DNA of 57,744 nucleotides from IMG/VR virus record IMGVR_UViG_3300020247_000249; one strand, 5' to 3'. A program made the translations under genes and the position numbers. The notes under the pieces were generated by a model. It was not told where the DNA came from. It did no database searches and worked only from the letters and a program-made list of their open reading frames with translations. Numbering within the stretch: the first letter of the stretch is position 1; the number at the start of each line of letters is the position of its first letter. This DNA comes from an uncultured virus (IMG/VR IMGVR_UViG_3300020247_000249). Taxonomy: Duplodnaviria; Heunggongvirae; Uroviricota; Caudoviricetes. This document shows, piece after piece, positions 1 to 57,744 of the stretch.

Positions 1-720
1 AAAACAGTAAAATTTGATCCTAAAGGATTTGACTTTGCAAAACATTTTGCTCAAATGAAAATAACACAAGCACACGCTCGTAAAATTATGAATCTGTATG
101 AGCCTGAACTTAAAGAAATACGAGAAGTACTTAATCCACCCAAGTTAAAGAAAACTGCAACTGAACTTGAAATTGACTATGCAAAACAATTACAAGAAGC
201 ATATGAGTTCTCGAACAAAAAAGAACTTAAGAACTTACTAACAGCACTAGAAAGAATATATGGTGGTTGTCAGGTTGTTATTGATTCAAGTAAAGCAAAA
301 CGTAAACCACGTAAACGTAAAGTGTACAGTGCAGACAAACTGGTAGCAAAACTGAAGTACAAAAAATCAGATGACAAATATCAACTTGCTAGTATTAATC
401 CAGAGGATATTATCAAGTGCAATGAGCTATGGGTGTTTAACTGTAAAACACGTAAGATAGGGAAATACATAGCAGAAATACAAGACCCACAAGGACTACA
501 GCGTGAGGGCAGTGGACTTAGTGTAAAAGGTACAACTATTACAGGATTTAAAGAATCTGAAAGTATACAGAAGACACTACGTAAACCAGAAGAACAACTA
601 AAACAGTTCAAAGATAGTGGTAAAGTCAAGTTGAGATCATTCCTAGATGACATTAAAGCAGTGGACATAAAGCTCAACGGTCGGATAAATAATGATATAA
701 TCTTGCTGAAAGTACAATAA
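1..720 (+). CDS. Hypothetical phage protein, 5'-truncated by window edge
   Basis: Frame is open from base 1 into the ORF-track ATG at 55; basic C-terminal domain (ELWVFNCKTRK...GLSVKGTTITGF...KTLRKPEEQL...NGRIN). Confidence 0.75.
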   Translation, partial: KTVKFDPKGFDFAKHFAQMKITQAHARKIMNLYEPELKEIREVLNPPKLKKTATELEIDYAKQLQEAYEFSNKKELKNLLTALERIYGGCQVVIDSSKAKRKPRKRKVYSADKLVAKLKYKKSDDKYQLASINPEDIIKCNELWVFNCKTRKIGKYIAEIQDPQGLQREGSGLSVKGTTITGFKESESIQKTLRKPEEQLKQFKDSGKVKLRSFLDDIKAVDIKLNGRINNDIILLKVQ

Positions 721-742
721 ACCGGCTTTTCTGTATAAAGGA

Positions 743-748
743 TAAATA
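743..748 (+). promoter_or_regulatory. T4-like late promoter core TAAATA, leaderless
   Basis: TAAATA-CTAAT-ATG(754), no SD. Confidence 0.65.
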
Positions 749-753
749 CTAAT

Positions 754-1569
754 ATGGACAATACGAGACTTAATCAAGCCCTAACTGAGCTAGAATCAGC
801 TTTAACATCAGACGGTGGATGGGCATCAAATCAGTCAATTAAATTCACTACCGATATCAACGGTAAAGGTCTTTTCTGGGCGGGTAAAGACTACACTAAA
901 CAATTATCTTATATGGAAGATACAAAGAGTATCTTTTCAACAGAGAATATTGACCTTGCAAAAAATAAAGCAATTAAAGTAAACAATTTAGAAGTACTAT
1001 CACTAGACACACTAGGAACTAGTGTAGTAAACAGTAATTTAAAATCAGTTGGTAGATTAAGAGGCTTAGTAGTAGACGGCGATATTTCAATCAATCAATA
1101 CATTTACTTTGACTCAGGTACAGATAGATTAGGTATTGGTACTGAACAACCAAATGCTGCTGTAGGTATAGCAGAAGATGGTGTAGAAATTATTATGGGT
1201 ACAGATGAGTCAACAAAAGGATTTGTTGGCACATTTGGTAGTCATCAATTAGACGTAAAAACAGACAATCAAGTTAGAATAACTGTAGAAGCTGGTGGTG
1301 ATGTACGCATTGCTAAAGACGGCTTTGTTGGAGGCAAACTAGCAGTAGGAGTTTCCAACCCAGACAGCACAGTTGACTTGCATGTTAGGGGCGCAATTAA
1401 ATTCAACAATGCACTTCATATCAATGGCGTTGAAGCACCACAAGGTGGTAACTTCAATCAAGGTGATATTTGCTGGAACTCAAGAGCAAGACAGAAGTCA
1501 TACATTGGTTGGGTTTGTATCCAAGCAGGTAACCCTGGCATATGGGCACCGTTTGGAGAAATCAGGTAA
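754..1569 (+). CDS. Virion structural / short tail-fibre-like protein
   Basis: Beta-strand fibre repeats (RLGIGTEQP, LAVGVSNP, LHVRG); C-terminal GDICWNS...GWVCIQAGNPGIWAPFG fibre-tip-like motif; late promoter. Confidence 0.65.
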   Translation: MDNTRLNQALTELESALTSDGGWASNQSIKFTTDINGKGLFWAGKDYTKQLSYMEDTKSIFSTENIDLAKNKAIKVNNLEVLSLDTLGTSVVNSNLKSVGRLRGLVVDGDISINQYIYFDSGTDRLGIGTEQPNAAVGIAEDGVEIIMGTDESTKGFVGTFGSHQLDVKTDNQVRITVEAGGDVRIAKDGFVGGKLAVGVSNPDSTVDLHVRGAIKFNNALHINGVEAPQGGNFNQGDICWNSRARQKSYIGWVCIQAGNPGIWAPFGEIR

Positions 1570-1575
1570 CACGGA

Positions 1576-2187
1576 GTGTCCGGGACTTTAGTTTTAGGTA
1601 ACGGAGAAAGTCGCAAAGGGCTAGATATCGCCCGCATTTACCCAAATTACGAAATAGTAGGCTGCAACGCAGTACATAGAGATATGGCTGTTGATCATCT
1701 TGTGTGTTGCGATAGGCGCATGGTACTTGAAGCAGTCGATGGAGAGAACACAAAGAACACTAAGATATATGTTCGAGGTGAAAACTATCAATACTTTCGT
1801 AAAATTCGAAAAGATAAAAGAATAAATTCTGTTCCTTACATAACACCTAAAGACGAACAAAAACACAATCAACCAATCAATTGGGGAAGTGGTCCGTATG
1901 CTGTTTTACTTGCAGCAACTCTTGAATCAGATAATATTACACTGCTAGGGTTTGATCTTTACGGCAACAATCATAAAGTTAATAATTTGTATAAAGGTAC
2001 AAACAACTATGCTGATGCTGACACACATCCAATTGATCCTAGTTTCTGGAAAATACAAATTGGCGAAGTGTTTAAAAATCATCCTCACAAAAAATTTACA
2101 ATAAAAAATATGCATGAATGGGACTTCCCGCCTATTTGGCAAAAGCCTAATGTTCATTTTGAACAATTTTATAAATCAATATCTTGA
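1576..2187 (+). CDS. Sialyltransferase/Maf-like (GT29/GT42/DUF115-type) glycosyltransferase-fold protein
   Basis: LVLGNGES, IVGCN, D-x-LVCCD, WGSGPYA, ITLLGFD motifs; GTG start. Confidence 0.55.
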   Translation: MSGTLVLGNGESRKGLDIARIYPNYEIVGCNAVHRDMAVDHLVCCDRRMVLEAVDGENTKNTKIYVRGENYQYFRKIRKDKRINSVPYITPKDEQKHNQPINWGSGPYAVLLAATLESDNITLLGFDLYGNNHKVNNLYKGTNNYADADTHPIDPSFWKIQIGEVFKNHPHKKFTIKNMHEWDFPPIWQKPNVHFEQFYKSIS

Positions 2188-2211
2188 CAAACAATCTAAT
2201 TAGTGTATAAT
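2184..2211 (+). promoter_or_regulatory. Sigma70-type promoter upstream of queD
   Basis: TTGACA-N16-TATAAT. Confidence 0.7.
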
Positions 2212-2227
2212 TACTAATATGTTTAAC

Positions 2228-2274
2228 AAGGTCTTAGCGTCAACCCTTCTAATTCTGCCGCTCATATATAGGAG
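2228..2274 (+). promoter_or_regulatory. Candidate structured 5' leader (small pseudoknot) of queD
   Basis: AAGG/CCTT stem; loop AGCGTCA can pair with downstream TGCCGCT (6 of 7 bp); SD AGGAG at 2270. Confidence 0.4.
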
Positions 2275-2282
2275 ATAAAAAT

Positions 2283-2732
2283 ATGGGAAAATACTTTAGT
2301 ACAAAAACTTATGGTCATAACATTGGCCTTAGTGCGGTGTTTAGGCAGCCGAACGCAGATCATTCACATTGTCATTTGCTACACGGTTATAGTTTAGCAT
2401 TTAAATTTACTTTTGGATGTAATGATCTAGATAATAAAAATTGGGCAGTTGACTTTGGTGGACTTAAACCGCTGAAGGCTTGGCTTGAAGATAGTTTTGA
2501 TCACAAAACTTGTATTGATAAAATAGATCCAATGAAAGATGAACTGCTACGTTTAGAAACATTAGGACTTGCAGAGATTAGACAATTCGATGGTGTTGGT
2601 GCAGAAAAATTTGCGGAACATGCATTTAACTTTGCGAACGATTTAATTAGAGAAAAAACAAATCATCGTTGTTATTGTGTAAGTGTTGAATGTTCAGAGC
2701 ATGGTGCCAATTCAGCAATCTACGAAGGATAG
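2283..2732 (+). CDS. queD: 6-carboxy-5,6,7,8-tetrahydropterin synthase (QueD/PTPS family)
   Basis: CHLLHGY motif, VDFGGLK, FDHK, GAEKFA, E-HGANSAIY; SD AGGAG. Confidence 0.85.
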   Translation: MGKYFSTKTYGHNIGLSAVFRQPNADHSHCHLLHGYSLAFKFTFGCNDLDNKNWAVDFGGLKPLKAWLEDSFDHKTCIDKIDPMKDELLRLETLGLAEIRQFDGVGAEKFAEHAFNFANDLIREKTNHRCYCVSVECSEHGANSAIYEG

Positions 2733-2738
2733 TAAATT

Positions 2739-3506
2739 ATGAGAATAATCGCAGGACCATGTCAGCATGAAACACTGACTGACAGTGCAATGATTGCAAA
2801 AGAGTGTAAACGTGTTTGCGACAAACACGGCATTGAATATTATTTCAAAGCCAGTTTTGATAAAGCAAATAGATCTAGCATCAAAGGAATACGTGGTGTT
2901 GGTATGGATGCAACACTTACTGACTTTGAAGCAATTAAAGAACAGTTCGGTGTAAACACAATTACTGATGTACACACTGTAGAACAAATTGATTACATTA
3001 CTGAAGCATATAATGATGTAGTTGATGCATTACAAATTCCTGCGTTCTTATGTAGACAAACAGATTTAGTAAAGGCTGCTTGTGCTACAGATAAGATTGT
3101 TAATATTAAGAAAGGTCAGTTCCTTGCACCCTGGGATGTTGAAAGCATTTTAACAAAAACAGAAGGTGCCAAAGAAGTATGGATAACAGAAAGGGGAACA
3201 AGTTTTGGATACAATACACTTGTTGTTGACTTTACCGGCTTGGACTATATGCTTAATAATTACAGCACTCCTATTGTGCTTGACGCCACCCACGCAGTAC
3301 AGAAACCAGGTGGTAATGGAAGTAGTAGCGGCGGCAATAGGGATTACGTTCCTGGCTTATGTAGGGCAGGTAGTGCTTTGGGTATTAGAAATTTCTTTTT
3401 AGAAGTACATACTGATCCAGATAACGCACCAAGCGATGGTCCAAATGCACTTCATTTACATGACTTTGAATCTGTCGTTGACAGCATAGTTCGTCATGCC
3501 GAGTAG
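2739..3506 (+). CDS. kdsA: 3-deoxy-8-phosphooctulonate (KDO-8-P) synthase
   Basis: IAGPC, FKASFDKANRSS, QIPAFLCRQTDL, NIKKGQFLAP, ERGTSFGY, DATHAVQ, SDGPN. Confidence 0.95.
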   Translation: MRIIAGPCQHETLTDSAMIAKECKRVCDKHGIEYYFKASFDKANRSSIKGIRGVGMDATLTDFEAIKEQFGVNTITDVHTVEQIDYITEAYNDVVDALQIPAFLCRQTDLVKAACATDKIVNIKKGQFLAPWDVESILTKTEGAKEVWITERGTSFGYNTLVVDFTGLDYMLNNYSTPIVLDATHAVQKPGGNGSSSGGNRDYVPGLCRAGSALGIRNFFLEVHTDPDNAPSDGPNALHLHDFESVVDSIVRHAE

Positions 3507-3512
3507 CAATGA

Positions 3513-4328
3513 ATGGCATTAGAAAATCACAACTTCACAAAAGAAGAACGTAAAGCACAAAAGAGAGCTAGGCGTTTAGAAAAAGAACTTCGTAAGAGTC
3601 AAGCTCTTAGAGAGAACAATCAGCATGGTCCTGTTACACAAATTCTTTGTGTACGCTTTGGCAACAAATACGGAAATGAATATGTTATAAAGTTACGTGA
3701 TATGGTTGCAAGACATATTACTGTGCCATATCGTTTTAACTGTTTAACAGATGATCCTAAGCCACTAGAGGGTGTAAACAATATTGTTATACCTAATAAA
3801 GGTTACCAAAGAGGTTGGTGGCACAAAGTTCATATGTTTGATCCTAGTCTTCCTTTAGAAGGTAGAATATTATATATGGATTTAGATGTTGTTATTCATA
3901 ACAATATTGATAAACTGTGCAATGTTTGGTTAGATGACTTTATGGGCATTAGAGATTTTAATAGAAAGTTCCATCCAAACTACAAGTATCTAAACAGTTC
4001 TGTTATGGCTTGGAATGCTAGAACACAATCTCATGTTTACCAAAACTTTATGGCTAATCCAGCACAAGCACAAAGACTTCATGGTGATCAAGATTGGATT
4101 TGGCAAAATTGCAGAGAAGTTCTTAAGTTTTGGCCTGAAGAATGGGTTATGAGTTATAAATGGGAAATACGAGATAAGAGTGAGCTTCATATGAAAGACG
4201 GACAAAGACAGTTTAAAACTGTTAGAGATGACGTAGTTCCTCCAAAAGAAAATTCTATTATGGTTTTTCATGGTGATCCAAATCCTGGACAAGTAAAAGA
4301 TAAGTTAATCATTGACAACTGGAAATAA
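3513..4328 (+). CDS. Glycosyltransferase (GT-A fold, GT8-like) with basic N-terminal extension
   Basis: CVRFGNKYG, CLTDD, GWWHKV, LYMDLDVVI (DxD), NSSVM, GDQDWI, FHGDPNP. Confidence 0.8.
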   Translation: MALENHNFTKEERKAQKRARRLEKELRKSQALRENNQHGPVTQILCVRFGNKYGNEYVIKLRDMVARHITVPYRFNCLTDDPKPLEGVNNIVIPNKGYQRGWWHKVHMFDPSLPLEGRILYMDLDVVIHNNIDKLCNVWLDDFMGIRDFNRKFHPNYKYLNSSVMAWNARTQSHVYQNFMANPAQAQRLHGDQDWIWQNCREVLKFWPEEWVMSYKWEIRDKSELHMKDGQRQFKTVRDDVVPPKENSIMVFHGDPNPGQVKDKLIIDNWK

Positions 4329-4340
4329 TGACTGTATACT
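4312..4340 (+). promoter_or_regulatory. Sigma70-type promoter, leaderless
   Basis: TTGACA-N17-TATACT-N6-ATG(4347). Confidence 0.75.
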
Positions 4341-4346
4341 GTAAGT

Positions 4347-5171
4347 ATGTTTAGTTTTAGAAAGAAAAAATCTTGGTTACGTTTCTACTCATTAGATCCT
4401 AATGTAGCAGAATTGTATCCTATTGAGCCTGCTGGTAAGGCAGAACGTGATTTCAACGATGTTGGAACACGTAGAGTAAGACCTGAAAGCGGCAATCAAC
4501 TTTCTAAAAACTGTCCTGGCATTAAGCCGCTTATGAAGTCAGGATATATTATGAGAGCTCCTGCAGATTTTACAATTGCTACAGGTCCTAATGTAGACGG
4601 TGGCATTGGTTGGGAAGTTCCTTTTCAGTTTGTAAAACCTAGCACAGGAAATTACAATATAAAAGGTTGGGAATATTATATCAACTGGCATGCACCTTGG
4701 CAAACTGAGCCACTTATTCCTCATGACACTGATAACACAAACAAGCCTTACTTAAATTCAGCAGTTAAAGTTGAAACACCTTGGCGTGTAAAAGCAAGTG
4801 AAGATATGTTGCTGTTACAAATGCCAGTGTCCTATAACAACGAAACAAGATTTACGGCTGCATATGGCATAGTTGATCCTATGTACATGCATGCCATTCC
4901 AATTCAATTATTTTGGCATATACTAGAAGGTAAAACATTAGTTAAAGCAGGTACTCCACTTGCACAGTTTGTACCTATTAGTAGAAGTATGCTACACGAT
5001 CATGAGATTATTATTGACGAAGCAGGTGATCTCGAAAAAGATATTGAAGATGCATTTACATATGCTAATCATCATAAGTTTGCAAACACAGACAATGTTG
5101 TTGCAAAGGTAAAACGTATTAAACAACTGTTTGATCGTTTTCGTAAAAAAAATCCTAATGCTAAAATTTAG
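4347..5171 (+). CDS. Hypothetical protein (possibly dUTPase-like beta-clip, DUF6065-like)
   Basis: CPGIK...GYI..AP, TPWRV, GIVD, AGTPLAQFVP motifs. Confidence 0.7.
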   Translation: MFSFRKKKSWLRFYSLDPNVAELYPIEPAGKAERDFNDVGTRRVRPESGNQLSKNCPGIKPLMKSGYIMRAPADFTIATGPNVDGGIGWEVPFQFVKPSTGNYNIKGWEYYINWHAPWQTEPLIPHDTDNTNKPYLNSAVKVETPWRVKASEDMLLLQMPVSYNNETRFTAAYGIVDPMYMHAIPIQLFWHILEGKTLVKAGTPLAQFVPISRSMLHDHEIIIDEAGDLEKDIEDAFTYANHHKFANTDNVVAKVKRIKQLFDRFRKKNPNAKI

Positions 5172-5183
5172 AGAAAGGAAAAT

Positions 5184-5324
5184 ATGCTTAACGTAATACT
5201 AAAAGTACTAGCCATAATTGTTTTGCTAGAGTTAGCAATTGTTTATGGTTCTCAAGTGTATGACGAATACATGTTCTGGGAACAGTATAACCGATTTTAT
5301 ACTGACATTCCGTTGGAGGAATAA
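5184..5324 (+). CDS. Small membrane protein (46 aa), not in ORF track
   Basis: SD AAGGA; MLNVILKVLAIIVLLELAIVYGSQVYDEYMFWEQYNRFYTDIPLEE; fills the gap between neighbours. Confidence 0.7.
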   Translation: MLNVILKVLAIIVLLELAIVYGSQVYDEYMFWEQYNRFYTDIPLEE

Positions 5325-5327
5325 TCA

Positions 5328-6065
5328 TTGCTAAAGTTTATATTTGATGTAGACGGTACATTGACGCCAAGTCGTCAAAAGATGGACGAAGAGTTCTCAA
5401 AATTCTTCTTTGACTTTTGCACAGAAAACAAAGTTTACCTTGTTACAGGCAGTGACAAAGACAAAACTGTTGAACAAGTAGGTAATGTTATTTACGGCTT
5501 GGCTAGACGTGCTTATAATTGTAGTGGTGCTGACGTATATGAATCATCTAAAAACGTTAGGCGAAGCGATTGGAAACTTCCTCATTCAGCAAAAACTTTC
5601 TTATTAGATAAACTAGAAGAAAGTGAATTCCCACTTAGAACAGGACTACACATTGAAGAACGTCCTGGCATGATTAACTTCAGTGTTGTAGGTCGCAATG
5701 CTACAATGGGCGAACGTAAGTTATATGCAAAGTATGATACCAAACATAACGAGCGTAACATAATTGCTGACTTATTCAACAAAGAATTCCCTTATATGAA
5801 AGCAACAGTAGGCGGAGAAACAGGTTTAGACATTGCACCTCATGGGTCAGACAAAAGTCAAATACTTTCAGACTTTGATAAAGACGATAGTATATTGTTC
5901 TTTGGTGATCGTTGTGATCCTGCAGGAAATGACTTTCCTATTGCAGAAGCACTAAAACAAAACTTCAAACGTTCAAAGATTTATCATGTTAACGATTGGA
6001 AAGAAACATTTAGAATATTGAGAGATCCTCGATTGACTTACAACTTAGAAGATAGTATACTATAA
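5328..6065 (+). CDS. HAD-IIB hydrolase, eukaryotic-type phosphomannomutase-like
   Basis: FDVDGTLTPSRQKM, VTGSD, IEERPGMINFSVVGRNA, GGETGLDI, FFGDRCDPAGNDFPI; TTG start with GGAGG. Confidence 0.85.
   Translation: MLKFIFDVDGTLTPSRQKMDEEFSKFFFDFCTENKVYLVTGSDKDKTVEQVGNVIYGLARRAYNCSGADVYESSKNVRRSDWKLPHSAKTFLLDKLEESEFPLRTGLHIEERPGMINFSVVGRNATMGERKLYAKYDTKHNERNIIADLFNKEFPYMKATVGGETGLDIAPHGSDKSQILSDFDKDDSILFFGDRCDPAGNDFPIAEALKQNFKRSKIYHVNDWKETFRILRDPRLTYNLEDSIL
6033..6061 (+). promoter_or_regulatory. Sigma70-type promoter, leaderless
   Basis: TTGACT-N17-TATACT-N6-ATG(6068). Confidence 0.75.
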
Positions 6066-6067
6066 GT

Positions 6068-7117
6068 ATGAATAAGAGAATAGGCTTTGCCTGCAAATAC
6101 ATGTGGCACGATCAAACGCAGAAGAAAAAACTGCTAGAAGAAATTCAACGACCACTAAATACACGCAGTACAACAGTGCAGTGGCTCAACAGGCAGACAC
6201 GTGGTGATGCCGAACAACGCTTGTGGGACATTATGGTTCACAACATACAGAGCTACGCTAATCTGATAGAGTACGTAGGGAGTTTGCCCGATGAATTGCG
6301 AATGGTACGACTGGGTAGTGATGTACTTCCTGTTTATACTGAGCCTACTTGGGGCTATTTTTGGCGTAAGCCGGATGTCCGCAAATACTGCGAAACACAC
6401 TTTGCACCGATCGGTGAGAGAGCAAGAGCCCTCGATGTCCGACTATCGATGCACCCAGGCCAATTTACTGTACTTGCGAGCGACAACCCCGAGATTGTAG
6501 AGAGGAGCATAGAAGAATTTGAATATCACACCGATGTCATCAGGTGGATGGGATACGGGAAGTCCTTCCAGGACTTCAAGTGCAATGTCCACATATCCGG
6601 TCGCCAAGGTCCAGCCGGTATCAAACACGCAGTTGACAAGAGACTTTCTCCAGAAGCGAGAAATTGCATTACGATCGAGAACGATGAGATGTCATGGGGC
6701 ATCGACGCAAGCCTCGAACTTGTTGACACATGCGCATTGGTATTGGACATACACCATCACTGGGTCCGTACAGGCGAATATATACGTCCCACCGACGATA
6801 GATATCTACGCATGATAGATTCGTGGCGTGGTGTACGACCTGTGATACATTATTCATACAGTCGAGACGAATGGTTACCGCAAGACTTTGCACACGACAC
6901 AATGCCTAATATGGAACAGTTACTAGAGGCAGGCTACAAAAAGCAAAAACTTAGAGCCCACAGTGATTACTATCCTAACAATACAGTTAATGACTGGGCT
7001 TTGTCCTTCCGTGACTCGGCAGATATTATGTGTGAAAGCAAGGCAAAGAATCTTGCTAGTAAGGCTTTATACGAATATGATTTAAGCCGAGAAGCTCTCG
7101 CCGCAACCGCAGCTTGA
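6068..7117 (+). CDS. uvsE: UV damage endonuclease UvsE/UVDE
   Basis: RIGFAC, RLGSD, RLSMHPGQF, IENDE, LDIHHH, RAHSDY, DIMCESKAK. Confidence 0.92.
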   Translation: MNKRIGFACKYMWHDQTQKKKLLEEIQRPLNTRSTTVQWLNRQTRGDAEQRLWDIMVHNIQSYANLIEYVGSLPDELRMVRLGSDVLPVYTEPTWGYFWRKPDVRKYCETHFAPIGERARALDVRLSMHPGQFTVLASDNPEIVERSIEEFEYHTDVIRWMGYGKSFQDFKCNVHISGRQGPAGIKHAVDKRLSPEARNCITIENDEMSWGIDASLELVDTCALVLDIHHHWVRTGEYIRPTDDRYLRMIDSWRGVRPVIHYSYSRDEWLPQDFAHDTMPNMEQLLEAGYKKQKLRAHSDYYPNNTVNDWALSFRDSADIMCESKAKNLASKALYEYDLSREALAATAA

Positions 7118-7414
7118 TGTTGCGTTAGGGTTTTTAATTACAAGTTGAGAACCAAATACTTCCTTAATAAAATCAATCTCAGTACCTGCAACATACATTA
7201 TACTAAATTGATCTATAGCGAATTGGCCGTTTGGTAGGTCAATTATTTCATCTTTTTCTTCTAATTCTTCAGTCATGGCCCACTCATAACCGAAACCGGC
7301 ACACCCACCGCCTTTGACACTGAGTCTGACGATGGGTTTACCTTGTTCATCTATCAGCTTGGTCATATGATCGACCGCTGATTGAGTTAGTTTAACTAGT
7401 CCTGCTTTTTCCAT
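7082..7414 (-). CDS. iscA: A-type Fe-S cluster carrier (IscA/SufA/ErpA)
   Basis: GGGCAGFGY and NPNATSSCGCGESFS; start moved to ATG 7414. Confidence 0.92.
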   Translation of the reverse strand: MEKAGLVKLTQSAVDHMTKLIDEQGKPIVRLSVKGGGCAGFGYEWAMTEELEEKDEIIDLPNGQFAIDQFSIMYVAGTEIDFIKEVFGSQLVIKNPNATSSCGCGESFSA

Positions 7415-7566
7415 AGTGTCCAAATACCATACCCGATGGCTGCATAGGCTGCTAATTTCGCAAAAGGTCCTGCGATTAAAACAACTACTCCAACACCAAT
7501 TAGAACTGCACCGTCCCATGATGTTCTTTCTTCTAGTCTGTCTTTTACCCAATTAATAGGATTCAT
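7396..7566 (-). CDS. Small membrane protein (holin-like topology)
   Basis: SD AAGGAG; MNPINWVKDRLEERTSWDG followed by two hydrophobic segments. Confidence 0.7.
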   Translation of the reverse strand: MNPINWVKDRLEERTSWDGAVLIGVGVVVLIAGPFAKLAAYAAIGYGIWTLWKKQD

Positions 7567-7567
7567 A

Positions 7568-8131
7568 TTATTCTCCTTGTATGCGGTCATTGATTACTGA
7601 CCAATTTATAATCTTCCAAATATTTGCAAGGTACTTTGATTTATCTGCTTGATAATCTAAAGCCCATGCATGTTCCCACCAATCAACTAACAATGCAATT
7701 TTCATACCACGCTTGTAACTGTGATTTTTAATTGTTTTGATTCGTCCTTTGGTATCAAGATACAACCAACCTGAACCTTGAATGCCCATGGCCACCTTTG
7801 AAAACTCTTCTTTAAAGTTTTCAAAAGAACCAAAATTGCTATCAATAAGTTCTTTAGATATCCCTGTAGGTTTATTACCAACAGAAACAGGTTGTAACTG
7901 AGGGAAAAACAAATTATGTAACTTTGCGCCTCCATAATTGAAATCATCATCGCCGTCTTTGTCGTTGTATCTTTTAACATACGCTGACGCAAGTTTGCCA
8001 TAATGATAATCAAGTGTGTCGCTGCTCATTACTTCCAGCTCATTCTTTTCATAGGGCAATTTTTCTTGCACTAAGTTTTCACGAGCTGTATCTGCTTCAA
8101 TGACTATTTCTCTGTATAATTTTATGGTCAT
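7568..8131 (-). CDS. sod: Fe/Mn superoxide dismutase, compact, with N-terminal extension
   Basis: LPYEKNELE, DYHYGK, HNLFF, QGSGW, DWWEHAWALDY; leaderless ATG 4 nt after TAAATA. Confidence 0.9.
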   Translation of the reverse strand: MTIKLYREIVIEADTARENLVQEKLPYEKNELEVMSSDTLDYHYGKLASAYVKRYNDKDGDDDFNYGGAKLHNLFFPQLQPVSVGNKPTGISKELIDSNFGSFENFKEEFSKVAMGIQGSGWLYLDTKGRIKTIKNHSYKRGMKIALLVDWWEHAWALDYQADKSKYLANIWKIINWSVINDRIQGE

Positions 8132-8135
8132 ACTG

Positions 8136-8143
8136 TATTTATA
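8136..8143 (-). promoter_or_regulatory. Late promoter TATAAATA for sod
   Basis: Minus strand reads GTATAAATA-CAGT-ATG. Confidence 0.7.
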
Positions 8144-8187
8144 CACTTAGGGCTGTCATAAAATATAAAAGAGATAAAAATCATGGC

Positions 8188-8229
8188 TAAATACAATTGG
8201 TTGACAACTTCACTAAGTTGTTGTATAAT
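8188..8229 (+). promoter_or_regulatory. Tandem late (TAAATA 8188) and sigma70 (TTGACA-N17-TATAAT 8201-8229) promoters of iscU, with inverted repeat
   Basis: Perfect consensus hexamers; ACAACTT-CACT-AAGTTGT palindrome overlapping the -35 and spacer. Confidence 0.7.
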
Positions 8230-8251
8230 AAACGAAAAATCACATTACATT

Positions 8252-8680
8252 ATGGCATATTCAAAAGAAGTAGTAGACAGATTCGAATCTGTTCTTGCAA
8301 ACCCTAATGCTCACGGTGTTGGTCGCTTTGATCCTAAAGACCCAAACGTGGCAACAGGCATGACCGGTGCACCAGCATGTGGTGATGTTATGAAACTTGA
8401 TCTTAAAGTAAATCCAGATACTGATGTTATTGAAGATGTGAAATTCAAAACATACGGTTGTGGTAGTGCAATAGCAAGTTCAACTATGTTTGTTGAAATG
8501 CTTAAAGGACTTACAATGGCCCAAGCACTAGAAATAAAGGATAAAGACATAGCAAAAGCACTTGACCTTCCACCTATTAAATTACACTGTTCAGTTCTAG
8601 CAGAGGATTCTATAAAAAGAGCCTTACAGGACTGGGATGAAAAGAAAGCAAAACGTATGCATAACGGAGGGCCTGAATAA
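8252..8680 (+). CDS. iscU: Fe-S cluster scaffold IscU
   Basis: MAYSKEVVD, GAPACGDVMKL, FKTYGCGSAIASS, LPPIKLHCSVLAEDSI. Confidence 0.95.
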   Translation: MAYSKEVVDRFESVLANPNAHGVGRFDPKDPNVATGMTGAPACGDVMKLDLKVNPDTDVIEDVKFKTYGCGSAIASSTMFVEMLKGLTMAQALEIKDKDIAKALDLPPIKLHCSVLAEDSIKRALQDWDEKKAKRMHNGGPE

Positions 8681-8862
8681 TGCCTGTAAAATTTAAACCA
8701 TCACAAAAAATTAGAAACAAAACAACAGGCAAAACTGAAACTCAACACTTCTATATGAAATCTACGGCTACGCAAGAGCTTGTAGACTATATAGATAGCA
8801 GTAATGCAAAGCCTAAACTTATAGTAAAAGTAAAAAAAGAACTTGCTCGACGAGCAGTTTAG
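8680..8862 (+). CDS. Small basic hypothetical protein
   Basis: TAATG coupling to iscU; SD GGAGG. Confidence 0.7.
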   Translation: MPVKFKPSQKIRNKTTGKTETQHFYMKSTATQELVDYIDSSNAKPKLIVKVKKELARRAV

Positions 8863-9146
8863 TATTTAGATAAAGGTAAGTCTGCGTTAGCTGGCATATC
8901 CCAGACTTTCTTCTGTTCTACTCCTTTACGCTGTGCAAAACGTTTAGAGTCACAGTCATTACAAACGTGGAAGTAATTGTTATTCAACCGGCTTGAGTTC
9001 ATCTTTTTTAAATCCCTGGTAAATACAGTATCACAGTTATCACACTGTAGATGAACAACGGTTTTTTCACGGATATATTCGTGTGTTTTACCAAGTTTAC
9101 TTTGCCTAGTGTAACAAGTATGAACTTTTTCAGTCTTAATGAACAT
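8859..9146 (-). CDS. Hypothetical Zn-ribbon protein
   Basis: CDNC...CNDC pairs; preceded by TAAATA-N5-ATG. Confidence 0.75.
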   Translation of the reverse strand: MFIKTEKVHTCYTRQSKLGKTHEYIREKTVVHLQCDNCDTVFTRDLKKMNSSRLNNNYFHVCNDCDSKRFAQRKGVEQKKVWDMPANADLPLSKY

Positions 9147-9151
9147 ACTTG

Positions 9152-9197
9152 TATTTACTATTTTACATTAGGCTTATAAAATTATTGGCTAAATACA
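9152..9197. promoter_or_regulatory. Back-to-back late promoters (TAAATA on minus 9152-9157, plus 9190-9195)
   Basis: Divergent TAAATA cores between divergent genes; TGGCTAAATACA also occurs at 8184. Confidence 0.65.
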
Positions 9198-9228
9198 TTA
9201 GAATTAAAAGGATACTTGGAGTTAGTAG

Positions 9229-12200
9229 ATGGCACGTAAGATTGTAGATATTGGAGCAATAGGTAACGACGGTACCGGCGATAGTATTAGAGATTCGTTT
9301 CGCAAGGTAAACGACAACTTTAAAGAATTATATAGTTCACTAGGACTTGGCGAAAAACTTACTTTTATTGCCCTTGACGATACACCTACTACATTTTTAG
9401 GTCAAGAAGGCGCTGTTCTAGCTGTTAACCCAACAACAGACGGGTTACAATTTAAACAAATTACAGCAGGTTTAGGTATCACAATCGATGATACTTCTAA
9501 TTCAAACCAAATTATTGTTGCTACTGAGTTTAGTGAAATCTCAGGAGACCCTAGTCCACAACTAGGTGGTAACTTATCAGTTGCATCAGGTGGTAATACA
9601 TATCGTATTAAAGATATGGCTACTCCTGTTTCAGATGATGAAGCAGCAAACAAAGAATATGTAGATACAAAGATTTCAAGAGCGGGTATTGGTGCTATTG
9701 ATCCGTCAACAGGTAACCCAAATGTAGCATTTGGTACAATGACTGGTCCATTAATTTTAAGCAGAAGCCCAGAACCTGCAGATGACGAATTATATGACGG
9801 CTTGATTGCTGCAACAAAACAATATGTTGATAACGCATCATTCGGTAGTAAGGTAAACTTATATGTTGCTACATCAGGTCAAGACGAAAGAGTAGGTGTT
9901 AGTGAAGAACTACAAGGTAGAGCTCTTGCTTATGCTTATAGAACAATTGAAGCAGCACTAAAACGTGCTGAAGAACTAGTATTAGAATCACTAGACGACA
10001 TTGGACCTTATAAGAAGCAACTTACATTTAATAACGGTTCAGGTACTGTAACACTTTCAGAAATTGGATCATCACCAAGTTCAGGTATAGGCTTTGCTGG
10101 TACTGCAAGAATGAGTGTTGACACTATTACTATGAACGCACCAGGTGCTAACTATCAAGCAGGAGATATTATTACACTGCAAGGTGGTACAGGATCAAGT
10201 GCAACTATTGAAGTATTATCAACAGCAACAACACCAGGTGCTATTACAACATTTAAACTTTTAGCACAAGGTGATTACACAGTATTACCTGGAACAAGCG
10301 GAGTTGTTACAACTTCTGACTCAACTTTTGGTATAGGTGCTACATTTGATGTAACATATAAAGTAAACGGAATTGATATTACTAATGGTGGATCAGGCTA
10401 CAGTTTAGTATCTGTACGTGTTACAGGCGGCACTGGATCAACTGGTTCATTTGGTACAGCAGTTATTACAAGCGGAACTATTACTAGTATTGATATTGCA
10501 GATTCTGGTTCAGGATTTACAGCAATTCCAACAGTTAATGTTGACCTACCAAGGTTCTTGCTAAAAACAGATGGTTATCGTACAGACTTTACAGGTGACG
10601 TTTTAACTGATACTCCAGTAGCATTTAGAACAAGAGATCTTAGAGAAGGTTTATATTTACGAGGTGAAACATCTGGAGCACTTGCACAGATTCTTGCACA
10701 CGAAGGTGCATTAGATAGTTTAGGTAATGAGATTTTTGATGTAGATATCAAGTACGGAACGTTCTTAATTGACGAGCCTATTTCATACGGTGATATTACT
10801 AACCAAATTCAAATTGCAGTCCTTGTTGAAAGTGGAATTTACCAAGAAAACTATCCACTTAAGGTACCGCAGAACGTTGCAATCATTGGTGATGAATTTA
10901 GACGTGTTCTTATTAAACCAAGACAAGGTACATCAAGTTCACCTTGGGCGTTCCAAAAGTTTAGAAGAGATACAAATATTGATGGACTGACAACTGCTAC
11001 ACAATTGTACGGTCATCATTACCTATCAGATACAACACAACCAGTTTATCCTAAAGTTGATAACAAAGGTGCTTATAGAAAAGCAGCAGCACTTATCAAA
11101 CTTAACAAATCATTCATTCAAAGCGAAGTTGTTGAATGGATCGATACACAAATTGCTTCAAACACTGCACCATTTACTCAGTCATTTACATATAACAAAG
11201 TACTATGTAAACGTGACGTAGGATTAGTTATTGATGCTATGATATTCGACCTGAAGTATGGCGGATACAATAGAACTATTTCCGCAGGTTTAAAATATTA
11301 TCAAAGTGCAAGTGGAAGACTTGCAATTACTACACAGCTTTCACAAACAATTGCAGGTCTTGAAAGAGCGCAGACAGCGATTGATTATGTTATACAAAAC
11401 TTACCATTACCAGGAACAGTAACTACAGCAGTACAGATTATTGATACATCGTTTATAGCAGAAACAGGAACACAAGGTGTTGTTGCTGAACTATTTGATG
11501 CTATTGAAGATGTAATGGACGGTTCAGGTAGTGTTAACTATCCAGAAGAGAACGACAAGTTAGACGTATTCTTAATGAATGACGCTAACATTATTAGAGC
11601 TGTTACAGGTCAAGGACATGGCGGCTTTATGATGGTACTTGATCCAGAAGGACAAATCCTTGCTAAGTCACCATACTGTCAAGAATCAGCATCATTCTCA
11701 AAATCAATAAACAAGCAAACTTTTGCAGGTGGTATGTTTGTTGACGGCTTTGCTGGTAACTTACAATTTAGACACGCTTCATCGACAACAACTACAAGAA
11801 TTGAAGTAACAGGACTAGACAGAATACCACAACTACCTTGTTCGTTTATTGTTGATGATACAGTATTCAGAGTAAACTATGTTAGAGATTTTGTCTTTAA
11901 CAAAAACGGTTCTTCAGCATCATTTATTTTAGATGAAACTACACCATTTACTAGAACTGCTGGACCTGTTACTGCTACAATTACAAATGCTGACCCTGCT
12001 GTTATTACTTCAGCAGCACACAAATTACAAGAAGGTGCAGTTGTTAGATTTACAACAACTGGTTCATTGCCAACTGGGTTAATTGTTGGTAAAGATTATT
12101 TTGTTTCAGGTGTTAACTTAACAACAAACACATTCCAAGTAGCAGAATCACTAGGCGGCACATCAGTTGCAACAACAAGTGCTGGTAGCGGAACACACTC

Positions 12201-15200
12201 AATTGAAAGAATTTACGAAGTATTGATGCCTGGTAACAGATCAATGCTATCAAATGACTTTACACAAGTTGCTGATATGGGTTACGGCCTACTTGCAACC
12301 AACGGTGGTTTAACAGAAGCAGTTTCGATGTTTACATATTACTGTTATGCATCGTACATGTCACTTAACGGTGCGCAGATTAGATCCGTTGGTGGTTCTT
12401 CTGCACATGGTATCTATGCATTGGTTGCAGATGGTTCAGATCCACTTGAGGTTCCAACACCAACTTCATTATACAATGACCTTGCACAAACAGTTTACAG
12501 TTATTTCCCAAGTGCAGGATTTGCAAACACACAAGGTGGACTGTTCCTTTATGTTGACGGATACGACTACACGCCACTTAACAACTCAGAACTTGAAGTT
12601 GACCATGGTAATGTAATTTACAGATATCCTGTAACATCAGTTTCAACTTCTGATTTACCAGCAGGTGTTGCTAAACTTAATTTAACAAGTGATTCAACTG
12701 GTAACTTTGATGGATTGTTTGCTGTTATTCCAGACAATACTAAAATGTCGTTGCGTTCTAACTCGCAGGTTATGTTAACAGGTGAACTGGTTGACGTTGC
12801 TACAAGACCATCAACTGGTTTGATATTACAAGAATACACAGACGTTTATCGTGTTTTACAGTTTGAGTCAGCATCTGATTCAAGAGGTAACTATGAAGTA
12901 GAATTTACAGCAGCAGCACCAGGCGTTGGTACATTCCTTGCAACTATTAATGCAACAACAGCAACTGGAAACATTGCTACGTTTAGTCAAAATCATGGAT
13001 TAATTGTTGGAGACACTATTGTTCCAAGATCAACCGCAAATGGAATAACTGCAAGTACAACTTATCATATTATCGACGTTCCAACATATGACAGTGTTGT
13101 TTTAAGTACAAGTGCTGGAGGTTCAGCTCTAACACTAACGTCTGGTACACCAACTATTAAATGTGTTGTACCACATAAACAATTATTCAACTATAGATTG
13201 AGCTTTAGTTCAACTGGTACATTACCAGCAGGAATTACATCAGGTGAAACTTATTGGGTTAGAGAAGAAAACTTAACCGCAACAAACTTTGAACTTTCAA
13301 GTGTTATTAATGGGTCAACACCTGTAACTACAACAGATACAGGTACAGGTACACATTCAGCTATTATTGAAGGCTTGACTGTTACAACACTTAGAGAGAA
13401 CTACAACTATATTGACTTAACATTATACAAGCCAGGCGAAGCGAAAGCAGGTACAACAGAAACTTGTACAATATCTGTTGCATCTCCGGCTGTTATTACA
13501 AAAGTAACGCATAACCTTACACAAGGTGATCCAATTGTTTTCACAACAACTGGTTCATTACCAACAGGAATTAACACAAGTACACATTACTTTGTACACA
13601 CAGTTCTTGATGCAAACACATTTACAGTAAGTGTAGCATATCCTACACTGTCAGGTGCAGTACAAGTTGATACAACAGGTGTTCAAAGTGGAACACATTC
13701 ATACTATACACCAACAGGCGCCGCAGGCGATAGTTCATTTGCTATTGTTGCTGTTGCTCCTCAGGAAAGATCAAGGGTACAAGGAAGTACATTTGTATTC
13801 AACGGTGAAACGTATGTAATTGATTTATTTGAAGATGAAACCGTAGTTGGTAATCCTTGGGCAAGGGTTACACTTAATAAACCATTAGTAGATAGTCTTA
13901 CACAGTATGAAGCATCATACACAGTTAAATCTGCTGTAGCAAGAGGAACAGACGGTGCTAATGGTAAACTAACAATTAGAATTTCATTGACTCGTGTTAC
14001 ATCTCATGACTTACTTGAGATTGGTACAGGATCATATGCTGATACCAACTATCCAACAGAGATTTATGGACCATCAGTTAATGCGTTCAACCCTGATACA
14101 GAAACTGAAGAAAGAAACGTTGGACGTGTGTTCTATGTAACCACAGACCAATTTGGTAACTTCAACGTTGGACCGTTCTTTAGAGTTGACCAAGGTACAG
14201 GACAGGTTACGTTCTCAGCAGCGATTGCATTGAGTAACTTGGACGGTATTGGATTTAAGCGTGGTGTTCCTGTTTCTGAATTTAGTACAGACTCTGGTAT
14301 GACTGATAACGCTGTTGATACAGTGCCAACAGAAAACGCAACTAGACTTTACATTGAAAGACGTCTTGGTACCACACACGGTGGTGCTCCAGTAACATCA
14401 GCAAACTTAATTCCACCAATCAATGGTGGCTTTATGGCACTAGATGGTTCACTGGCTATGAAAGGCCCGATAGATATTGCCAATTACAAAGTTATTAATG
14501 TTGGTGATCCGACACAACCGCAAGACGCAGTTAACTTAAGAAACTTAACATTTACTAACTTACAAGAATTTTCAATCAATGACCTGAAAGCAAACGATAT
14601 ACTTGCATTTACAGGTAACGGTAACGATGCAATTAATGCAACTATTGTAGGTGATATTGCTTTAGATATTGACTCAACTGCAAACACTATTGATGCACAA
14701 ATACAGCCAGATGTAATTGTTAACGCTGACGTTAACGCTTCAGCAGCAATTGATCAAAGCAAGTTGAATATGACTGATGCTCAAGTACGTGCAAATGCAA
14801 CAGGAATTACACAGGCTAATAAAGGTATTGCAGCATTTGATAATACGTTCTTTACTATTACAGACGGTTGGGTAACAATTACAGACAGTACAATTACTAA
14901 AGCAAAACTAGAAACTGTTACTGGTAAAAGTGTATTAGGTAATAACTTACTAAGTGCTGATCAACCAGCAGACATCTTGTTTACAACTGTTGTTGACCAA
15001 GGTGGTTCTATTAAGAAATCACAATATAGTACAACTGGTTTCTTAAGAAGAATTAGTAGTTCAAGTAACACTGCTGATGCCGACTACAGCATTATTGAAG
15101 CAACTGCAAACGCAAGTGCAAATCAACTTGTACAAAGAGACGGCAACGCAGATGCACAAGCAAGAATATGGGATGCCACAAGTACTTTCAATATTAGTGG

Positions 15201-15885
15201 TAATACTGCTGTAGGTTATGGTACATCAGGATCTGCAAGTTATGTAAGAGTGTTTACAGGTTCAAGTGGTAGTGGTGGTTTATATTTACAGAACGGTTCA
15301 CTTGCAACAGACAAGAGAAACTTTTATGATAATGACTATCACCAGTTTAGAACACAGAACGGTGTATCACTTGCACCAGTTGAAGCATCATCAATTATTA
15401 CAACGTCATTAACAACTGGCGGTAATACTTCAGCAGGTACAGTAACAGGACGTTGGACATTAACAGGAACAACTCCAAGTGAATCAAGGTTTGAAGCAAC
15501 ATATGCAGCTGACCTTGCAGAATACTACGAAGGTGACAAGGAATACGAAGTCGGAACAGTGCTAGTATTTGGTGGTGACAAGGAAGTTACAACTTCTAAT
15601 AAGAAAGGCGATCCAAAAGTAGCAGGTGTTGTTTCGGATAGAGCAGCATATGTTATGTACGCAGCTTGTCCTGGATTTAAAAATCTTGTTGCACTACAAG
15701 GTAGAGTACCTTGTAAGGTAGTTGGCAAGATTGAAAAAGGTGATTTAATTGTGTGTGCAGGCATACACGGTGTTGGTACAGTAGCAGATGGCGATGTACG
15801 AGCAGGTACAATTATTGGTAAAGCAATTGAAGCATATGATAGTGATCATATAGGCACAATTGAAGTAGCGGTAGGGAGAAACTAA
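9229..15885 (+). CDS. Large baseplate/tail-fibre protein with gp9/gp10-like N-terminus and C-terminal intramolecular chaperone (peptidase G2-like)
   Basis: IGAIGNDGTGDSIRDSFRKVNDNFKELY; G/S/T-rich repeats; repeated H.L..G..V.F..TG.LPTG modules; ADLAEYYEGD...GTVLVFGG...VALQGRVPCKV. Confidence 0.85.
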   Translation: MARKIVDIGAIGNDGTGDSIRDSFRKVNDNFKELYSSLGLGEKLTFIALDDTPTTFLGQEGAVLAVNPTTDGLQFKQITAGLGITIDDTSNSNQIIVATEFSEISGDPSPQLGGNLSVASGGNTYRIKDMATPVSDDEAANKEYVDTKISRAGIGAIDPSTGNPNVAFGTMTGPLILSRSPEPADDELYDGLIAATKQYVDNASFGSKVNLYVATSGQDERVGVSEELQGRALAYAYRTIEAALKRAEELVLESLDDIGPYKKQLTFNNGSGTVTLSEIGSSPSSGIGFAGTARMSVDTITMNAPGANYQAGDIITLQGGTGSSATIEVLSTATTPGAITTFKLLAQGDYTVLPGTSGVVTTSDSTFGIGATFDVTYKVNGIDITNGGSGYSLVSVRVTGGTGSTGSFGTAVITSGTITSIDIADSGSGFTAIPTVNVDLPRFLLKTDGYRTDFTGDVLTDTPVAFRTRDLREGLYLRGETSGALAQILAHEGALDSLGNEIFDVDIKYGTFLIDEPISYGDITNQIQIAVLVESGIYQENYPLKVPQNVAIIGDEFRRVLIKPRQGTSSSPWAFQKFRRDTNIDGLTTATQLYGHHYLSDTTQPVYPKVDNKGAYRKAAALIKLNKSFIQSEVVEWIDTQIASNTAPFTQSFTYNKVLCKRDVGLVIDAMIFDLKYGGYNRTISAGLKYYQSASGRLAITTQLSQTIAGLERAQTAIDYVIQNLPLPGTVTTAVQIIDTSFIAETGTQGVVAELFDAIEDVMDGSGSVNYPEENDKLDVFLMNDANIIRAVTGQGHGGFMMVLDPEGQILAKSPYCQESASFSKSINKQTFAGGMFVDGFAGNLQFRHASSTTTTRIEVTGLDRIPQLPCSFIVDDTVFRVNYVRDFVFNKNGSSASFILDETTPFTRTAGPVTATITNADPAVITSAAHKLQEGAVVRFTTTGSLPTGLIVGKDYFVSGVNLTTNTFQVAESLGGTSVATTSAGSGTHSIERIYEVLMPGNRSMLSNDFTQVADMGYGLLATNGGLTEAVSMFTYYCYASYMSLNGAQIRSVGGSSAHGIYALVADGSDPLEVPTPTSLYNDLAQTVYSYFPSAGFANTQGGLFLYVDGYDYTPLNNSELEVDHGNVIYRYPVTSVSTSDLPAGVAKLNLTSDSTGNFDGLFAVIPDNTKMSLRSNSQVMLTGELVDVATRPSTGLILQEYTDVYRVLQFESASDSRGNYEVEFTAAAPGVGTFLATINATTATGNIATFSQNHGLIVGDTIVPRSTANGITASTTYHIIDVPTYDSVVLSTSAGGSALTLTSGTPTIKCVVPHKQLFNYRLSFSSTGTLPAGITSGETYWVREENLTATNFELSSVINGSTPVTTTDTGTGTHSAIIEGLTVTTLRENYNYIDLTLYKPGEAKAGTTETCTISVASPAVITKVTHNLTQGDPIVFTTTGSLPTGINTSTHYFVHTVLDANTFTVSVAYPTLSGAVQVDTTGVQSGTHSYYTPTGAAGDSSFAIVAVAPQERSRVQGSTFVFNGETYVIDLFEDETVVGNPWARVTLNKPLVDSLTQYEASYTVKSAVARGTDGANGKLTIRISLTRVTSHDLLEIGTGSYADTNYPTEIYGPSVNAFNPDTETEERNVGRVFYVTTDQFGNFNVGPFFRVDQGTGQVTFSAAIALSNLDGIGFKRGVPVSEFSTDSGMTDNAVDTVPTENATRLYIERRLGTTHGGAPVTSANLIPPINGGFMALDGSLAMKGPIDIANYKVINVGDPTQPQDAVNLRNLTFTNLQEFSINDLKANDILAFTGNGNDAINATIVGDIALDIDSTANTIDAQIQPDVIVNADVNASAAIDQSKLNMTDAQVRANATGITQANKGIAAFDNTFFTITDGWVTITDSTITKAKLETVTGKSVLGNNLLSADQPADILFTTVVDQGGSIKKSQYSTTGFLRRISSSSNTADADYSIIEATANASANQLVQRDGNADAQARIWDATSTFNISGNTAVGYGTSGSASYVRVFTGSSGSGGLYLQNGSLATDKRNFYDNDYHQFRTQNGVSLAPVEASSIITTSLTTGGNTSAGTVTGRWTLTGTTPSESRFEATYAADLAEYYEGDKEYEVGTVLVFGGDKEVTTSNKKGDPKVAGVVSDRAAYVMYAACPGFKNLVALQGRVPCKVVGKIEKGDLIVCAGIHGVGTVADGDVRAGTIIGKAIEAYDSDHIGTIEVAVGRN

Positions 15886-18080
15886 TGGCATATAATACAA
15901 ACATAACGCCAGGTAATCCACCACTTTTATGGGATAAGTTTAAAAGTGCATTAGATGAAGTCAATGCAAACTTTGTAACTATCGGTGCAACACTTGCAGG
16001 TGGCGAACAAAAAACAATTACTAATGCAACTCAAGCAAGTCCTGTTGTAGTTACAACTTCAACAGCACACGGACTTACTGACGGACAACGTGTAACTATT
16101 ACAGATGTAGTAGGCATGACACAACTAAATGGTAATACTTACTATGCAGATGTACTAACAAGTAATACTTTTGCTCTTTACACAGATGCAGGAATTAGTT
16201 CAGCAGTTAATGGCACAGGCTTTACTGCATATGCATCAGGTGGTAATACACAAGGTCTAAATGAATTTAGTACACTTAACTTAGAAGCACTTACAACTTC
16301 TGTTAAACCAGCAGACGATGCACAAAAAGTTTTAGGTGATGCTACACATAAATGGAAAGAAGTACACATTGCTGAAACACTAGCATCAGCAGGCAACGAA
16401 GACAACGGATTATACTTAGGTACGGCACACGTTAAAGGCGAAAGTGGTAAAGTTGATTTACCATTTGGTTCAACTATTAACGGTGACTTAATTATTGATC
16501 CAGAGAAAAGATATTTTAGATATATTAATTTAGATGACGGTGATATTGTTGAAGCTGATCATACTAATGATACTTTATCATTTTACGGTGGTACTGGTGT
16601 ACAACTAGTAGCAGGAAGTGATGCAGACAGTATTACATTTATTAACGATGGTGTAACACAAGCAATTGCAAGTACAGGTATTACAGTTAGTTCAGCAACA
16701 GGTAATGTAACAATTACTAACACAGGTGTTACATCTGCGCAAAACACAACTAACATTCCAGGCAGAGCAGCAGGAAGAACAGCAGGCGAAGGTATTACAG
16801 TTAGTTCAATAACTGGTGCTGTGCAGTTTACTAACACAGGTGTGTTAGAAGTACAACAAGGTTTTGGTATTACAGTTTCAACAGATCCTGCAACAGGTGT
16901 TGTAACTGTTTCAAACGGTGCTCCGGCAGTTCCAACATTCCAACAAATTGCTGTTGACGGACAAACTAGTATTGCAGCAGATAGTACTGCTGATATTTTA
17001 ACGTTTGAACCTGGTTACGGTATTGGTATTACACTTACTTCAATTGAAGATAAGATTACTATTGCAGTTGATCCGAAGATTGATATTACAGGATCAGTGT
17101 TTGCAGACGACTCAGGATTACTAGTTGACGGTGTTGAAGGTAAGATTGTTGGTGCAGTAGACACAACAAGTTTAAGAACAAGTGAATTAAAGATTGCACT
17201 TGGTAAAAGTACAGGTGAAACTAATCAAGGAAGTCTTGCAGTTGCGATTGGATACGAAGCAGGTCAAGAAAATCAAGGTGCAAATTCAGTAGCAATTGGT
17301 GTAAACTCAGGTGAAACTAATCAAGGCGGTGACGCAGTAGCAGTTGGTATTGACGCAGGTGGAACGAGTCAAGGAGACTTTAGTATTGCGGTAGGTTATT
17401 ACGCAGGTCAAACAAGTCAAGGACAAAACTCAATAGCAATAGGTTGGGAAGCAGGTAAAACAAGTCAAGGTACAACTGCAACGGCTGTGGGAAATTCCGC
17501 AGGTGTAACTAACCAAGGCCAAAATGCAACAGCAATTGGTGCAGGTGCAGGTGTTACAAATCAAGGACAAAATGCACTAGCAATTGGTGTAGGTGCTGGT
17601 ACAACAAGCCAAGCCGCAAACAGTATTGCAATTAACGCAACTAGCGGTGTATTAGAGAACACCACAGCAAGTAGTTTAGTAATTAAACCAATTAGAAGTG
17701 TAGTTGGAACAACTATGCTAATGTACAATGCTGCAACAGGCGAAGTATCTCATACAGGAAGTCCTGTAACTGATATTAAAGGTAGCGTGTTTGGTGATGA
17801 TAGTACATTGTTAGTAGATGGTGTTAGTAGTACAATACCAGCAGCAGTGCTAAATGGTACTGCAACTATTGATATTAGAGGTTCAGTATTTGGTGATGAT
17901 TCTTCCGTAGTAATTGATGGTGCAACAGGCACAGTTACAGGTAAGATTGCACCAAACAGTGCTGCTCCAGGTTCAGAAACAGAAGCAGCAGAAGTTGGTG
18001 AAATTAGAGTTGATGACAATTATGTTTATGTCCGCAAGAGTACGGGCTGGGGCAGAATTGCAATTGGCGGTTGGGTATAG
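15885..18080 (+). CDS. Tail fibre / adhesin with YadA-head-like 14-aa repeats
   Basis: About 10 repeats of AGxTxQGxxAxAIG; three DIxGSVFxDDS motifs. Confidence 0.8.
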   Translation: MAYNTNITPGNPPLLWDKFKSALDEVNANFVTIGATLAGGEQKTITNATQASPVVVTTSTAHGLTDGQRVTITDVVGMTQLNGNTYYADVLTSNTFALYTDAGISSAVNGTGFTAYASGGNTQGLNEFSTLNLEALTTSVKPADDAQKVLGDATHKWKEVHIAETLASAGNEDNGLYLGTAHVKGESGKVDLPFGSTINGDLIIDPEKRYFRYINLDDGDIVEADHTNDTLSFYGGTGVQLVAGSDADSITFINDGVTQAIASTGITVSSATGNVTITNTGVTSAQNTTNIPGRAAGRTAGEGITVSSITGAVQFTNTGVLEVQQGFGITVSTDPATGVVTVSNGAPAVPTFQQIAVDGQTSIAADSTADILTFEPGYGIGITLTSIEDKITIAVDPKIDITGSVFADDSGLLVDGVEGKIVGAVDTTSLRTSELKIALGKSTGETNQGSLAVAIGYEAGQENQGANSVAIGVNSGETNQGGDAVAVGIDAGGTSQGDFSIAVGYYAGQTSQGQNSIAIGWEAGKTSQGTTATAVGNSAGVTNQGQNATAIGAGAGVTNQGQNALAIGVGAGTTSQAANSIAINATSGVLENTTASSLVIKPIRSVVGTTMLMYNAATGEVSHTGSPVTDIKGSVFGDDSTLLVDGVSSTIPAAVLNGTATIDIRGSVFGDDSSVVIDGATGTVTGKIAPNSAAPGSETEAAEVGEIRVDDNYVYVRKSTGWGRIAIGGWV
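17205..17635 (+). repeat. Degenerate 42-nt coding tandem repeats (YadA-like beta-roll)
   Basis: Recurrent CAAGG.. and GCAATTGG/GCAGGT every 42 nt. Confidence 0.8.
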
Positions 18081-18090
18081 GAGCGGATAG

Positions 18091-18345
18091 ATGGCAAAAC
18101 TTACAGTAAACATTGGAACATCCGCAAACGATAGAACAGGCGATACTCTACGTGGAGCGTTTGAAAAAATTAATTCTAACTTTACAGAACTTTATGTTGG
18201 ACCACCACAACTAACACAAACTGAAATAGATGCACTTACACCAGTTTTTGGAATGATGGTTTACAACACAACAACAGGAAAGTTTCAAGGATACGCTGCT
18301 GATGCAAATAATGATAGTACAGCAGGCTGGGCAGATCTACATTAG
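18091..18345 (+). CDS. Small structural protein with gp9/gp10-like N-terminal docking domain
   Basis: VNIGTSANDRTGDTLRGAFEKINSNFTELY; GMMVYNTTTGKFQGY; SD GGAG. Confidence 0.75.
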   Translation: MAKLTVNIGTSANDRTGDTLRGAFEKINSNFTELYVGPPQLTQTEIDALTPVFGMMVYNTTTGKFQGYAADANNDSTAGWADLH

Positions 18346-18354
18346 GAGTGATAC

Positions 18355-18930
18355 ATGGCGATACAAACAATAAACATAGGTAATATTGTAAACGACGGGT
18401 TAGGTGATGATCTACGAACAGCGTTCCAGAAAGTTAACACAAACTTCTCAACACTAGAAACAGAACTAACAATTACAGCAACCAATACAGGTGCTAATGG
18501 TGTTAGTGTGTTTAGAGATAAAGTTGGTGCAAATCTAAACTTTAGAAAACTAGTAGCTGGTTCTAAAATTCAACTTGACGAAGGTAACGAAGCAATTATT
18601 GTTGCTAGTACTGCGCCAGATGCATTTACAAGAATCGATACAGATAGTGGTAGTATGTTGGCTAATACACACCAACAAATTACTATGGAAGGTACTAGTG
18701 CGCCACAATCAGAAAACGGATTCAAAGATATTGAAGTTACCGCTGTAGGCAGCACTATTAAATTTAAAACTATTGTACCGGTAACTGAATACTTAACAAC
18801 ATACGACTTTGGACCTGTTGGAGCTTCAGGGTTTGAAAATGCCATACAATTAGCACTGCAAGGATCTAATATTGATTTTGGTACACTAACGTATGATTCA
18901 GGAATCAATTTAGATGTTGGCGGTTTATAA
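18355..18930 (+). CDS. Baseplate/fibre protein with gp9/gp10-like N-terminus
   Basis: INIGNIVNDGLGDDLRTAFQKVNTNF; LNFRKLVAG. Confidence 0.75.
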   Translation: MAIQTINIGNIVNDGLGDDLRTAFQKVNTNFSTLETELTITATNTGANGVSVFRDKVGANLNFRKLVAGSKIQLDEGNEAIIVASTAPDAFTRIDTDSGSMLANTHQQITMEGTSAPQSENGFKDIEVTAVGSTIKFKTIVPVTEYLTTYDFGPVGASGFENAIQLALQGSNIDFGTLTYDSGINLDVGGL

Positions 18931-18944
18931 GGAGCAAATTCTAA

Positions 18945-21419
18945 ATGGCAATTACTTGGATTACGCCAGCAGGAGACCTAGGTACTTTCGAAGAAAGGAT
19001 CACAGTCAACATTCCAATAGAAGCGTCTACTGATACTTCTAGTACAATTTCATATTCTATAATTGCTGGTTCACTTCCTGTAGGTTGTGTTTTATCTGAT
19101 GGTGTAATTAAAGGCGCACCTGGAGAAGTTACAAAACATACAACTAATAAATTTGTTATCAGAGCTGATGACGGTACTGGTGGGTGTATGGATAGAACAT
19201 TTAGTATGTCTATAACAGGAGCAGACTTTCCAGAATGGATTACAGAAAGAGGTTATTTAAATGTTGGGCAAGGTGATGCATACTTTGCACTTGACGATTC
19301 TAAAATAGACTTTCAATTACAGGCAACAGACAAAGATCTTACAGCAGGGGAGACTCTAAGCTACTATATGGTGCCTAACAGCGGTCTTTTACCTCCGGGC
19401 TTGTCATTGTCCCAAACAGGAAAGATCAGCGGTTTTACGGAGCCTGTGCAGGCTGTAGAGTACAATTCAACTAACACTGGAGCATACGATACACATTCTT
19501 TTGATACTGTTCCACTTGATATTGCAAAAAATACATCAACTGGTTTTGACACATACTTTTACGATACGCAAAGATTTGACTATGCAGAAGGAAGTCAAAT
19601 ACCTAGAAAATTAAGTAGAGAATATACATTTAGTATTGCAGTTACTGACGGTATTAATGCTATACATAGAACATTTAAAATCTATGTTGTTACTGAAGAA
19701 TTTTTAAAAGCAGACAACACATTACTACAAGTTGATACAAATTTATTCCAAGCAGATAATAGTGGTAACAGACAACCACTATGGATTACAGATCCTTACT
19801 TAGGTAGATATAGAGCAAATAACTTTGTAACTGTTGCTTTAGATGTTTACGATCCACCTACACTATCAGGTACAATAACTTATTTCTTAGTTGAAAATAA
19901 TCCAGATGGTACTCCAAGTACTATACCACCCGGTCTTACTCTCGATACTGTAACAGGAGACCTTTCTGGTAAAGTTCCGTATCAAGCAGCAGTAACTAAA
20001 AATTATCAGTTCACTATGAGAGCTGTAAACTTTCCTGCAAACTTAGCAACAATTAATTACACACTTGTAGGTAATTGGAGTAGTACTAGAATTTATACTG
20101 TTAACGAAGCAATTGTTTATGATGGAATTATTTACATCGCTATTGTAGAGAACCAAAACAGATTGCCTACGGATACTGATTTTTGGGTACCAGGTGTTTC
20201 AACTGTTGAAAGAACATTCAACATAGACATCATTGGTGAGGTTGAAAGTTCAATTGAATGGATTACACCTTCTGATAGAGGAACTATTAAACCTAACGAG
20301 CCAAGTAACTTATATGTCGAAGCAAAAAGTTTATTGTATGGTGGCAGAATTTTATACACACTTGAAAGTGGAAACTTACCTGCAGGATTAGAATTTTTAC
20401 CTACAGGACTTATTCAAGGTAAAGTAAAACAATTTGAAGATGATAAAGGGTTAGGACTAACTAGATTTTATGAGCAGGATAGTGCTGGAGAAGATTCATC
20501 AACTAGATCTCGAGACTTTAGTTTAACGTTTGATCAAGGTCGATCATCTTTTGATAAAGAGTTTAAATTTACAGTTAAAGCACAAGACGGTGCAAACTTT
20601 GCTGAAGCATTGAGAGAATTTAAAATTAAAGTAGTTGCTGATAATCAAACAGTATTCTCAAACATATATGTTAGAGCATTACAATCAAAAGAGAAAAGGT
20701 TATCATGGTTTAACTTTATTACTGACTCTACTGTTTTTAAACCAGAGGACATTTATCGTTATGGTGATAAGAACTACGGAGTACAGAGTGAATTAACAGC
20801 ATTACTATTTGCTGGTATTGAAAGTAAAACAGCAGAACTGTTTGTTTCTGCAATGGGAAGAAATCATTATAACAAACGCTTTACGTTTGGTAATGTTAAA
20901 AAAGCAGTAGCAAAAGACCCAACTACATCTGAATTGTTGTATGAAGTTGTATATGTTGATATAATTGACGATCTTGAAAAGAATGGTAAAAGCATATCAC
21001 AAGTAGTAGAATTACCAGATGATATTAATAGTAAAATCATTGTAAGTTACGACAGTATTAGTATTGATAGTGATGTTCCATTAGTAAGTGATTCAGATCA
21101 TCAAAGAATTTTTCCTAATTCAGTAAATAACATGAGAAAGAGAATACAAACTGTTGGGGAAAGAGATAGAGGGTTTTTACCTCTATGGATGAGAAGTATA
21201 CAAGAAACAAGCACTTTTGAGCTTGGATTTACTAAAGCATTAGTATTATGCTATACAAAACCAGGGAAAGCCGACAGTATTATAGCTAGAATTAAACAAA
21301 AAGCGTTTGATTTCAAGACTATTAACTTTGTTGCAGATCGCTATATCATAGATATAGTTGACGGGCAAATTGAGGATAAATACTTTGTATTCCCGCAACG
21401 TGGAGAAAAGAAACCGTGA
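18945..21419 (+). CDS. Baseplate wedge-like protein with putative Ig (He_PIG-like) domains
   Basis: Repeated WITP..LG / G.LPPGL.L..G.I.G modules. Confidence 0.7.
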   Translation: MAITWITPAGDLGTFEERITVNIPIEASTDTSSTISYSIIAGSLPVGCVLSDGVIKGAPGEVTKHTTNKFVIRADDGTGGCMDRTFSMSITGADFPEWITERGYLNVGQGDAYFALDDSKIDFQLQATDKDLTAGETLSYYMVPNSGLLPPGLSLSQTGKISGFTEPVQAVEYNSTNTGAYDTHSFDTVPLDIAKNTSTGFDTYFYDTQRFDYAEGSQIPRKLSREYTFSIAVTDGINAIHRTFKIYVVTEEFLKADNTLLQVDTNLFQADNSGNRQPLWITDPYLGRYRANNFVTVALDVYDPPTLSGTITYFLVENNPDGTPSTIPPGLTLDTVTGDLSGKVPYQAAVTKNYQFTMRAVNFPANLATINYTLVGNWSSTRIYTVNEAIVYDGIIYIAIVENQNRLPTDTDFWVPGVSTVERTFNIDIIGEVESSIEWITPSDRGTIKPNEPSNLYVEAKSLLYGGRILYTLESGNLPAGLEFLPTGLIQGKVKQFEDDKGLGLTRFYEQDSAGEDSSTRSRDFSLTFDQGRSSFDKEFKFTVKAQDGANFAEALREFKIKVVADNQTVFSNIYVRALQSKEKRLSWFNFITDSTVFKPEDIYRYGDKNYGVQSELTALLFAGIESKTAELFVSAMGRNHYNKRFTFGNVKKAVAKDPTTSELLYEVVYVDIIDDLEKNGKSISQVVELPDDINSKIIVSYDSISIDSDVPLVSDSDHQRIFPNSVNNMRKRIQTVGERDRGFLPLWMRSIQETSTFELGFTKALVLCYTKPGKADSIIARIKQKAFDFKTINFVADRYIIDIVDGQIEDKYFVFPQRGEKKP

Positions 21420-22030
21420 GTAATATAAATTATTTGAGCATAAACGAAAACTTTCCTGTAGCAGGTGCCGATAACGACACCCAAACATTCAGGGATAATT
21501 TCGATACTATTAAAACAAGTTTAAACACAGCCAAGACTGAAATTACTAGTCTTGAGTCAACTACTGCTAGATTATCTAATCCAGGCGGTGGTGCATACAT
21601 TAATGACTTTCAACTTAACCAAGTTACAAGAGCTGTTATGGCAAATAACAGAGATAAACTTAACAATTTGGGTACAGTACCACTTGTTGAAGGTACAACA
21701 ACAGAGATTGATTACCAAACTGGCTCATACTTTATTATTAACGCTTCATCTGCTCTTAACTTACAGTTTACAAACTTTGCTGGAGATCCTGCAAATGGTG
21801 AAGAAACAGCAGCCCAAAGTGGTGTTAGCAAAGTAACTTTGGAACTTTATACATCAGGTGTTGGTGATAGAGCTGTAACATTTACAACTACAGGCGGAAC
21901 TGTAATTAAGAAAGATAGCAGTTTTCCAGCATCACTTACATTAACTTCTAACACAGATCCTGTGTTTGTTGAAGTTTGGCGTCATAGCCAAGAATTCATA
22001 TACATGAGATACTTAGGCTCATTTAGTTAA
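21416..22030 (+). CDS. Putative structural protein
   Basis: GTGA overlap with upstream gene; FPVAGADNDTQTFRDNF N-terminus. Confidence 0.7.
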   Translation: MSNINYLSINENFPVAGADNDTQTFRDNFDTIKTSLNTAKTEITSLESTTARLSNPGGGAYINDFQLNQVTRAVMANNRDKLNNLGTVPLVEGTTTEIDYQTGSYFIINASSALNLQFTNFAGDPANGEETAAQSGVSKVTLELYTSGVGDRAVTFTTTGGTVIKKDSSFPASLTLTSNTDPVFVEVWRHSQEFIYMRYLGSFS

Positions 22031-22031
22031 T

Positions 22032-22265
22032 ATGTTTCACCCATTAGAAGAAGATTTATCCGAAATGACTACCTCTGAGGTAGAGCTTAAACTAAGCGAA
22101 TTGAACAAAAAATATTACCAAGCGAGCCGTTTAGGCAATAATCAACTGTTGACACAACTTCAAACTTTTGTTACAATATATAGAAATGAACTTCGCCAGA
22201 GAGCAATACAAGCGAAATTTGATGAACAAGAGAAAGATTTGGATCAACTGATTAATGTGGACTGA
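22032..22265 (+). CDS. Hypothetical coiled-coil protein
   Basis: Tightly packed ORF. Confidence 0.7.
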   Translation: MFHPLEEDLSEMTTSEVELKLSELNKKYYQASRLGNNQLLTQLQTFVTIYRNELRQRAIQAKFDEQEKDLDQLINVD

Positions 22266-22728
22266 AACTAATACTACTGAACAACTTATTAAAGGCATAG
22301 TTAAGTATGGCCCGGACATACTTGAGCATTGCGTATGCGCTGATGATCTTAGTAAGTACAAAAACAAGATAGAAAAAGAGTTTCTCGACTATCCACTTCC
22401 AAAAACATCAATAGATTCTACTAATTGGTTCCTTCCATACAAATATCAAAACATGGACATTAAGCAATATTTGTTAGCCAAATGTTCCAATGATACTGAA
22501 TTAGACAGGGTAAATATAGAACTAGCAGAGTATGAGAAGCGAGATTTATTTCCGTTGCTCAAACAGATGGCATATATAATAGATACACTTAGAGAAAAGA
22601 ATATTGTTTGGGGTGTAGGTAGAGGTAGTAGTGTTGCTAGTTTTGTACTCTATTTAATGGGAGTACACAAGGTAGATAGTATTAAATACAATATACCACT
22701 AAACGAATTCTTTAAAGGAGAAATATAA
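22255..22728 (+). CDS. Stand-alone fragment of DNA polymerase III alpha (DnaE-like, truncated)
   Basis: RVNIEL...WGVGRGSSVASFVLYLMGVHKVDSIKYNI matches DnaE GPGRGS.AGSLV.Y.LGIT..DP; ends before the PD.D.D motif. Confidence 0.8.
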   Translation: MWTETNTTEQLIKGIVKYGPDILEHCVCADDLSKYKNKIEKEFLDYPLPKTSIDSTNWFLPYKYQNMDIKQYLLAKCSNDTELDRVNIELAEYEKRDLFPLLKQMAYIIDTLREKNIVWGVGRGSSVASFVLYLMGVHKVDSIKYNIPLNEFFKGEI

Positions 22729-22949
22729 TGGCACTAGTAAGAAGTATGAGAGGTAAGGAAGTTGACATGGAGAAACTTAATCTCAAAAATGAAGAACTTC
22801 CAGCAGTTGGAAATGCTAAAGTAAATGCACGTGGAGACGAATTAGGTCCAGGTGGAAAGATTATTAGAACAAGAGAAGAAGTTCTATCAGACTACTACAA
22901 GCAAAATCCAAGAGCAATCAAAGAAGAAATCGTAAGTAGAAAAAAGTAA
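22728..22949 (+). CDS. Hypothetical protein
   Basis: SD AGGAG; AVGNAKVNARGDELGPGG. Confidence 0.75.
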   Translation: MALVRSMRGKEVDMEKLNLKNEELPAVGNAKVNARGDELGPGGKIIRTREEVLSDYYKQNPRAIKEEIVSRKK

Positions 22950-22968
22950 TTTTTAGATAGGACAATCC

Positions 22969-24588
22969 ATGAGAGTAGAATCATTGGTGATTGTCGGCGG
23001 TGGAAGTTCAGGGTGGATGTCAGCAGCCGCACTGTCTAAACTATGTCCACACATCGACATAACCATTATTGAATCACCTAACATAAAAACTGTAGGCGTA
23101 GGTGAAAGTACACTCGGTCACATTACAAAATTTTTAGATTTGCTAGGTCTTGAAGATAAAGACTGGATGGCAGAGTGTAATGCTACATACAAAAATTCAA
23201 TCAGGTTTACAAACTTTAGAGAGAACGACGGTACCAGTTTTCAATATCCTTTTAGTTTAGGTTTTGATATGACTGATAAACCAGGCGGAATAGATGCTTG
23301 GTCAGAGTTAGCAACTGTATATCCAGATGAATTTACTCCTGATACATTCGCTAAATTTTATGCTACCGCTAACACATATCTTTCTGATATGTGCAAAGGC
23401 ACAACAAATGCAGATGAAAAATTAAGACATTATAGTTTTAAATGGGATACTGCATATCATGTTGATGCTGCAAAACTAGGACAATATCTTAAAAACAATA
23501 TTGCTATGCCTAATGGCGTAACATTGTTAAATCACGATGTAGTACACGTTGATATGGAAGACGATCAAATAAGCGGTCTTTTATTAGATAACGGAGAAAC
23601 AGTATCAGCAGACCTTTATATTGATTGTACAGGATTTCAATCAATGCTTTTAGAAAAAGCAATGAAGCAAGAGTTTTTGTCATTTGATGATTATCTAGCA
23701 AACGACTGTGCTTGGGCATGTAGAGTACCTTATGAAGATGTTGAAAAAGAAATGCACCCTTACACAGACTGTCATGCATTAGATAATGGTTGGGTATGGC
23801 ATATTCCATTATGGAATCGTATTGGTACTGGGTATGTATACTCATCAAAATTTACAACTGCTGACGCAGCAAAAGAAGAATTTAGAAAACACCTAGAAAC
23901 AACAGGTTCAAAAGAACGTGCAGACAATGCAGAAATGTTTCACATTAATATTAAGCATGGCCGTAGACGTAGAGGTTGGGTACGCAACGTTGTTGGCATT
24001 GGACTAAGTTATGGTTTTGTAGAACCTTTAGAATCTACAGGACTACTAACAACGCATGAAAACTTAGTTAAGTTAGTAGAGTGTTTGAATAGAAGAAATG
24101 GTTGGGTAACAAGAACAGAGAAAGAAGGATTCAATTACGCTGTTGAATCAGAAGTATTAAAATTTAGAGATTTTATTTCAACTCACTATGCTCTTTCAAT
24201 GCGTGACGATACTCCTTATTGGAAACATGCAACAGAGTATCACGAGTATTGTCCGGAACTTGTAGGCGAAAATTATAATTTAAGAAACACACAATATCAA
24301 TCTTTGATCGGCGGAGTTACATTAGGTAATACCTATAGTGGAGCAGCAGACTTTCCGCCCTCTTTATTTTTAGCGGCTGGTATGGGTGTAAAACCAAAAG
24401 CAACTAAAGAAATCGTTTTACACGAAGGACCGTACTGGGGCGGGGTAACTAAGTTAGAAGAACTAGATTTTCAGAAACGCAGTTATGAAGATTACAGAGA
24501 CTTTGTAATTGATTATGTTTCTAAACTTCCTAGTCATTACGAATTTTTGAAGAATCATATTTATGGAGGCAAAGATGATCAAAGGTAA
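22969..24588 (+). CDS. Flavin-dependent halogenase (tryptophan halogenase/PrnA family)
   Basis: GGGSSG FAD motif, GVGEST, ATYK (catalytic Lys), IDCTGF, GWVWHIP (WxWxIP), FVEPLESTG. Confidence 0.9.
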   Translation: MRVESLVIVGGGSSGWMSAAALSKLCPHIDITIIESPNIKTVGVGESTLGHITKFLDLLGLEDKDWMAECNATYKNSIRFTNFRENDGTSFQYPFSLGFDMTDKPGGIDAWSELATVYPDEFTPDTFAKFYATANTYLSDMCKGTTNADEKLRHYSFKWDTAYHVDAAKLGQYLKNNIAMPNGVTLLNHDVVHVDMEDDQISGLLLDNGETVSADLYIDCTGFQSMLLEKAMKQEFLSFDDYLANDCAWACRVPYEDVEKEMHPYTDCHALDNGWVWHIPLWNRIGTGYVYSSKFTTADAAKEEFRKHLETTGSKERADNAEMFHINIKHGRRRRGWVRNVVGIGLSYGFVEPLESTGLLTTHENLVKLVECLNRRNGWVTRTEKEGFNYAVESEVLKFRDFISTHYALSMRDDTPYWKHATEYHEYCPELVGENYNLRNTQYQSLIGGVTLGNTYSGAADFPPSLFLAAGMGVKPKATKEIVLHEGPYWGGVTKLEELDFQKRSYEDYRDFVIDYVSKLPSHYEFLKNHIYGGKDDQR

Positions 24589-24970
24589 ACTTACACCATT
24601 ACATGATGACGTGTTAGTATATAACATGCACTTTGGTGAAACTGTAACTAAAGGCGGCATTATCATGGCAAGTGATGATGCAAAAGCACACGGAGTCAAA
24701 TGTCGTTGGGCAAAAGTTTATGCTAAAGGTGCTACAAACACAGACGACTACAAATCAGAAGATTGGATCTTAATTGAGCATGGTCGTTGGACACGAAAGA
24801 TCAAAGTGGATTGTCCCGATCGCGGTGAAATCGAGGTACAAAAGGTTGAGAAGTCCGCCATCCTCGCTGTAGGTACCGAGGACTTTGAACCAGAACTAGC
24901 CTATTGGGGACAACATTATAGCGATGGTGACACCGCTACATTTGACGCAGGTGACTTTGGTGCTCAATAA
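24575..24970 (+). CDS. groES: Co-chaperonin GroES-like
   Basis: LTPLHDDVLV...ETVTKGGII...AKVYAKG...ILAV; SD GGAGG. Confidence 0.8.
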   Translation: MIKGKLTPLHDDVLVYNMHFGETVTKGGIIMASDDAKAHGVKCRWAKVYAKGATNTDDYKSEDWILIEHGRWTRKIKVDCPDRGEIEVQKVEKSAILAVGTEDFEPELAYWGQHYSDGDTATFDAGDFGAQ

Positions 24971-25152
24971 GCGTATTGTATTTCGGGCATTAACCTAAAT
25001 GTCAAGGCTCTACGAGGGCCTTGTGTCGTATTAATTGTAATCTCCCCTGACTTTTCATGGAACTCGATTTTAGTAATTCTAGCACGTTTATTATTTTTAC
25101 CGACAAGGATTTCTTGTCCTACTTCAAGGTTTAGTGAAAGATTCTTAATCAT
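24964..25152 (-). CDS. Small SH3/KOW-like hypothetical protein
   Basis: SD AAGGAG; own late promoter on minus strand (25189-25194). Confidence 0.7.
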   Translation of the reverse strand: MIKNLSLNLEVGQEILVGKNNKRARITKIEFHEKSGEITINTTQGPRRALTFRLMPEIQYAY

Positions 25153-25188
25153 GGGATTCTCCTTTTGTCCAGCGAATGCTGCTAAAAA

Positions 25189-25232
25189 TATTTACCTTAG
25201 GGGTTGACAACAATAAAGTACTATTATATAAT
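25189..25232. promoter_or_regulatory. Divergent promoters: late TAAATA (minus) and sigma70 TTGACA-N17-TATAAT (plus, 25204-25232)
   Basis: Consensus hexamers. Confidence 0.7.
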
Positions 25233-25259
25233 AAAGCAATAACAGTAAAGGAAATATAG

Positions 25260-25664
25260 ATGTCTACAGTAGATCTAAACAAATACAAAGACTTTGTAAA
25301 AGAAGTAACATCAGAAGAGTCAAACGATTGGGCTTATACACAAGCTCGTTTGCATGAATTAAATGACGAAGTTAATATTTCATTATTAATGACAGGTGCT
25401 ATTGGCATTGCATCAGAAGGAGGCGAATTTGCAGAAATTGTTAAGAAATGTATATTTCAAGGTAAACCTATGGACGATGAAACTAAGTTTCATGCTAAAC
25501 GAGAACTTGGGGATATTATTTGGTATTGGATCAATAGTTGCCGTGCATTGGGGTTGGATCCTAATGAAGTCATAGCAGAGAATGTTAACAAATTAAAGAA
25601 GCGTTATCCGGGTGGTGAGTTTGACGTACACTATTCAGAAAACAGGCAAGAAGGTGATCTTTGA
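25260..25664 (+). CDS. mazG: MazG-like nucleotide pyrophosphohydrolase
   Basis: GIASEGGEFAEIVKK, RELGDIIWY, NVNKLKKRYP. Confidence 0.88.
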   Translation: MSTVDLNKYKDFVKEVTSEESNDWAYTQARLHELNDEVNISLLMTGAIGIASEGGEFAEIVKKCIFQGKPMDDETKFHAKRELGDIIWYWINSCRALGLDPNEVIAENVNKLKKRYPGGEFDVHYSENRQEGDL

Positions 25665-26071
25665 CACGAGGATTTACAGCATCATCATTTGACTTGTTCC
25701 ACAGTGGACATGTTGCTATGCTTAAAGAAGCAAGAGCAAATTGCGACTATATGATTGTTGGTTTGCAAACAGACCCAACACTTGATAGACCAGAAAAGAA
25801 TAAGCCAATCCAAAGTGTGTTTGAGCGTTACGTACAACTTGAAGGTTGTAAGTATATTGACGAAATTATTCCTTATGAATCTGAAAAAGACTTAACGGAT
25901 ATTTTTCTTACATATGGAATAGATATACGTTTTATTGGCGAAGAGTATCGCCAAAAGGATTTTACTGCCAAACAAATATGTGTTGACAAAGGCATAGAAA
26001 TATACTATAATAAAAGACAACACTCATTTAGTACAACTAATTTGAGAAAACGCATTAAGGAGTCGGAATGA
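25661..26071 (+). CDS. tagD: Glycerol-3-phosphate cytidylyltransferase-like
   Basis: FDLFHSGH (HIGH-type), VGLQTD, KPI, FSTT. Confidence 0.8.
   Translation: MTRGFTASSFDLFHSGHVAMLKEARANCDYMIVGLQTDPTLDRPEKNKPIQSVFERYVQLEGCKYIDEIIPYESEKDLTDIFLTYGIDIRFIGEEYRQKDFTAKQICVDKGIEIYYNKRQHSFSTTNLRKRIKESE
25983..26011 (+). promoter_or_regulatory. Internal sigma70 promoter for the clamp loader gene
   Basis: TTGACA-N17-TATAAT inside the upstream CDS. Confidence 0.65.
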
Positions 26072-26982
26072 AAGAGTTATGGGTAGAAAAGTATCGTCCT
26101 AAGAAACTTGAAGATTATGTTTTTAGAGACAATCATCAGAAAGCACAAGTACAAGCATGGGTTAAAGATGAGAGTATTCCGCACTTGTTGTTTAGTGGTG
26201 CAGCCGGCATTGGTAAAACTACTATGGCAAAGATGCTTGTTAATGAACTAGGTATTGAAAGTTATGATGTACTAGAAATTAATGCTAGTAGAAATAACTC
26301 TGTTGATGAGATTCGAGATAAGATTACAGGTTTTGTGCAAACTATTCCGTTTGGTCCATTTAAAGTTGTATTACTTGATGAGGCAGATTATTTGTCGCCT
26401 AACGCACAAGCGGCACTACGTGGTGTTATGGAAGAATATCATAGCACATCAAGATTTGTTTTAACGTGTAACTATCCTAATAGAATTATTCCTGCTATTC
26501 ACAGCAGGTGTCAAGGCTTTCATATTGAAAAAATTGATCAGACAGAATTCACTGCAAGAGTTGCAACTATTCTTGTTACAGAAAATATTGAGTTTGAATT
26601 AGATACACTTGATAATTATGTAAAAGTTTCGTATCCAGACTTGCGTAAATGTATTAATATGGTACAGCAAAACGTAAGTGGCAGCAAACTAAGTTCTCCT
26701 ACTAAAGGTGACGAAGGAGAAGCTGACTGGAAGTTTGAAATGGTCGAACTATTTAAAGCAGGTAAAATTACACAAGCACGTAAACTACTTTGTGGTAAAG
26801 TACGTGCAGAAGAAATGGAAGAGATTTATCGTTGGCTGTATGACAACTTAGAAATATTTGGTGAAGAAGAAAAGCAAGACACAGCAGTAATCATTATTAA
26901 ACAGGGTTTAGTAGATCATACATTAGTTGCAGATCCTGAGATTAACTTGGCTGCAACACTAATTAAGTTAGCAAGACTATGA
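26068..26982 (+). CDS. Sliding-clamp loader AAA+ subunit (T4 gp44/RFC small subunit-like)
   Basis: LWVEKYRP, GAAGIGKTT, INAS, LLDEAD, AQAALR, IHSRC. Confidence 0.93.
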   Translation: MKELWVEKYRPKKLEDYVFRDNHQKAQVQAWVKDESIPHLLFSGAAGIGKTTMAKMLVNELGIESYDVLEINASRNNSVDEIRDKITGFVQTIPFGPFKVVLLDEADYLSPNAQAALRGVMEEYHSTSRFVLTCNYPNRIIPAIHSRCQGFHIEKIDQTEFTARVATILVTENIEFELDTLDNYVKVSYPDLRKCINMVQQNVSGSKLSSPTKGDEGEADWKFEMVELFKAGKITQARKLLCGKVRAEEMEEIYRWLYDNLEIFGEEEKQDTAVIIIKQGLVDHTLVADPEINLAATLIKLARL

Positions 26983-27224
26983 AGATAAGATACTACCACG
27001 ACATAGATGGTCCTAGGTGGGTTGGGTTCTTACTTGCAATTATCGCTGCTTTTATTCTTTCAGACGCTAATCCAGAAACACAATGGATAGGCTGGGCAGT
27101 TGCTACAGTTAGTTGTGCAATGTGGATTTACTTTGGTATTAAAGATAAAGATATACCAAGAGCATTAATGGAGGGTATGTATTTGCTTTTAGCATTAAGA
27201 GCTATATATAATTGGTTAGTATGA
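26979..27224 (+). CDS. Small 3-TM membrane protein
   Basis: Hydrophobic segments; ATGA overlap. Confidence 0.7.
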   Translation: MKIRYYHDIDGPRWVGFLLAIIAAFILSDANPETQWIGWAVATVSCAMWIYFGIKDKDIPRALMEGMYLLLALRAIYNWLV

Positions 27225-27799
27225 CACTTACAAAACACATGATGTTTCCGATTCCTTTTTACGAGTTTGATTTATCACACTGCGTAGAACAGTCGCTTGA
27301 ATTAATTCCTAAAGAGTCTAATAACATAAATCCCCATTACCCATCAATTAATCAAACAGACAATCAAGTATTGCATACACTAGATCATTGGAAGTTTCTA
27401 AAAGACGAACTAGAAGATTGCATGTTGCGAATACAAAAAGAAGAAGTATACGATCCTGCCTTTGGACATATAAAGTTAACAAGGCTTTGGGCTAATATGG
27501 CTCTTAAAGGATCAGGTGGTGACCAGCGTCAACATAGACATCCTATGGCTTACTTTAGTGGTATCTTCTACTTAACAGAAGGTGCGCATACTAAGTTTAT
27601 GGATCCTTGTTATGCTAGAAGCCTTTCAGCTATTGAAATACCGAATGATTATATGTACGATAGTTTTACTATTGAACCTAAGCCAGGACAAGTTATAATC
27701 TTTCCTAGTTATGTACAGCATTTAACTTTGCCACATACAGGTGATAATGATAGGATTACAATGGCATTTAATGGTTTACCGGAGAAAATGGTACCGTGA
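27221..27799 (+). CDS. 2OG-Fe(II) oxygenase-like protein (TIGR02466 family)
   Basis: [35 protein letters not shown]; start uncertain (27212 or 27221). Confidence 0.8.
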
Positions 27800-28146
27800 C
27801 ACACGTAGTTGACGACAAATGTATTAACTGTAAACACACAACCTGTGTAAGTGTTTGCCCTGTAGATTGTTTTTACGAAGGTGCAAACATGCTTGTAATC
27901 AATCCTGATGAATGTATTGATTGTGGTGTATGTGTTCCTGAATGTCCTGAAGATGCAATATGGCAAACTGACGATGAAGAAAACAAATGGTTTAAACATA
28001 ACCAGTATTTTTCAAATGATGCTAATTGGCCAAACATTACAGACGAACAAGAGCCAATGGAAGACTATGTAGATTTTGCAAAAGAAAACTACAAAGAAGA
28101 TAAAACAAAATTATTTAAAGCAATACCTGCTATACAAATAGACTAA
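27796..28146 (+). CDS. fdxA: 7Fe-type ferredoxin
   Basis: [21 protein letters not shown]...[21 protein letters not shown]. Confidence 0.92.
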
Positions 28147-28259
28147 TGAAAATCAAGATAGAATTAGAAGTCGACACAGCTCGAGATGAGGATCAAAATC
28201 TCATAGATGAGCTTATTGATCTTTTAGACCAACTTCGCGATAGATTCCAAGAAGAATAA
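28146..28259 (+). CDS. Small acidic protein (37 aa), not in ORF track
   Basis: TAATG coupling; [37 protein letters not shown]. Confidence 0.65.
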   Translation: MKIKIELEVDTARDEDQNLIDELIDLLDQLRDRFQEE

Positions 28260-28283
28260 GGGAGTTTTTACACTCCCCTAAAC
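28256..28283 (-). terminator. Intrinsic terminator between convergent genes
   Basis: GGGAGT-TTTTAC-ACTCCC hairpin; U-rich tail on the minus strand. Confidence 0.7.
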
Positions 28284-28284
28284 T

Positions 28285-29001
28285 TTACTGATCTCCGTAG
28301 ATCTCTAGAATCTCTTTTACTGCTTCATGCCTTTCAATATGCGTTTTGTCGAACTGACATATATCAACATATTGATGGTTACGGAAGTTATTATATAACC
28401 CAAGGAACTCAAGTAAGCCGTTATTGCTAGGGCGGTCCGCCTGTTGCAAGTCACCTGTTACCACCATCTTAGATCCTTCACCTAATCTTGTGAGAAGCAT
28501 TTTCATTTGATTAGGCGTAGCGTTTTGCATTTCATCTGCAATAATTACAGAGTGTTTAAAGGTTCGCCCTCGCATATATGCTAAAGGACTAATCTCAAGA
28601 ATACTTTCTCTCATCTGTCGCTCCACTTCACGTTGACAGAAGTTATCAGAAAAAACATCGAAAATTGGTCTTGTCCAAGGAGCCATTTTGTCGTTAAGAT
28701 CTCCTGGTAAAAATCCATGTTGCTCGTCCACAGAAACCGCAGGTCTCGTAATAACAATTTTATCGAAATCTCCGTCTTTCCAAGCATCAATAGCCCATTG
28801 TACACCTAGCATAGTTTTACCTGTACCCGCTGGTCCACATGCAAATACAATATGTGTATCAGCATTGTTTAGCGTTTCTAAGTATATTTCTTGAGCTTTG
28901 TTTTTGGGAGTTAGAGCAACACGTTTGCGTGTCTTTTCGTTAATGTTTATTACGTTGTTGAAGTTTTGTGAGTGGTGAGATTGTTTTCTTTTACTCTTCA
29001 T
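28285..29001 (-). CDS. phoH: PhoH-like ATPase
   Basis: GPAGTGKT, ITRPAV, GFLPG, LAYMRGRTF, DEMQN, LTRLG, VTGD, ERH; start 29001 or 29010. Confidence 0.95.
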   Translation of the reverse strand: MKSKRKQSHHSQNFNNVININEKTRKRVALTPKNKAQEIYLETLNNADTHIVFACGPAGTGKTMLGVQWAIDAWKDGDFDKIVITRPAVSVDEQHGFLPGDLNDKMAPWTRPIFDVFSDNFCQREVERQMRESILEISPLAYMRGRTFKHSVIIADEMQNATPNQMKMLLTRLGEGSKMVVTGDLQQADRPSNNGLLEFLGLYNNFRNHQYVDICQFDKTHIERHEAVKEILEIYGDQ

Positions 29002-29002
29002 A

Positions 29003-29094
29003 TTAAGCATTTCCTCCGTGCTTTGTTGGGCTCAAACACAGAGTTATACCTAAATTAGCGATGTTAAGTCCGTGTTCGAACATACTAATATTTA
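29003..29094 (-). promoter_or_regulatory. phoH leader: late promoter, leaderless 26-codon uORF and long hairpin
   Basis: TAAATA-N5-ATG(29083); uORF stop is 1 nt before phoH ATG; 12+6 bp stem at 29030-29081. Confidence 0.5.
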
Positions 29095-29137
29095 CTCGAT
29101 TAATTCATATATAAAGCTCTTAGTTTAAATTTGAGCA

Positions 29138-29143
29138 TAAATA
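29138..29143 (+). promoter_or_regulatory. Late promoter TAAATA
   Basis: CATAAATAC upstream of SD AGGAG. Confidence 0.6.
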
Positions 29144-29173
29144 CAATAACAATAGGAGAACAGGAAATCTCAG

Positions 29174-29710
29174 ATGGCAACTACTAAAGATATTATTGCA
29201 AACATTGAACAAATTTATGGTTCAAATAACAGCCTAAATCTACTAAAAGACTTCGAACGTGTCTTAGATGAATTAGACGTGTATGTGTATGACGGCTGGT
29301 TAGATGGCGAATTAGTGTCTGGTCCTAACGAATCAAGATACTTTGTTGAATGTACGTTTATGTGGCCATATGAAAATATGCCTGAACCACAAGGCGGTAA
29401 AAGATTAAAAGAATACGGATGCAAAGTAGGCTTTGCAGAATCTGCTATTGCTAAAGTTAGAAAAATTAAAGCAGTAGACGATATTAGACCTGGTACAAGA
29501 AAAGGTAAAATCGACTACGAAAACATTTGGATGGTGAAAATTGCTATGCCAAAACGTTTAATGAAAAACATTGATCGCGGTTATAAGAACCTTGATAGAA
29601 ATAAAGTACAAGACATCATGGCGAACAATGCAGTTAATATGAACCTTGAGCCTGCACAAGAAGTAGCAGCACAACAAGAGGCACCAGCAGATGACACAGC
29701 AGCACAATAA
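29174..29710 (+). CDS. Hypothetical phage protein
   Basis: Full ORF with SD; no recognised catalytic motif. Confidence 0.8.
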   Translation: MATTKDIIANIEQIYGSNNSLNLLKDFERVLDELDVYVYDGWLDGELVSGPNESRYFVECTFMWPYENMPEPQGGKRLKEYGCKVGFAESAIAKVRKIKAVDDIRPGTRKGKIDYENIWMVKIAMPKRLMKNIDRGYKNLDRNKVQDIMANNAVNMNLEPAQEVAAQQEAPADDTAAQ

Positions 29711-30443
29711 AGTTTTAGAAGAAGGATTACGTAAAAACGATCTAGTGGATCTAGTATATCCTATGTTTGAAGTAGATAAGTTTAGATCAAAGATGGGAGA
29801 AGATAGAGATGTTTGTGTTGTAACATTCCAAGCAAAAGACAGATACCCAGCAAGAGATTTAATGGAGTTTATCGAAAAAGGATTTTCATTTGTGCTTGAT
29901 GCAGATGTTAGTTCAGGAGAGAACGAAGAAGGCGAATATTCAGTATTTGTAGAAATTGAAAGAAACAAAAGGCTAGCAGAACAAATTGACGATTTACTTT
30001 ATGGTGTATCTAAACTAACAGGCATTGAAGATTGGAAGTTTCAATACTATAAAGACGATAAGAAAAGAGAAGCTACAAGAGAAAATTTAAGCAAAGTTAT
30101 TCCTACAGATAAACAAATGTACGAAGCGAAACTAGCACAGGTAAGAACAGACGAAGTAAAGACTTTCTTTTCTAAAACGCTCATGGACAACTTAGAACTT
30201 GAAGATGATATCATTACATTTTATAAGCCCTTCGGTAATGTTATCAAGATGAAATGGATAAAAGAGGGCGCAACAAAAGATATAATCGAAGGTCTTGATG
30301 CAACTACGGATATTGGTTTAGATGCTTCTGCTGAAACATTTTGGTTAAGCAAAGTACTAGGCGACTACAATATTAATAAAGTTGGCGCTGACTTCGTATT
30401 TACTAATGGACCAAAGTCCATGATATTACAAAGGATTGAATAA
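29691..30443 (+). CDS. Hypothetical phage protein
   Basis: Overlapping start; N-terminal VLEE-GLR may be a protease site. Confidence 0.8.
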   Translation: MTQQHNKVLEEGLRKNDLVDLVYPMFEVDKFRSKMGEDRDVCVVTFQAKDRYPARDLMEFIEKGFSFVLDADVSSGENEEGEYSVFVEIERNKRLAEQIDDLLYGVSKLTGIEDWKFQYYKDDKKREATRENLSKVIPTDKQMYEAKLAQVRTDEVKTFFSKTLMDNLELEDDIITFYKPFGNVIKMKWIKEGATKDIIEGLDATTDIGLDASAETFWLSKVLGDYNINKVGADFVFTNGPKSMILQRIE

Positions 30444-31282
30444 TGAAATTTGAGTTTACAAAAGAGATGTGTGCAGAAGTATTGCACGGTAACAGTAAAG
30501 TAGACGAATGGTATGAAGCACTTCTTGAGATGCTTCCTAAGTATGAAATTGATACTGTCGATAGAGCAGCAGGATTTTTAGCACAATGCGCTCACGAAAG
30601 TCTTAACTTTAGAGTACTTGAAGAAAATTTAAACTATAGTGCAAAAGCATTAGATGCAGTATTTGGAAAATACTTTGCACGTGGTGGCAGAGATGCAAAC
30701 GAATATGCAAGACAACCAGAAAAAATTGCAAACGTAACATACGCAAATAGAATTGGTAATGGAGATACAGCATCAGGAGATGGTTGGCGTTTCCGTGGTA
30801 GAGGTGTTATTCAATTAACTGGTCGTGCTAACTATGCTGACTTTGGTAAAACAATTGGCATGACTGCTGAAGAAGTAATTGATTATGTAACTACTATCAA
30901 AGGTGCATTAGAAAGTGCATGTTGGTTCTGGGACACAAGAAATATTAATGCTATGGCTGACAATCAAGATATTGTTGCTATGAGTAAAAAGGTTAACGGC
31001 GGAACAGTAGGCCTTGAAGATCGTAAAAAACATTTTAAACATTTCTTAGATGTATTAGGTGGAAACTTTGATCCTAGTAAAGCACCAGCACCAGTTGTTG
31101 GTATTTTAAGAAAAGGTGCAAAAGGTGCAGCAGTTATGCAAATGCAAGAGAAACTTGGTATTGCAGCAGACGGCGACTTTGGTCCTGGTACTGAAAAGGC
31201 TGTTAAAGAGTGGCAAACCAAAAATGGTTTAGTTGCAGACGGCATTGTAGGTCCTAAGACCCTTGCTAAGTTGATGGAGTAG
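30443..31282 (+). CDS. Endolysin, GH19 chitinase-like lysozyme with C-terminal peptidoglycan-binding domain
   Basis: FLAQCAHES, EENLNYS, YANRIGNG, FRGRGVIQLTG, VNGG; DGDFGPGTEKAV...DGIVGPKT. Confidence 0.92.
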   Translation: MKFEFTKEMCAEVLHGNSKVDEWYEALLEMLPKYEIDTVDRAAGFLAQCAHESLNFRVLEENLNYSAKALDAVFGKYFARGGRDANEYARQPEKIANVTYANRIGNGDTASGDGWRFRGRGVIQLTGRANYADFGKTIGMTAEEVIDYVTTIKGALESACWFWDTRNINAMADNQDIVAMSKKVNGGTVGLEDRKKHFKHFLDVLGGNFDPSKAPAPVVGILRKGAKGAAVMQMQEKLGIAADGDFGPGTEKAVKEWQTKNGLVADGIVGPKTLAKLME

Positions 31283-31283
31283 A

Positions 31284-31427
31284 ATGTCCGGAGTTTGTCA
31301 AAACTGTGGAAGGGAACACGAAGGCCGATTAGTCGAAACATTTAAGGATGGAGACAATAAGCCAATAGAGATAGTAGTGTGTCAATATCCAAGGTATAAA
31401 TACGAAGCACAAACTAACGAGGATTAA
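31284..31427 (+). CDS. Small Cys/His protein (47 aa), not in ORF track
   Basis: SD GGAG; MSGVCQNCGREH...IVVCQYPRY. Confidence 0.6.
   Translation: MSGVCQNCGREHEGRLVETFKDGDNKPIEIVVCQYPRYKYEAQTNED
31395..31402 (+). promoter_or_regulatory. Late promoter TATAAATA
   Basis: Exact T4 late consensus ahead of the ACP-like gene and spanins. Confidence 0.6.
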
Positions 31428-31430
31428 ATT

Positions 31431-31661
31431 ATGTGGAAAGAGCAAGTCATGCAAGTACTGGAAAGACATTTCGGTACTGGAAAAGAGATCACTGAAGCAA
31501 GTCATTTCATTGATGATTTAGATGGAGATGATTTTGACATTGTTGATGTTACCGATCAAGTTTGTAAAAAATTAGAAATCAATATTCCAGAAGAAGATAC
31601 ATTTAACATTGAAACAGTACAAGACTTACTAAACGAGGTGGAGAAGAACATTGTTCAGTAG
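31431..31661 (+). CDS. Acyl-carrier-protein-like protein lacking the phosphopantetheinylation Ser
   Basis: EITEASHFIDDLDGDDFDIVD...INIPEEDTFNIETVQDLLNEV aligns to ACP, with DSL replaced by DDF. Confidence 0.8.
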   Translation: MWKEQVMQVLERHFGTGKEITEASHFIDDLDGDDFDIVDVTDQVCKKLEINIPEEDTFNIETVQDLLNEVEKNIVQ

Positions 31662-32136
31662 TATTAGAATAGCAATGATTCTAGTTGTACTTGCTGCGGC
31701 AGGTGGCGGATTTATGTATGTGAAAGCATTACAAAAAGATCTTGACACAGCAAAAGCAAACATTGTTAAACTAGAAGATGGCATCAATGAGCAAAAGGCT
31801 GTAATTGAACAGCAGAAAAAAGATTTTGAAGCCATTATTAAAGTCCGAAATGACCTTGAGGACTTAAATAGAGTATTAGAAACTGCAAATAGAAACCTAA
31901 ATGAAAAATTTAATAAACTAAATGCAGCAGGTGATAAGAGAGATATTGGGGCTTTATCAGTAACTAGACCAAAGTCCATTGAAAGAATTTTAAATAAAGA
32001 TGAAGTTCACGAGAGACGTTGTTTTGAAATTATAGGCGGCGCTCCGTTAACTGAAGAGGAGTTAAATGCTACAAAGAAGTCAAAGGTCAATTCTGTTTGT
32101 CCTGAACTTGCTAATCCTAACTACGTTGCTTACTAG
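31651..32136 (+). CDS. Inner-membrane spanin (Rz-like)
   Basis: N-terminal TM segment plus long coiled coil; overlaps the lipoprotein gene; downstream of endolysin. Confidence 0.75.
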   Translation: MFSSIRIAMILVVLAAAGGGFMYVKALQKDLDTAKANIVKLEDGINEQKAVIEQQKKDFEAIIKVRNDLEDLNRVLETANRNLNEKFNKLNAAGDKRDIGALSVTRPKSIERILNKDEVHERRCFEIIGGAPLTEEELNATKKSKVNSVCPELANPNYVAY

Positions 32137-32446
32137 TTGTAGTACGATTAAGCCGTTAGAAGTTTTTAAAACAGAAGTTGAACGCAGACCATTAAACTTA
32201 CCTTTACCTGAACCAGCAGCACTAGAACAAGTTCGCTGGATCATAATTAATCGCGAAAACGCAGAACAAGTATTTAAAGACTTAGAAAAGAATAACATTG
32301 ATCCTGTTATTATAGGATTAACAGACGAAGACTACGAAAACTTTAGAAAAAATTATGCACAAATCCGTGCATACATGATCAAGCAAAACAAAATCATTGA
32401 TGCTTATAAAGAGTACTACGAAAGCGAAACTGCTGAAGAAAAATAG
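32066..32446 (+). CDS. Outer-membrane spanin lipoprotein (Rz1-like)
   Basis: Lipobox LLTSC; Pro-rich segment; overlaps i-spanin 3' end. Confidence 0.75.
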   Translation: MLQRSQRSILFVLNLLILTTLLTSCSTIKPLEVFKTEVERRPLNLPLPEPAALEQVRWIIINRENAEQVFKDLEKNNIDPVIIGLTDEDYENFRKNYAQIRAYMIKQNKIIDAYKEYYESETAEEK

Positions 32447-32607
32447 TGCTAACAAGGGCGATCATAATAGCATTTCTAGTTATGCTTGCCTCCTGTCAAC
32501 AACTACGCTGTAAACTTAAACCTGGCGTAGATGTAAGCATCGAATCAACAGATACCAAACAACTACCTAACGTCAAGCCCAAAGCTGAAGTTAATTGTGC
32601 ATTTTAA
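32446..32607 (+). CDS. Small lipoprotein (53 aa), not in ORF track
   Basis: TAGTG overlap; MLTRAIIIAFLVMLAS-C lipobox; ends VNCAF. Confidence 0.65.
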   Translation: MLTRAIIIAFLVMLASCQQLRCKLKPGVDVSIESTDTKQLPNVKPKAEVNCAF

Positions 32608-32639
32608 ATAAATACTACTATAATTAACTAGGAGCGAAT

Positions 32640-32921
32640 ATGTGGGAAATGATAGAAAGAATGGCGACTGATCGCTTGTGGATCTACACAGCAATCGCAG
32701 GTTCTCTACTTGGAGCAGCATTCTTGTTTTGGTTTAAAGACACAAGAATGGCAACTTGGGCAGTTGCAAAGTTTGATAACTTTCTTGCTTACCTAGCAGT
32801 ACGTTGGGGGTGGACTTGGTTACAGGATGACCCGGACGCCTGGCGTGTTAAATATCCTAAAATTACATCAAAGATTGACGAATTAGAAAAACGTATTAAA
32901 CATCTTGAGGGGAAGAGATAA
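32640..32921 (+). CDS. Membrane protein (holin/antiholin candidate)
   Basis: SD AGGAG; one TM segment; TAAATA at 32605/32609. Confidence 0.7.
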   Translation: MWEMIERMATDRLWIYTAIAGSLLGAAFLFWFKDTRMATWAVAKFDNFLAYLAVRWGWTWLQDDPDAWRVKYPKITSKIDELEKRIKHLEGKR

Positions 32922-33214
32922 TGAGCGACACTCAAACTAAAAAAGTAAATATCGAACTTGAAGTAGATACAACTACTGTTGACAGTTCTAAAAATAGATA
33001 CCAAACTTGGATTGATCTTGCAAGAGCTGTAGACAGTTGGAGAATATTTCCAAGACTGTTTATCACAGTGTATATTGTTTTGCTATATCAAGTTGTACAT
33101 TGGTACATGGGATTAGGAACGGCTGCTACTATGGAACAGTCAGGACTTGTTTCAGTTGTAGTTGGTGCTGGTGCTGCATGGTTTGGCTTATACGCTGGAA
33201 CCAGTAAGAAGTAG
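32921..33214 (+). CDS. 2-TM membrane protein (holin candidate)
   Basis: DSWRIFPRL..., GAGAAWFGLY; located in the lysis cassette. Confidence 0.7.
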   Translation: MSDTQTKKVNIELEVDTTTVDSSKNRYQTWIDLARAVDSWRIFPRLFITVYIVLLYQVVHWYMGLGTAATMEQSGLVSVVVGAGAAWFGLYAGTSKK

Positions 33215-33243
33215 CCCACTAAGTATTACAAATAAGTACTAGT

Positions 33244-34053
33244 ATGGACTACTATTCTATACTAGGCGTCAATAGAGATGCTTCGGAAAAGGAACTTAAA
33301 TCAGCATACAAGAAAGCAAGTATGCAACATCATCCTGACAGGGGTGGTGATGAAGAAAAGTTTAAGAAAATTAACGAAGCATATTCAACTCTAAAAGATC
33401 CTGTAAAAAGACAACAGTACGATAATCCTCAACCACAGGGCTTTGGCCCTAACGGTTTTGAAGGAATGAATCCCAATGGGTTTGAAGATCTATTTAGAAA
33501 CTTTGGCTTTAACATGGGTCAACGCAGACCACAGAATAGACAAATTGATCTTGCTCTTGATGTAACAATGGAAGATGTTTACAACGGTAAACAAATTGCT
33601 ATGGAAGTTCAACTTCCTACAGGCAGAACTAAACTAATCGATATTGATATTCCAGCAGGTGTTGAAGAAGGACAAACTGTAAGGTATGCAGGAATGGGAG
33701 ATAATTCTATCCAAAACATTCCAGCAGGAGACCTAATGGTGCATATTCGTGTTCGCAATCACCCCAGGTTCCAACGCTACGGTGATAATATACTATGTGA
33801 AGAAAAAATTCTTATATGGGATTTGATGTTAGGCACACACGCAGTAGTTACTACCCTTTCAGGCAGACAAATTAAATTAAACGTACCAGCAGGCACACCA
33901 CCCGATACTACACTAAGTTGTAACGGTGAAGGATTACCAAATATAAGAACAAAAAAGAGAGGAAACTTGTTAGTAAAAATTAAAGCACTTATGCCAAGAG
34001 AGTATACAGACGAACAACGTAAAAAAATTATGGAAATAAAACATGGACTATAA
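33244..34053 (+). CDS. dnaJ: DnaJ-class co-chaperone (CbpA-like, no Zn finger)
   Basis: DYYSILGV, HHPDRGG, INEAYSTL, G/F-rich linker, GDL.V; TAAGTA-N5-ATG leaderless. Confidence 0.92.
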   Translation: MDYYSILGVNRDASEKELKSAYKKASMQHHPDRGGDEEKFKKINEAYSTLKDPVKRQQYDNPQPQGFGPNGFEGMNPNGFEDLFRNFGFNMGQRRPQNRQIDLALDVTMEDVYNGKQIAMEVQLPTGRTKLIDIDIPAGVEEGQTVRYAGMGDNSIQNIPAGDLMVHIRVRNHPRFQRYGDNILCEEKILIWDLMLGTHAVVTTLSGRQIKLNVPAGTPPDTTLSCNGEGLPNIRTKKRGNLLVKIKALMPREYTDEQRKKIMEIKHGL

Positions 34054-34576
34054 ATTAGATTTAGATTATAAATTAGGCTTACACAAAGCACTAAATGAAT
34101 CTAGTGAAGTATGGGACTTTGATAAAGAAGAGCTAGACCCAGAAAAATTAGAGTTTGATATGTGTAACTTTATGCTAAATCACAACGGCATTGGTCTTGC
34201 TGCTAACCAGTTAAATATTAAGAAGAGAGTGTTTGCTATAGGATCAAAAAACGTACCAGGTTTTCCAGAACCGTTCTGTGTTTTTAATCCTGTCATTTTA
34301 GAAGCAAGTGAGGAACATGTTTTAGATAAAGAAGGCTGTTTGAGCTTTCCGGGTTTATGGTTACATTTGCAGAGACCTAAAATGATAGTTGCACAATATC
34401 AGAATTCAAAAGGCGAAACGAAAGAAGCAAAAGTAGAAGGTTATCTTGCTAAATGCTTTCAGCATGAATTAGATCACCTAAATGGCATTTGTTTTGTTGA
34501 CAAAGTGAGTCGGTTGAAGTTACAATTAGCTATGAAGAAATTAAAAAAGAGACAAAAATTAAATGATCGAACCTAG
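34043..34576 (+). CDS. def: Peptide deformylase
   Basis: GIGLAANQ, EGCLSFP, QHELDHLNG. Confidence 0.95.
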   Translation: MDYKLDLDYKLGLHKALNESSEVWDFDKEELDPEKLEFDMCNFMLNHNGIGLAANQLNIKKRVFAIGSKNVPGFPEPFCVFNPVILEASEEHVLDKEGCLSFPGLWLHLQRPKMIVAQYQNSKGETKEAKVEGYLAKCFQHELDHLNGICFVDKVSRLKLQLAMKKLKKRQKLNDRT

Positions 34577-36893
34577 TAAACAATTACAAAAGATTTTTGA
34601 TGCTTCAGTAGTAGTTGCGCAGAATCATACGCACACACATATTACTATTGAACATTTGGTGTACTCAATTTTTGCTGACCCAGATACAGCAGGTGGTCTT
34701 AAAGAATTTGGTGCTGATGTTGACTTTATTAAAAAGAACCTAGAGCATTACTTAAAAAACAACTTAGGTGATATTGTTTCTAAGGATAAGAATATAAATC
34801 CTAAGAAAACTGCATCTGTTGAACGTGTTTTAAATAGATGCTTTACACAAGTATTGTTTAGTGGACGTAATCAAATTGAAGTTGCTGACGTAATCATTAG
34901 TGTTATGAGCGAGAAAAACTCTTTTGCATTTTACTTCTTAGCAAAAGGTGGAATTGATAAACAGAAATTTGTAGAGCATTTCCAAGCACATCATATTGGT
35001 GAAGAAATGTTTGAAGGTGGCGGGGAAGAAGATATCAATCTAAGCCCAGATCAATTAGATAGAATTATTAATCAATTCTGTACTAACTTGTCTATGAAGG
35101 CAAAGCAAAGAGTCATTGATCCTGTTATCGGACGTGACGAAGAAATTGAAAAAATTGAATTAGTATTAGCAAGACGTAACAAAGCAAACGTACTAATGGT
35201 TGGTGATCCAGGTGTTGGTAAGACTGCTATTGCTGAAGGTCTTGCACGTAAGATTCATGAAAAGAAAGTACCTAAGTTTATTCAAGATCATTTAGTGTTT
35301 AGTTTAGACATTAGTTCTTTAGTTGCTGGCAGTAAGTATAGAGGTGACTTTGAAGAACGTATTAAGGCAGTACTAATGGCCCTTGAGCGTAAAGGTAAAA
35401 TTATCTTATTCATTGATGAAGCACACATGATGAGTGGTGCTGGTTCAGGCGGACAAGGACAGTCAAACGACTTAGCAAATATGCTGAAGCCTGCACTTAC
35501 AAAAGGCAACATGAAAGTTATTGCTTCTACTACTTGGGAAGAGTATAGAAAATCTTTTGAAAAAGATAGAGCATTAATGCGTAGGTTCCAACGTGTAACT
35601 ATTGACGAACCAACAGCAGATCTTACAGTAAAAATTATTAAAGGCTTACGTAAGTACTACGAACAGCATCATAATGTTAAGATTACAAATGAAGCAATTC
35701 AACAAGCAGTAAACTTATCTGTCAAGTACATGGCTGATAAAAAGTTACCTGACAAAGCAATTGATATTATTGATTGTGCTTCAGCAAGATACAAGTTAAA
35801 TGAAACTGACGAAACTGAAACAGTTGCACAAATTGTTGACATTGAACAAGTAACATACGAACTTGCTAAAATGGTAAGTATGCCGCTAGAAACTATTTCG
35901 CAAAAAGAAAGTAACAATCTTGCTGGACTTGATGCGTCAATGAAGAAAGCAGTATTCGGACAAGACAAAGCAGTTGAATCTATTCTTGATAAGATCTTTG
36001 TTGCACAAAGTGGAATGAAAGATCCTGACAAGCCAATTGGTAGTTTCTTATTCTTAGGACCAACAGGAACAGGTAAAACAGAAACAGCAAAACAACTTGC
36101 AGAGAAAATGGGTATGTCACTAATACGTTTTGATATGTCAGAGTATCAAGAAAAACACAGTGTTGCAAGATTAATTGGTGCTCCTCCAGGTTATGTAGGA
36201 TTTGATGATGACGCTGGCCAACTTATTAACAAGTTACAAGAAACACCTAATGCTGTATTGTTGTTAGACGAAATTGAAAAAGCACACAAAGATGTATCAA
36301 ACATTTTGCTACAGTTTATGGACAACGGTTTTGTTACAGGATCAAATGGTAAACGTGCAGATGGACGTAACACTATTCTTATTATGACAAGTAACTTAGG
36401 TGCTGCTGACAATGAATCAAAATTAATTGGCTTTGCTGATAACGAGAAAGACTCGGAAGATGATAAAGCAGTTAAAAAGTTTTTTGCTCCAGAGTTTAGA
36501 AATAGATTAGACGGTACAGTTAAGTTTGCTAAACTATCTACTGATGTAGTTAAAAGTATTGTTCATAAGTTTATTAAAGAACTTAATACACAACTAAAAG
36601 AGAAGCACATTGCAATTACACTTGACGAAGATACTGTTAATTGGTTATCTAAGAAAGGTTACAATCCTAAGATGGGTGCAAGGCCTTTAGGTAGATTAAT
36701 TGATAAAACAATTAAAACACCTTTAAGTAGGAGAGTGTTGTTTGGAGATTTAGTTGACGGGGGTAAAGTTGCTGTATCAATCGATAAAGACGGTCCAGCG
36801 TTTACAATTACTCCTATGCCAAAGCCTTTGACTAAAGAAGAACGTAAAGCACAGAAGCTGGCTGCTAAGGCGCAGGCTAGTAATGATGCTTAA
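34563..36893 (+). CDS. clpA: ATP-dependent Clp protease ATPase subunit ClpA
   Basis: Two AAA+ modules (GDPGVGKT, GPTGTGKT), no ClpB middle domain, LIGF ClpP-binding loop. Confidence 0.92.
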   Translation: MIEPSKQLQKIFDASVVVAQNHTHTHITIEHLVYSIFADPDTAGGLKEFGADVDFIKKNLEHYLKNNLGDIVSKDKNINPKKTASVERVLNRCFTQVLFSGRNQIEVADVIISVMSEKNSFAFYFLAKGGIDKQKFVEHFQAHHIGEEMFEGGGEEDINLSPDQLDRIINQFCTNLSMKAKQRVIDPVIGRDEEIEKIELVLARRNKANVLMVGDPGVGKTAIAEGLARKIHEKKVPKFIQDHLVFSLDISSLVAGSKYRGDFEERIKAVLMALERKGKIILFIDEAHMMSGAGSGGQGQSNDLANMLKPALTKGNMKVIASTTWEEYRKSFEKDRALMRRFQRVTIDEPTADLTVKIIKGLRKYYEQHHNVKITNEAIQQAVNLSVKYMADKKLPDKAIDIIDCASARYKLNETDETETVAQIVDIEQVTYELAKMVSMPLETISQKESNNLAGLDASMKKAVFGQDKAVESILDKIFVAQSGMKDPDKPIGSFLFLGPTGTGKTETAKQLAEKMGMSLIRFDMSEYQEKHSVARLIGAPPGYVGFDDDAGQLINKLQETPNAVLLLDEIEKAHKDVSNILLQFMDNGFVTGSNGKRADGRNTILIMTSNLGAADNESKLIGFADNEKDSEDDKAVKKFFAPEFRNRLDGTVKFAKLSTDVVKSIVHKFIKELNTQLKEKHIAITLDEDTVNWLSKKGYNPKMGARPLGRLIDKTIKTPLSRRVLFGDLVDGGKVAVSIDKDGPAFTITPMPKPLTKEERKAQKLAAKAQASNDA

Positions 36894-37593
36894 GACAGCA
36901 AAGAAAACTAAAAAGAAGTTCTATAACAAGTATATCTACAAAGTTAGTTTAACGTTACCTGGTGCATATAGTTTACGTACACTCGGTCATCAAGAGATCT
37001 TGGACTTTGCGACCGGTTTACGACCGCCTCCACAGTCAGATGGAGCAGATTATAGTGAAGCAACTTGGCGTACAAGAAATGCTCATACAATATTAAAGCA
37101 TAGTCAAACATGGATATCTTTTTTAGGTATTATAAATTCAGTACCAAAGAATGAAGTAACTATTCGAATTGAAACTGATATATTAGATGTGTATACAAAT
37201 AACAAAACACTTTATGGAACACTTTGTTATGAGTTTTCAGATATAACTAGAAACAGGTTTGAGCCTGCTCCTGGTATGGAAGACACTTTGCTTTATAGTG
37301 ATCAAGAAATATTTGTAAAAGAATTACCACACAGCATGTATAACTATCAGATAGATCTTAAAACTCCTAAATCTTTAACATTCGGAGAGCTTGAAAGTTT
37401 AGCAGACTGGTGCCGTTCACGAAAACCTGCTATTGCATTTACTGATGCTACCTATAACTGGCTTCTTAAACGTGATATATTCAACACTAGACGTTGGATA
37501 TACGTTGATAACGATAGTACGCTACTGATGCTTAGATTGCGCTGTAACGACCTTATAGGCACTGTACGTAAATATGTAAAAACAGGTAAATAG
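36883..37593 (+). CDS. Hypothetical protein
   Basis: Full ORF overlapping the clpA stop. Confidence 0.75.
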   Translation: MMLKTAKKTKKKFYNKYIYKVSLTLPGAYSLRTLGHQEILDFATGLRPPPQSDGADYSEATWRTRNAHTILKHSQTWISFLGIINSVPKNEVTIRIETDILDVYTNNKTLYGTLCYEFSDITRNRFEPAPGMEDTLLYSDQEIFVKELPHSMYNYQIDLKTPKSLTFGELESLADWCRSRKPAIAFTDATYNWLLKRDIFNTRRWIYVDNDSTLLMLRLRCNDLIGTVRKYVKTGK

Positions 37594-37597
37594 TAAT

Positions 37598-37954
37598 ATG
37601 AGCGAGAGTAGACAACTATTAGGTCCTGTAACTTCAATTGTATCTGATTCAGCATATACATATGGTGATAAGAAAAAAGGTGCAGGATATCATAAAAACA
37701 ATGACGGTGTGCATACAGTTGCGTACTATGTCAATGCCTTTCAAGGTACTATTAAAGTACAAGGCACACTAGCAGAAGAGCCAGGTGAGAATGACTGGGT
37801 AGATGTAATAGAATGGGGTGGTGATAGTACTTATTACGGCCAAGGAATAGAAGATTACATAGGCACACAGACGTTTACAGGCAAGTTTATATGGCTAAGA
37901 GCAGGTCATAACGTTCAAGACGGGCAAATAGTCCAGGTCCTTTATAACTACTAA
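37598..37954 (+). CDS. Hypothetical late protein (beta-sandwich, likely virion)
   Basis: TAAATA-GTAAT-ATG leaderless late start; FTGKFIWLRA. Confidence 0.75.
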   Translation: MSESRQLLGPVTSIVSDSAYTYGDKKKGAGYHKNNDGVHTVAYYVNAFQGTIKVQGTLAEEPGENDWVDVIEWGGDSTYYGQGIEDYIGTQTFTGKFIWLRAGHNVQDGQIVQVLYNY

Positions 37955-38004
37955 GTTTGATTAATAACGCTAAATACAGTATAATCTTGTAAAGAGAGGA
38001 TACT

Positions 38005-38385
38005 ATGCGCGATCTATTGAAAAAACTAGAGTCAATTGAAACAGTAACAGAGATCAGTGATCTCGAAGAACAAACATTTAATGGTGAAGAATTCTTTGAA
38101 TACTATGGCTATTTGCCATGGCACGAAGATGTTCCCGTTGAAGAAGCAGAATACCAAGGACGTAAAGTATCGCTAGGTAAACCAATGCGTGGCGATGTTA
38201 AGAAATTCAAAGTATATGTAAGAGATCCCAAAACTAAAAATATTAAAAAAGTAAACTTTGGTGATCCTAATATGCGTATTAAAAAGTCTAACCCAAAGAG
38301 ACGTAAAAGTTTCCGTGCTAGACACAATTGTTCAAACCCAGGACCACGTACTAAAGCACGTTACTGGTCATGTAGGAAATGGTAA
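38005..38385 (+). CDS. Probable internal head protein: acidic propeptide plus basic module (DUF6321-like)
   Basis: TAAATA at 37971; VEE-AEYQGRKV...SFRARHNC...ARYWSCRKW. Confidence 0.8.
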   Translation: MRDLLKKLESIETVTEISDLEEQTFNGEEFFEYYGYLPWHEDVPVEEAEYQGRKVSLGKPMRGDVKKFKVYVRDPKTKNIKKVNFGDPNMRIKKSNPKRRKSFRARHNCSNPGPRTKARYWSCRKW

Positions 38386-38386
38386 T

Positions 38387-38725
38387 ATGTTATTAAAAGA
38401 ACTTTTCTCTCCTATCGGTGCCCCTAATGATAAAGAAGATGATATTAACTGGCACGACGATTTGAAAGTGTTTATGGACAATGACAATGAAGTTATGTCT
38501 ACTGTAATGTTTCCAGCAATTAAGAAACATGAAAAATACAGAGGACATCCAAATGCTTATAAAATTTATATAAAGCCTGTGGAAAAATGTTGTGATATGT
38601 ATTGCAACAAATTTGGTGTCGATAAACCAGAAGAAAAGTTTTCTAGAGAAAACATGATTTCATTAGCAAGACAAATTGCTAAAGAGCAAGAGATGCATTT
38701 AGAGAACGGCGACTATGAGAATTAA
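38387..38725 (+). CDS. Probable head-associated protein
   Basis: TAATATG coupling; N-terminus MLLKELF. Confidence 0.75.
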   Translation: MLLKELFSPIGAPNDKEDDINWHDDLKVFMDNDNEVMSTVMFPAIKKHEKYRGHPNAYKIYIKPVEKCCDMYCNKFGVDKPEEKFSRENMISLARQIAKEQEMHLENGDYEN

Positions 38726-39335
38726 TGAAATATTTTTAACTGAAGATGATGCCGATAAGCATATGACTTTTTGCTTTGGCAGATTCAATCCACCTACACT
38801 TGGACATAAAGAAGTTTTTAAGTCAATGAAGAAAGCTGGTGGCGAATTAGAAATATATACTAGCCAAACACAAGACGCAAAAAAGAATCCTTTAGACTAT
38901 TCAACCAAAGTAGACTTTATTAGAAAAGTACATCCTGACTTTGCAAACAACGTTGTAGAAAACACAGACTTGAATACACTACCTAAAATTTGTACTTCAT
39001 TACATGAAAGAGGTTACAATCATATAACATTTGTTGCAGGAAGTGATCGTCTTGAGATGATGTCTAAACTTATAAAAGATTATAACGGTGTCGAAGGAAA
39101 AGGACACGGTTACTATAAATTTGAAACAATGAATTTTGAATCTAGCGGACAACGTGAAGATGGTTCAGATGGCGTAGAAGGTATTAGTGGAACAATGGCA
39201 AGAGCCGATGCTGCTAACGGAGACATAAACAAATTTGCACAACATACCGGTGCAGGAGAACATGCAGATGAATTATACGCTGCGGTTAGAAAAGGTATGG
39301 GGATCAATGATAACACAGGGGAAAATGATGAATAA
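38715..39335 (+). CDS. Cytidyltransferase/NMNAT-like nucleotidyltransferase with capsid-targeting-like N-terminus
   Basis: FGRFNPPTLGH, KNPL, VAGSDR, ISGT.AR; MRINEIFLTE. Confidence 0.82.
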   Translation: MRINEIFLTEDDADKHMTFCFGRFNPPTLGHKEVFKSMKKAGGELEIYTSQTQDAKKNPLDYSTKVDFIRKVHPDFANNVVENTDLNTLPKICTSLHERGYNHITFVAGSDRLEMMSKLIKDYNGVEGKGHGYYKFETMNFESSGQREDGSDGVEGISGTMARADAANGDINKFAQHTGAGEHADELYAAVRKGMGINDNTGENDE

Positions 39336-39831
39336 AGAATCAGCATATGATCATCCACATGGAGCGAAGCTATCTCGTATCGGCAGAGTTCTTATGGACA
39401 AGGCTGTCACTACTAAAGACGATGCATTATCATTAGTGCTTTCAAGAGTAGGTGACGAACTAACACGCTATGGTGCGCCAGGCGGAGCAAGAAATATTGA
39501 AGAACTAGTTAAACGTTGTAAACTGCCACAAGAAAAAATTATGAAATTAATGAAGTGGGCAGAAAGTCAAAAGGACGTTTTAGACAAAGTTAAAAATCCA
39601 CCTGATAATCCAGACATGGATAAACCAGGACACGAGGAAGAAGAATCATTTTGTCCAGAATGTGCTAAGCCAAGATTCACAGCAATGCCAGAGCATATTC
39701 AACAACAGTACGAAAGCATCAACGAAGAAAAGCAAAAAGGCGTTGACGGCAAAGTATGTTGGAAAGGATATAAAAGAATGGGCACCAAGAAGAAGGGTGG
39801 CAAAACAGTAGACAACTGCGTTAAGATGTAA
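39328..39831 (+). CDS. Modular probable head protein
   Basis: Contains FCPEC and the C-terminal INE-EKQKGVDGKVCWKGYKRMGTKKKGGKTVDNCVKM module. Confidence 0.75.
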   Translation: MNKESAYDHPHGAKLSRIGRVLMDKAVTTKDDALSLVLSRVGDELTRYGAPGGARNIEELVKRCKLPQEKIMKLMKWAESQKDVLDKVKNPPDNPDMDKPGHEEEESFCPECAKPRFTAMPEHIQQQYESINEEKQKGVDGKVCWKGYKRMGTKKKGGKTVDNCVKM

Positions 39832-40031
39832 TGTCTGAATTAGACGATATTGTTAGACTTGCCGGTATAAATGAATTCAAAGGTTACACACCTTGGGAAG
39901 GCAGCAATATTAGTATTAGTGGTAATGAAAAGGGAGAACTAATGAAGAAGCATAAGATTGAACCAGGCACCCCTGAATGGTTTAAGTTATGGTTTTCATT
40001 ACCTAAGTTCACAGGTGAGAAACCGATATGA
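39831..40031 (+). CDS. Small probable head protein
   Basis: IVRLAGINE; IEPGTPEWFKLWF. Confidence 0.75.
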   Translation: MSELDDIVRLAGINEFKGYTPWEGSNISISGNEKGELMKKHKIEPGTPEWFKLWFSLPKFTGEKPI

Positions 40032-41122
40032 GATCATTTGAATTTGTATCTGAAAAAGCAGTAAGCAAAAAGCAACAGCAGTTCTTTGGTATAGTAAGAG
40101 CTATGCAAAAGGGCGACATGAAAAAAGGCGGCGAAGCCGGTGAAGTTGCTAAAGATATGAAAGTTTCTGATGTAAAGGACTTTGCTAAAACAAAGCATAA
40201 AGGATTGCCTACAAAGAAAACATCTGAAGAAGCAGCAGGTGTTGGTATCGTAACAAAACAAAATGCTACCGCAGACGTTCCAGTTGGCGGAGAGTATATG
40301 AATGTTAAGAAACTGTTTCCTAAAAACAAAAAGAAAAAAACTAAAGAAGACAGTGTACAAGAACTTGTTGTAAAACAGCAACGTCCTAAAATTGATGTTA
40401 TTAATAACATAGCAATGAGAAAAGATAATAATCCTTTTCCGTTAAGTTATAAAGATACAGGCGGTGCAAGTTCAGGCGGCATGGTATACATTACTCCAGA
40501 AAATGCTAAAAAGTTTATACAGTTTTATGATAGACGTGCAGAAGACGAACAGCAACTAATGCTACAGGCACTAAAAAGTGTTTCAGGCTTAAAAAACTTG
40601 TTTAACAATCTTGGACTTGAAGTTGCAAAAATTGAAGCAACAAAAGAAGAAAATTACGAAAGAGAAGATTTACCCCAAATTAAAAATAAGCACCTAGAAC
40701 ATATTAGACATACTGTAGAGACAGTAGAGATCGGTGACATTATTCCAGTACAAAATGAATTTGTTCTTGAAAATTTTAAAAAGCAAATAGATAAAATTTC
40801 AGAAGGTTCATATGCTCCTATTATTGTAGATTGCAATAACAAAATTATCAACGGACATCATAGATATGCTGCATTACAAATGCTAGGTGAAACTAATGTA
40901 AACGTTGCTAAATTGTTTTTAACTGTAAATGCAGTAGTTGAAAACTTTGCTGACGGTAAAAAGAAAGGCAAAAGCAGACCAGGACGAGTAAAGAAGTCTG
41001 GTGCTAGTTGTAACGGATCAGTTACAAGCCTACGTAAAAAAGCAAAGAATGCAGGTGGTGAAAAAGGTAGAATGTATCACTGGTGTGCTAATATGAAATC
41101 AGGTCGTAAAAAGGGTAAATAG
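40028..41122 (+). CDS. Modular probable head polyprotein containing a ParB/Srx-like domain
   Basis: MRSFEFVSE N-terminus; modules bounded by xxE; PIIVD...INGHHRYAA ParB motif. Confidence 0.8.
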   Translation: MRSFEFVSEKAVSKKQQQFFGIVRAMQKGDMKKGGEAGEVAKDMKVSDVKDFAKTKHKGLPTKKTSEEAAGVGIVTKQNATADVPVGGEYMNVKKLFPKNKKKKTKEDSVQELVVKQQRPKIDVINNIAMRKDNNPFPLSYKDTGGASSGGMVYITPENAKKFIQFYDRRAEDEQQLMLQALKSVSGLKNLFNNLGLEVAKIEATKEENYEREDLPQIKNKHLEHIRHTVETVEIGDIIPVQNEFVLENFKKQIDKISEGSYAPIIVDCNNKIINGHHRYAALQMLGETNVNVAKLFLTVNAVVENFADGKKKGKSRPGRVKKSGASCNGSVTSLRKKAKNAGGEKGRMYHWCANMKSGRKKGK

Positions 41123-41126
41123 TAAT

Positions 41127-41417
41127 ATGAAACTTAATGAATTATTCAATGCCATTGAGCAAAATAAAAAGAGAATGGAATCTGCTACAGCAGGTGCTAC
41201 AGCTTCTGGCAATATAGCAACAGTTGTAAGTCCACAACTTGCTATAGGAAAAGGCTCAATTGGTAATAAAAGTTATACAGGTTCTCCAGGAAAAAGCGGT
41301 ACAAGTGCGCCTAAACCGCCTAAAACTGTGCAGAAGAAGAAAAAAGACGGCACAGCAGTAAATGCACTAGACATGAAAGGAAACATTTTTGGTGGCGGCG
41401 CTGCGCTCAAAAGATAA
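41127..41417 (+). CDS. Small probable head protein
   Basis: TAAATA-N5-ATG; MKLNELF...RME-SATAGATASGNIA. Confidence 0.75.
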   Translation: MKLNELFNAIEQNKKRMESATAGATASGNIATVVSPQLAIGKGSIGNKSYTGSPGKSGTSAPKPPKTVQKKKKDGTAVNALDMKGNIFGGGAALKR

Positions 41418-41425
41418 ATATTAGT

Positions 41426-41716
41426 ATGGAAAAGAAGCCCGATCATGAAGCCACAATGGCAAAAGCAGAATTAGCAAACGTTGCTAAGAACGCCATTGCG
41501 CTATATAAAATGATTGAGCCAGGCGACGAATTACAAGGTTGGATTAGCAGTTATATTACTCTATCTAACGATTACTTAGATTCTGTTCGTGAAAGAATGG
41601 AGTATGAGATTCAGGCAGATAATGCTATGAATAAAGGAGAACGAGAATACGAAGCTGGGACTTGCGAAAGTATTCGAGATAAACTAACAACAGAGTGGGA
41701 GCTCTTAAAAGGATAG
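41426..41716 (+). CDS. Hypothetical late protein
   Basis: TAAATA-N5-ATG; DHEATMAKAEL...LQGWISSYIT. Confidence 0.75.
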   Translation: MEKKPDHEATMAKAELANVAKNAIALYKMIEPGDELQGWISSYITLSNDYLDSVRERMEYEIQADNAMNKGEREYEAGTCESIRDKLTTEWELLKG

Positions 41717-41720
41717 CATC

Positions 41721-43139
41721 ATGGACTTTAGAAATTTATTAAACAAACTTCCAAGAGAGGAAGCAAAAAACGAAAACACATTTGACGGTACGCTAGAAAG
41801 TATAGCAAGAGCCGCTAACGTTGATTATAAACCACAAGCAGTTGTATTTGAAGGTTATACAGATGACGAAGTTAGAGAACTTTGCCATTCAAAAGACCAC
41901 GATTGTGCAACAACTGTTAACCATCCATTATATGGTAAAGGTAAACCAGTTTACGAAAGTCATGCTATTCCAGATGACTACGGTAATGTTGAGTGGTACG
42001 ATGTACAATTTAAACACGGTGTAGAAAAGAAAGTTCCAGCAGCAGACATGGAAATTGTTACACTAGAAGAACACGGTGCTGCTAAACCTAAAAAGAAAAA
42101 AGCCAAAGAAGATGCTAAAGTTGAAAAAGATTCTAAGTCCAAAGAAGTAAAAGAATCAGATGACGAAGTTGCAAAAACTGTAAACGAAGAGCTATCCGAA
42201 AAAGACAAAGATACAGAATTTGCAGCATGGCTTAAGAAAACTCACAACAAAGATGTTGAAGGTTTGAAAGGCGATGAGTACGTTAAAGTATCTAAAGAGT
42301 TCCAATCATCTAAAAAGAAAGAAGAGTCATTTAGAGCTAAGTTCGATGACATGGTTGCTGAAGCAGGTAAGCCAGACTTTTTAGACTTAGACAAAGACGG
42401 CAACAAGAAAGAGCCAATGAAGAAAGCTGCTAAAGATGCTAAAGGCGGCAAGAAGTCAGGCAAAAAAGAAATGTCAGATAAGCAAAAGAAATTCTTCGGC
42501 AAAAAGAAAGAGTCAGTTGAAGAAGCAGCAGACGTAATTACAGCAGAAAAAATGCCTAAGAAGAAAGACATTTTAATGATGTGCAGCAAAGGTATGAAAG
42601 TAAATGAAATTTGCAAGAAGTATCCAAACTGTGATCAAAAGAAATTAAAAGAGATGTGCGAAGCATGTATGTCTGAAGTTAAAGCAAAGAAAACTAACGA
42701 GTCAGTTAACGAAGCAAAAGACGGCAAGATGCCATCCAAAGCACACATAAAGAAAATGTGTAAAGACGGTAAGTCTAAAGCAGAAATTTGCAAAATGCAT
42801 CCAGACTGTGATCAAAAGAAATTAAAAGACATGATCGACGATTGCAAAAAAGACATGAAAGAATCAGTTAACGAGTCAGTTGAAGTTATTAAAGATCCTT
42901 CAAACATGTCATTTGTTGAAATGCTAAAACTTGTAAAAGAAAGCGGTGGACAACAGCAAATTGATCCAGTTGACGAAACACTTTGGAACTGGGCTCAAAG
43001 AGTTGCTACTTCAAAAGTTGAAGAGTCAAACAAAGCAGAAATTTTTGCAGGATTGATTTACGAGCGTAACGGTGGACGTTTTGAAATGTATGACGTTATG
43101 GACGAAGACGGACTTACTGAGTCAAAAAAAAAGGACTGA
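41721..43139 (+). CDS. Large Lys/Glu-rich modular probable head protein (0-frame product)
   Basis: Many VxE/ESVNE junctions; KPDFLDLDKDGNKKE EF-hand-like loop; duplicated 4-Cys module. Confidence 0.85.
   Translation: MDFRNLLNKLPREEAKNENTFDGTLESIARAANVDYKPQAVVFEGYTDDEVRELCHSKDHDCATTVNHPLYGKGKPVYESHAIPDDYGNVEWYDVQFKHGVEKKVPAADMEIVTLEEHGAAKPKKKKAKEDAKVEKDSKSKEVKESDDEVAKTVNEELSEKDKDTEFAAWLKKTHNKDVEGLKGDEYVKVSKEFQSSKKKEESFRAKFDDMVAEAGKPDFLDLDKDGNKKEPMKKAAKDAKGGKKSGKKEMSDKQKKFFGKKKESVEEAADVITAEKMPKKKDILMMCSKGMKVNEICKKYPNCDQKKLKEMCEACMSEVKAKKTNESVNEAKDGKMPSKAHIKKMCKDGKSKAEICKMHPDCDQKKLKDMIDDCKKDMKESVNESVEVIKDPSNMSFVEMLKLVKESGGQQQIDPVDETLWNWAQRVATSKVEESNKAEIFAGLIYERNGGRFEMYDVMDEDGLTESKKKD
42552..42890 (+). 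repeat. Intragenic duplication of a Cys-rich module (177-nt period)
   Basis: ACTGTGATCAAAAGAAATTAAAAGA at 42628 and 42805; KMP....I..MC..G....EICK..P.CDQKKLK.M...C occurs twice. Confidence 0.85.
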
Positions 43140-43166
43140 GTGAAGCAAAAGCAGGCTATTGCTCAG
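43124..43166 (+). other. Candidate -1 frameshift / slippage signal (A9G run plus downstream stem-loop)
   Basis: TCA AAA AAA AAG; hairpin CTGAGTGAAGC/GCTATTGCTCAG at 43136-43166. Confidence 0.65.
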
Positions 43167-43249
43167 ATGAGTGTTGCGGTGCAGATGTAAAAGCAGCAGA
43201 CTGTAATTGCAAACCGACTTGTAAGCATTGTGATTGTAATGCAAAATAA
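43124..43249 (+). CDS. -1-frame C-terminal extension encoding a metallothionein-like peptide
   Basis: KKKGLSEAKAGYCSDECCGADVKAADCNCKPTCKHCDCNAK*; no start codon of its own (in-frame TGA at 43118). Confidence 0.7.
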   Translation, partial: KKKGLSEAKAGYCSDECCGADVKAADCNCKPTCKHCDCNAK

Positions 43250-43277
43250 GTAAAAAGAATTAACCAAAATTAAACTA

Positions 43278-43308
43278 AAGCCAGTTATTAACTTGACTGG
43301 CTTTTTTT
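43278..43308 (+). terminator. Rho-independent terminator closing the head-protein cluster
   Basis: AAGCCAGTTA-loop-TGACTGGCTT followed by a T-tract. Confidence 0.85.
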
Positions 43309-43321
43309 ATGACTATATAAT
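43293..43321 (+). promoter_or_regulatory. Sigma70 promoter whose -35 lies in the terminator stem
   Basis: TTGACT-N17-TATAAT. Confidence 0.75.
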
Positions 43322-43346
43322 AGTACTTCAACCAGGAGAATAATTT

Positions 43347-43625
43347 ATGTCAAAAATGTACGGGCCAGAAGAAAAGGCTAAACTAGAGAGATTGATCAAA
43401 GAAGGTTCAAATGTTCTACGTGAAGTAGAGGATCTTAATGAAGGTCTTAAGGATACTGTAAAAGCAGTAGCAGAAGAACTACAGATCAAACCATCAGTAA
43501 TTAATAAAGCAATTAAAATTGCTCACAAAGACGATTGGGCTAAACACTTAGAAGAGTGGGAAGACATCGAAGGCATTCTTGGAATCACAAATAATTTACC
43601 GTCCGGTAATACCGAGAGTGAATAA
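43347..43625 (+). CDS. dsDNA-binding protein, T4 DsbA/GapR-like
   Basis: KLERLIKEG...VEDLNEGLKDTVKAVAEELQIKPSVINKAIKIA; SD AGGAG. Confidence 0.7.
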   Translation: MSKMYGPEEKAKLERLIKEGSNVLREVEDLNEGLKDTVKAVAEELQIKPSVINKAIKIAHKDDWAKHLEEWEDIEGILGITNNLPSGNTESE

Positions 43626-43907
43626 TTGGAAAAGATAAAACACTTTTGGATAGACAGTTATAAGTCTGACACCACAGCATTTGGTTTTGAGCTAGTTAGT
43701 TTTATCTTTACAGTAATAGCAAGTCTAACACTTGCTTTTAATGCACAAGATCCAAATATGGTTATTATATATCCATTTTTCTTTGTAGGTAGTGTAACAC
43801 AGTGCTACGCATCAGTAAGACGTGGTGCTGCTTGGGTTATGCTACTAACAGGGTACTTTGCATGTATAAACGTTTTTGGCTTTCTTGTTGCACTTAATAT
43901 AATTTAG
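43626..43907 (+). CDS. Small 3-TM membrane protein
   Basis: TTG start; hydrophobic. Confidence 0.7.
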   Translation: MEKIKHFWIDSYKSDTTAFGFELVSFIFTVIASLTLAFNAQDPNMVIIYPFFFVGSVTQCYASVRRGAAWVMLLTGYFACINVFGFLVALNII

Positions 43908-43910
43908 TAC

Positions 43911-43939
43911 TTGACATTAACCTAAAAATATCGTATAAT
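43911..43939 (+). promoter_or_regulatory. Sigma70 promoter, leaderless
   Basis: TTGACA-N17-TATAAT-N6-ATG(43946). Confidence 0.8.
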
Positions 43940-43945
43940 ACATGT

Positions 43946-44170
43946 ATGATATTAAAATCAGATATATTTTTAAAATGGACTGCCACGGTTATTCTAATAC
44001 TTGGCACAGGCATTAATGCTTTAGGATTTTATCCTGCAGGGCCTGTTGTATTAGTACTTGGTAGTTTCATTTGGTTAATCGTAAGTTGTATGTGGAACGA
44101 ACCTGCACTAATTGTAACTAACCTTACATTAGCATTAGTTGGTGTAGCCGGTTTACTATACACACTGTAA
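43946..44170 (+). CDS. Small 3-TM membrane protein
   Basis: LKWTAT...YP...W...W.EPALIVTN. Confidence 0.75.
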   Translation: MILKSDIFLKWTATVILILGTGINALGFYPAGPVVLVLGSFIWLIVSCMWNEPALIVTNLTLALVGVAGLLYTL

Positions 44171-44195
44171 GTAGAAAGATAAGTATTAATGAAGA

Positions 44196-44257
44196 AGGTA
44201 ATCGCAGGCCACAAACTGCTTATTAGGTACTTGTCAGCCAGAAGTGACATACAGGAG
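44196..44257 (+). promoter_or_regulatory. Tandem-hairpin leader of DNA polymerase (candidate translational operator)
   Basis: Two AGGTA + hairpin units with loops GCCACAAA and GCCAGAAG abutting the SD. Confidence 0.55.
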
Positions 44258-44262
44258 AAAAC

Positions 44263-46932
44263 ATGAGTTACGTAGACGCTTTCTATGATAGAGGGCAAGA
44301 CACCATCAACGTTGTTGAACGTGACGATAAAGGCAAACGTCATTATCGAGAATACAATCCCAGACATATTTTTTATTACGAGGATCCTAGAGGAAAATAT
44401 AAATCCATCTATGGCAAACCATTATCAAGGGTAACTTGTAAAAACATCAAAGAACTTCGTAAAGAACTTGCTATTCACAGCAACAAAAAACTTTATGAGA
44501 GCGACATCAATCCAATTTATAGAATGCTTGAGGACAACTATCTCAATCAAGACGCACCTAAACTAAACGTTGCGTTTTTTGATATTGAGGTTGACTTTGA
44601 TCCTGAGCGAGGTTATGCATCTCCTGAAGATGCTTTTATGCCTATTACTTCAATTGCTGTATACATGCAGTGGATGGAAACAATGGTATGTCTTGCTATT
44701 CCGCCTAAGACACTTTCAATGGAAGAAGCAAAGAAAACTATTGAAGGCATTGACAATGTTGTGCTGTTTGAAAAAGAAAGCGAAATGCTAGATGCATTTT
44801 TAGATCTTATACAAGATGCTGATGTACTAAGTGGCTGGAACAGCGAAGGATTTGATATTCCGTACACAGTTAATAGAATTACAAAAACGTTAAGCAAAGA
44901 AGATACAAAAAGATTATGTCTTTGGAATCAGTATCCTAAAAAACGTGAGTATGAAAAGTTTGGTAAAACATCTGTTACATATGATTTAATTGGTAGAGTG
45001 CATGTTGACTCACTAGAACTTTATAGAAAATATAACTACGAAGAACGTCATACATATCGACTTGATGCTATTGGCGAACTAGAAGTTGGCGAAACAAAAA
45101 CAGTTTATGAAGGTTCTCTTGATTCACTTTACAACAACGACTTTAGAACATTTATTGAATATAACATTCAAGATACTGCACTACTTGACAAACTAGATAA
45201 GAAACTTAAATTTATTGATCTTGCTAATACTGTTGCACATGAGAATACAGTTCTTATTCAAACTACTATGGGTGCTGTTGCTGTTACAGAACAAGGTATT
45301 ATTAACGAAGCACACAGACGTGGGTTTATTGTTCCTAACAGAGTAAGACGTGAACCAGGTAGTGAGCCTGCGGCAGGTGCTTATGTTGCATATCCTAAGA
45401 AAGGTATTCATGAATGGATTGGTAGTGTTGACTTGAATTCACTGTATCCATCTGTTATTAGAGCTTTGAATATGGGTCCTGAAACAATTGTAGGACAACT
45501 AAGACAAGACGGAACAAAAGCACGTATTGAAGGCGAAATGGCAAAAGGTAAAAGTTTTGCAAATGCTTGGGAAGGACAATTTGGTTCTGTTGAGTTTGAC
45601 TCTGTTATGGAACGTGAAGTAGGTAGGCAGATTACTATCGACTGGGAAGACAGCGACAAAAGCGATACAATTAGTGCGGCACAAGTATATGATTTAATCT
45701 TTGAAAGCAATCAGCCTTGGATGCTAAGTGCTAATGGTACCATCTTTACATATGAAAAAGAAGGTGTTATTCCTGGACTGCTAAAACGTTGGTATAAAGA
45801 ACGTAAAGAAATGCAGGCAAAGATGCGTGATGCAATCAAAGCAAAGAATCCTATCGAAGAAGAGTACTGGGCAAAAAGACAACTTGTTAAAAAGATTCTA
45901 CTTAACAGTTTGTATGGTGCTATTCTTAATCCAGGTTGTAGATTCTTTGATAACCGTATTGGACAGTCAACTACACTTACAGGTAGACAGATTGTTAAGC
46001 ATATGAGTGCAAAGGTTAATGAGATTATTACAGGCGAGTACAACCATACAGGTAAGTCAATTGTGTATGGTGATACTGATTCATCTTACTTTAGTGCATA
46101 CAGTACGTTAAAAGAAGAGATTGATAAAGGAAACATTCCTTGGGATAAAGATAGTGTTATGGCATTGTATGATCAAATCTGCGATGAAGCAAATACTACG
46201 TTTCCTAAGTTTATGGCTGAAACTTTCCATTGTCCTAAAAGCAGATCAGATGTTATTGCGGCAGCAAGAGAGATTGTTGCAAGTAAAGGTCTGTTTATTA
46301 CAAAGAAAAGATATGCAGTTCTGTACTATGACGTAGAAGGTAAGCGTGTAGATACTGAAGGAAAGCCAGGTAAGATCAAAGCAATGGGTTTAGACTTGAA
46401 ACGTTCTGATACTCCTGTTGTTATTCAAGACTTTTTGAGTAATGTATTAGAAATGGTACTAGCAGGTAAAGAACAACAAGACGTACTAGATTACATTACA
46501 GAATTTAGAACTGAATTTAAAACAAGACCTGGTTGGGAGAAAGGTAGTCCGAAACGTGCAAACAAGATTACTGAGTACGGCAACAAAGAAAAGAAACAAG
46601 GTAAAGCAAATATGCCTGGACATGTTCGTGCAAGTATTAATTGGAATACCTTAAAGCGTATGGAAGATGACAAATATTCCATAACTATTACAGATGGTGC
46701 GAAAGTAATTGTTTGTAAAGTTAAAGATAACCCTATGGGATTCACTAGTGTTGCGTATCCTGTAGATGAATTACGTTTGCCAGAATGGTTTAAAAAACTG
46801 CCTTTCAACGATGCTGAAATGGAAAATTCAGTAATTGATGAAAAGCTAGGTAACCTTATTGGTGTGTTAGAGTGGGATATCAGCTCTACAAGAAGTGATA
46901 ACAACTTTAACAAATTGTTTGATTTTGATTAA
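44263..46932 (+). CDS. DNA polymerase family B (gp43-like)
   Basis: FFDIE exonuclease motif, GWNSEGFDIPY, DLNSLYPS, KILLNSLYG, YGDTDS, KKRYA. Confidence 0.97.
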   Translation: MSYVDAFYDRGQDTINVVERDDKGKRHYREYNPRHIFYYEDPRGKYKSIYGKPLSRVTCKNIKELRKELAIHSNKKLYESDINPIYRMLEDNYLNQDAPKLNVAFFDIEVDFDPERGYASPEDAFMPITSIAVYMQWMETMVCLAIPPKTLSMEEAKKTIEGIDNVVLFEKESEMLDAFLDLIQDADVLSGWNSEGFDIPYTVNRITKTLSKEDTKRLCLWNQYPKKREYEKFGKTSVTYDLIGRVHVDSLELYRKYNYEERHTYRLDAIGELEVGETKTVYEGSLDSLYNNDFRTFIEYNIQDTALLDKLDKKLKFIDLANTVAHENTVLIQTTMGAVAVTEQGIINEAHRRGFIVPNRVRREPGSEPAAGAYVAYPKKGIHEWIGSVDLNSLYPSVIRALNMGPETIVGQLRQDGTKARIEGEMAKGKSFANAWEGQFGSVEFDSVMEREVGRQITIDWEDSDKSDTISAAQVYDLIFESNQPWMLSANGTIFTYEKEGVIPGLLKRWYKERKEMQAKMRDAIKAKNPIEEEYWAKRQLVKKILLNSLYGAILNPGCRFFDNRIGQSTTLTGRQIVKHMSAKVNEIITGEYNHTGKSIVYGDTDSSYFSAYSTLKEEIDKGNIPWDKDSVMALYDQICDEANTTFPKFMAETFHCPKSRSDVIAAAREIVASKGLFITKKRYAVLYYDVEGKRVDTEGKPGKIKAMGLDLKRSDTPVVIQDFLSNVLEMVLAGKEQQDVLDYITEFRTEFKTRPGWEKGSPKRANKITEYGNKEKKQGKANMPGHVRASINWNTLKRMEDDKYSITITDGAKVIVCKVKDNPMGFTSVAYPVDELRLPEWFKKLPFNDAEMENSVIDEKLGNLIGVLEWDISSTRSDNNFNKLFDFD

Positions 46933-47005
46933 ATTGGTTAAAAAAATTCTTGCAATTAAACAAAAACCTAAATATAATGTATATTAACAAACGGAGAACT
47001 CTATA

Positions 47006-47743
47006 ATGAAAGACATTCTAAAAGATATTGTGGAACATACACAAAACTTGGGCTTTCTTACAACTGTAAAGATTACAGGCGAAGAAGGTTCAACTACTAT
47101 GTTTTCAATGGCTGATGACAGATCAGTTATAATGGAAGCAACTACACATAATCCTTATCCGGATATGATTGGCGTATTTGGTATGCCGCAGTTGCAAAAA
47201 CTAAAATATTTACTTGACGGTAGTGAGTATCAAAAAGATGCTGTAATTACTGTAAAGTCAGGTGAACGCAATGGTGCAACTATTCCTACAGGATTAGAAT
47301 TTGTAAACAAAGACGCAGACTTTAAAAACACTTATCAGTTTATGCTTACAGAACACATCAACGAAAAGATGAAAACTGTTAAGTTTAGAGGTGTTAACTG
47401 GGACGTAGAAGTAAGTCCTTCACTTCCAGCAGTACAGCGTTTTAATTTCCAAGCAGGCGCTAACAGCGAACATCCTACATTCTTAGCAAAGACTGACGGT
47501 ACTAACTTAAAGTTTATCTTTGGTGATGCATCATCACATGGTGGTGAGTTTGTATTTGCACAAGATGTTGAAGGAACATTAGACAGAGGCTGGACATGGC
47601 CTGTAGCAAGTGTACTTGCAATCTTAAAAATTGCAGATGTTAACAACACTAAGATGAGCTTGAGTAATGAAGGTGCTATTCAAATTGAATTAGACAGCGG
47701 ACTTGCTTCATACAAATATATCATTCCAGCACAGGCGGCCTAA
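47006..47743 (+). CDS. Probable DNA sliding clamp (gp45/PCNA-like)
   Basis: 245 aa, adjacent to the polymerase; two-domain beta/alpha pattern ending YKYIIPA; clamp loader present in window. Confidence 0.65.
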   Translation: MKDILKDIVEHTQNLGFLTTVKITGEEGSTTMFSMADDRSVIMEATTHNPYPDMIGVFGMPQLQKLKYLLDGSEYQKDAVITVKSGERNGATIPTGLEFVNKDADFKNTYQFMLTEHINEKMKTVKFRGVNWDVEVSPSLPAVQRFNFQAGANSEHPTFLAKTDGTNLKFIFGDASSHGGEFVFAQDVEGTLDRGWTWPVASVLAILKIADVNNTKMSLSNEGAIQIELDSGLASYKYIIPAQAA

Positions 47744-47746
47744 ATA
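47741..47746 (+). promoter_or_regulatory. Late promoter TAAATA, leaderless, for dpdA-like gene
   Basis: TAAATA-ATATT-ATG(47752). Confidence 0.6.
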
Positions 47747-47751
47747 ATATT

Positions 47752-49296
47752 ATGAAACCAGTCAACTTAACACCATTACAAAAGGACTATGCTGTGTATC
47801 TACCAGCGATTAGTTCTTTCTTTAGCACATATATTGCTAAACAGAGGCAAGGAGAGTTTGTTCCGAACGATCGTATTCCTAAAGGATTTGATCGTGGAAT
47901 AGAAGGTATGAACTTCCTTAATGCAGACGCAGGATACTACACATACAAATATGGTTTGTATTCCGCAGGTCACGCACAATTAAACTTAGAAAAGACTATG
48001 ACACAAGATGCCATGGTCCAAGAACGTGATAGAAATAACACTATGATACTAGGTGACTCGGGTGGTTATCAGGTTGGTAAAGGTGTTCTTAAATTTGATT
48101 GGTTAAACTTTGAAGGTGCTGCCGCAAACAAAACACGTGATGATATTCTTAATTGGCTAGAGCTTACAGCAGATTGGTCAATGCTACTTGATGTTCCGAC
48201 TTGGGCTTGTGATCATATTCATGCTCCTAAAACAGGACTTAAAAGTTTTGAAGATTGCTTAGACAAGACACGTTACAATAACAAGTATTGGTTAGAACGT
48301 AGACTTGGTGCTACAAAGTTCTTAAACGTTTTACAAGGATCAGACTGGGATACTGCTGAGAAGTGGTACGAAGGTGTTAAAGAGTTCTCCGATCCAAACG
48401 TTTGGGGCGATAAAGCATGTGAAGGTTGGGCAATGGGCGGTGCTAATATGTGCAAGATGCCTATTACATTACGTAGGTTAATGACTTTGAAATTTGATGG
48501 TATGTTAGAAGGCAAGGACTGGATGCACTTCTTAGGTACTGCACAACTTGATTGGTCATGTTACTTAACTAGTATTCAAAGACAAGTACGTAAACACATC
48601 AACGAAAACTTTACAGTAAGTTTTGACTGTGCTAGTCCGTTTATTGCAACTGCACACGGTCTTGTGTATACAAATGCACAACACACAGCAAAGCGTTGGT
48701 CAGTGATTATGGACAAGGCTCCAGATAATAAAGCACTTGCTAATCAACATGATATTCCATTTCCATTCGAAAGTGAAATTGGTAGACGTTTATCTATTGC
48801 TGACATTTGTCATTATGCTCCTGGCATGTTGAACAAGATTGGTAAAGAAGGTAAAACTAGTTGGGATAGTTTTGGTTATGCATTAATGATGGCACATAAT
48901 GTTTACTGTCACATTGTAGCAGTACAACGTGCTAATCAACTTACTGACATTGAAATTAAGAAAGTAAGACCAGATTGGAGACTATGGCGTAAAGTTAAAG
49001 ACGCAGATAAGAGTGATGAATATTCGGAATGGGTACCACGTAACATTTTGTACTTCGATCGTTTTATTGAAGAACTGTTCGAACAACCTACTAAAGAGGC
49101 AGCGTTTGCAATGATTAAAGAAGCAGACAGTTTCCTTAAAAACTTAGAAGGTGCAAGACTACGTGGAGGTGTTACAAACATTTCGAATTCGTTGTTCGTT
49201 GAAGTTGATGATGAAGGTAAAGAAGAAACTCCATGGACTGACGACAGAGAAGACACTGAACTAGATAAACTAGAAAGTGAACTAACGGAGGCATAA
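47752..49296 (+). CDS. dpdA: TGT-family transglycosylase, likely DNA 7-deazaguanine inserting enzyme (DpdA-like)
   Basis: ILGDSGGYQ, MLLDVP, NVLQG, GWAMGG, MHFLG, SFDCASP, MAHN; clustered with folE/queE/queD. Confidence 0.8.
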   Translation: MKPVNLTPLQKDYAVYLPAISSFFSTYIAKQRQGEFVPNDRIPKGFDRGIEGMNFLNADAGYYTYKYGLYSAGHAQLNLEKTMTQDAMVQERDRNNTMILGDSGGYQVGKGVLKFDWLNFEGAAANKTRDDILNWLELTADWSMLLDVPTWACDHIHAPKTGLKSFEDCLDKTRYNNKYWLERRLGATKFLNVLQGSDWDTAEKWYEGVKEFSDPNVWGDKACEGWAMGGANMCKMPITLRRLMTLKFDGMLEGKDWMHFLGTAQLDWSCYLTSIQRQVRKHINENFTVSFDCASPFIATAHGLVYTNAQHTAKRWSVIMDKAPDNKALANQHDIPFPFESEIGRRLSIADICHYAPGMLNKIGKEGKTSWDSFGYALMMAHNVYCHIVAVQRANQLTDIEIKKVRPDWRLWRKVKDADKSDEYSEWVPRNILYFDRFIEELFEQPTKEAAFAMIKEADSFLKNLEGARLRGGVTNISNSLFVEVDDEGKEETPWTDDREDTELDKLESELTEA

Positions 49297-49578
49297 ATGA
49301 AGAAACTAGTAACAATAGTTGCAGCAATTATGTTTGCAACAATAGCACAGGCAAATGATAATCCAATTATCAAGAATGTTGAAGGCGCAAAAGACTTTGC
49401 GGTAAACAACAAGGTATCACAGTTTGTTATTCAAGAATATAACGATACTGTAGCATATCAAAAAGATAGTTGGCAACAGGGTAAAGACCAACTTGCAGAT
49501 AATAAAGAACAAATTGTTGGTATCTTTAATAACGTCAAAGGTGCATTTACGCACTACTTTGGTAACGAAAGTCAATAG
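49297..49578 (+). CDS. Secreted/periplasmic hypothetical protein
   Basis: Signal peptide MKKLVTIVAAIMFATIAQA; SD GGAGG. Confidence 0.75.
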   Translation: MKKLVTIVAAIMFATIAQANDNPIIKNVEGAKDFAVNNKVSQFVIQEYNDTVAYQKDSWQQGKDQLADNKEQIVGIFNNVKGAFTHYFGNESQ

Positions 49579-49587
49579 GAAGTAATT

Positions 49588-50112
49588 ATGAAAAGGTCAT
49601 ACAAACAAGGCACAAGCAGTGACGCAACATATTTTGTTGGTGTTGAAGTAGAACATACTCCTGCATATGGTAGGAAAACATTGTTCGTAACAGGACTTCA
49701 AAGCGTTGATGAAATTGCCAGCCAGTATTCAAAGAACGATTGCGAACATATCTTCTTTGGTGCAAACCACAGTTTTCAACCAAGTCAAGATTCAGACTAC
49801 GGTGAGTGGGAGGCTATGATCGAACCATTCCTAGATGATGACATTTGTTGCACTTTGGACATTCCAATTGCAAATGCGGAAGATATGCTTGAAAGTTCTT
49901 TAATTGAATTTGACAACTTTATTCCGCAACTGCGTGTACCTATTCCTTATATTGAACAGTTTGGGTACAATGCTACAATTAAAATTGATGACAAAGATTT
50001 TAAAGCAACAAATCCAGGTGTTTGGACACACAGTATACACGAACTAATGGACCGTTCAAAATTTACACCTTGGCGTGAATATGAAAATGATGATATCGTA
50101 GATAATGATTGA
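49588..50112 (+). CDS. Hypothetical protein in deazaguanine cluster
   Basis: GVEVEHTPAYGRKTLFV, HIFFGANHSF, KIDDKDFKATNPGVW. Confidence 0.8.
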   Translation: MKRSYKQGTSSDATYFVGVEVEHTPAYGRKTLFVTGLQSVDEIASQYSKNDCEHIFFGANHSFQPSQDSDYGEWEAMIEPFLDDDICCTLDIPIANAEDMLESSLIEFDNFIPQLRVPIPYIEQFGYNATIKIDDKDFKATNPGVWTHSIHELMDRSKFTPWREYENDDIVDND

Positions 50113-50137
50113 CACTAGAATTAAAGGGTGCTATAAT
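50109..50137 (+). promoter_or_regulatory. Sigma70 promoter with extended -10
   Basis: TTGACA-N17-TATAAT with TGC before the -10. Confidence 0.7.
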
Positions 50138-50597
50138 GAAACAAGAACGTTATTACGACTACATGGGGCGTAGAATGAGAGAAGAAGATATGAAACAAGG
50201 TAAAGAAAACGCATTGCAAAACGCAAAGCGAATGATTTGGGTAACCTTTACAAAAGAAGGTATCCACAAGTATCCTGCGGCACTAGATGATCCTAGTCTT
50301 GCAACAGGTGATGAATATGATGTAAGTTTTTTGGGTTATCCACACAGACACATATTCCATTTTAAAGTAGGTATCGCTGTAACACACAATGACAGAGATA
50401 TTGAGTTTATTCAGTTTAAACGTTGGATGGAGAAGTTATACGCAGAAAAAACATTAGAACTTGACTATAAGTCCTGTGAAATGATGTCAGATGATTTGTG
50501 GCATCAAATTACAAACAAATATCCCGGACGTGAAGTCCACATCGATGTCTCCGAAGATGGAGAGAACGGTGCCCACATTGAGTATGCTAGTTATTAA
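50136..50597 (+). CDS. dpdL: QueD-paralogous T-fold protein, DpdL-like (CDG decarboxylase candidate)
   Basis: LGYPHRHIF (LxxxHRHxF), DRDIEFI, SCEM, VSEDGENG; start uncertain. Confidence 0.72.
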   Translation: MKQERYYDYMGRRMREEDMKQGKENALQNAKRMIWVTFTKEGIHKYPAALDDPSLATGDEYDVSFLGYPHRHIFHFKVGIAVTHNDRDIEFIQFKRWMEKLYAEKTLELDYKSCEMMSDDLWHQITNKYPGREVHIDVSEDGENGAHIEYASY

Positions 50598-50609
50598 AGG
50601 AGACCTAAA

Positions 50610-50810
50610 ATGGGTTACTGGCAAGACCGCCCTGAGGTGGTTAAGATCTTCAATGATCTTGACTTGTATAGAGACTTTTGTCGTTACAACGGCTTTAAGT
50701 TTAATGAAAAAGATCTCTATAAAAAAGAGAGTCGCGCATGGAGGGCTTTCGAGAATCGCAACAATCATAAGAGGGCGTTTCGAAACAAATTTAACAAACG
50801 GAGAAACTAG
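50610..50810 (+). CDS. Small basic hypothetical protein
   Basis: SD AGGAG; DLDLYRDFCRYNGFKFNEKDLY. Confidence 0.75.
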   Translation: MGYWQDRPEVVKIFNDLDLYRDFCRYNGFKFNEKDLYKKESRAWRAFENRNNHKRAFRNKFNKRRN

Positions 50811-51851
50811 ATGAAAATATGGCTTGTTGACTTAGAAGCAGTCGAAACACGTTACACTAAGCAGTGGAAAACTGAATTTCCTAAACTGCTAAAAGCCAAC
50901 GGTCATGACGTTCATGTAGTTAACGGAGGAGATACGCCTCAGGCTACAACACCTGGGGCGTTTCTTAACTTTGGCGGAACTAATGTTTATAAAAGTAAAC
51001 AACTAGAGCAAATTGCAGAGGCGTTTTGTAATGGAGAAGTTAAGGACGGCGATTATTTTCTGTACACTGATGCCTGGAATCCTACAGTGGTACAATTACG
51101 CTACATGGCAGAACTATTGGGTATTAACATTCGCATTGGTGGTATGTGGCATGCTGGTAGTTATGATCCACAAGATTTTTTAGGCAGACTAATAGGTGAT
51201 AAGCCTTGGGTTAGAAATGCAGAACGTAGTATGTTTGAATGTTATGATCATAATTATTTTGCAACAGAGTTTCATATAGATATGTTCTTTCAATCATTTC
51301 CAGAACTAGATAGATCTAAAGTTGTACAAACTGGTTGGCCATTTCATTATATGGATAGTACATTAACTATGTACAAAGGAATGCCAAAGCGTGACTTAAT
51401 TTTATTCCCTCATAGGATTGCTCCTGAAAAGCAAGTTGAAATATTCCGTGATCTTGCTGATCAACTTCCACAATATGAATGGGTAGTTTGTCAAGAACGT
51501 GAACTATCAAAGAACGAATATCACAACTTACTAGGAGAAGCAAAACTTGTGTTTAGTGCTAACTTGCAAGAAACACTAGGTATTAGTTGGTATGAAGGTG
51601 CTCTTGTTGGAGCATTGCCTATGGTACCAGACAGATTAAGTTATACTGAAATGGGTTTGCTGCCTTTCAAATATCCTAGTAATTGGACAATAGATTGGAA
51701 AACCTATATTTCCAATAGAGAGGCTGTGAAAGAACGTGTAATTGACTATATGGAAAATTACAAAAGTTTTCTTCCTAGCCTAAATAAACAAGTAGAAACA
51801 CTGAATGAAAAATATTTCAGTTGCAATGATCTACTAAAGGTGCTAAAATAA
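50811..51851 (+). CDS. GT-B glycosyltransferase (candidate DNA glycosyltransferase)
   Basis: ETRYTKQW, WHAGSYDP, FPHRIAPEK, QETLGISWYEG (EX7E-like), VPDRLSYTE. Confidence 0.85.
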   Translation: MKIWLVDLEAVETRYTKQWKTEFPKLLKANGHDVHVVNGGDTPQATTPGAFLNFGGTNVYKSKQLEQIAEAFCNGEVKDGDYFLYTDAWNPTVVQLRYMAELLGINIRIGGMWHAGSYDPQDFLGRLIGDKPWVRNAERSMFECYDHNYFATEFHIDMFFQSFPELDRSKVVQTGWPFHYMDSTLTMYKGMPKRDLILFPHRIAPEKQVEIFRDLADQLPQYEWVVCQERELSKNEYHNLLGEAKLVFSANLQETLGISWYEGALVGALPMVPDRLSYTEMGLLPFKYPSNWTIDWKTYISNREAVKERVIDYMENYKSFLPSLNKQVETLNEKYFSCNDLLKVLK

Positions 51852-51889
51852 TATTATTAAAAAGGCAATCCACTGCCTAAACATCGGAG
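51821..51889 (+). promoter_or_regulatory. folE promoter and compact hairpin/pseudoknot leader
   Basis: TTGCAA-N17-TAAAAT (extended -10); AGGCA-ATCCAC-TGCCT hairpin; loop TCC is complementary to SD GGA. Confidence 0.5.
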
Positions 51890-51895
51890 AAATAA

Positions 51896-52579
51896 ATGGA
51901 AAAAGTAAAAGAAATTAAAAAACGCTTAGAAGAAGCAGGTCTTAGATATTGGGCGAATGACAATATCAGTGAAGTGCTTCAAGAAGGCGATAAACAACAA
52001 CTTATCGAAGAAGCAGTTCCTGCTTTTGAAAATGTGTTACAGCACTTGTTGATTGATACAAAAACAGATCCTAACAGTCAAGATACTGCAAGGCGTATGG
52101 CAAAGATGTACATCAATGAAATTATGAGTGGACGTTATAATCCAATGCCTAACCCAAGTAGTTTTCCTAACTACATCGAAGATGGTTATGAAGGTATGCT
52201 AGTTGTACGTAGTGAACTTACAAGTTTGTGTTCACATCATCATCAGACTGTTAAAGGTGTAGCATACATTGGTATTATTGCTGGTCCTAAGTTACTTGGT
52301 CTTAGCAAATACACAAGGATTGCACAATGGTGTGCTATGCGTGGAACACTACAAGAAGAACTAAATGTTATGATTGCAAACGCAATACAAAAAGAAACAG
52401 GCAGTGAAAATGTAGGTGTCTATGTACAAGCAACACATGGTTGTTGCGAAAACAGAGGTATTAGAGCTCATAGCAGTTTAACACAAACAACTGTATTACG
52501 TGGTGCATTTAAAAATGATCCTGCAACTAAGAAAGAGTTTATGGATAATGTTAAACTGCAACAACAGTTTGCTTGTTAA
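51896..52579 (+). CDS. folE: GTP cyclohydrolase I
   Basis: DTARRMAKMY, SLCSHHH, LGLSKYTR, LQEEL, ATHGCCENRG. Confidence 0.95.
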   Translation: MEKVKEIKKRLEEAGLRYWANDNISEVLQEGDKQQLIEEAVPAFENVLQHLLIDTKTDPNSQDTARRMAKMYINEIMSGRYNPMPNPSSFPNYIEDGYEGMLVVRSELTSLCSHHHQTVKGVAYIGIIAGPKLLGLSKYTRIAQWCAMRGTLQEELNVMIANAIQKETGSENVGVYVQATHGCCENRGIRAHSSLTQTTVLRGAFKNDPATKKEFMDNVKLQQQFAC

Positions 52580-52587
52580 GGAGTAGT

Positions 52588-52803
52588 ATGCCAATACCAG
52601 AAAAAATAATAGTTCCAGCAAATAGAGATCCAGGTGATAATCATTTTGCTGTAAGTTTAGTAAAGAGTATATTTAGAATAGTCGGCTGTGGGTGTTTAAT
52701 TTACGGAGGCTATATGTTAGAACAATTTGGTTTGCTTTTTATAGCAGCCGGAGCAATCTTTGCCTTAGCAGAAGTGCTAGGCATTATAGAGGAGATAGTA
52801 TGA
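52588..52803 (+). CDS. Small membrane protein
   Basis: SD AGGAG; HFAVSLVKSIFRI...AEVLGIIEE. Confidence 0.75.
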   Translation: MPIPEKIIVPANRDPGDNHFAVSLVKSIFRIVGCGCLIYGGYMLEQFGLLFIAAGAIFALAEVLGIIEEIV

Positions 52804-53030
52804 ACATTCATAAGAAAAGAGTTTACAGTGTATCAGAGCCAAAGAAGCCTGAGGACTGCATGGCGCTTACTCCAGCAGAAGCACTTATGTATAATCTAAA
52901 AGGTATTAGATTAATTGACATGACTGAAAAGCATGGCATGACAGTGCAAAGACTAATGAATAGTCGAAAAGATACATCACATGAAAGGTATACTTATGGG
53001 ACCATATTCGGAAACAAAACAACTGCATAG
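52800..53030 (+). CDS. Hypothetical protein
   Basis: SD GGAG; ATGA overlap. Confidence 0.55.
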   Translation: MNIHKKRVYSVSEPKKPEDCMALTPAEALMYNLKGIRLIDMTEKHGMTVQRLMNSRKDTSHERYTYGTIFGNKTTA

Positions 53031-53196
53031 AATTAGCAATATTAAAAAGGTACTTGCTAATAAAATGTTGCCTGAAGATACTCGTAGGATTTGGGAAACT
53101 AAACTTAACAGTATTGCAGTTGACGAAGATGAGTATAACAAAAGAGTAACAGAAACTTTTAAAAATGTGAAGAGAGGTTATATTCACAAATGTTAA
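52996..53196 (+). CDS. Hypothetical protein
   Basis: ORF filling the gap; start 52981 or 52996. Confidence 0.6.
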   Translation: MGPYSETKQLHRISNIKKVLANKMLPEDTRRIWETKLNSIAVDEDEYNKRVTETFKNVKRGYIHKC

Positions 53197-53612
53197 CAAG
53201 GTTTTTAGAATGGGTTGGAAGAAAGCGTACTATCTATGATAGGACTGGTAGTATTCCTTATTTGGTTAGATACTATTTGTTTTTAAAAGACAGAAAAGAC
53301 TTTCCTTTTAATATTACACTACACAAAGTACTAGTAAGTGATGAACCTACACTACATGATCACCCATGGAGTTGGGGAGCATTAATTCTAAAAGGCGGCT
53401 ATTGGGAACATACACCAGAAGGTAAGTTTTGGCGTGGTCCTGGTAGTATACGTTTTAGAACAGCAAAAGATTTACATTGGTTAGAACTTGCAAAAGATAA
53501 AGATGGGAATGAAATTCCTTGTTGGAGCATTTTTTATATGGGTAAGAAAGCACAGCAATGGGGTTTTGTTAAGAATGGTAAGTGGATACATAACGAGGAA
53601 TACTTAAAATAA
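53190..53612 (+). CDS. Cupin-like protein
   Basis: YLVRYYL, LHDHPWSW, GGYWE, H.LEL. Confidence 0.8.
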   Translation: MLTRFLEWVGRKRTIYDRTGSIPYLVRYYLFLKDRKDFPFNITLHKVLVSDEPTLHDHPWSWGALILKGGYWEHTPEGKFWRGPGSIRFRTAKDLHWLELAKDKDGNEIPCWSIFYMGKKAQQWGFVKNGKWIHNEEYLK

Positions 53613-54145
53613 TGATTAAGAAGCACTATTATAGTTGGCAAGATGTTGAAAAAATGTGTGTAAGCATAGTCAATCAGATGTACAAAAGTAACTGGAAGCC
53701 TGATTATATTGTAGGAATAACAAGAGGTGGGAATGTTCCTGCTACTATTATTAGTAACATGACTGGCATACGTTGCGAAGCATTGAAAGTAAGTTTACGT
53801 GATGATAGTCGTGATAGCGAAAGCAACTGTTGGATGGCAGAAGATGCATTTGGTTATGGTGACGGCAAAAGTTATCCTAAAGCACGTAAAAATATTCTTA
53901 TTATAGATGACATCAATGACACTGGTGCTACGTTTAATTGGATTATGGAAGATTGGAAAGCAGGTTGTTTACCTGATAGCGAAGCATGGCAAGACATTTG
54001 GCAAGAAAATGTTCGCTTTGCATCACTTACTGAAAACCTAGCAAGTGATTTTGATAAGGTAGATTATACATGTCATGAAGTTAATAAAGCCGAGGAAGAT
54101 GTTTGGTTAGTTTATCCTTGGGAAAATGTTGCTGACTATGCGTGA
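53612..54145 (+). CDS. Purine phosphoribosyltransferase (Gpt/Hpt-like)
   Basis: VGITRGG, ILIIDDINDTGAT PRPP-binding loop, WLVYPWE. Confidence 0.9.
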   Translation: MIKKHYYSWQDVEKMCVSIVNQMYKSNWKPDYIVGITRGGNVPATIISNMTGIRCEALKVSLRDDSRDSESNCWMAEDAFGYGDGKSYPKARKNILIIDDINDTGATFNWIMEDWKAGCLPDSEAWQDIWQENVRFASLTENLASDFDKVDYTCHEVNKAEEDVWLVYPWENVADYA

Positions 54146-54524
54146 AGATTTAATGGTACAACAACAAGTATCAAACGTATGGCAACATATGGTTGGTGTT
54201 ATTTGTTTAAATCAAGTAAACAGGCGACAAACAAAGCCTGTTCTTACAAAATTGTTTAACAAGTATCCTACTGCACATAGTTTATTGCGTAGTTGTACTA
54301 TTCCTATGCTAGAAGAATTATTAGAGCCGTTAGGTATGCAACGTGTAAGAGCAAAAAGAATATATAAGATGAGTGTCCAGATTGAAAACTGGAACGGAGA
54401 AGATGCAACTGAATTATATGGTATAGGAAAATACGGTAATGATAGTTACAGAATATTTTATAAAAATGATATACCATCAGATGTAGAAGATAAAGAATTG
54501 AAGAGGTATATTGAACATGGTTAA
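54138..54524 (+). CDS. HhH-GPD DNA glycosylase, MBD4-like
   Basis: ICLNQ, LLEPLG...RAK, ELYGIGKYGNDSYRIF, EDKEL. Confidence 0.85.
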   Translation: MREDLMVQQQVSNVWQHMVGVICLNQVNRRQTKPVLTKLFNKYPTAHSLLRSCTIPMLEELLEPLGMQRVRAKRIYKMSVQIENWNGEDATELYGIGKYGNDSYRIFYKNDIPSDVEDKELKRYIEHG

Positions 54525-54627
54525 GTTTATTAAGACATGGCTAGGAATCACTAAGGATAGAATAGTTGGTGAGAAGCTCATGGAAAATATGGAAAAGAAC
54601 GATAACACTAAAAAAGATCAGGAGTAA
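54517..54627 (+). CDS. Small hypothetical protein (36 aa), not in ORF track
   Basis: SD GAGG; MVKFIKTWLGITKD... Confidence 0.5.
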   Translation: MVKFIKTWLGITKDRIVGEKLMENMEKNDNTKKDQE

Positions 54628-54629
54628 AT

Positions 54630-54857
54630 ATGACGACCTATGATAATAAATGTACAGTTACATGTACCGACAATGGCAAAGTTGCTGAAGCAGAAGTTGA
54701 TCGTATTGAACCTAAAGATTATTTAAAAATCTTTATGGCAGGCAATAAGATACACATGAAGTGGAACGGTAGAGTATTTGTAGGAAATGCATTTGGTTTT
54801 GAATTTACTACTCCAGGTCCAAGGCAATTTAACAACGCAATTCGAAGAGGCTTTTAA
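54630..54857 (+). CDS. Hypothetical protein
   Basis: SD AGGAG. Confidence 0.75.
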   Translation: MTTYDNKCTVTCTDNGKVAEAEVDRIEPKDYLKIFMAGNKIHMKWNGRVFVGNAFGFEFTTPGPRQFNNAIRRGF

Positions 54858-55231
54858 TGAAGGCTGATACTTTACAAATAGCAAGAGAAGAACAAAGAGC
54901 ACCGTGGACAGAAGTTGAAATAGACACACGTGACTTTACTGTTTTTCGTGACAAGTATCCTGTAACCGAAGGACATTTATTAGTTGTACCCAAAGAAGCA
55001 ACACAAGAAAACATTATGAAATGTTTTAACTTTGCTATTACTATGGGTTATGATAATGTTGCAAGTGAAAAGACTAATATCACAGGTTACAATATAGGTT
55101 TAAATGTAGGTGAAAGTGCAGGACAAACAGTCATGTATCCACATGTACATTTAATATTCCGTCGTAATGGGGACATGGAAGATCCGAAAGGAGGCGTCAG
55201 AGGCGTCATCCCATCAAAGCAAAAATATTAA
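54857..55231 (+). CDS. HIT-family nucleotide hydrolase
   Basis: DKYPVTEGHLLVVP, GYNIGLNVGESAGQTVMYPHVHLI. Confidence 0.9.
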   Translation: MKADTLQIAREEQRAPWTEVEIDTRDFTVFRDKYPVTEGHLLVVPKEATQENIMKCFNFAITMGYDNVASEKTNITGYNIGLNVGESAGQTVMYPHVHLIFRRNGDMEDPKGGVRGVIPSKQKY

Positions 55232-55240
55232 GGAAAGGTT

Positions 55241-55447
55241 ATGACATTGAGAGAAACTTTAATTAGTGCAGCTCGTAAACATGCAGAAGCAGACATTGCG
55301 GTGCACAAAGCAAATATTGAAGTCTATATGCAGCAGGTAGTCGGTATTGGAGAACATTCTGATATTGTTGAAACTATCCAAAAAGAATTGGATAAAATGG
55401 CTGCTGCAACTGATAGACTTGAAATGCTAGACAAGCATTTTAGCTAA
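55241..55447 (+). CDS. Hypothetical protein
   Basis: HKANIEVY...GIGEHSDI. Confidence 0.8.
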   Translation: MTLRETLISAARKHAEADIAVHKANIEVYMQQVVGIGEHSDIVETIQKELDKMAAATDRLEMLDKHFS

Positions 55448-55448
55448 C

Positions 55449-55631
55449 ATGTGTTGGCAAATTAAACTTGAAGAAGATCCGGACACAAAAGAGTTAATCT
55501 TACCTCTACCAACGGATCTTCTTAACCAAATGGGTTGGGATATTGGAGATGACCTCGTTTGGGAGGAGCATATGCCTGGCCAATCTTACACTATTAAAAA
55601 GGTTGACAAACCTGGTGGAAAGAAGGTATAA
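55449..55631 (+). CDS. AbrB/MazE-like small DNA-binding protein
   Basis: ELILPLPTDLLNQMGWDIGDDLVW. Confidence 0.7.
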   Translation: MCWQIKLEEDPDTKELILPLPTDLLNQMGWDIGDDLVWEEHMPGQSYTIKKVDKPGGKKV

Positions 55632-55632
55632 T
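55603..55632 (+). promoter_or_regulatory. Sigma70 promoter, leaderless, for queE
   Basis: TTGACA-N18-TATAAT-N6-ATG(55639). Confidence 0.7.
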
Positions 55633-55638
55633 AGTACT

Positions 55639-56580
55639 ATGAACGATAAAATACAGACACTCGAACAACACGACTTTAGTAAAACAATAGAAAAAAAGTT
55701 TTACTATTCTGAAATATTTTATAGTATTCAAGGAGAAGGACATTACACAGGAGTTCCGACTGCTTGGATTAGATTCTTCTTGTGCAATTTACAATGTAAT
55801 GGGTTTGGACAATTAGATCCAACTAATCCAGATACATATGAATTGCCGTTTGAGGACTTTGATGTTGATAGTGTAAAACGTGTTGAGGACTTGCCTGTAT
55901 GGGAAAAAGGGTGTGATAGTAGTTACACTTGGGCTAAGAAGTTTAAGAAACTAATGGGTCAAGAAACTCCTACTGCTATGGCAAATAAGATTGTCGACTG
56001 CATAAAGAATGATAGCAATCCAGAAGGTAAGTTTTTACATCCTGTAAGTAAACAACATCAACACTTGTGTTTTACAGGTGGCGAACCTTTGATGGTTACA
56101 GGACAACAAGCAGTGGTAGGTATATATAACGAATTAAAAAGACAAGGCAATTTGCCTGGTAGCATGACATTTGAAACTAACGGTACACAAAAACTTAGAG
56201 AACCATTTTTAGAATGGGCTAAGAGTATTGACACAGAAATATTTTTCAGTTGTAGTCCTAAACTATTTACTGTATCAGGTGAGAAACCTGAAAAGGCTAT
56301 CAAGCCCGAACTTGTTGCTGAATATTTACAGGCATCTACAAAAGGACAACTTAAATTTGTTGTAGGTCCGAAACAGCGTGAGTGGGATGAAATGGAAGAA
56401 GCAGTTGAAAAATTTAGAAGTGTTGGTGTTGATTGGCCAGTATGGATTATGCCAACAGGTGCAAGAGAAGAAGAACAAACAGCAGGTGCAGGTGCAGTTG
56501 CACAAAAAGCATTTCAAAGAGGATATAATGTAGCCGCAAGGGTACACGTATACTTGTTTGGTAATGCAATAGGAACCTAG
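55639..56580 (+). CDS. queE: 7-carboxy-7-deazaguanine synthase (radical SAM)
   Basis: SEIFYSIQGEG, RFFLCNLQC...CDS, FTGGEP, FETNGT, SCSPKL, RVHVYLFGN. Confidence 0.9.
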   Translation: MNDKIQTLEQHDFSKTIEKKFYYSEIFYSIQGEGHYTGVPTAWIRFFLCNLQCNGFGQLDPTNPDTYELPFEDFDVDSVKRVEDLPVWEKGCDSSYTWAKKFKKLMGQETPTAMANKIVDCIKNDSNPEGKFLHPVSKQHQHLCFTGGEPLMVTGQQAVVGIYNELKRQGNLPGSMTFETNGTQKLREPFLEWAKSIDTEIFFSCSPKLFTVSGEKPEKAIKPELVAEYLQASTKGQLKFVVGPKQREWDEMEEAVEKFRSVGVDWPVWIMPTGAREEEQTAGAGAVAQKAFQRGYNVAARVHVYLFGNAIGT

Positions 56581-56588
56581 GAGAATAT

Positions 56589-56969
56589 ATGTCATTTTTA
56601 ACAAAAATGCTTGGCTTAGATAAAATTAAAGAAGTTAACGAAGCCAAAGAACAAGAAAAGAATAAACAACTTAGTCCAAAAGAACTTGCGACTAAGAAGA
56701 AAGAACCGTGGGTAGGTGTTATACAAACACACGTTAACAAAGAAAATGTCCGAAATGGCTTTTTTGAGCTTGACTGGAATAGGCATTTCGTGTTACAATT
56801 AGTTAAAGAAGGATACGGAGTTGAGAATGATAAAGAAGAAGAAATTATTGATCGTTGGTTCCGTGAGCTTTGCGCTAATGTTGTTGTTGATGGTGACTAC
56901 GGCGGTCCATTAGAAGGCATGGCAACAGGCAATATAGATATTGAAACAGTAAAAAGAGATAACAAATAA
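56589..56969 (+). CDS. Hypothetical protein
   Basis: SD GGAG; EPWV...GFFELDWN...DRWF. Confidence 0.8.
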   Translation: MSFLTKMLGLDKIKEVNEAKEQEKNKQLSPKELATKKKEPWVGVIQTHVNKENVRNGFFELDWNRHFVLQLVKEGYGVENDKEEEIIDRWFRELCANVVVDGDYGGPLEGMATGNIDIETVKRDNK

Positions 56970-57744
56970 TGACACACATTCTAGTAGATACAGCAAATAC
57001 ATTCTTCCGTGCAAGACATGTAATTAACGGTGATGCTGATATTAAGTTAGGTATGGCTTTCCATATTACACTTAACAGCATTAAGAAGGCATGGCAAGAC
57101 TTTGATGGCACACATGTTGTATTCTGCTTAGAAGGTCGTAGTTGGCGTAAGGACCATTATGAGCCTTACAAGCGTAACAGGCAAGTTGCTCGTGATGCAC
57201 TTACAGAAAAACAGCAAGAAGAAGATACTATCTTTTGGGAAGCATTTGATACATTTAAAGACTTTGTAAGTGAAAAAACTAACTGTACTGTATTACAACA
57301 TAAAGAATTAGAAGCAGATGACTTAATTGCTGGTTGGATACAACAACACCCAGATGTAGATCATGTTGTTGTTTCTACAGACACAGACTTTCAGCAACTA
57401 ATTGCACCTAATGTAAAACTATACAATGGTGTACAAGAAGTAACAACTACACATGAAGGTTACTTTGATAAGAAGGGCAATCATGTTATTGATAAAAAGA
57501 CTAAGGAGCCTAAGACTGTTCCAGATCCGCAATGGTTGTTGTTTGAGAAATGTATGCGTGGTGACACTAGTGACAATGTGTTTAGTGCTTATCCAGGTGT
57601 ACGTAAAAAAGGCACAAGAAATAAAGTTGGTTTACTAGAAGCATTTGAGGATAAAGACCTTAAAGGCTATAACTGGAATAACTTGATGCTACAACGTTGG
57701 GTAGATCATAACGGTGAAGAACATCGTGTACTAGATGACTATCA
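56969..57744 (+). CDS. rnh: 5'-3' exonuclease / T4 RNase H-like (3'-truncated by window), not in ORF track
   Basis: MTHILVDTANTFFRA, SWRKDHYEPYKRNR, LEADDLIA, VSTDTDFQQL, GDTSDNV. Confidence 0.9.
   Translation, partial: MTHILVDTANTFFRARHVINGDADIKLGMAFHITLNSIKKAWQDFDGTHVVFCLEGRSWRKDHYEPYKRNRQVARDALTEKQQEEDTIFWEAFDTFKDFVSEKTNCTVLQHKELEADDLIAGWIQQHPDVDHVVVSTDTDFQQLIAPNVKLYNGVQEVTTTHEGYFDKKGNHVIDKKTKEPKTVPDPQWLLFEKCMRGDTSDNVFSAYPGVRKKGTRNKVGLLEAFEDKDLKGYNWNNLMLQRWVDHNGEEHRVLDDY

What the first reader, a model, noticed from the sequence alone, without database searches (positions are those of the whole stretch)
43118..43308. Hidden metallothionein-like peptide appended to a head protein by a -1 frameshift
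Seen: the 472-aa ORF ends TCA AAA AAA AAG GAC TGA (A9 at 43124-43132). The -1 frame continues GLSE-AKAGYCSDECCGADVKAADCNCKPTCKHCDCNAK* (8 Cys and 1 His; CC, CxC and CxxCxC motifs) to 43249. That frame has no start codon and is closed upstream by TGA at 43118, so only a shift can reach it. An 11-bp stem-loop (43136-43166) starts 5 nt after the A_AAA_AAA heptamer. The extension begins with an LSE site like the other modules, and the terminator lies after its stop. Established: A_AAA_AAG plus a 3' hairpin drives -1 frameshifting (E. coli dnaX), and A9 runs cause transcriptional slippage. Inference: recoding sets a sub-stoichiometric dose of a metal-chelating peptide that is cut free inside the capsid. 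I know of no described equivalent. A homopolymer assembly error or phase variation is the alternative.
Basis: partly seen in the sequence, partly recalled or inferred. Interest (0 to 1): 0.9.

Follow-up and report, generated by a model that had tools for sequence, protein, structure and literature searches.

The report
Conserved A9 recoding site adds cysteine-rich tail
In an uncultured giant ocean phage, an unchanging run of nine A's at the end of a gene most likely lets some of the protein continue in the next reading frame into a small cysteine-rich, probably metal-binding tail; this is a new use of a known recoding trick.

Summary
ORF 41721-43139 ends TCA AAA AAA AAG GAC TGA, and the -1 frame runs on to 43249 as GLSE plus a 34-residue peptide with 8 Cys.

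The A9 run is not an assembly error. All 22 related IMG/VR loci that carry the K-run have exactly A9, a 0-frame stop two codons later, and an open -1 frame. That frame encodes at least four different Cys-rich tails, with dN/dS 0.18-0.52. In 73 of 121 family proteins a Cys-rich tail is fused in frame with no A run. An in-frame relative differs from the A9 loci by one 23-nt indel.

A second gene family carries A9 in the same phase in 40 of 40 loci, followed by a 109-155 aa module in the -1 frame.

Its closest relative loses it through the TGA-to-TAA change.

My reading: programmed recoding is real (about 0.85). Its main route is probably transcriptional slippage on A9 (0.55) rather than -1 ribosomal frameshifting at A_AAA_AAG (0.3).

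"Metallothionein-like" rests on composition only; Pfam and PDB gave no match. "Head protein cut free in the capsid" is plausible but untested.

The scan has reported this gene before on other DNA (e1-5808134), with the same conclusion.

The parts
41721..43139 (+). Gene of the 472-aa modular, Lys/Glu-rich protein (P0001). This is the 0-frame product, ending ...GLTESKKKD.
   Evidence: The family has 2198 database relatives with E <= 0.001 among 8000 scored candidates. An AF2 model of the in-frame homologue P0025 is mostly disordered, mean pLDDT 45.8.
43122..43144 (+). 23-nt recoding cassette TCA-A8-GGACTGAGTGAA. With one extra A it reads S K K K G L S E.
   Evidence: It is exactly the 23-column indel between the in-frame relative L019 and four A9 loci. 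The same cassette sequence as in L023 appears in the second-family loci L104 and L115.
43124..43132 (+). A9 run, the slip site. A_AAA_AAG in 0-frame phase lies at 43127-43133.
   Evidence: A9 is present in 22 of 22 IMG/VR loci of this family that carry the K-run, in 10 of 10 family matches in metagenome contigs (at least four are the same records as IMG/VR loci), and in 40 of 40 loci of a second family. It is the only run of 9 or more in the 57.7-kb window.
43137..43139 (+). 0-frame stop (TGA), one codon after AAG.
   Evidence: It is TGA or TAA in all A9 loci. The change is synonymous in the -1 frame, CTG to CTA, both Leu.
43118..43120 (+). TGA that closes the -1 frame upstream of the run.
43133..43249 (+). 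-1 frame extension: GLSE junction motif, a 34-aa peptide with 8 Cys and 1 His, then TAA at 43247-43249.
   Evidence: Nine distinct DNA variants among 23 A9 loci are all open in this frame. Where dS is not saturated and above about 0.1, dN/dS is 0.18-0.52. Cys columns are kept in the seven variants of the window's and L009's tail types; the L008-type tail has a different Cys pattern and does not align column for column. Cys-rich tails are fused in frame in 73 of 121 family proteins.
43136..43166 (+). Probably incidental.
   Evidence: It is the minimum-energy structure. It is lost in L002 and absent at that place in the other variants, whose z-scores range from -2.2 to +0.3.
43277..43311 (+). 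Intrinsic-terminator-like hairpin and T run that end the operon after the extension.
   Evidence: The sequence is conserved in relatives downstream of their tails.

Best explanation
The gene makes two proteins from one DNA sequence.

Most transcripts carry A9 and give the 472-aa product that ends ...GLTESKKKD.

On the nine-A template the host RNA polymerase sometimes lets the nascent RNA slip and adds one A (or four). Ordinary translation of those mRNAs reads ...GLTE-SKKK-GLSE and then a 34-residue peptide with 8 Cys and 1 His, stopping at 43247-43249.

Transcripts with other numbers of A's end within a few codons, because both unproductive frames hold nearby stops.

The result is a fixed minority of molecules with a Cys-rich tail. 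The tail most likely holds metal ions in thiolate clusters.

What is shown: the conserved A9, the stop, and an open -1 frame under selection; in-frame versions of the tail in relatives; and the same device in a second gene family.

What is inferred: that the slip is transcriptional rather than ribosomal, the share of shifted product, metal binding, and any later cleavage at the L-x-E junction.

My odds: recoding of some kind about 0.85, with transcriptional slippage as the main route 0.55.
For: 1. A9 is invariant. It is found in 22 of 22 IMG/VR loci with the K-run, from 21 metagenome data sets, and in 10 of 10 family matches in metagenome contigs. No A7, A8, A10 or A11 version was found, although the search pattern allowed them.

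2. The -1 frame is coding. Nine distinct tail DNAs are all open. The 8 Cys columns are kept across seven of them; the exception is the L008-type tail, which has a different Cys pattern. Pairs with dS above about 0.1 and not saturated give dN/dS 0.18-0.52.

3. The tail belongs to this protein. In 73 of 121 family proteins a Cys-rich tail follows G/S-L-T/N-E in frame with no K-run. L019-L021 carry the L008-type tail in frame, and they differ from the A9 loci by one 23-nt indel.

4. There is no ATG, GTG or TTG in the extension frame.

5. A second family (P0101-like) has the same phase (xxA AAA AAA AAG), a stop 0-1 codon later and a 109-155 aa ORF in the -1 frame in 40 of 40 loci. These span 9 nucleotide contexts.

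6. Four points favour slippage over ribosomal frameshifting:
- No conserved 3' structure.
- The base before the A8, which is the wobble base of TCA or GGA, is A in every context, although the codon itself and the codons upstream vary. So nine A's are kept, not only the heptamer.
- Runs of 9 A or T are the stated length for bacterial transcriptional slippage (PMC5009743, passages read).
- The tssM1 A11 site gives 20-25% shifted product without RNA signals (PMC4256274, passages read).

7. The terminator lies after the tail, not after the 0-frame stop.
Against: - There is no direct evidence of A10 transcripts or of the fused protein.
- Contigs from RNA libraries read A9. X20 record 7 bridges the run. 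X15 record 3 reaches only 4 nt past it. Contigs drop minority variants and may derive from DNA, so this is neutral at best.
- The run is always in the phase that also gives a perfect A_AAA_AAG heptamer. That would be required for ribosomal frameshifting and not for slippage, although common descent of the cassette could explain it.
- The evidence that nine A's are needed, rather than the heptamer plus a conserved Lys, rests on one extra conserved base.
- Four of 35 K-run protein clusters imply other run lengths: P0005 and P0019 read as A10, P0012 as A7, and P0026 as A8. These lengths are inferred from the protein sequences only. So some DNA-level or assembly-level length variation exists.
- The host and its RNA polymerase are unknown.
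Confidence: 0.55

Rival explanations
1. Ribosomal -1 frameshifting. Ribosomes slip back one base on A_AAA_AAG (43127-43133), perhaps helped by the stop codon one codon downstream, and continue into the Cys-rich frame. The mRNA is unchanged.
For: - A perfect A_AAA_AAG heptamer lies in 0-frame phase in every locus of both families.
- A_AAA_AAG is the most shift-prone heptamer tested in E. coli and is the dnaX site (PMC5009743, passages read).
- A 0-frame stop always lies 0-1 codon after AAG.
- RNA-library contigs read A9.
Against: - There is no conserved downstream structure. The window's hairpin starts only 2 nt after the heptamer and is lost in L002 and in the other variants.
- The small upstream hairpin that the fold predicts is absent in 3 of 9 variants.
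- I saw no Shine-Dalgarno-like element upstream by eye. This was not formally scanned.
- Two A's beyond the heptamer are also invariant.
- The efficiency of the heptamer depends on the host's tRNA-Lys set, which is unknown. The 98-kb relative contig encodes no tRNA.
Confidence: 0.3
2. DNA-level phase variation. The A run changes length during replication, so a subpopulation of genomes (A10 or A7) encodes the fusion directly. A9 genomes make only the short protein.
For: Protein clusters that imply A10 (P0005, P0019), A7 (P0012) and A8 (P0026) exist in public assemblies, 4 of 35 K-run clusters. P0012 carries the same tail as the A9 loci L009, L017 and L018.
Against: - A9 is the assembled state in every DNA locus examined: 22 of 22, 10 of 10 and 40 of 40.
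- Replication slippage is expected to be far rarer than transcriptional slippage (established knowledge, not measured here). Purifying selection on the tail would then act on a tiny fraction of virions.
- The off-length variants are single clusters and could be assembly errors or could come from RNA.
Confidence: 0.07
3. There is no recoding. The tail is a decaying remnant cut off by a frameshift mutation, or the A9 is a systematic homopolymer sequencing error for A10.
For: Homopolymers are error-prone on some platforms. In the window alone the open frame and the Cys content are not beyond chance.
Against: - The same length is found in assemblies from 21 IMG/VR data sets and in further metagenome contigs.
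- The tails have diverged into at least four types, yet none has a stop and Cys columns are kept within the alignable types, with dN/dS below 1.
- The 0-frame stop itself is maintained as TGA or TAA.
- The same arrangement holds in 40 of 40 loci of another family.
Confidence: 0.03
4. The Cys-rich peptide is a separate small gene started at a non-canonical codon, for example CTG at 43136, behind the purine-rich AAAGGA.
For: AAAGGA at 43130-43135 resembles a ribosome-binding site.
Against: - The frame holds no ATG, GTG or TTG.
- The first codons differ among variants and families (GGA CTG/CTA, GGC TTA, GTA ACA, GAC TTA), with no shared start.
- The spacing to CTG is zero.
- In-frame fusions in relatives show that the tail is part of the upstream protein.
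Confidence: 0.02

Closest known systems
Thermus thermophilus dnaX (tau and gamma made by transcriptional slippage on a run of A's)
   Same: A homopolymer run gives a mixed mRNA population. Nearby stops lie in the unproductive frames. Two products share one N-terminal body, in a set ratio (PMC5009743, passages read; the same review gives 9 A or T as the run length for bacterial slippage).
   Different: In dnaX the long product is the 0-frame one and slippage shortens it. Here slippage lengthens the protein. The gene, the organism and the cargo (a Cys-rich tail) are unrelated. Slippage here has not been shown experimentally.
Citrobacter rodentium tssM1 (A11 run before a premature stop)
   Same: An A run just before a stop restores a C-terminal domain in 20-25% of products. 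There is no stimulatory RNA structure. Both forms are needed (PMC4256274, abstract and passages read).
   Different: The run there is A11, not A9. It is a bacterial secretion gene, and the site is rare among tssM genes. Here the site is fixed across two gene families of uncultured phages and sits in a discrete 23-nt cassette.
E. coli dnaX -1 ribosomal frameshift site
   Same: The same A_AAA_AAG heptamer in phase (PMC5009743, passages read).
   Different: dnaX depends on a 3' stem-loop and an upstream Shine-Dalgarno-like element (recalled). No conserved structure is found here, and the shift here extends the protein rather than truncating it.
C-terminal extensions of phage structural proteins made by programmed frameshifting (lambda gpG/gpGT tail chaperone; T7 capsid 10A/10B, recalled)
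   Same: A minority product with the same body and an extra C-terminal part is made at a fixed ratio (gpG/GT: PMC5009743, passage read; T7: recalled).
   Different: Those use ribosomal shift sites other than a 9-A run, and they add folded structural domains. Here the added part is a 34-residue Cys-rich peptide, and the carrier protein has not been shown to be structural.
Metallothioneins
   Same: Short length, about a quarter Cys, and CC, CxC and CxxC spacing. The in-frame relatives (DCNCGPECACKGECGDDCNCGPDC type) look even more like them.
   Different: No Pfam metallothionein family and no PDB chain matches. The peptide is the tail of a large protein rather than a free small protein. Metal binding is untested.

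Membership tests
Programmed transcriptional slippage sites | Homopolymer A or T run of about 9 or more inside or at the end of a coding sequence | tested here: met
   A9 at 43124-43132. The length criterion comes from PMC5009743 (passage read).
Programmed transcriptional slippage sites | The run is conserved among diverged homologues although synonymous alternatives exist | tested here: met
   22 of 22, 10 of 10 and 40 of 40 loci have A9. No AAG replaces AAA, and the wobble base of the preceding TCA or GGA codon is always A.
Programmed transcriptional slippage sites | The frame reached after the slip encodes a conserved, selected sequence | tested here: met
   dN/dS is 0.18-0.52, with no stops in 9 variants. 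In-frame versions exist in relatives.
Programmed transcriptional slippage sites | The mRNA population is heterogeneous in run length while the DNA is uniform | tested here: inconclusive
   Only assembled contigs of RNA libraries were available. They read A9, and contigs hide minority variants.
dnaX-type -1 programmed ribosomal frameshift cassette | X_XXY_YYZ heptamer in 0-frame phase | tested here: met
   A_AAA_AAG at 43127-43133, in the same phase in all loci.
dnaX-type -1 programmed ribosomal frameshift cassette | Conserved 3' stimulatory stem-loop or pseudoknot about 5-9 nt downstream | tested here: not met
   The window hairpin starts 2 nt after the heptamer. It is lost in L002 and has no counterpart in the other variants.
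dnaX-type -1 programmed ribosomal frameshift cassette | Upstream Shine-Dalgarno-like stimulator | not tested
   I saw none by eye in ...GACGGACTTACTGAGTC. No formal scan was run, and the host's anti-SD sequence is unknown.
Metallothionein | Short Cys-rich sequence with CxC, CC or CxxC motifs | tested here: met
   8 Cys in the 34 residues after GLSE. Related tails are listed.
Metallothionein | Sequence membership in a described metallothionein family | tested here: not met
   Pfam at E up to 1 gave no family for the tail. PDB sequence searches at E up to 10 gave nothing, or only thrombomodulin EGF at E 0.29.
Metallothionein | Binds Zn, Cu or Cd in thiolate clusters | not testable with these tools
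   Needs the purified peptide and metal titration.
T4-type capsid-packaged internal proteins processed by the prohead protease | The phage encodes a T4-type prohead protease | tested here: met
   A Peptidase_S77 match (84 bits, E 4.6e-25) lies beside the portal and major head protein genes in the 98-kb contig. That contig is 100% identical to the window over this gene.
T4-type capsid-packaged internal proteins processed by the prohead protease | Leu/Ile-x-Glu cleavage motifs at module junctions (the specificity is recalled, not from a call) | tested here: inconclusive
   G/S-L-T/N/S-E directly precedes every Cys tail, and it is duplicated around the K-run. An L-x-E-S motif at about residues 24-30 aligns across the family. 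The presence of a motif is not proof of cleavage.
T4-type capsid-packaged internal proteins processed by the prohead protease | Protein present in proheads or virions, with an N-terminal targeting sequence | not testable with these tools
   - No cultured phage has the full protein.
- The N-terminus MDFR..L..K is nearly invariant, but its role is unknown.
- No T4-type late promoter motif lies near the operon.
- A sigma-70-like promoter lies at 37957-37985.

The most novel reading that the evidence does not exclude
A portable 23-nt A9 slippage cassette is a family-wide dosing device of uncultured giant ocean phages. It sits at junctions of modular, capsid-loaded polyproteins and sets what fraction of molecules receives an optional end module. 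In this gene the module is a metallothionein-like peptide. The T4-type prohead protease frees it at the adjacent L-x-E site, so each virion carries a small, fixed load of metal-thiolate peptide, with its Zn, Cu or Cd, into the next host. Phage particles would then be specific carriers of trace metals in the sea.
Probability: 0.15. Interest if true: 0.85.

Novelty: new variant of a known kind. Interest (0 to 1): 0.62.

Why it matters
Recoding: this is a natural comparative experiment. The same tail occurs fused in frame, behind an A9 cassette, or not at all in close relatives, and the same phase of A9 serves two gene families. Such a fixed, portable slip cassette in phages is a ready test case for telling transcriptional from ribosomal shifting, and for measuring how the product ratio is set.

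Annotation: gene callers truncate these proteins and miss the downstream modules. In the second family these are 109-155 aa domains that were never found fused in the protein database (weak evidence).

Marine virology: metallothionein-like tails on abundant uncultured jumbo-phage proteins would be a new link between viruses and trace metals. My searches for metallothionein with bacteriophage or phage terms found no paper on such a thing.

Tried and rejected
- RNA evidence. No raw-read runs were offered. Four RNA-library runs were laid as contigs. X20 record 7 bridges the run with A9. X15 record 3 stops 4 nt after it. X16 and X19 do not reach it. This cannot show or exclude minority A10 transcripts, and DNA may be present in such libraries.
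- Whole genome: none is held for this window. Metagenome loci cannot be reached by handle.
- Megablast of the gene against cultured phages gave no match. tblastn found only the 60-residue N-terminal module in cyanophages. The second family's downstream module has no match in cultured phages, no convincing PHROG match (the only hit is E 0.0036), and no longer fused form in the protein database.
- The structure prediction of the in-frame homologue P0025 had mean pLDDT 45.8. That is too low for a fold search, so none was run.
- The ESM Atlas search returned only viral hypothetical clusters.
- The hairpin as stimulator is rejected on conservation.
- The small hairpin just upstream of the run (GACTT..GAGTC, -3.7 kcal/mol) is absent in 3 of 9 variants.
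- tRNA genes: none in the window or in the 98-kb relative contig.
- The T4 late-promoter motif TATAAATA (recalled consensus) gave 2 matches in the window where 6.3 are expected, and none is near the operon.
- Window-only statistics do not set the feature apart from chance.
- Literature searches for metallothionein with bacteriophage or phage terms found nothing relevant (listings only).
Full report
**What is in the window**

ORF 41721-43139 (+, 472 aa, P0001) ends GGA CTT ACT GAG TCA AAA AAA AAG GAC TGA. The run of nine A's is at 43124-43132. The -1 frame is closed by TGA at 43118-43120. From there it reads VKKKGLSEAKAGYCSDECCGADVKAADCNCKPTCKHCDCNAK, ending at TAA 43247-43249. It has 8 Cys, 1 His and no ATG, GTG or TTG codon.

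A terminator-like hairpin (43277-43304 plus a T run) follows the extension. It overlaps a sigma-70-like promoter (43293-43321) for the next gene.

**Genomic setting**

The neighbouring genes are a DsbA-like regulator (43347-43625) and a family-B DNA polymerase (44263-46932). The best cultured matches of the polymerase are jumbo phages: Sinorhizobium phage Phosso at 50% identity, Agrobacterium phage Atu_ph07 at 46%, and 350-380 kb Escherichia phages at 44%.

The rest of the window carries tail-fibre-like, clamp-loader, PhoH, MazG, peptide deformylase and queuosine-pathway genes.

A 98-kb IMG/VR contig is 100% identical to the window over this gene. CheckV rates it 28% complete. It holds portal, T4-type prohead protease and major head protein genes. 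One relative lies on a 341-kb contig (L161).

So this is an uncultured marine T4-related jumbo phage. No whole genome is held for the window.

**Is the window alone convincing?**

No. An open -1 frame past a stop is common here: 20 of 60 ORFs of at least 120 aa have 36 or more open codons. I take most of these to be the next gene, because the longest run for hundreds of codons, but I did not check each. Cys-rich stop-free 38-aa windows with at least 8 Cys occur 118 times among 26,263 over six frames.

One run of A9 or longer is seen where a first-order model expects 3.5. The run-length counts fall sharply (A6 54, A7 5, A8 1, A9 1), and this is the longest homopolymer in the window.

**Comparative evidence for the shift site**

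The search for related loci returned 78 loci. Twenty-nine contain the conserved C-terminal domain (...ERNGGRFEMYDV...). They divide as follows:
- 22 carry the K-run. All 22 have exactly TC-A9-GG, a 0-frame stop (TGA or TAA) two codons later and an open -1 frame. They come from 21 data sets.
- L019-L021 have no A run and carry a Cys-rich tail in frame.
- L024-L027 have no tail.

A pattern scan that allowed A7 to A11 found 22 family matches in IMG/VR, all A9, plus 2 unrelated chance matches. In metagenome contigs it found 10 family matches, all A9.

**Comparative evidence for the tail**

Among 23 A9 sequences (window included) there are 9 distinct tail DNAs and at least four peptide types:
- GLSEAKAGYCSDECCG...
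- GLSE[GA]KMCSDDCCG...
- GLSEEKMCPDACCGQPVSKCTCGPDCEHCDCYELNKK
- GLSEASDATCGCGSDCEHCGGDH...CSCCDNKIYKR

All are open. The Cys columns are kept across the seven variants of the first three types. The L008-type tail has a different Cys pattern and does not align column for column. Pairwise Nei-Gojobori values give dN/dS of 0.18-0.52 wherever dS is above about 0.1 and not saturated. The TGA/TAA alternation of the 0-frame stop is a synonymous CTG/CTA change in the -1 frame.

Among the 121 proteins examined (query plus the 120 listed hits):
- 73 have a Cys-rich tail fused in frame directly after G/S-L-T/N-E, with no K-run. Most are of the type DCNCGPECACKGECGDDCNCGPDC.
- 32 stop after the K-run. 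One of them (P0026) reads as an A8 version.
- 3 have a K-run with the tail in frame. P0005 and P0019 read as A10, and P0012 as A7.
- 6 have short tails.
- 7 lack the C-terminal motif.

The run lengths for P0005, P0012, P0019 and P0026 are inferred from their protein sequences. I did not see their DNA.

An alignment of the in-frame L019 with four A9 loci shows a single 23-column gap that matches TCA-A8-GGMCTRAGTGAA. The cassette is therefore a discrete 23-nt element. It needs one more base to be eight codons (S K K K G L S E).

**The same device in a second family**

The metagenome scan also hit unrelated-looking genes ending ...RRLGLLLAD-SKKKD/A-stop, whose -1 frame continues GLTEAESFDNLAQILHLK....

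Following this up with P0101, 40 of 40 loci with the ...KRES...SRRLA/G motif have A9 in the phase xxA AAA AAA AAG. Each has a 0-frame stop 0-1 codon later and a -1 ORF of 109-155 aa. They span 9 nucleotide contexts and 14 protein variants.

The codon before the run is TCA or GGA, and its third base is always A. The downstream module has no match in cultured phages or as a longer fused protein.

In three 67-98 kb contigs of the window's own lineage, the cassette is the only A9G in the record. The in-frame relative has none. A 148-kb contig of another phage has four A9G sites:
- One is the second-family cassette.
- One is an in-frame SKKK linker in a modular protein that also holds an internal Cys-rich module.
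- One lies in a 499-aa ORF, with both frames open for a short stretch beyond the run.
- One is not in a long ORF.

**Mechanism**

Both candidate mechanisms give the same protein. It begins 2 nt after A_AAA_AAG. The single TGA-to-TAA change in L002 abolishes it, and the other variants have no counterpart. No conserved RNA structure was found upstream either.

The extra conserved A's beyond the heptamer, the published 9-nt threshold for bacterial slippage (PMC5009743, passages) and the tssM1 precedent all favour transcriptional slippage. In tssM1 an A11 run gives 20-25% shifted product with no RNA signals (PMC4256274, abstract and passages).

The invariant phase with a perfect A_AAA_AAG, the adjacent stop and the A9 reading of RNA-library contigs keep ribosomal frameshifting alive.

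My odds:

| Reading | Probability |
|---|---|
| Transcriptional slippage | 0.55 |
| Ribosomal frameshifting | 0.30 |
| DNA-level phase variation | 0.07 |
| No recoding or sequencing error | 0.03 |
| Separate initiation | 0.02 |

**What the tail and the carrier are**

The tail matches no Pfam family at E up to 1 and no PDB chain at E up to 10. "Metallothionein-like" is therefore a description of composition and Cys spacing, not a family assignment. Metal binding is an inference.

The carrier is modular and Lys/Glu-rich. It contains:
- a nearly invariant N-terminus, MDFR..L..K;
- a CHSKDHDC...WYDVQFKHG module, which stands alone beside a cytidylyltransferase gene in cyanophage P-SSM7;
- a DxDxDG-like motif;
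- one or two Cys-containing DUF433-like modules;
- a conserved C-terminal domain.

AF2 on the in-frame homologue P0025 gives mean pLDDT 45.8 and finds it mostly disordered.

**The head-protein claim**

For the claim:
- The lineage has a T4-type prohead protease.
- The junction motif L-T/N/S-E fits the Leu/Ile-x-Glu specificity that I recall for that protease, and it is duplicated on both sides of the K-run.
- An L-x-E-S motif near residue 26 aligns across the family.
- ORF 41127-41417, two genes upstream, shares ESATAGAT..GN.AT with residues 41-56 of the lineage's major head protein (12 of 16 identical, E 4e-5).

Against or neutral:
- There is no homology to any known virion protein.
- No T4-type late promoter motif lies near the operon.
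- A sigma-70-like promoter lies upstream.
- There are no proteomic data.

I rate "packaged and cut at L-x-E" at roughly one in three.

**Earlier notes of this scan**

The scan has seen this before:
- e1-5808134 reports the same gene on another genome (110 of 110 shared words) with the same conclusion.
- e1-5319859 reports another A9 junction and named the tssM1 paper, which I then read.
- e1-6098952 proposes capsid-addressed modular polyproteins.

I reached the A9, tail and second-family results from my own calls before opening these notes. Their "late gene" and "virion protein" labels are not supported by anything I could test.

**Verdict**

It is a new variant of a known kind of device, with an unusual cargo. 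The hairpin and the capsid story are not established.

Noticed in passing
L104, L105, L115, L119, L122, L147, L148 (metagenome contigs); L168-L172 and L197-L232 (IMG/VR): A second gene family (P0101-like, ending ...KRES...SRRLAETLS..SKKKA-stop) carries A9 in the same phase. Its -1 frame continues for 109-155 aa (GLISEAS...LIRVLRNLISSAD...). All 40 of 40 IMG/VR loci have A9. The module has no match in cultured phages, no convincing PHROG match and no fused database protein.
   Followed up: partly
L247 (G007:C1:33042-36051, minus strand, run at locus position 1501): In another large phage contig an A9 SKKK linker lies in frame inside a modular protein, directly after an internal Cys-rich module (DENCACGGNCTPNCNCHPDC). 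Here a slip would truncate rather than extend. A9 linkers at module junctions may be a general feature of these proteins.
   Followed up: no
window 41127-41417 (+): Residues 18-33 of this 96-aa ORF (ESATAGATASGNIATV) match residues 41-56 of the lineage's major head protein (P0122) at 12 of 16 positions, E 4e-5. The match directly follows an L-N-E in the head protein. It may be a shared protease-site context.
   Followed up: partly
window 38005-43139 (+): Six consecutive genes begin with similar short amphipathic N-termini (MRDLLKKLESIE, MRINEIFLTED, MSELDDIVRLAGINEF, MRSFEFVSEKA, MKLNELFNAIEQ, MDFRNLLNKL). One has a ParB-like nuclease domain and one is a cytidylyltransferase. A sigma-70-like promoter lies at 37957-37985.
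   Followed up: no
window 41880-42075 (residues 54-118 of P0001); L243 (Prochlorococcus phage P-SSM7 155884-156285): The CHSKDHDC...WYDVQFKHG module occurs as a stand-alone 133-aa gene next to a cytidylyltransferase gene in cyanomyophages. In other family members (P0046) it sits in the middle of the protein, so the modules shuffle.
   Followed up: partly
proteins P0005, P0019, P0012, P0026: Rare database versions of the gene read as if the run were A10, A7 or A8 (tail in frame, or ending SKKRTK). Whether they are real DNA variants, assembly errors or RNA-derived assemblies was not determined.
   Followed up: no
whole window: A-run lengths fall sharply after six (A6 54, A7 5, A8 1, A9 1; T6 10, T7 1). 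This is consistent with avoidance of slippery runs except at the cassette. The other long run, A8, is at 5145-5152.
   Followed up: no
window 43277-43321: The operon terminator hairpin overlaps a near-consensus sigma-70-like promoter (TTGACT-17-TATAAT) for the DsbA-like gene. The block is conserved downstream of the tails in relatives.
   Followed up: no
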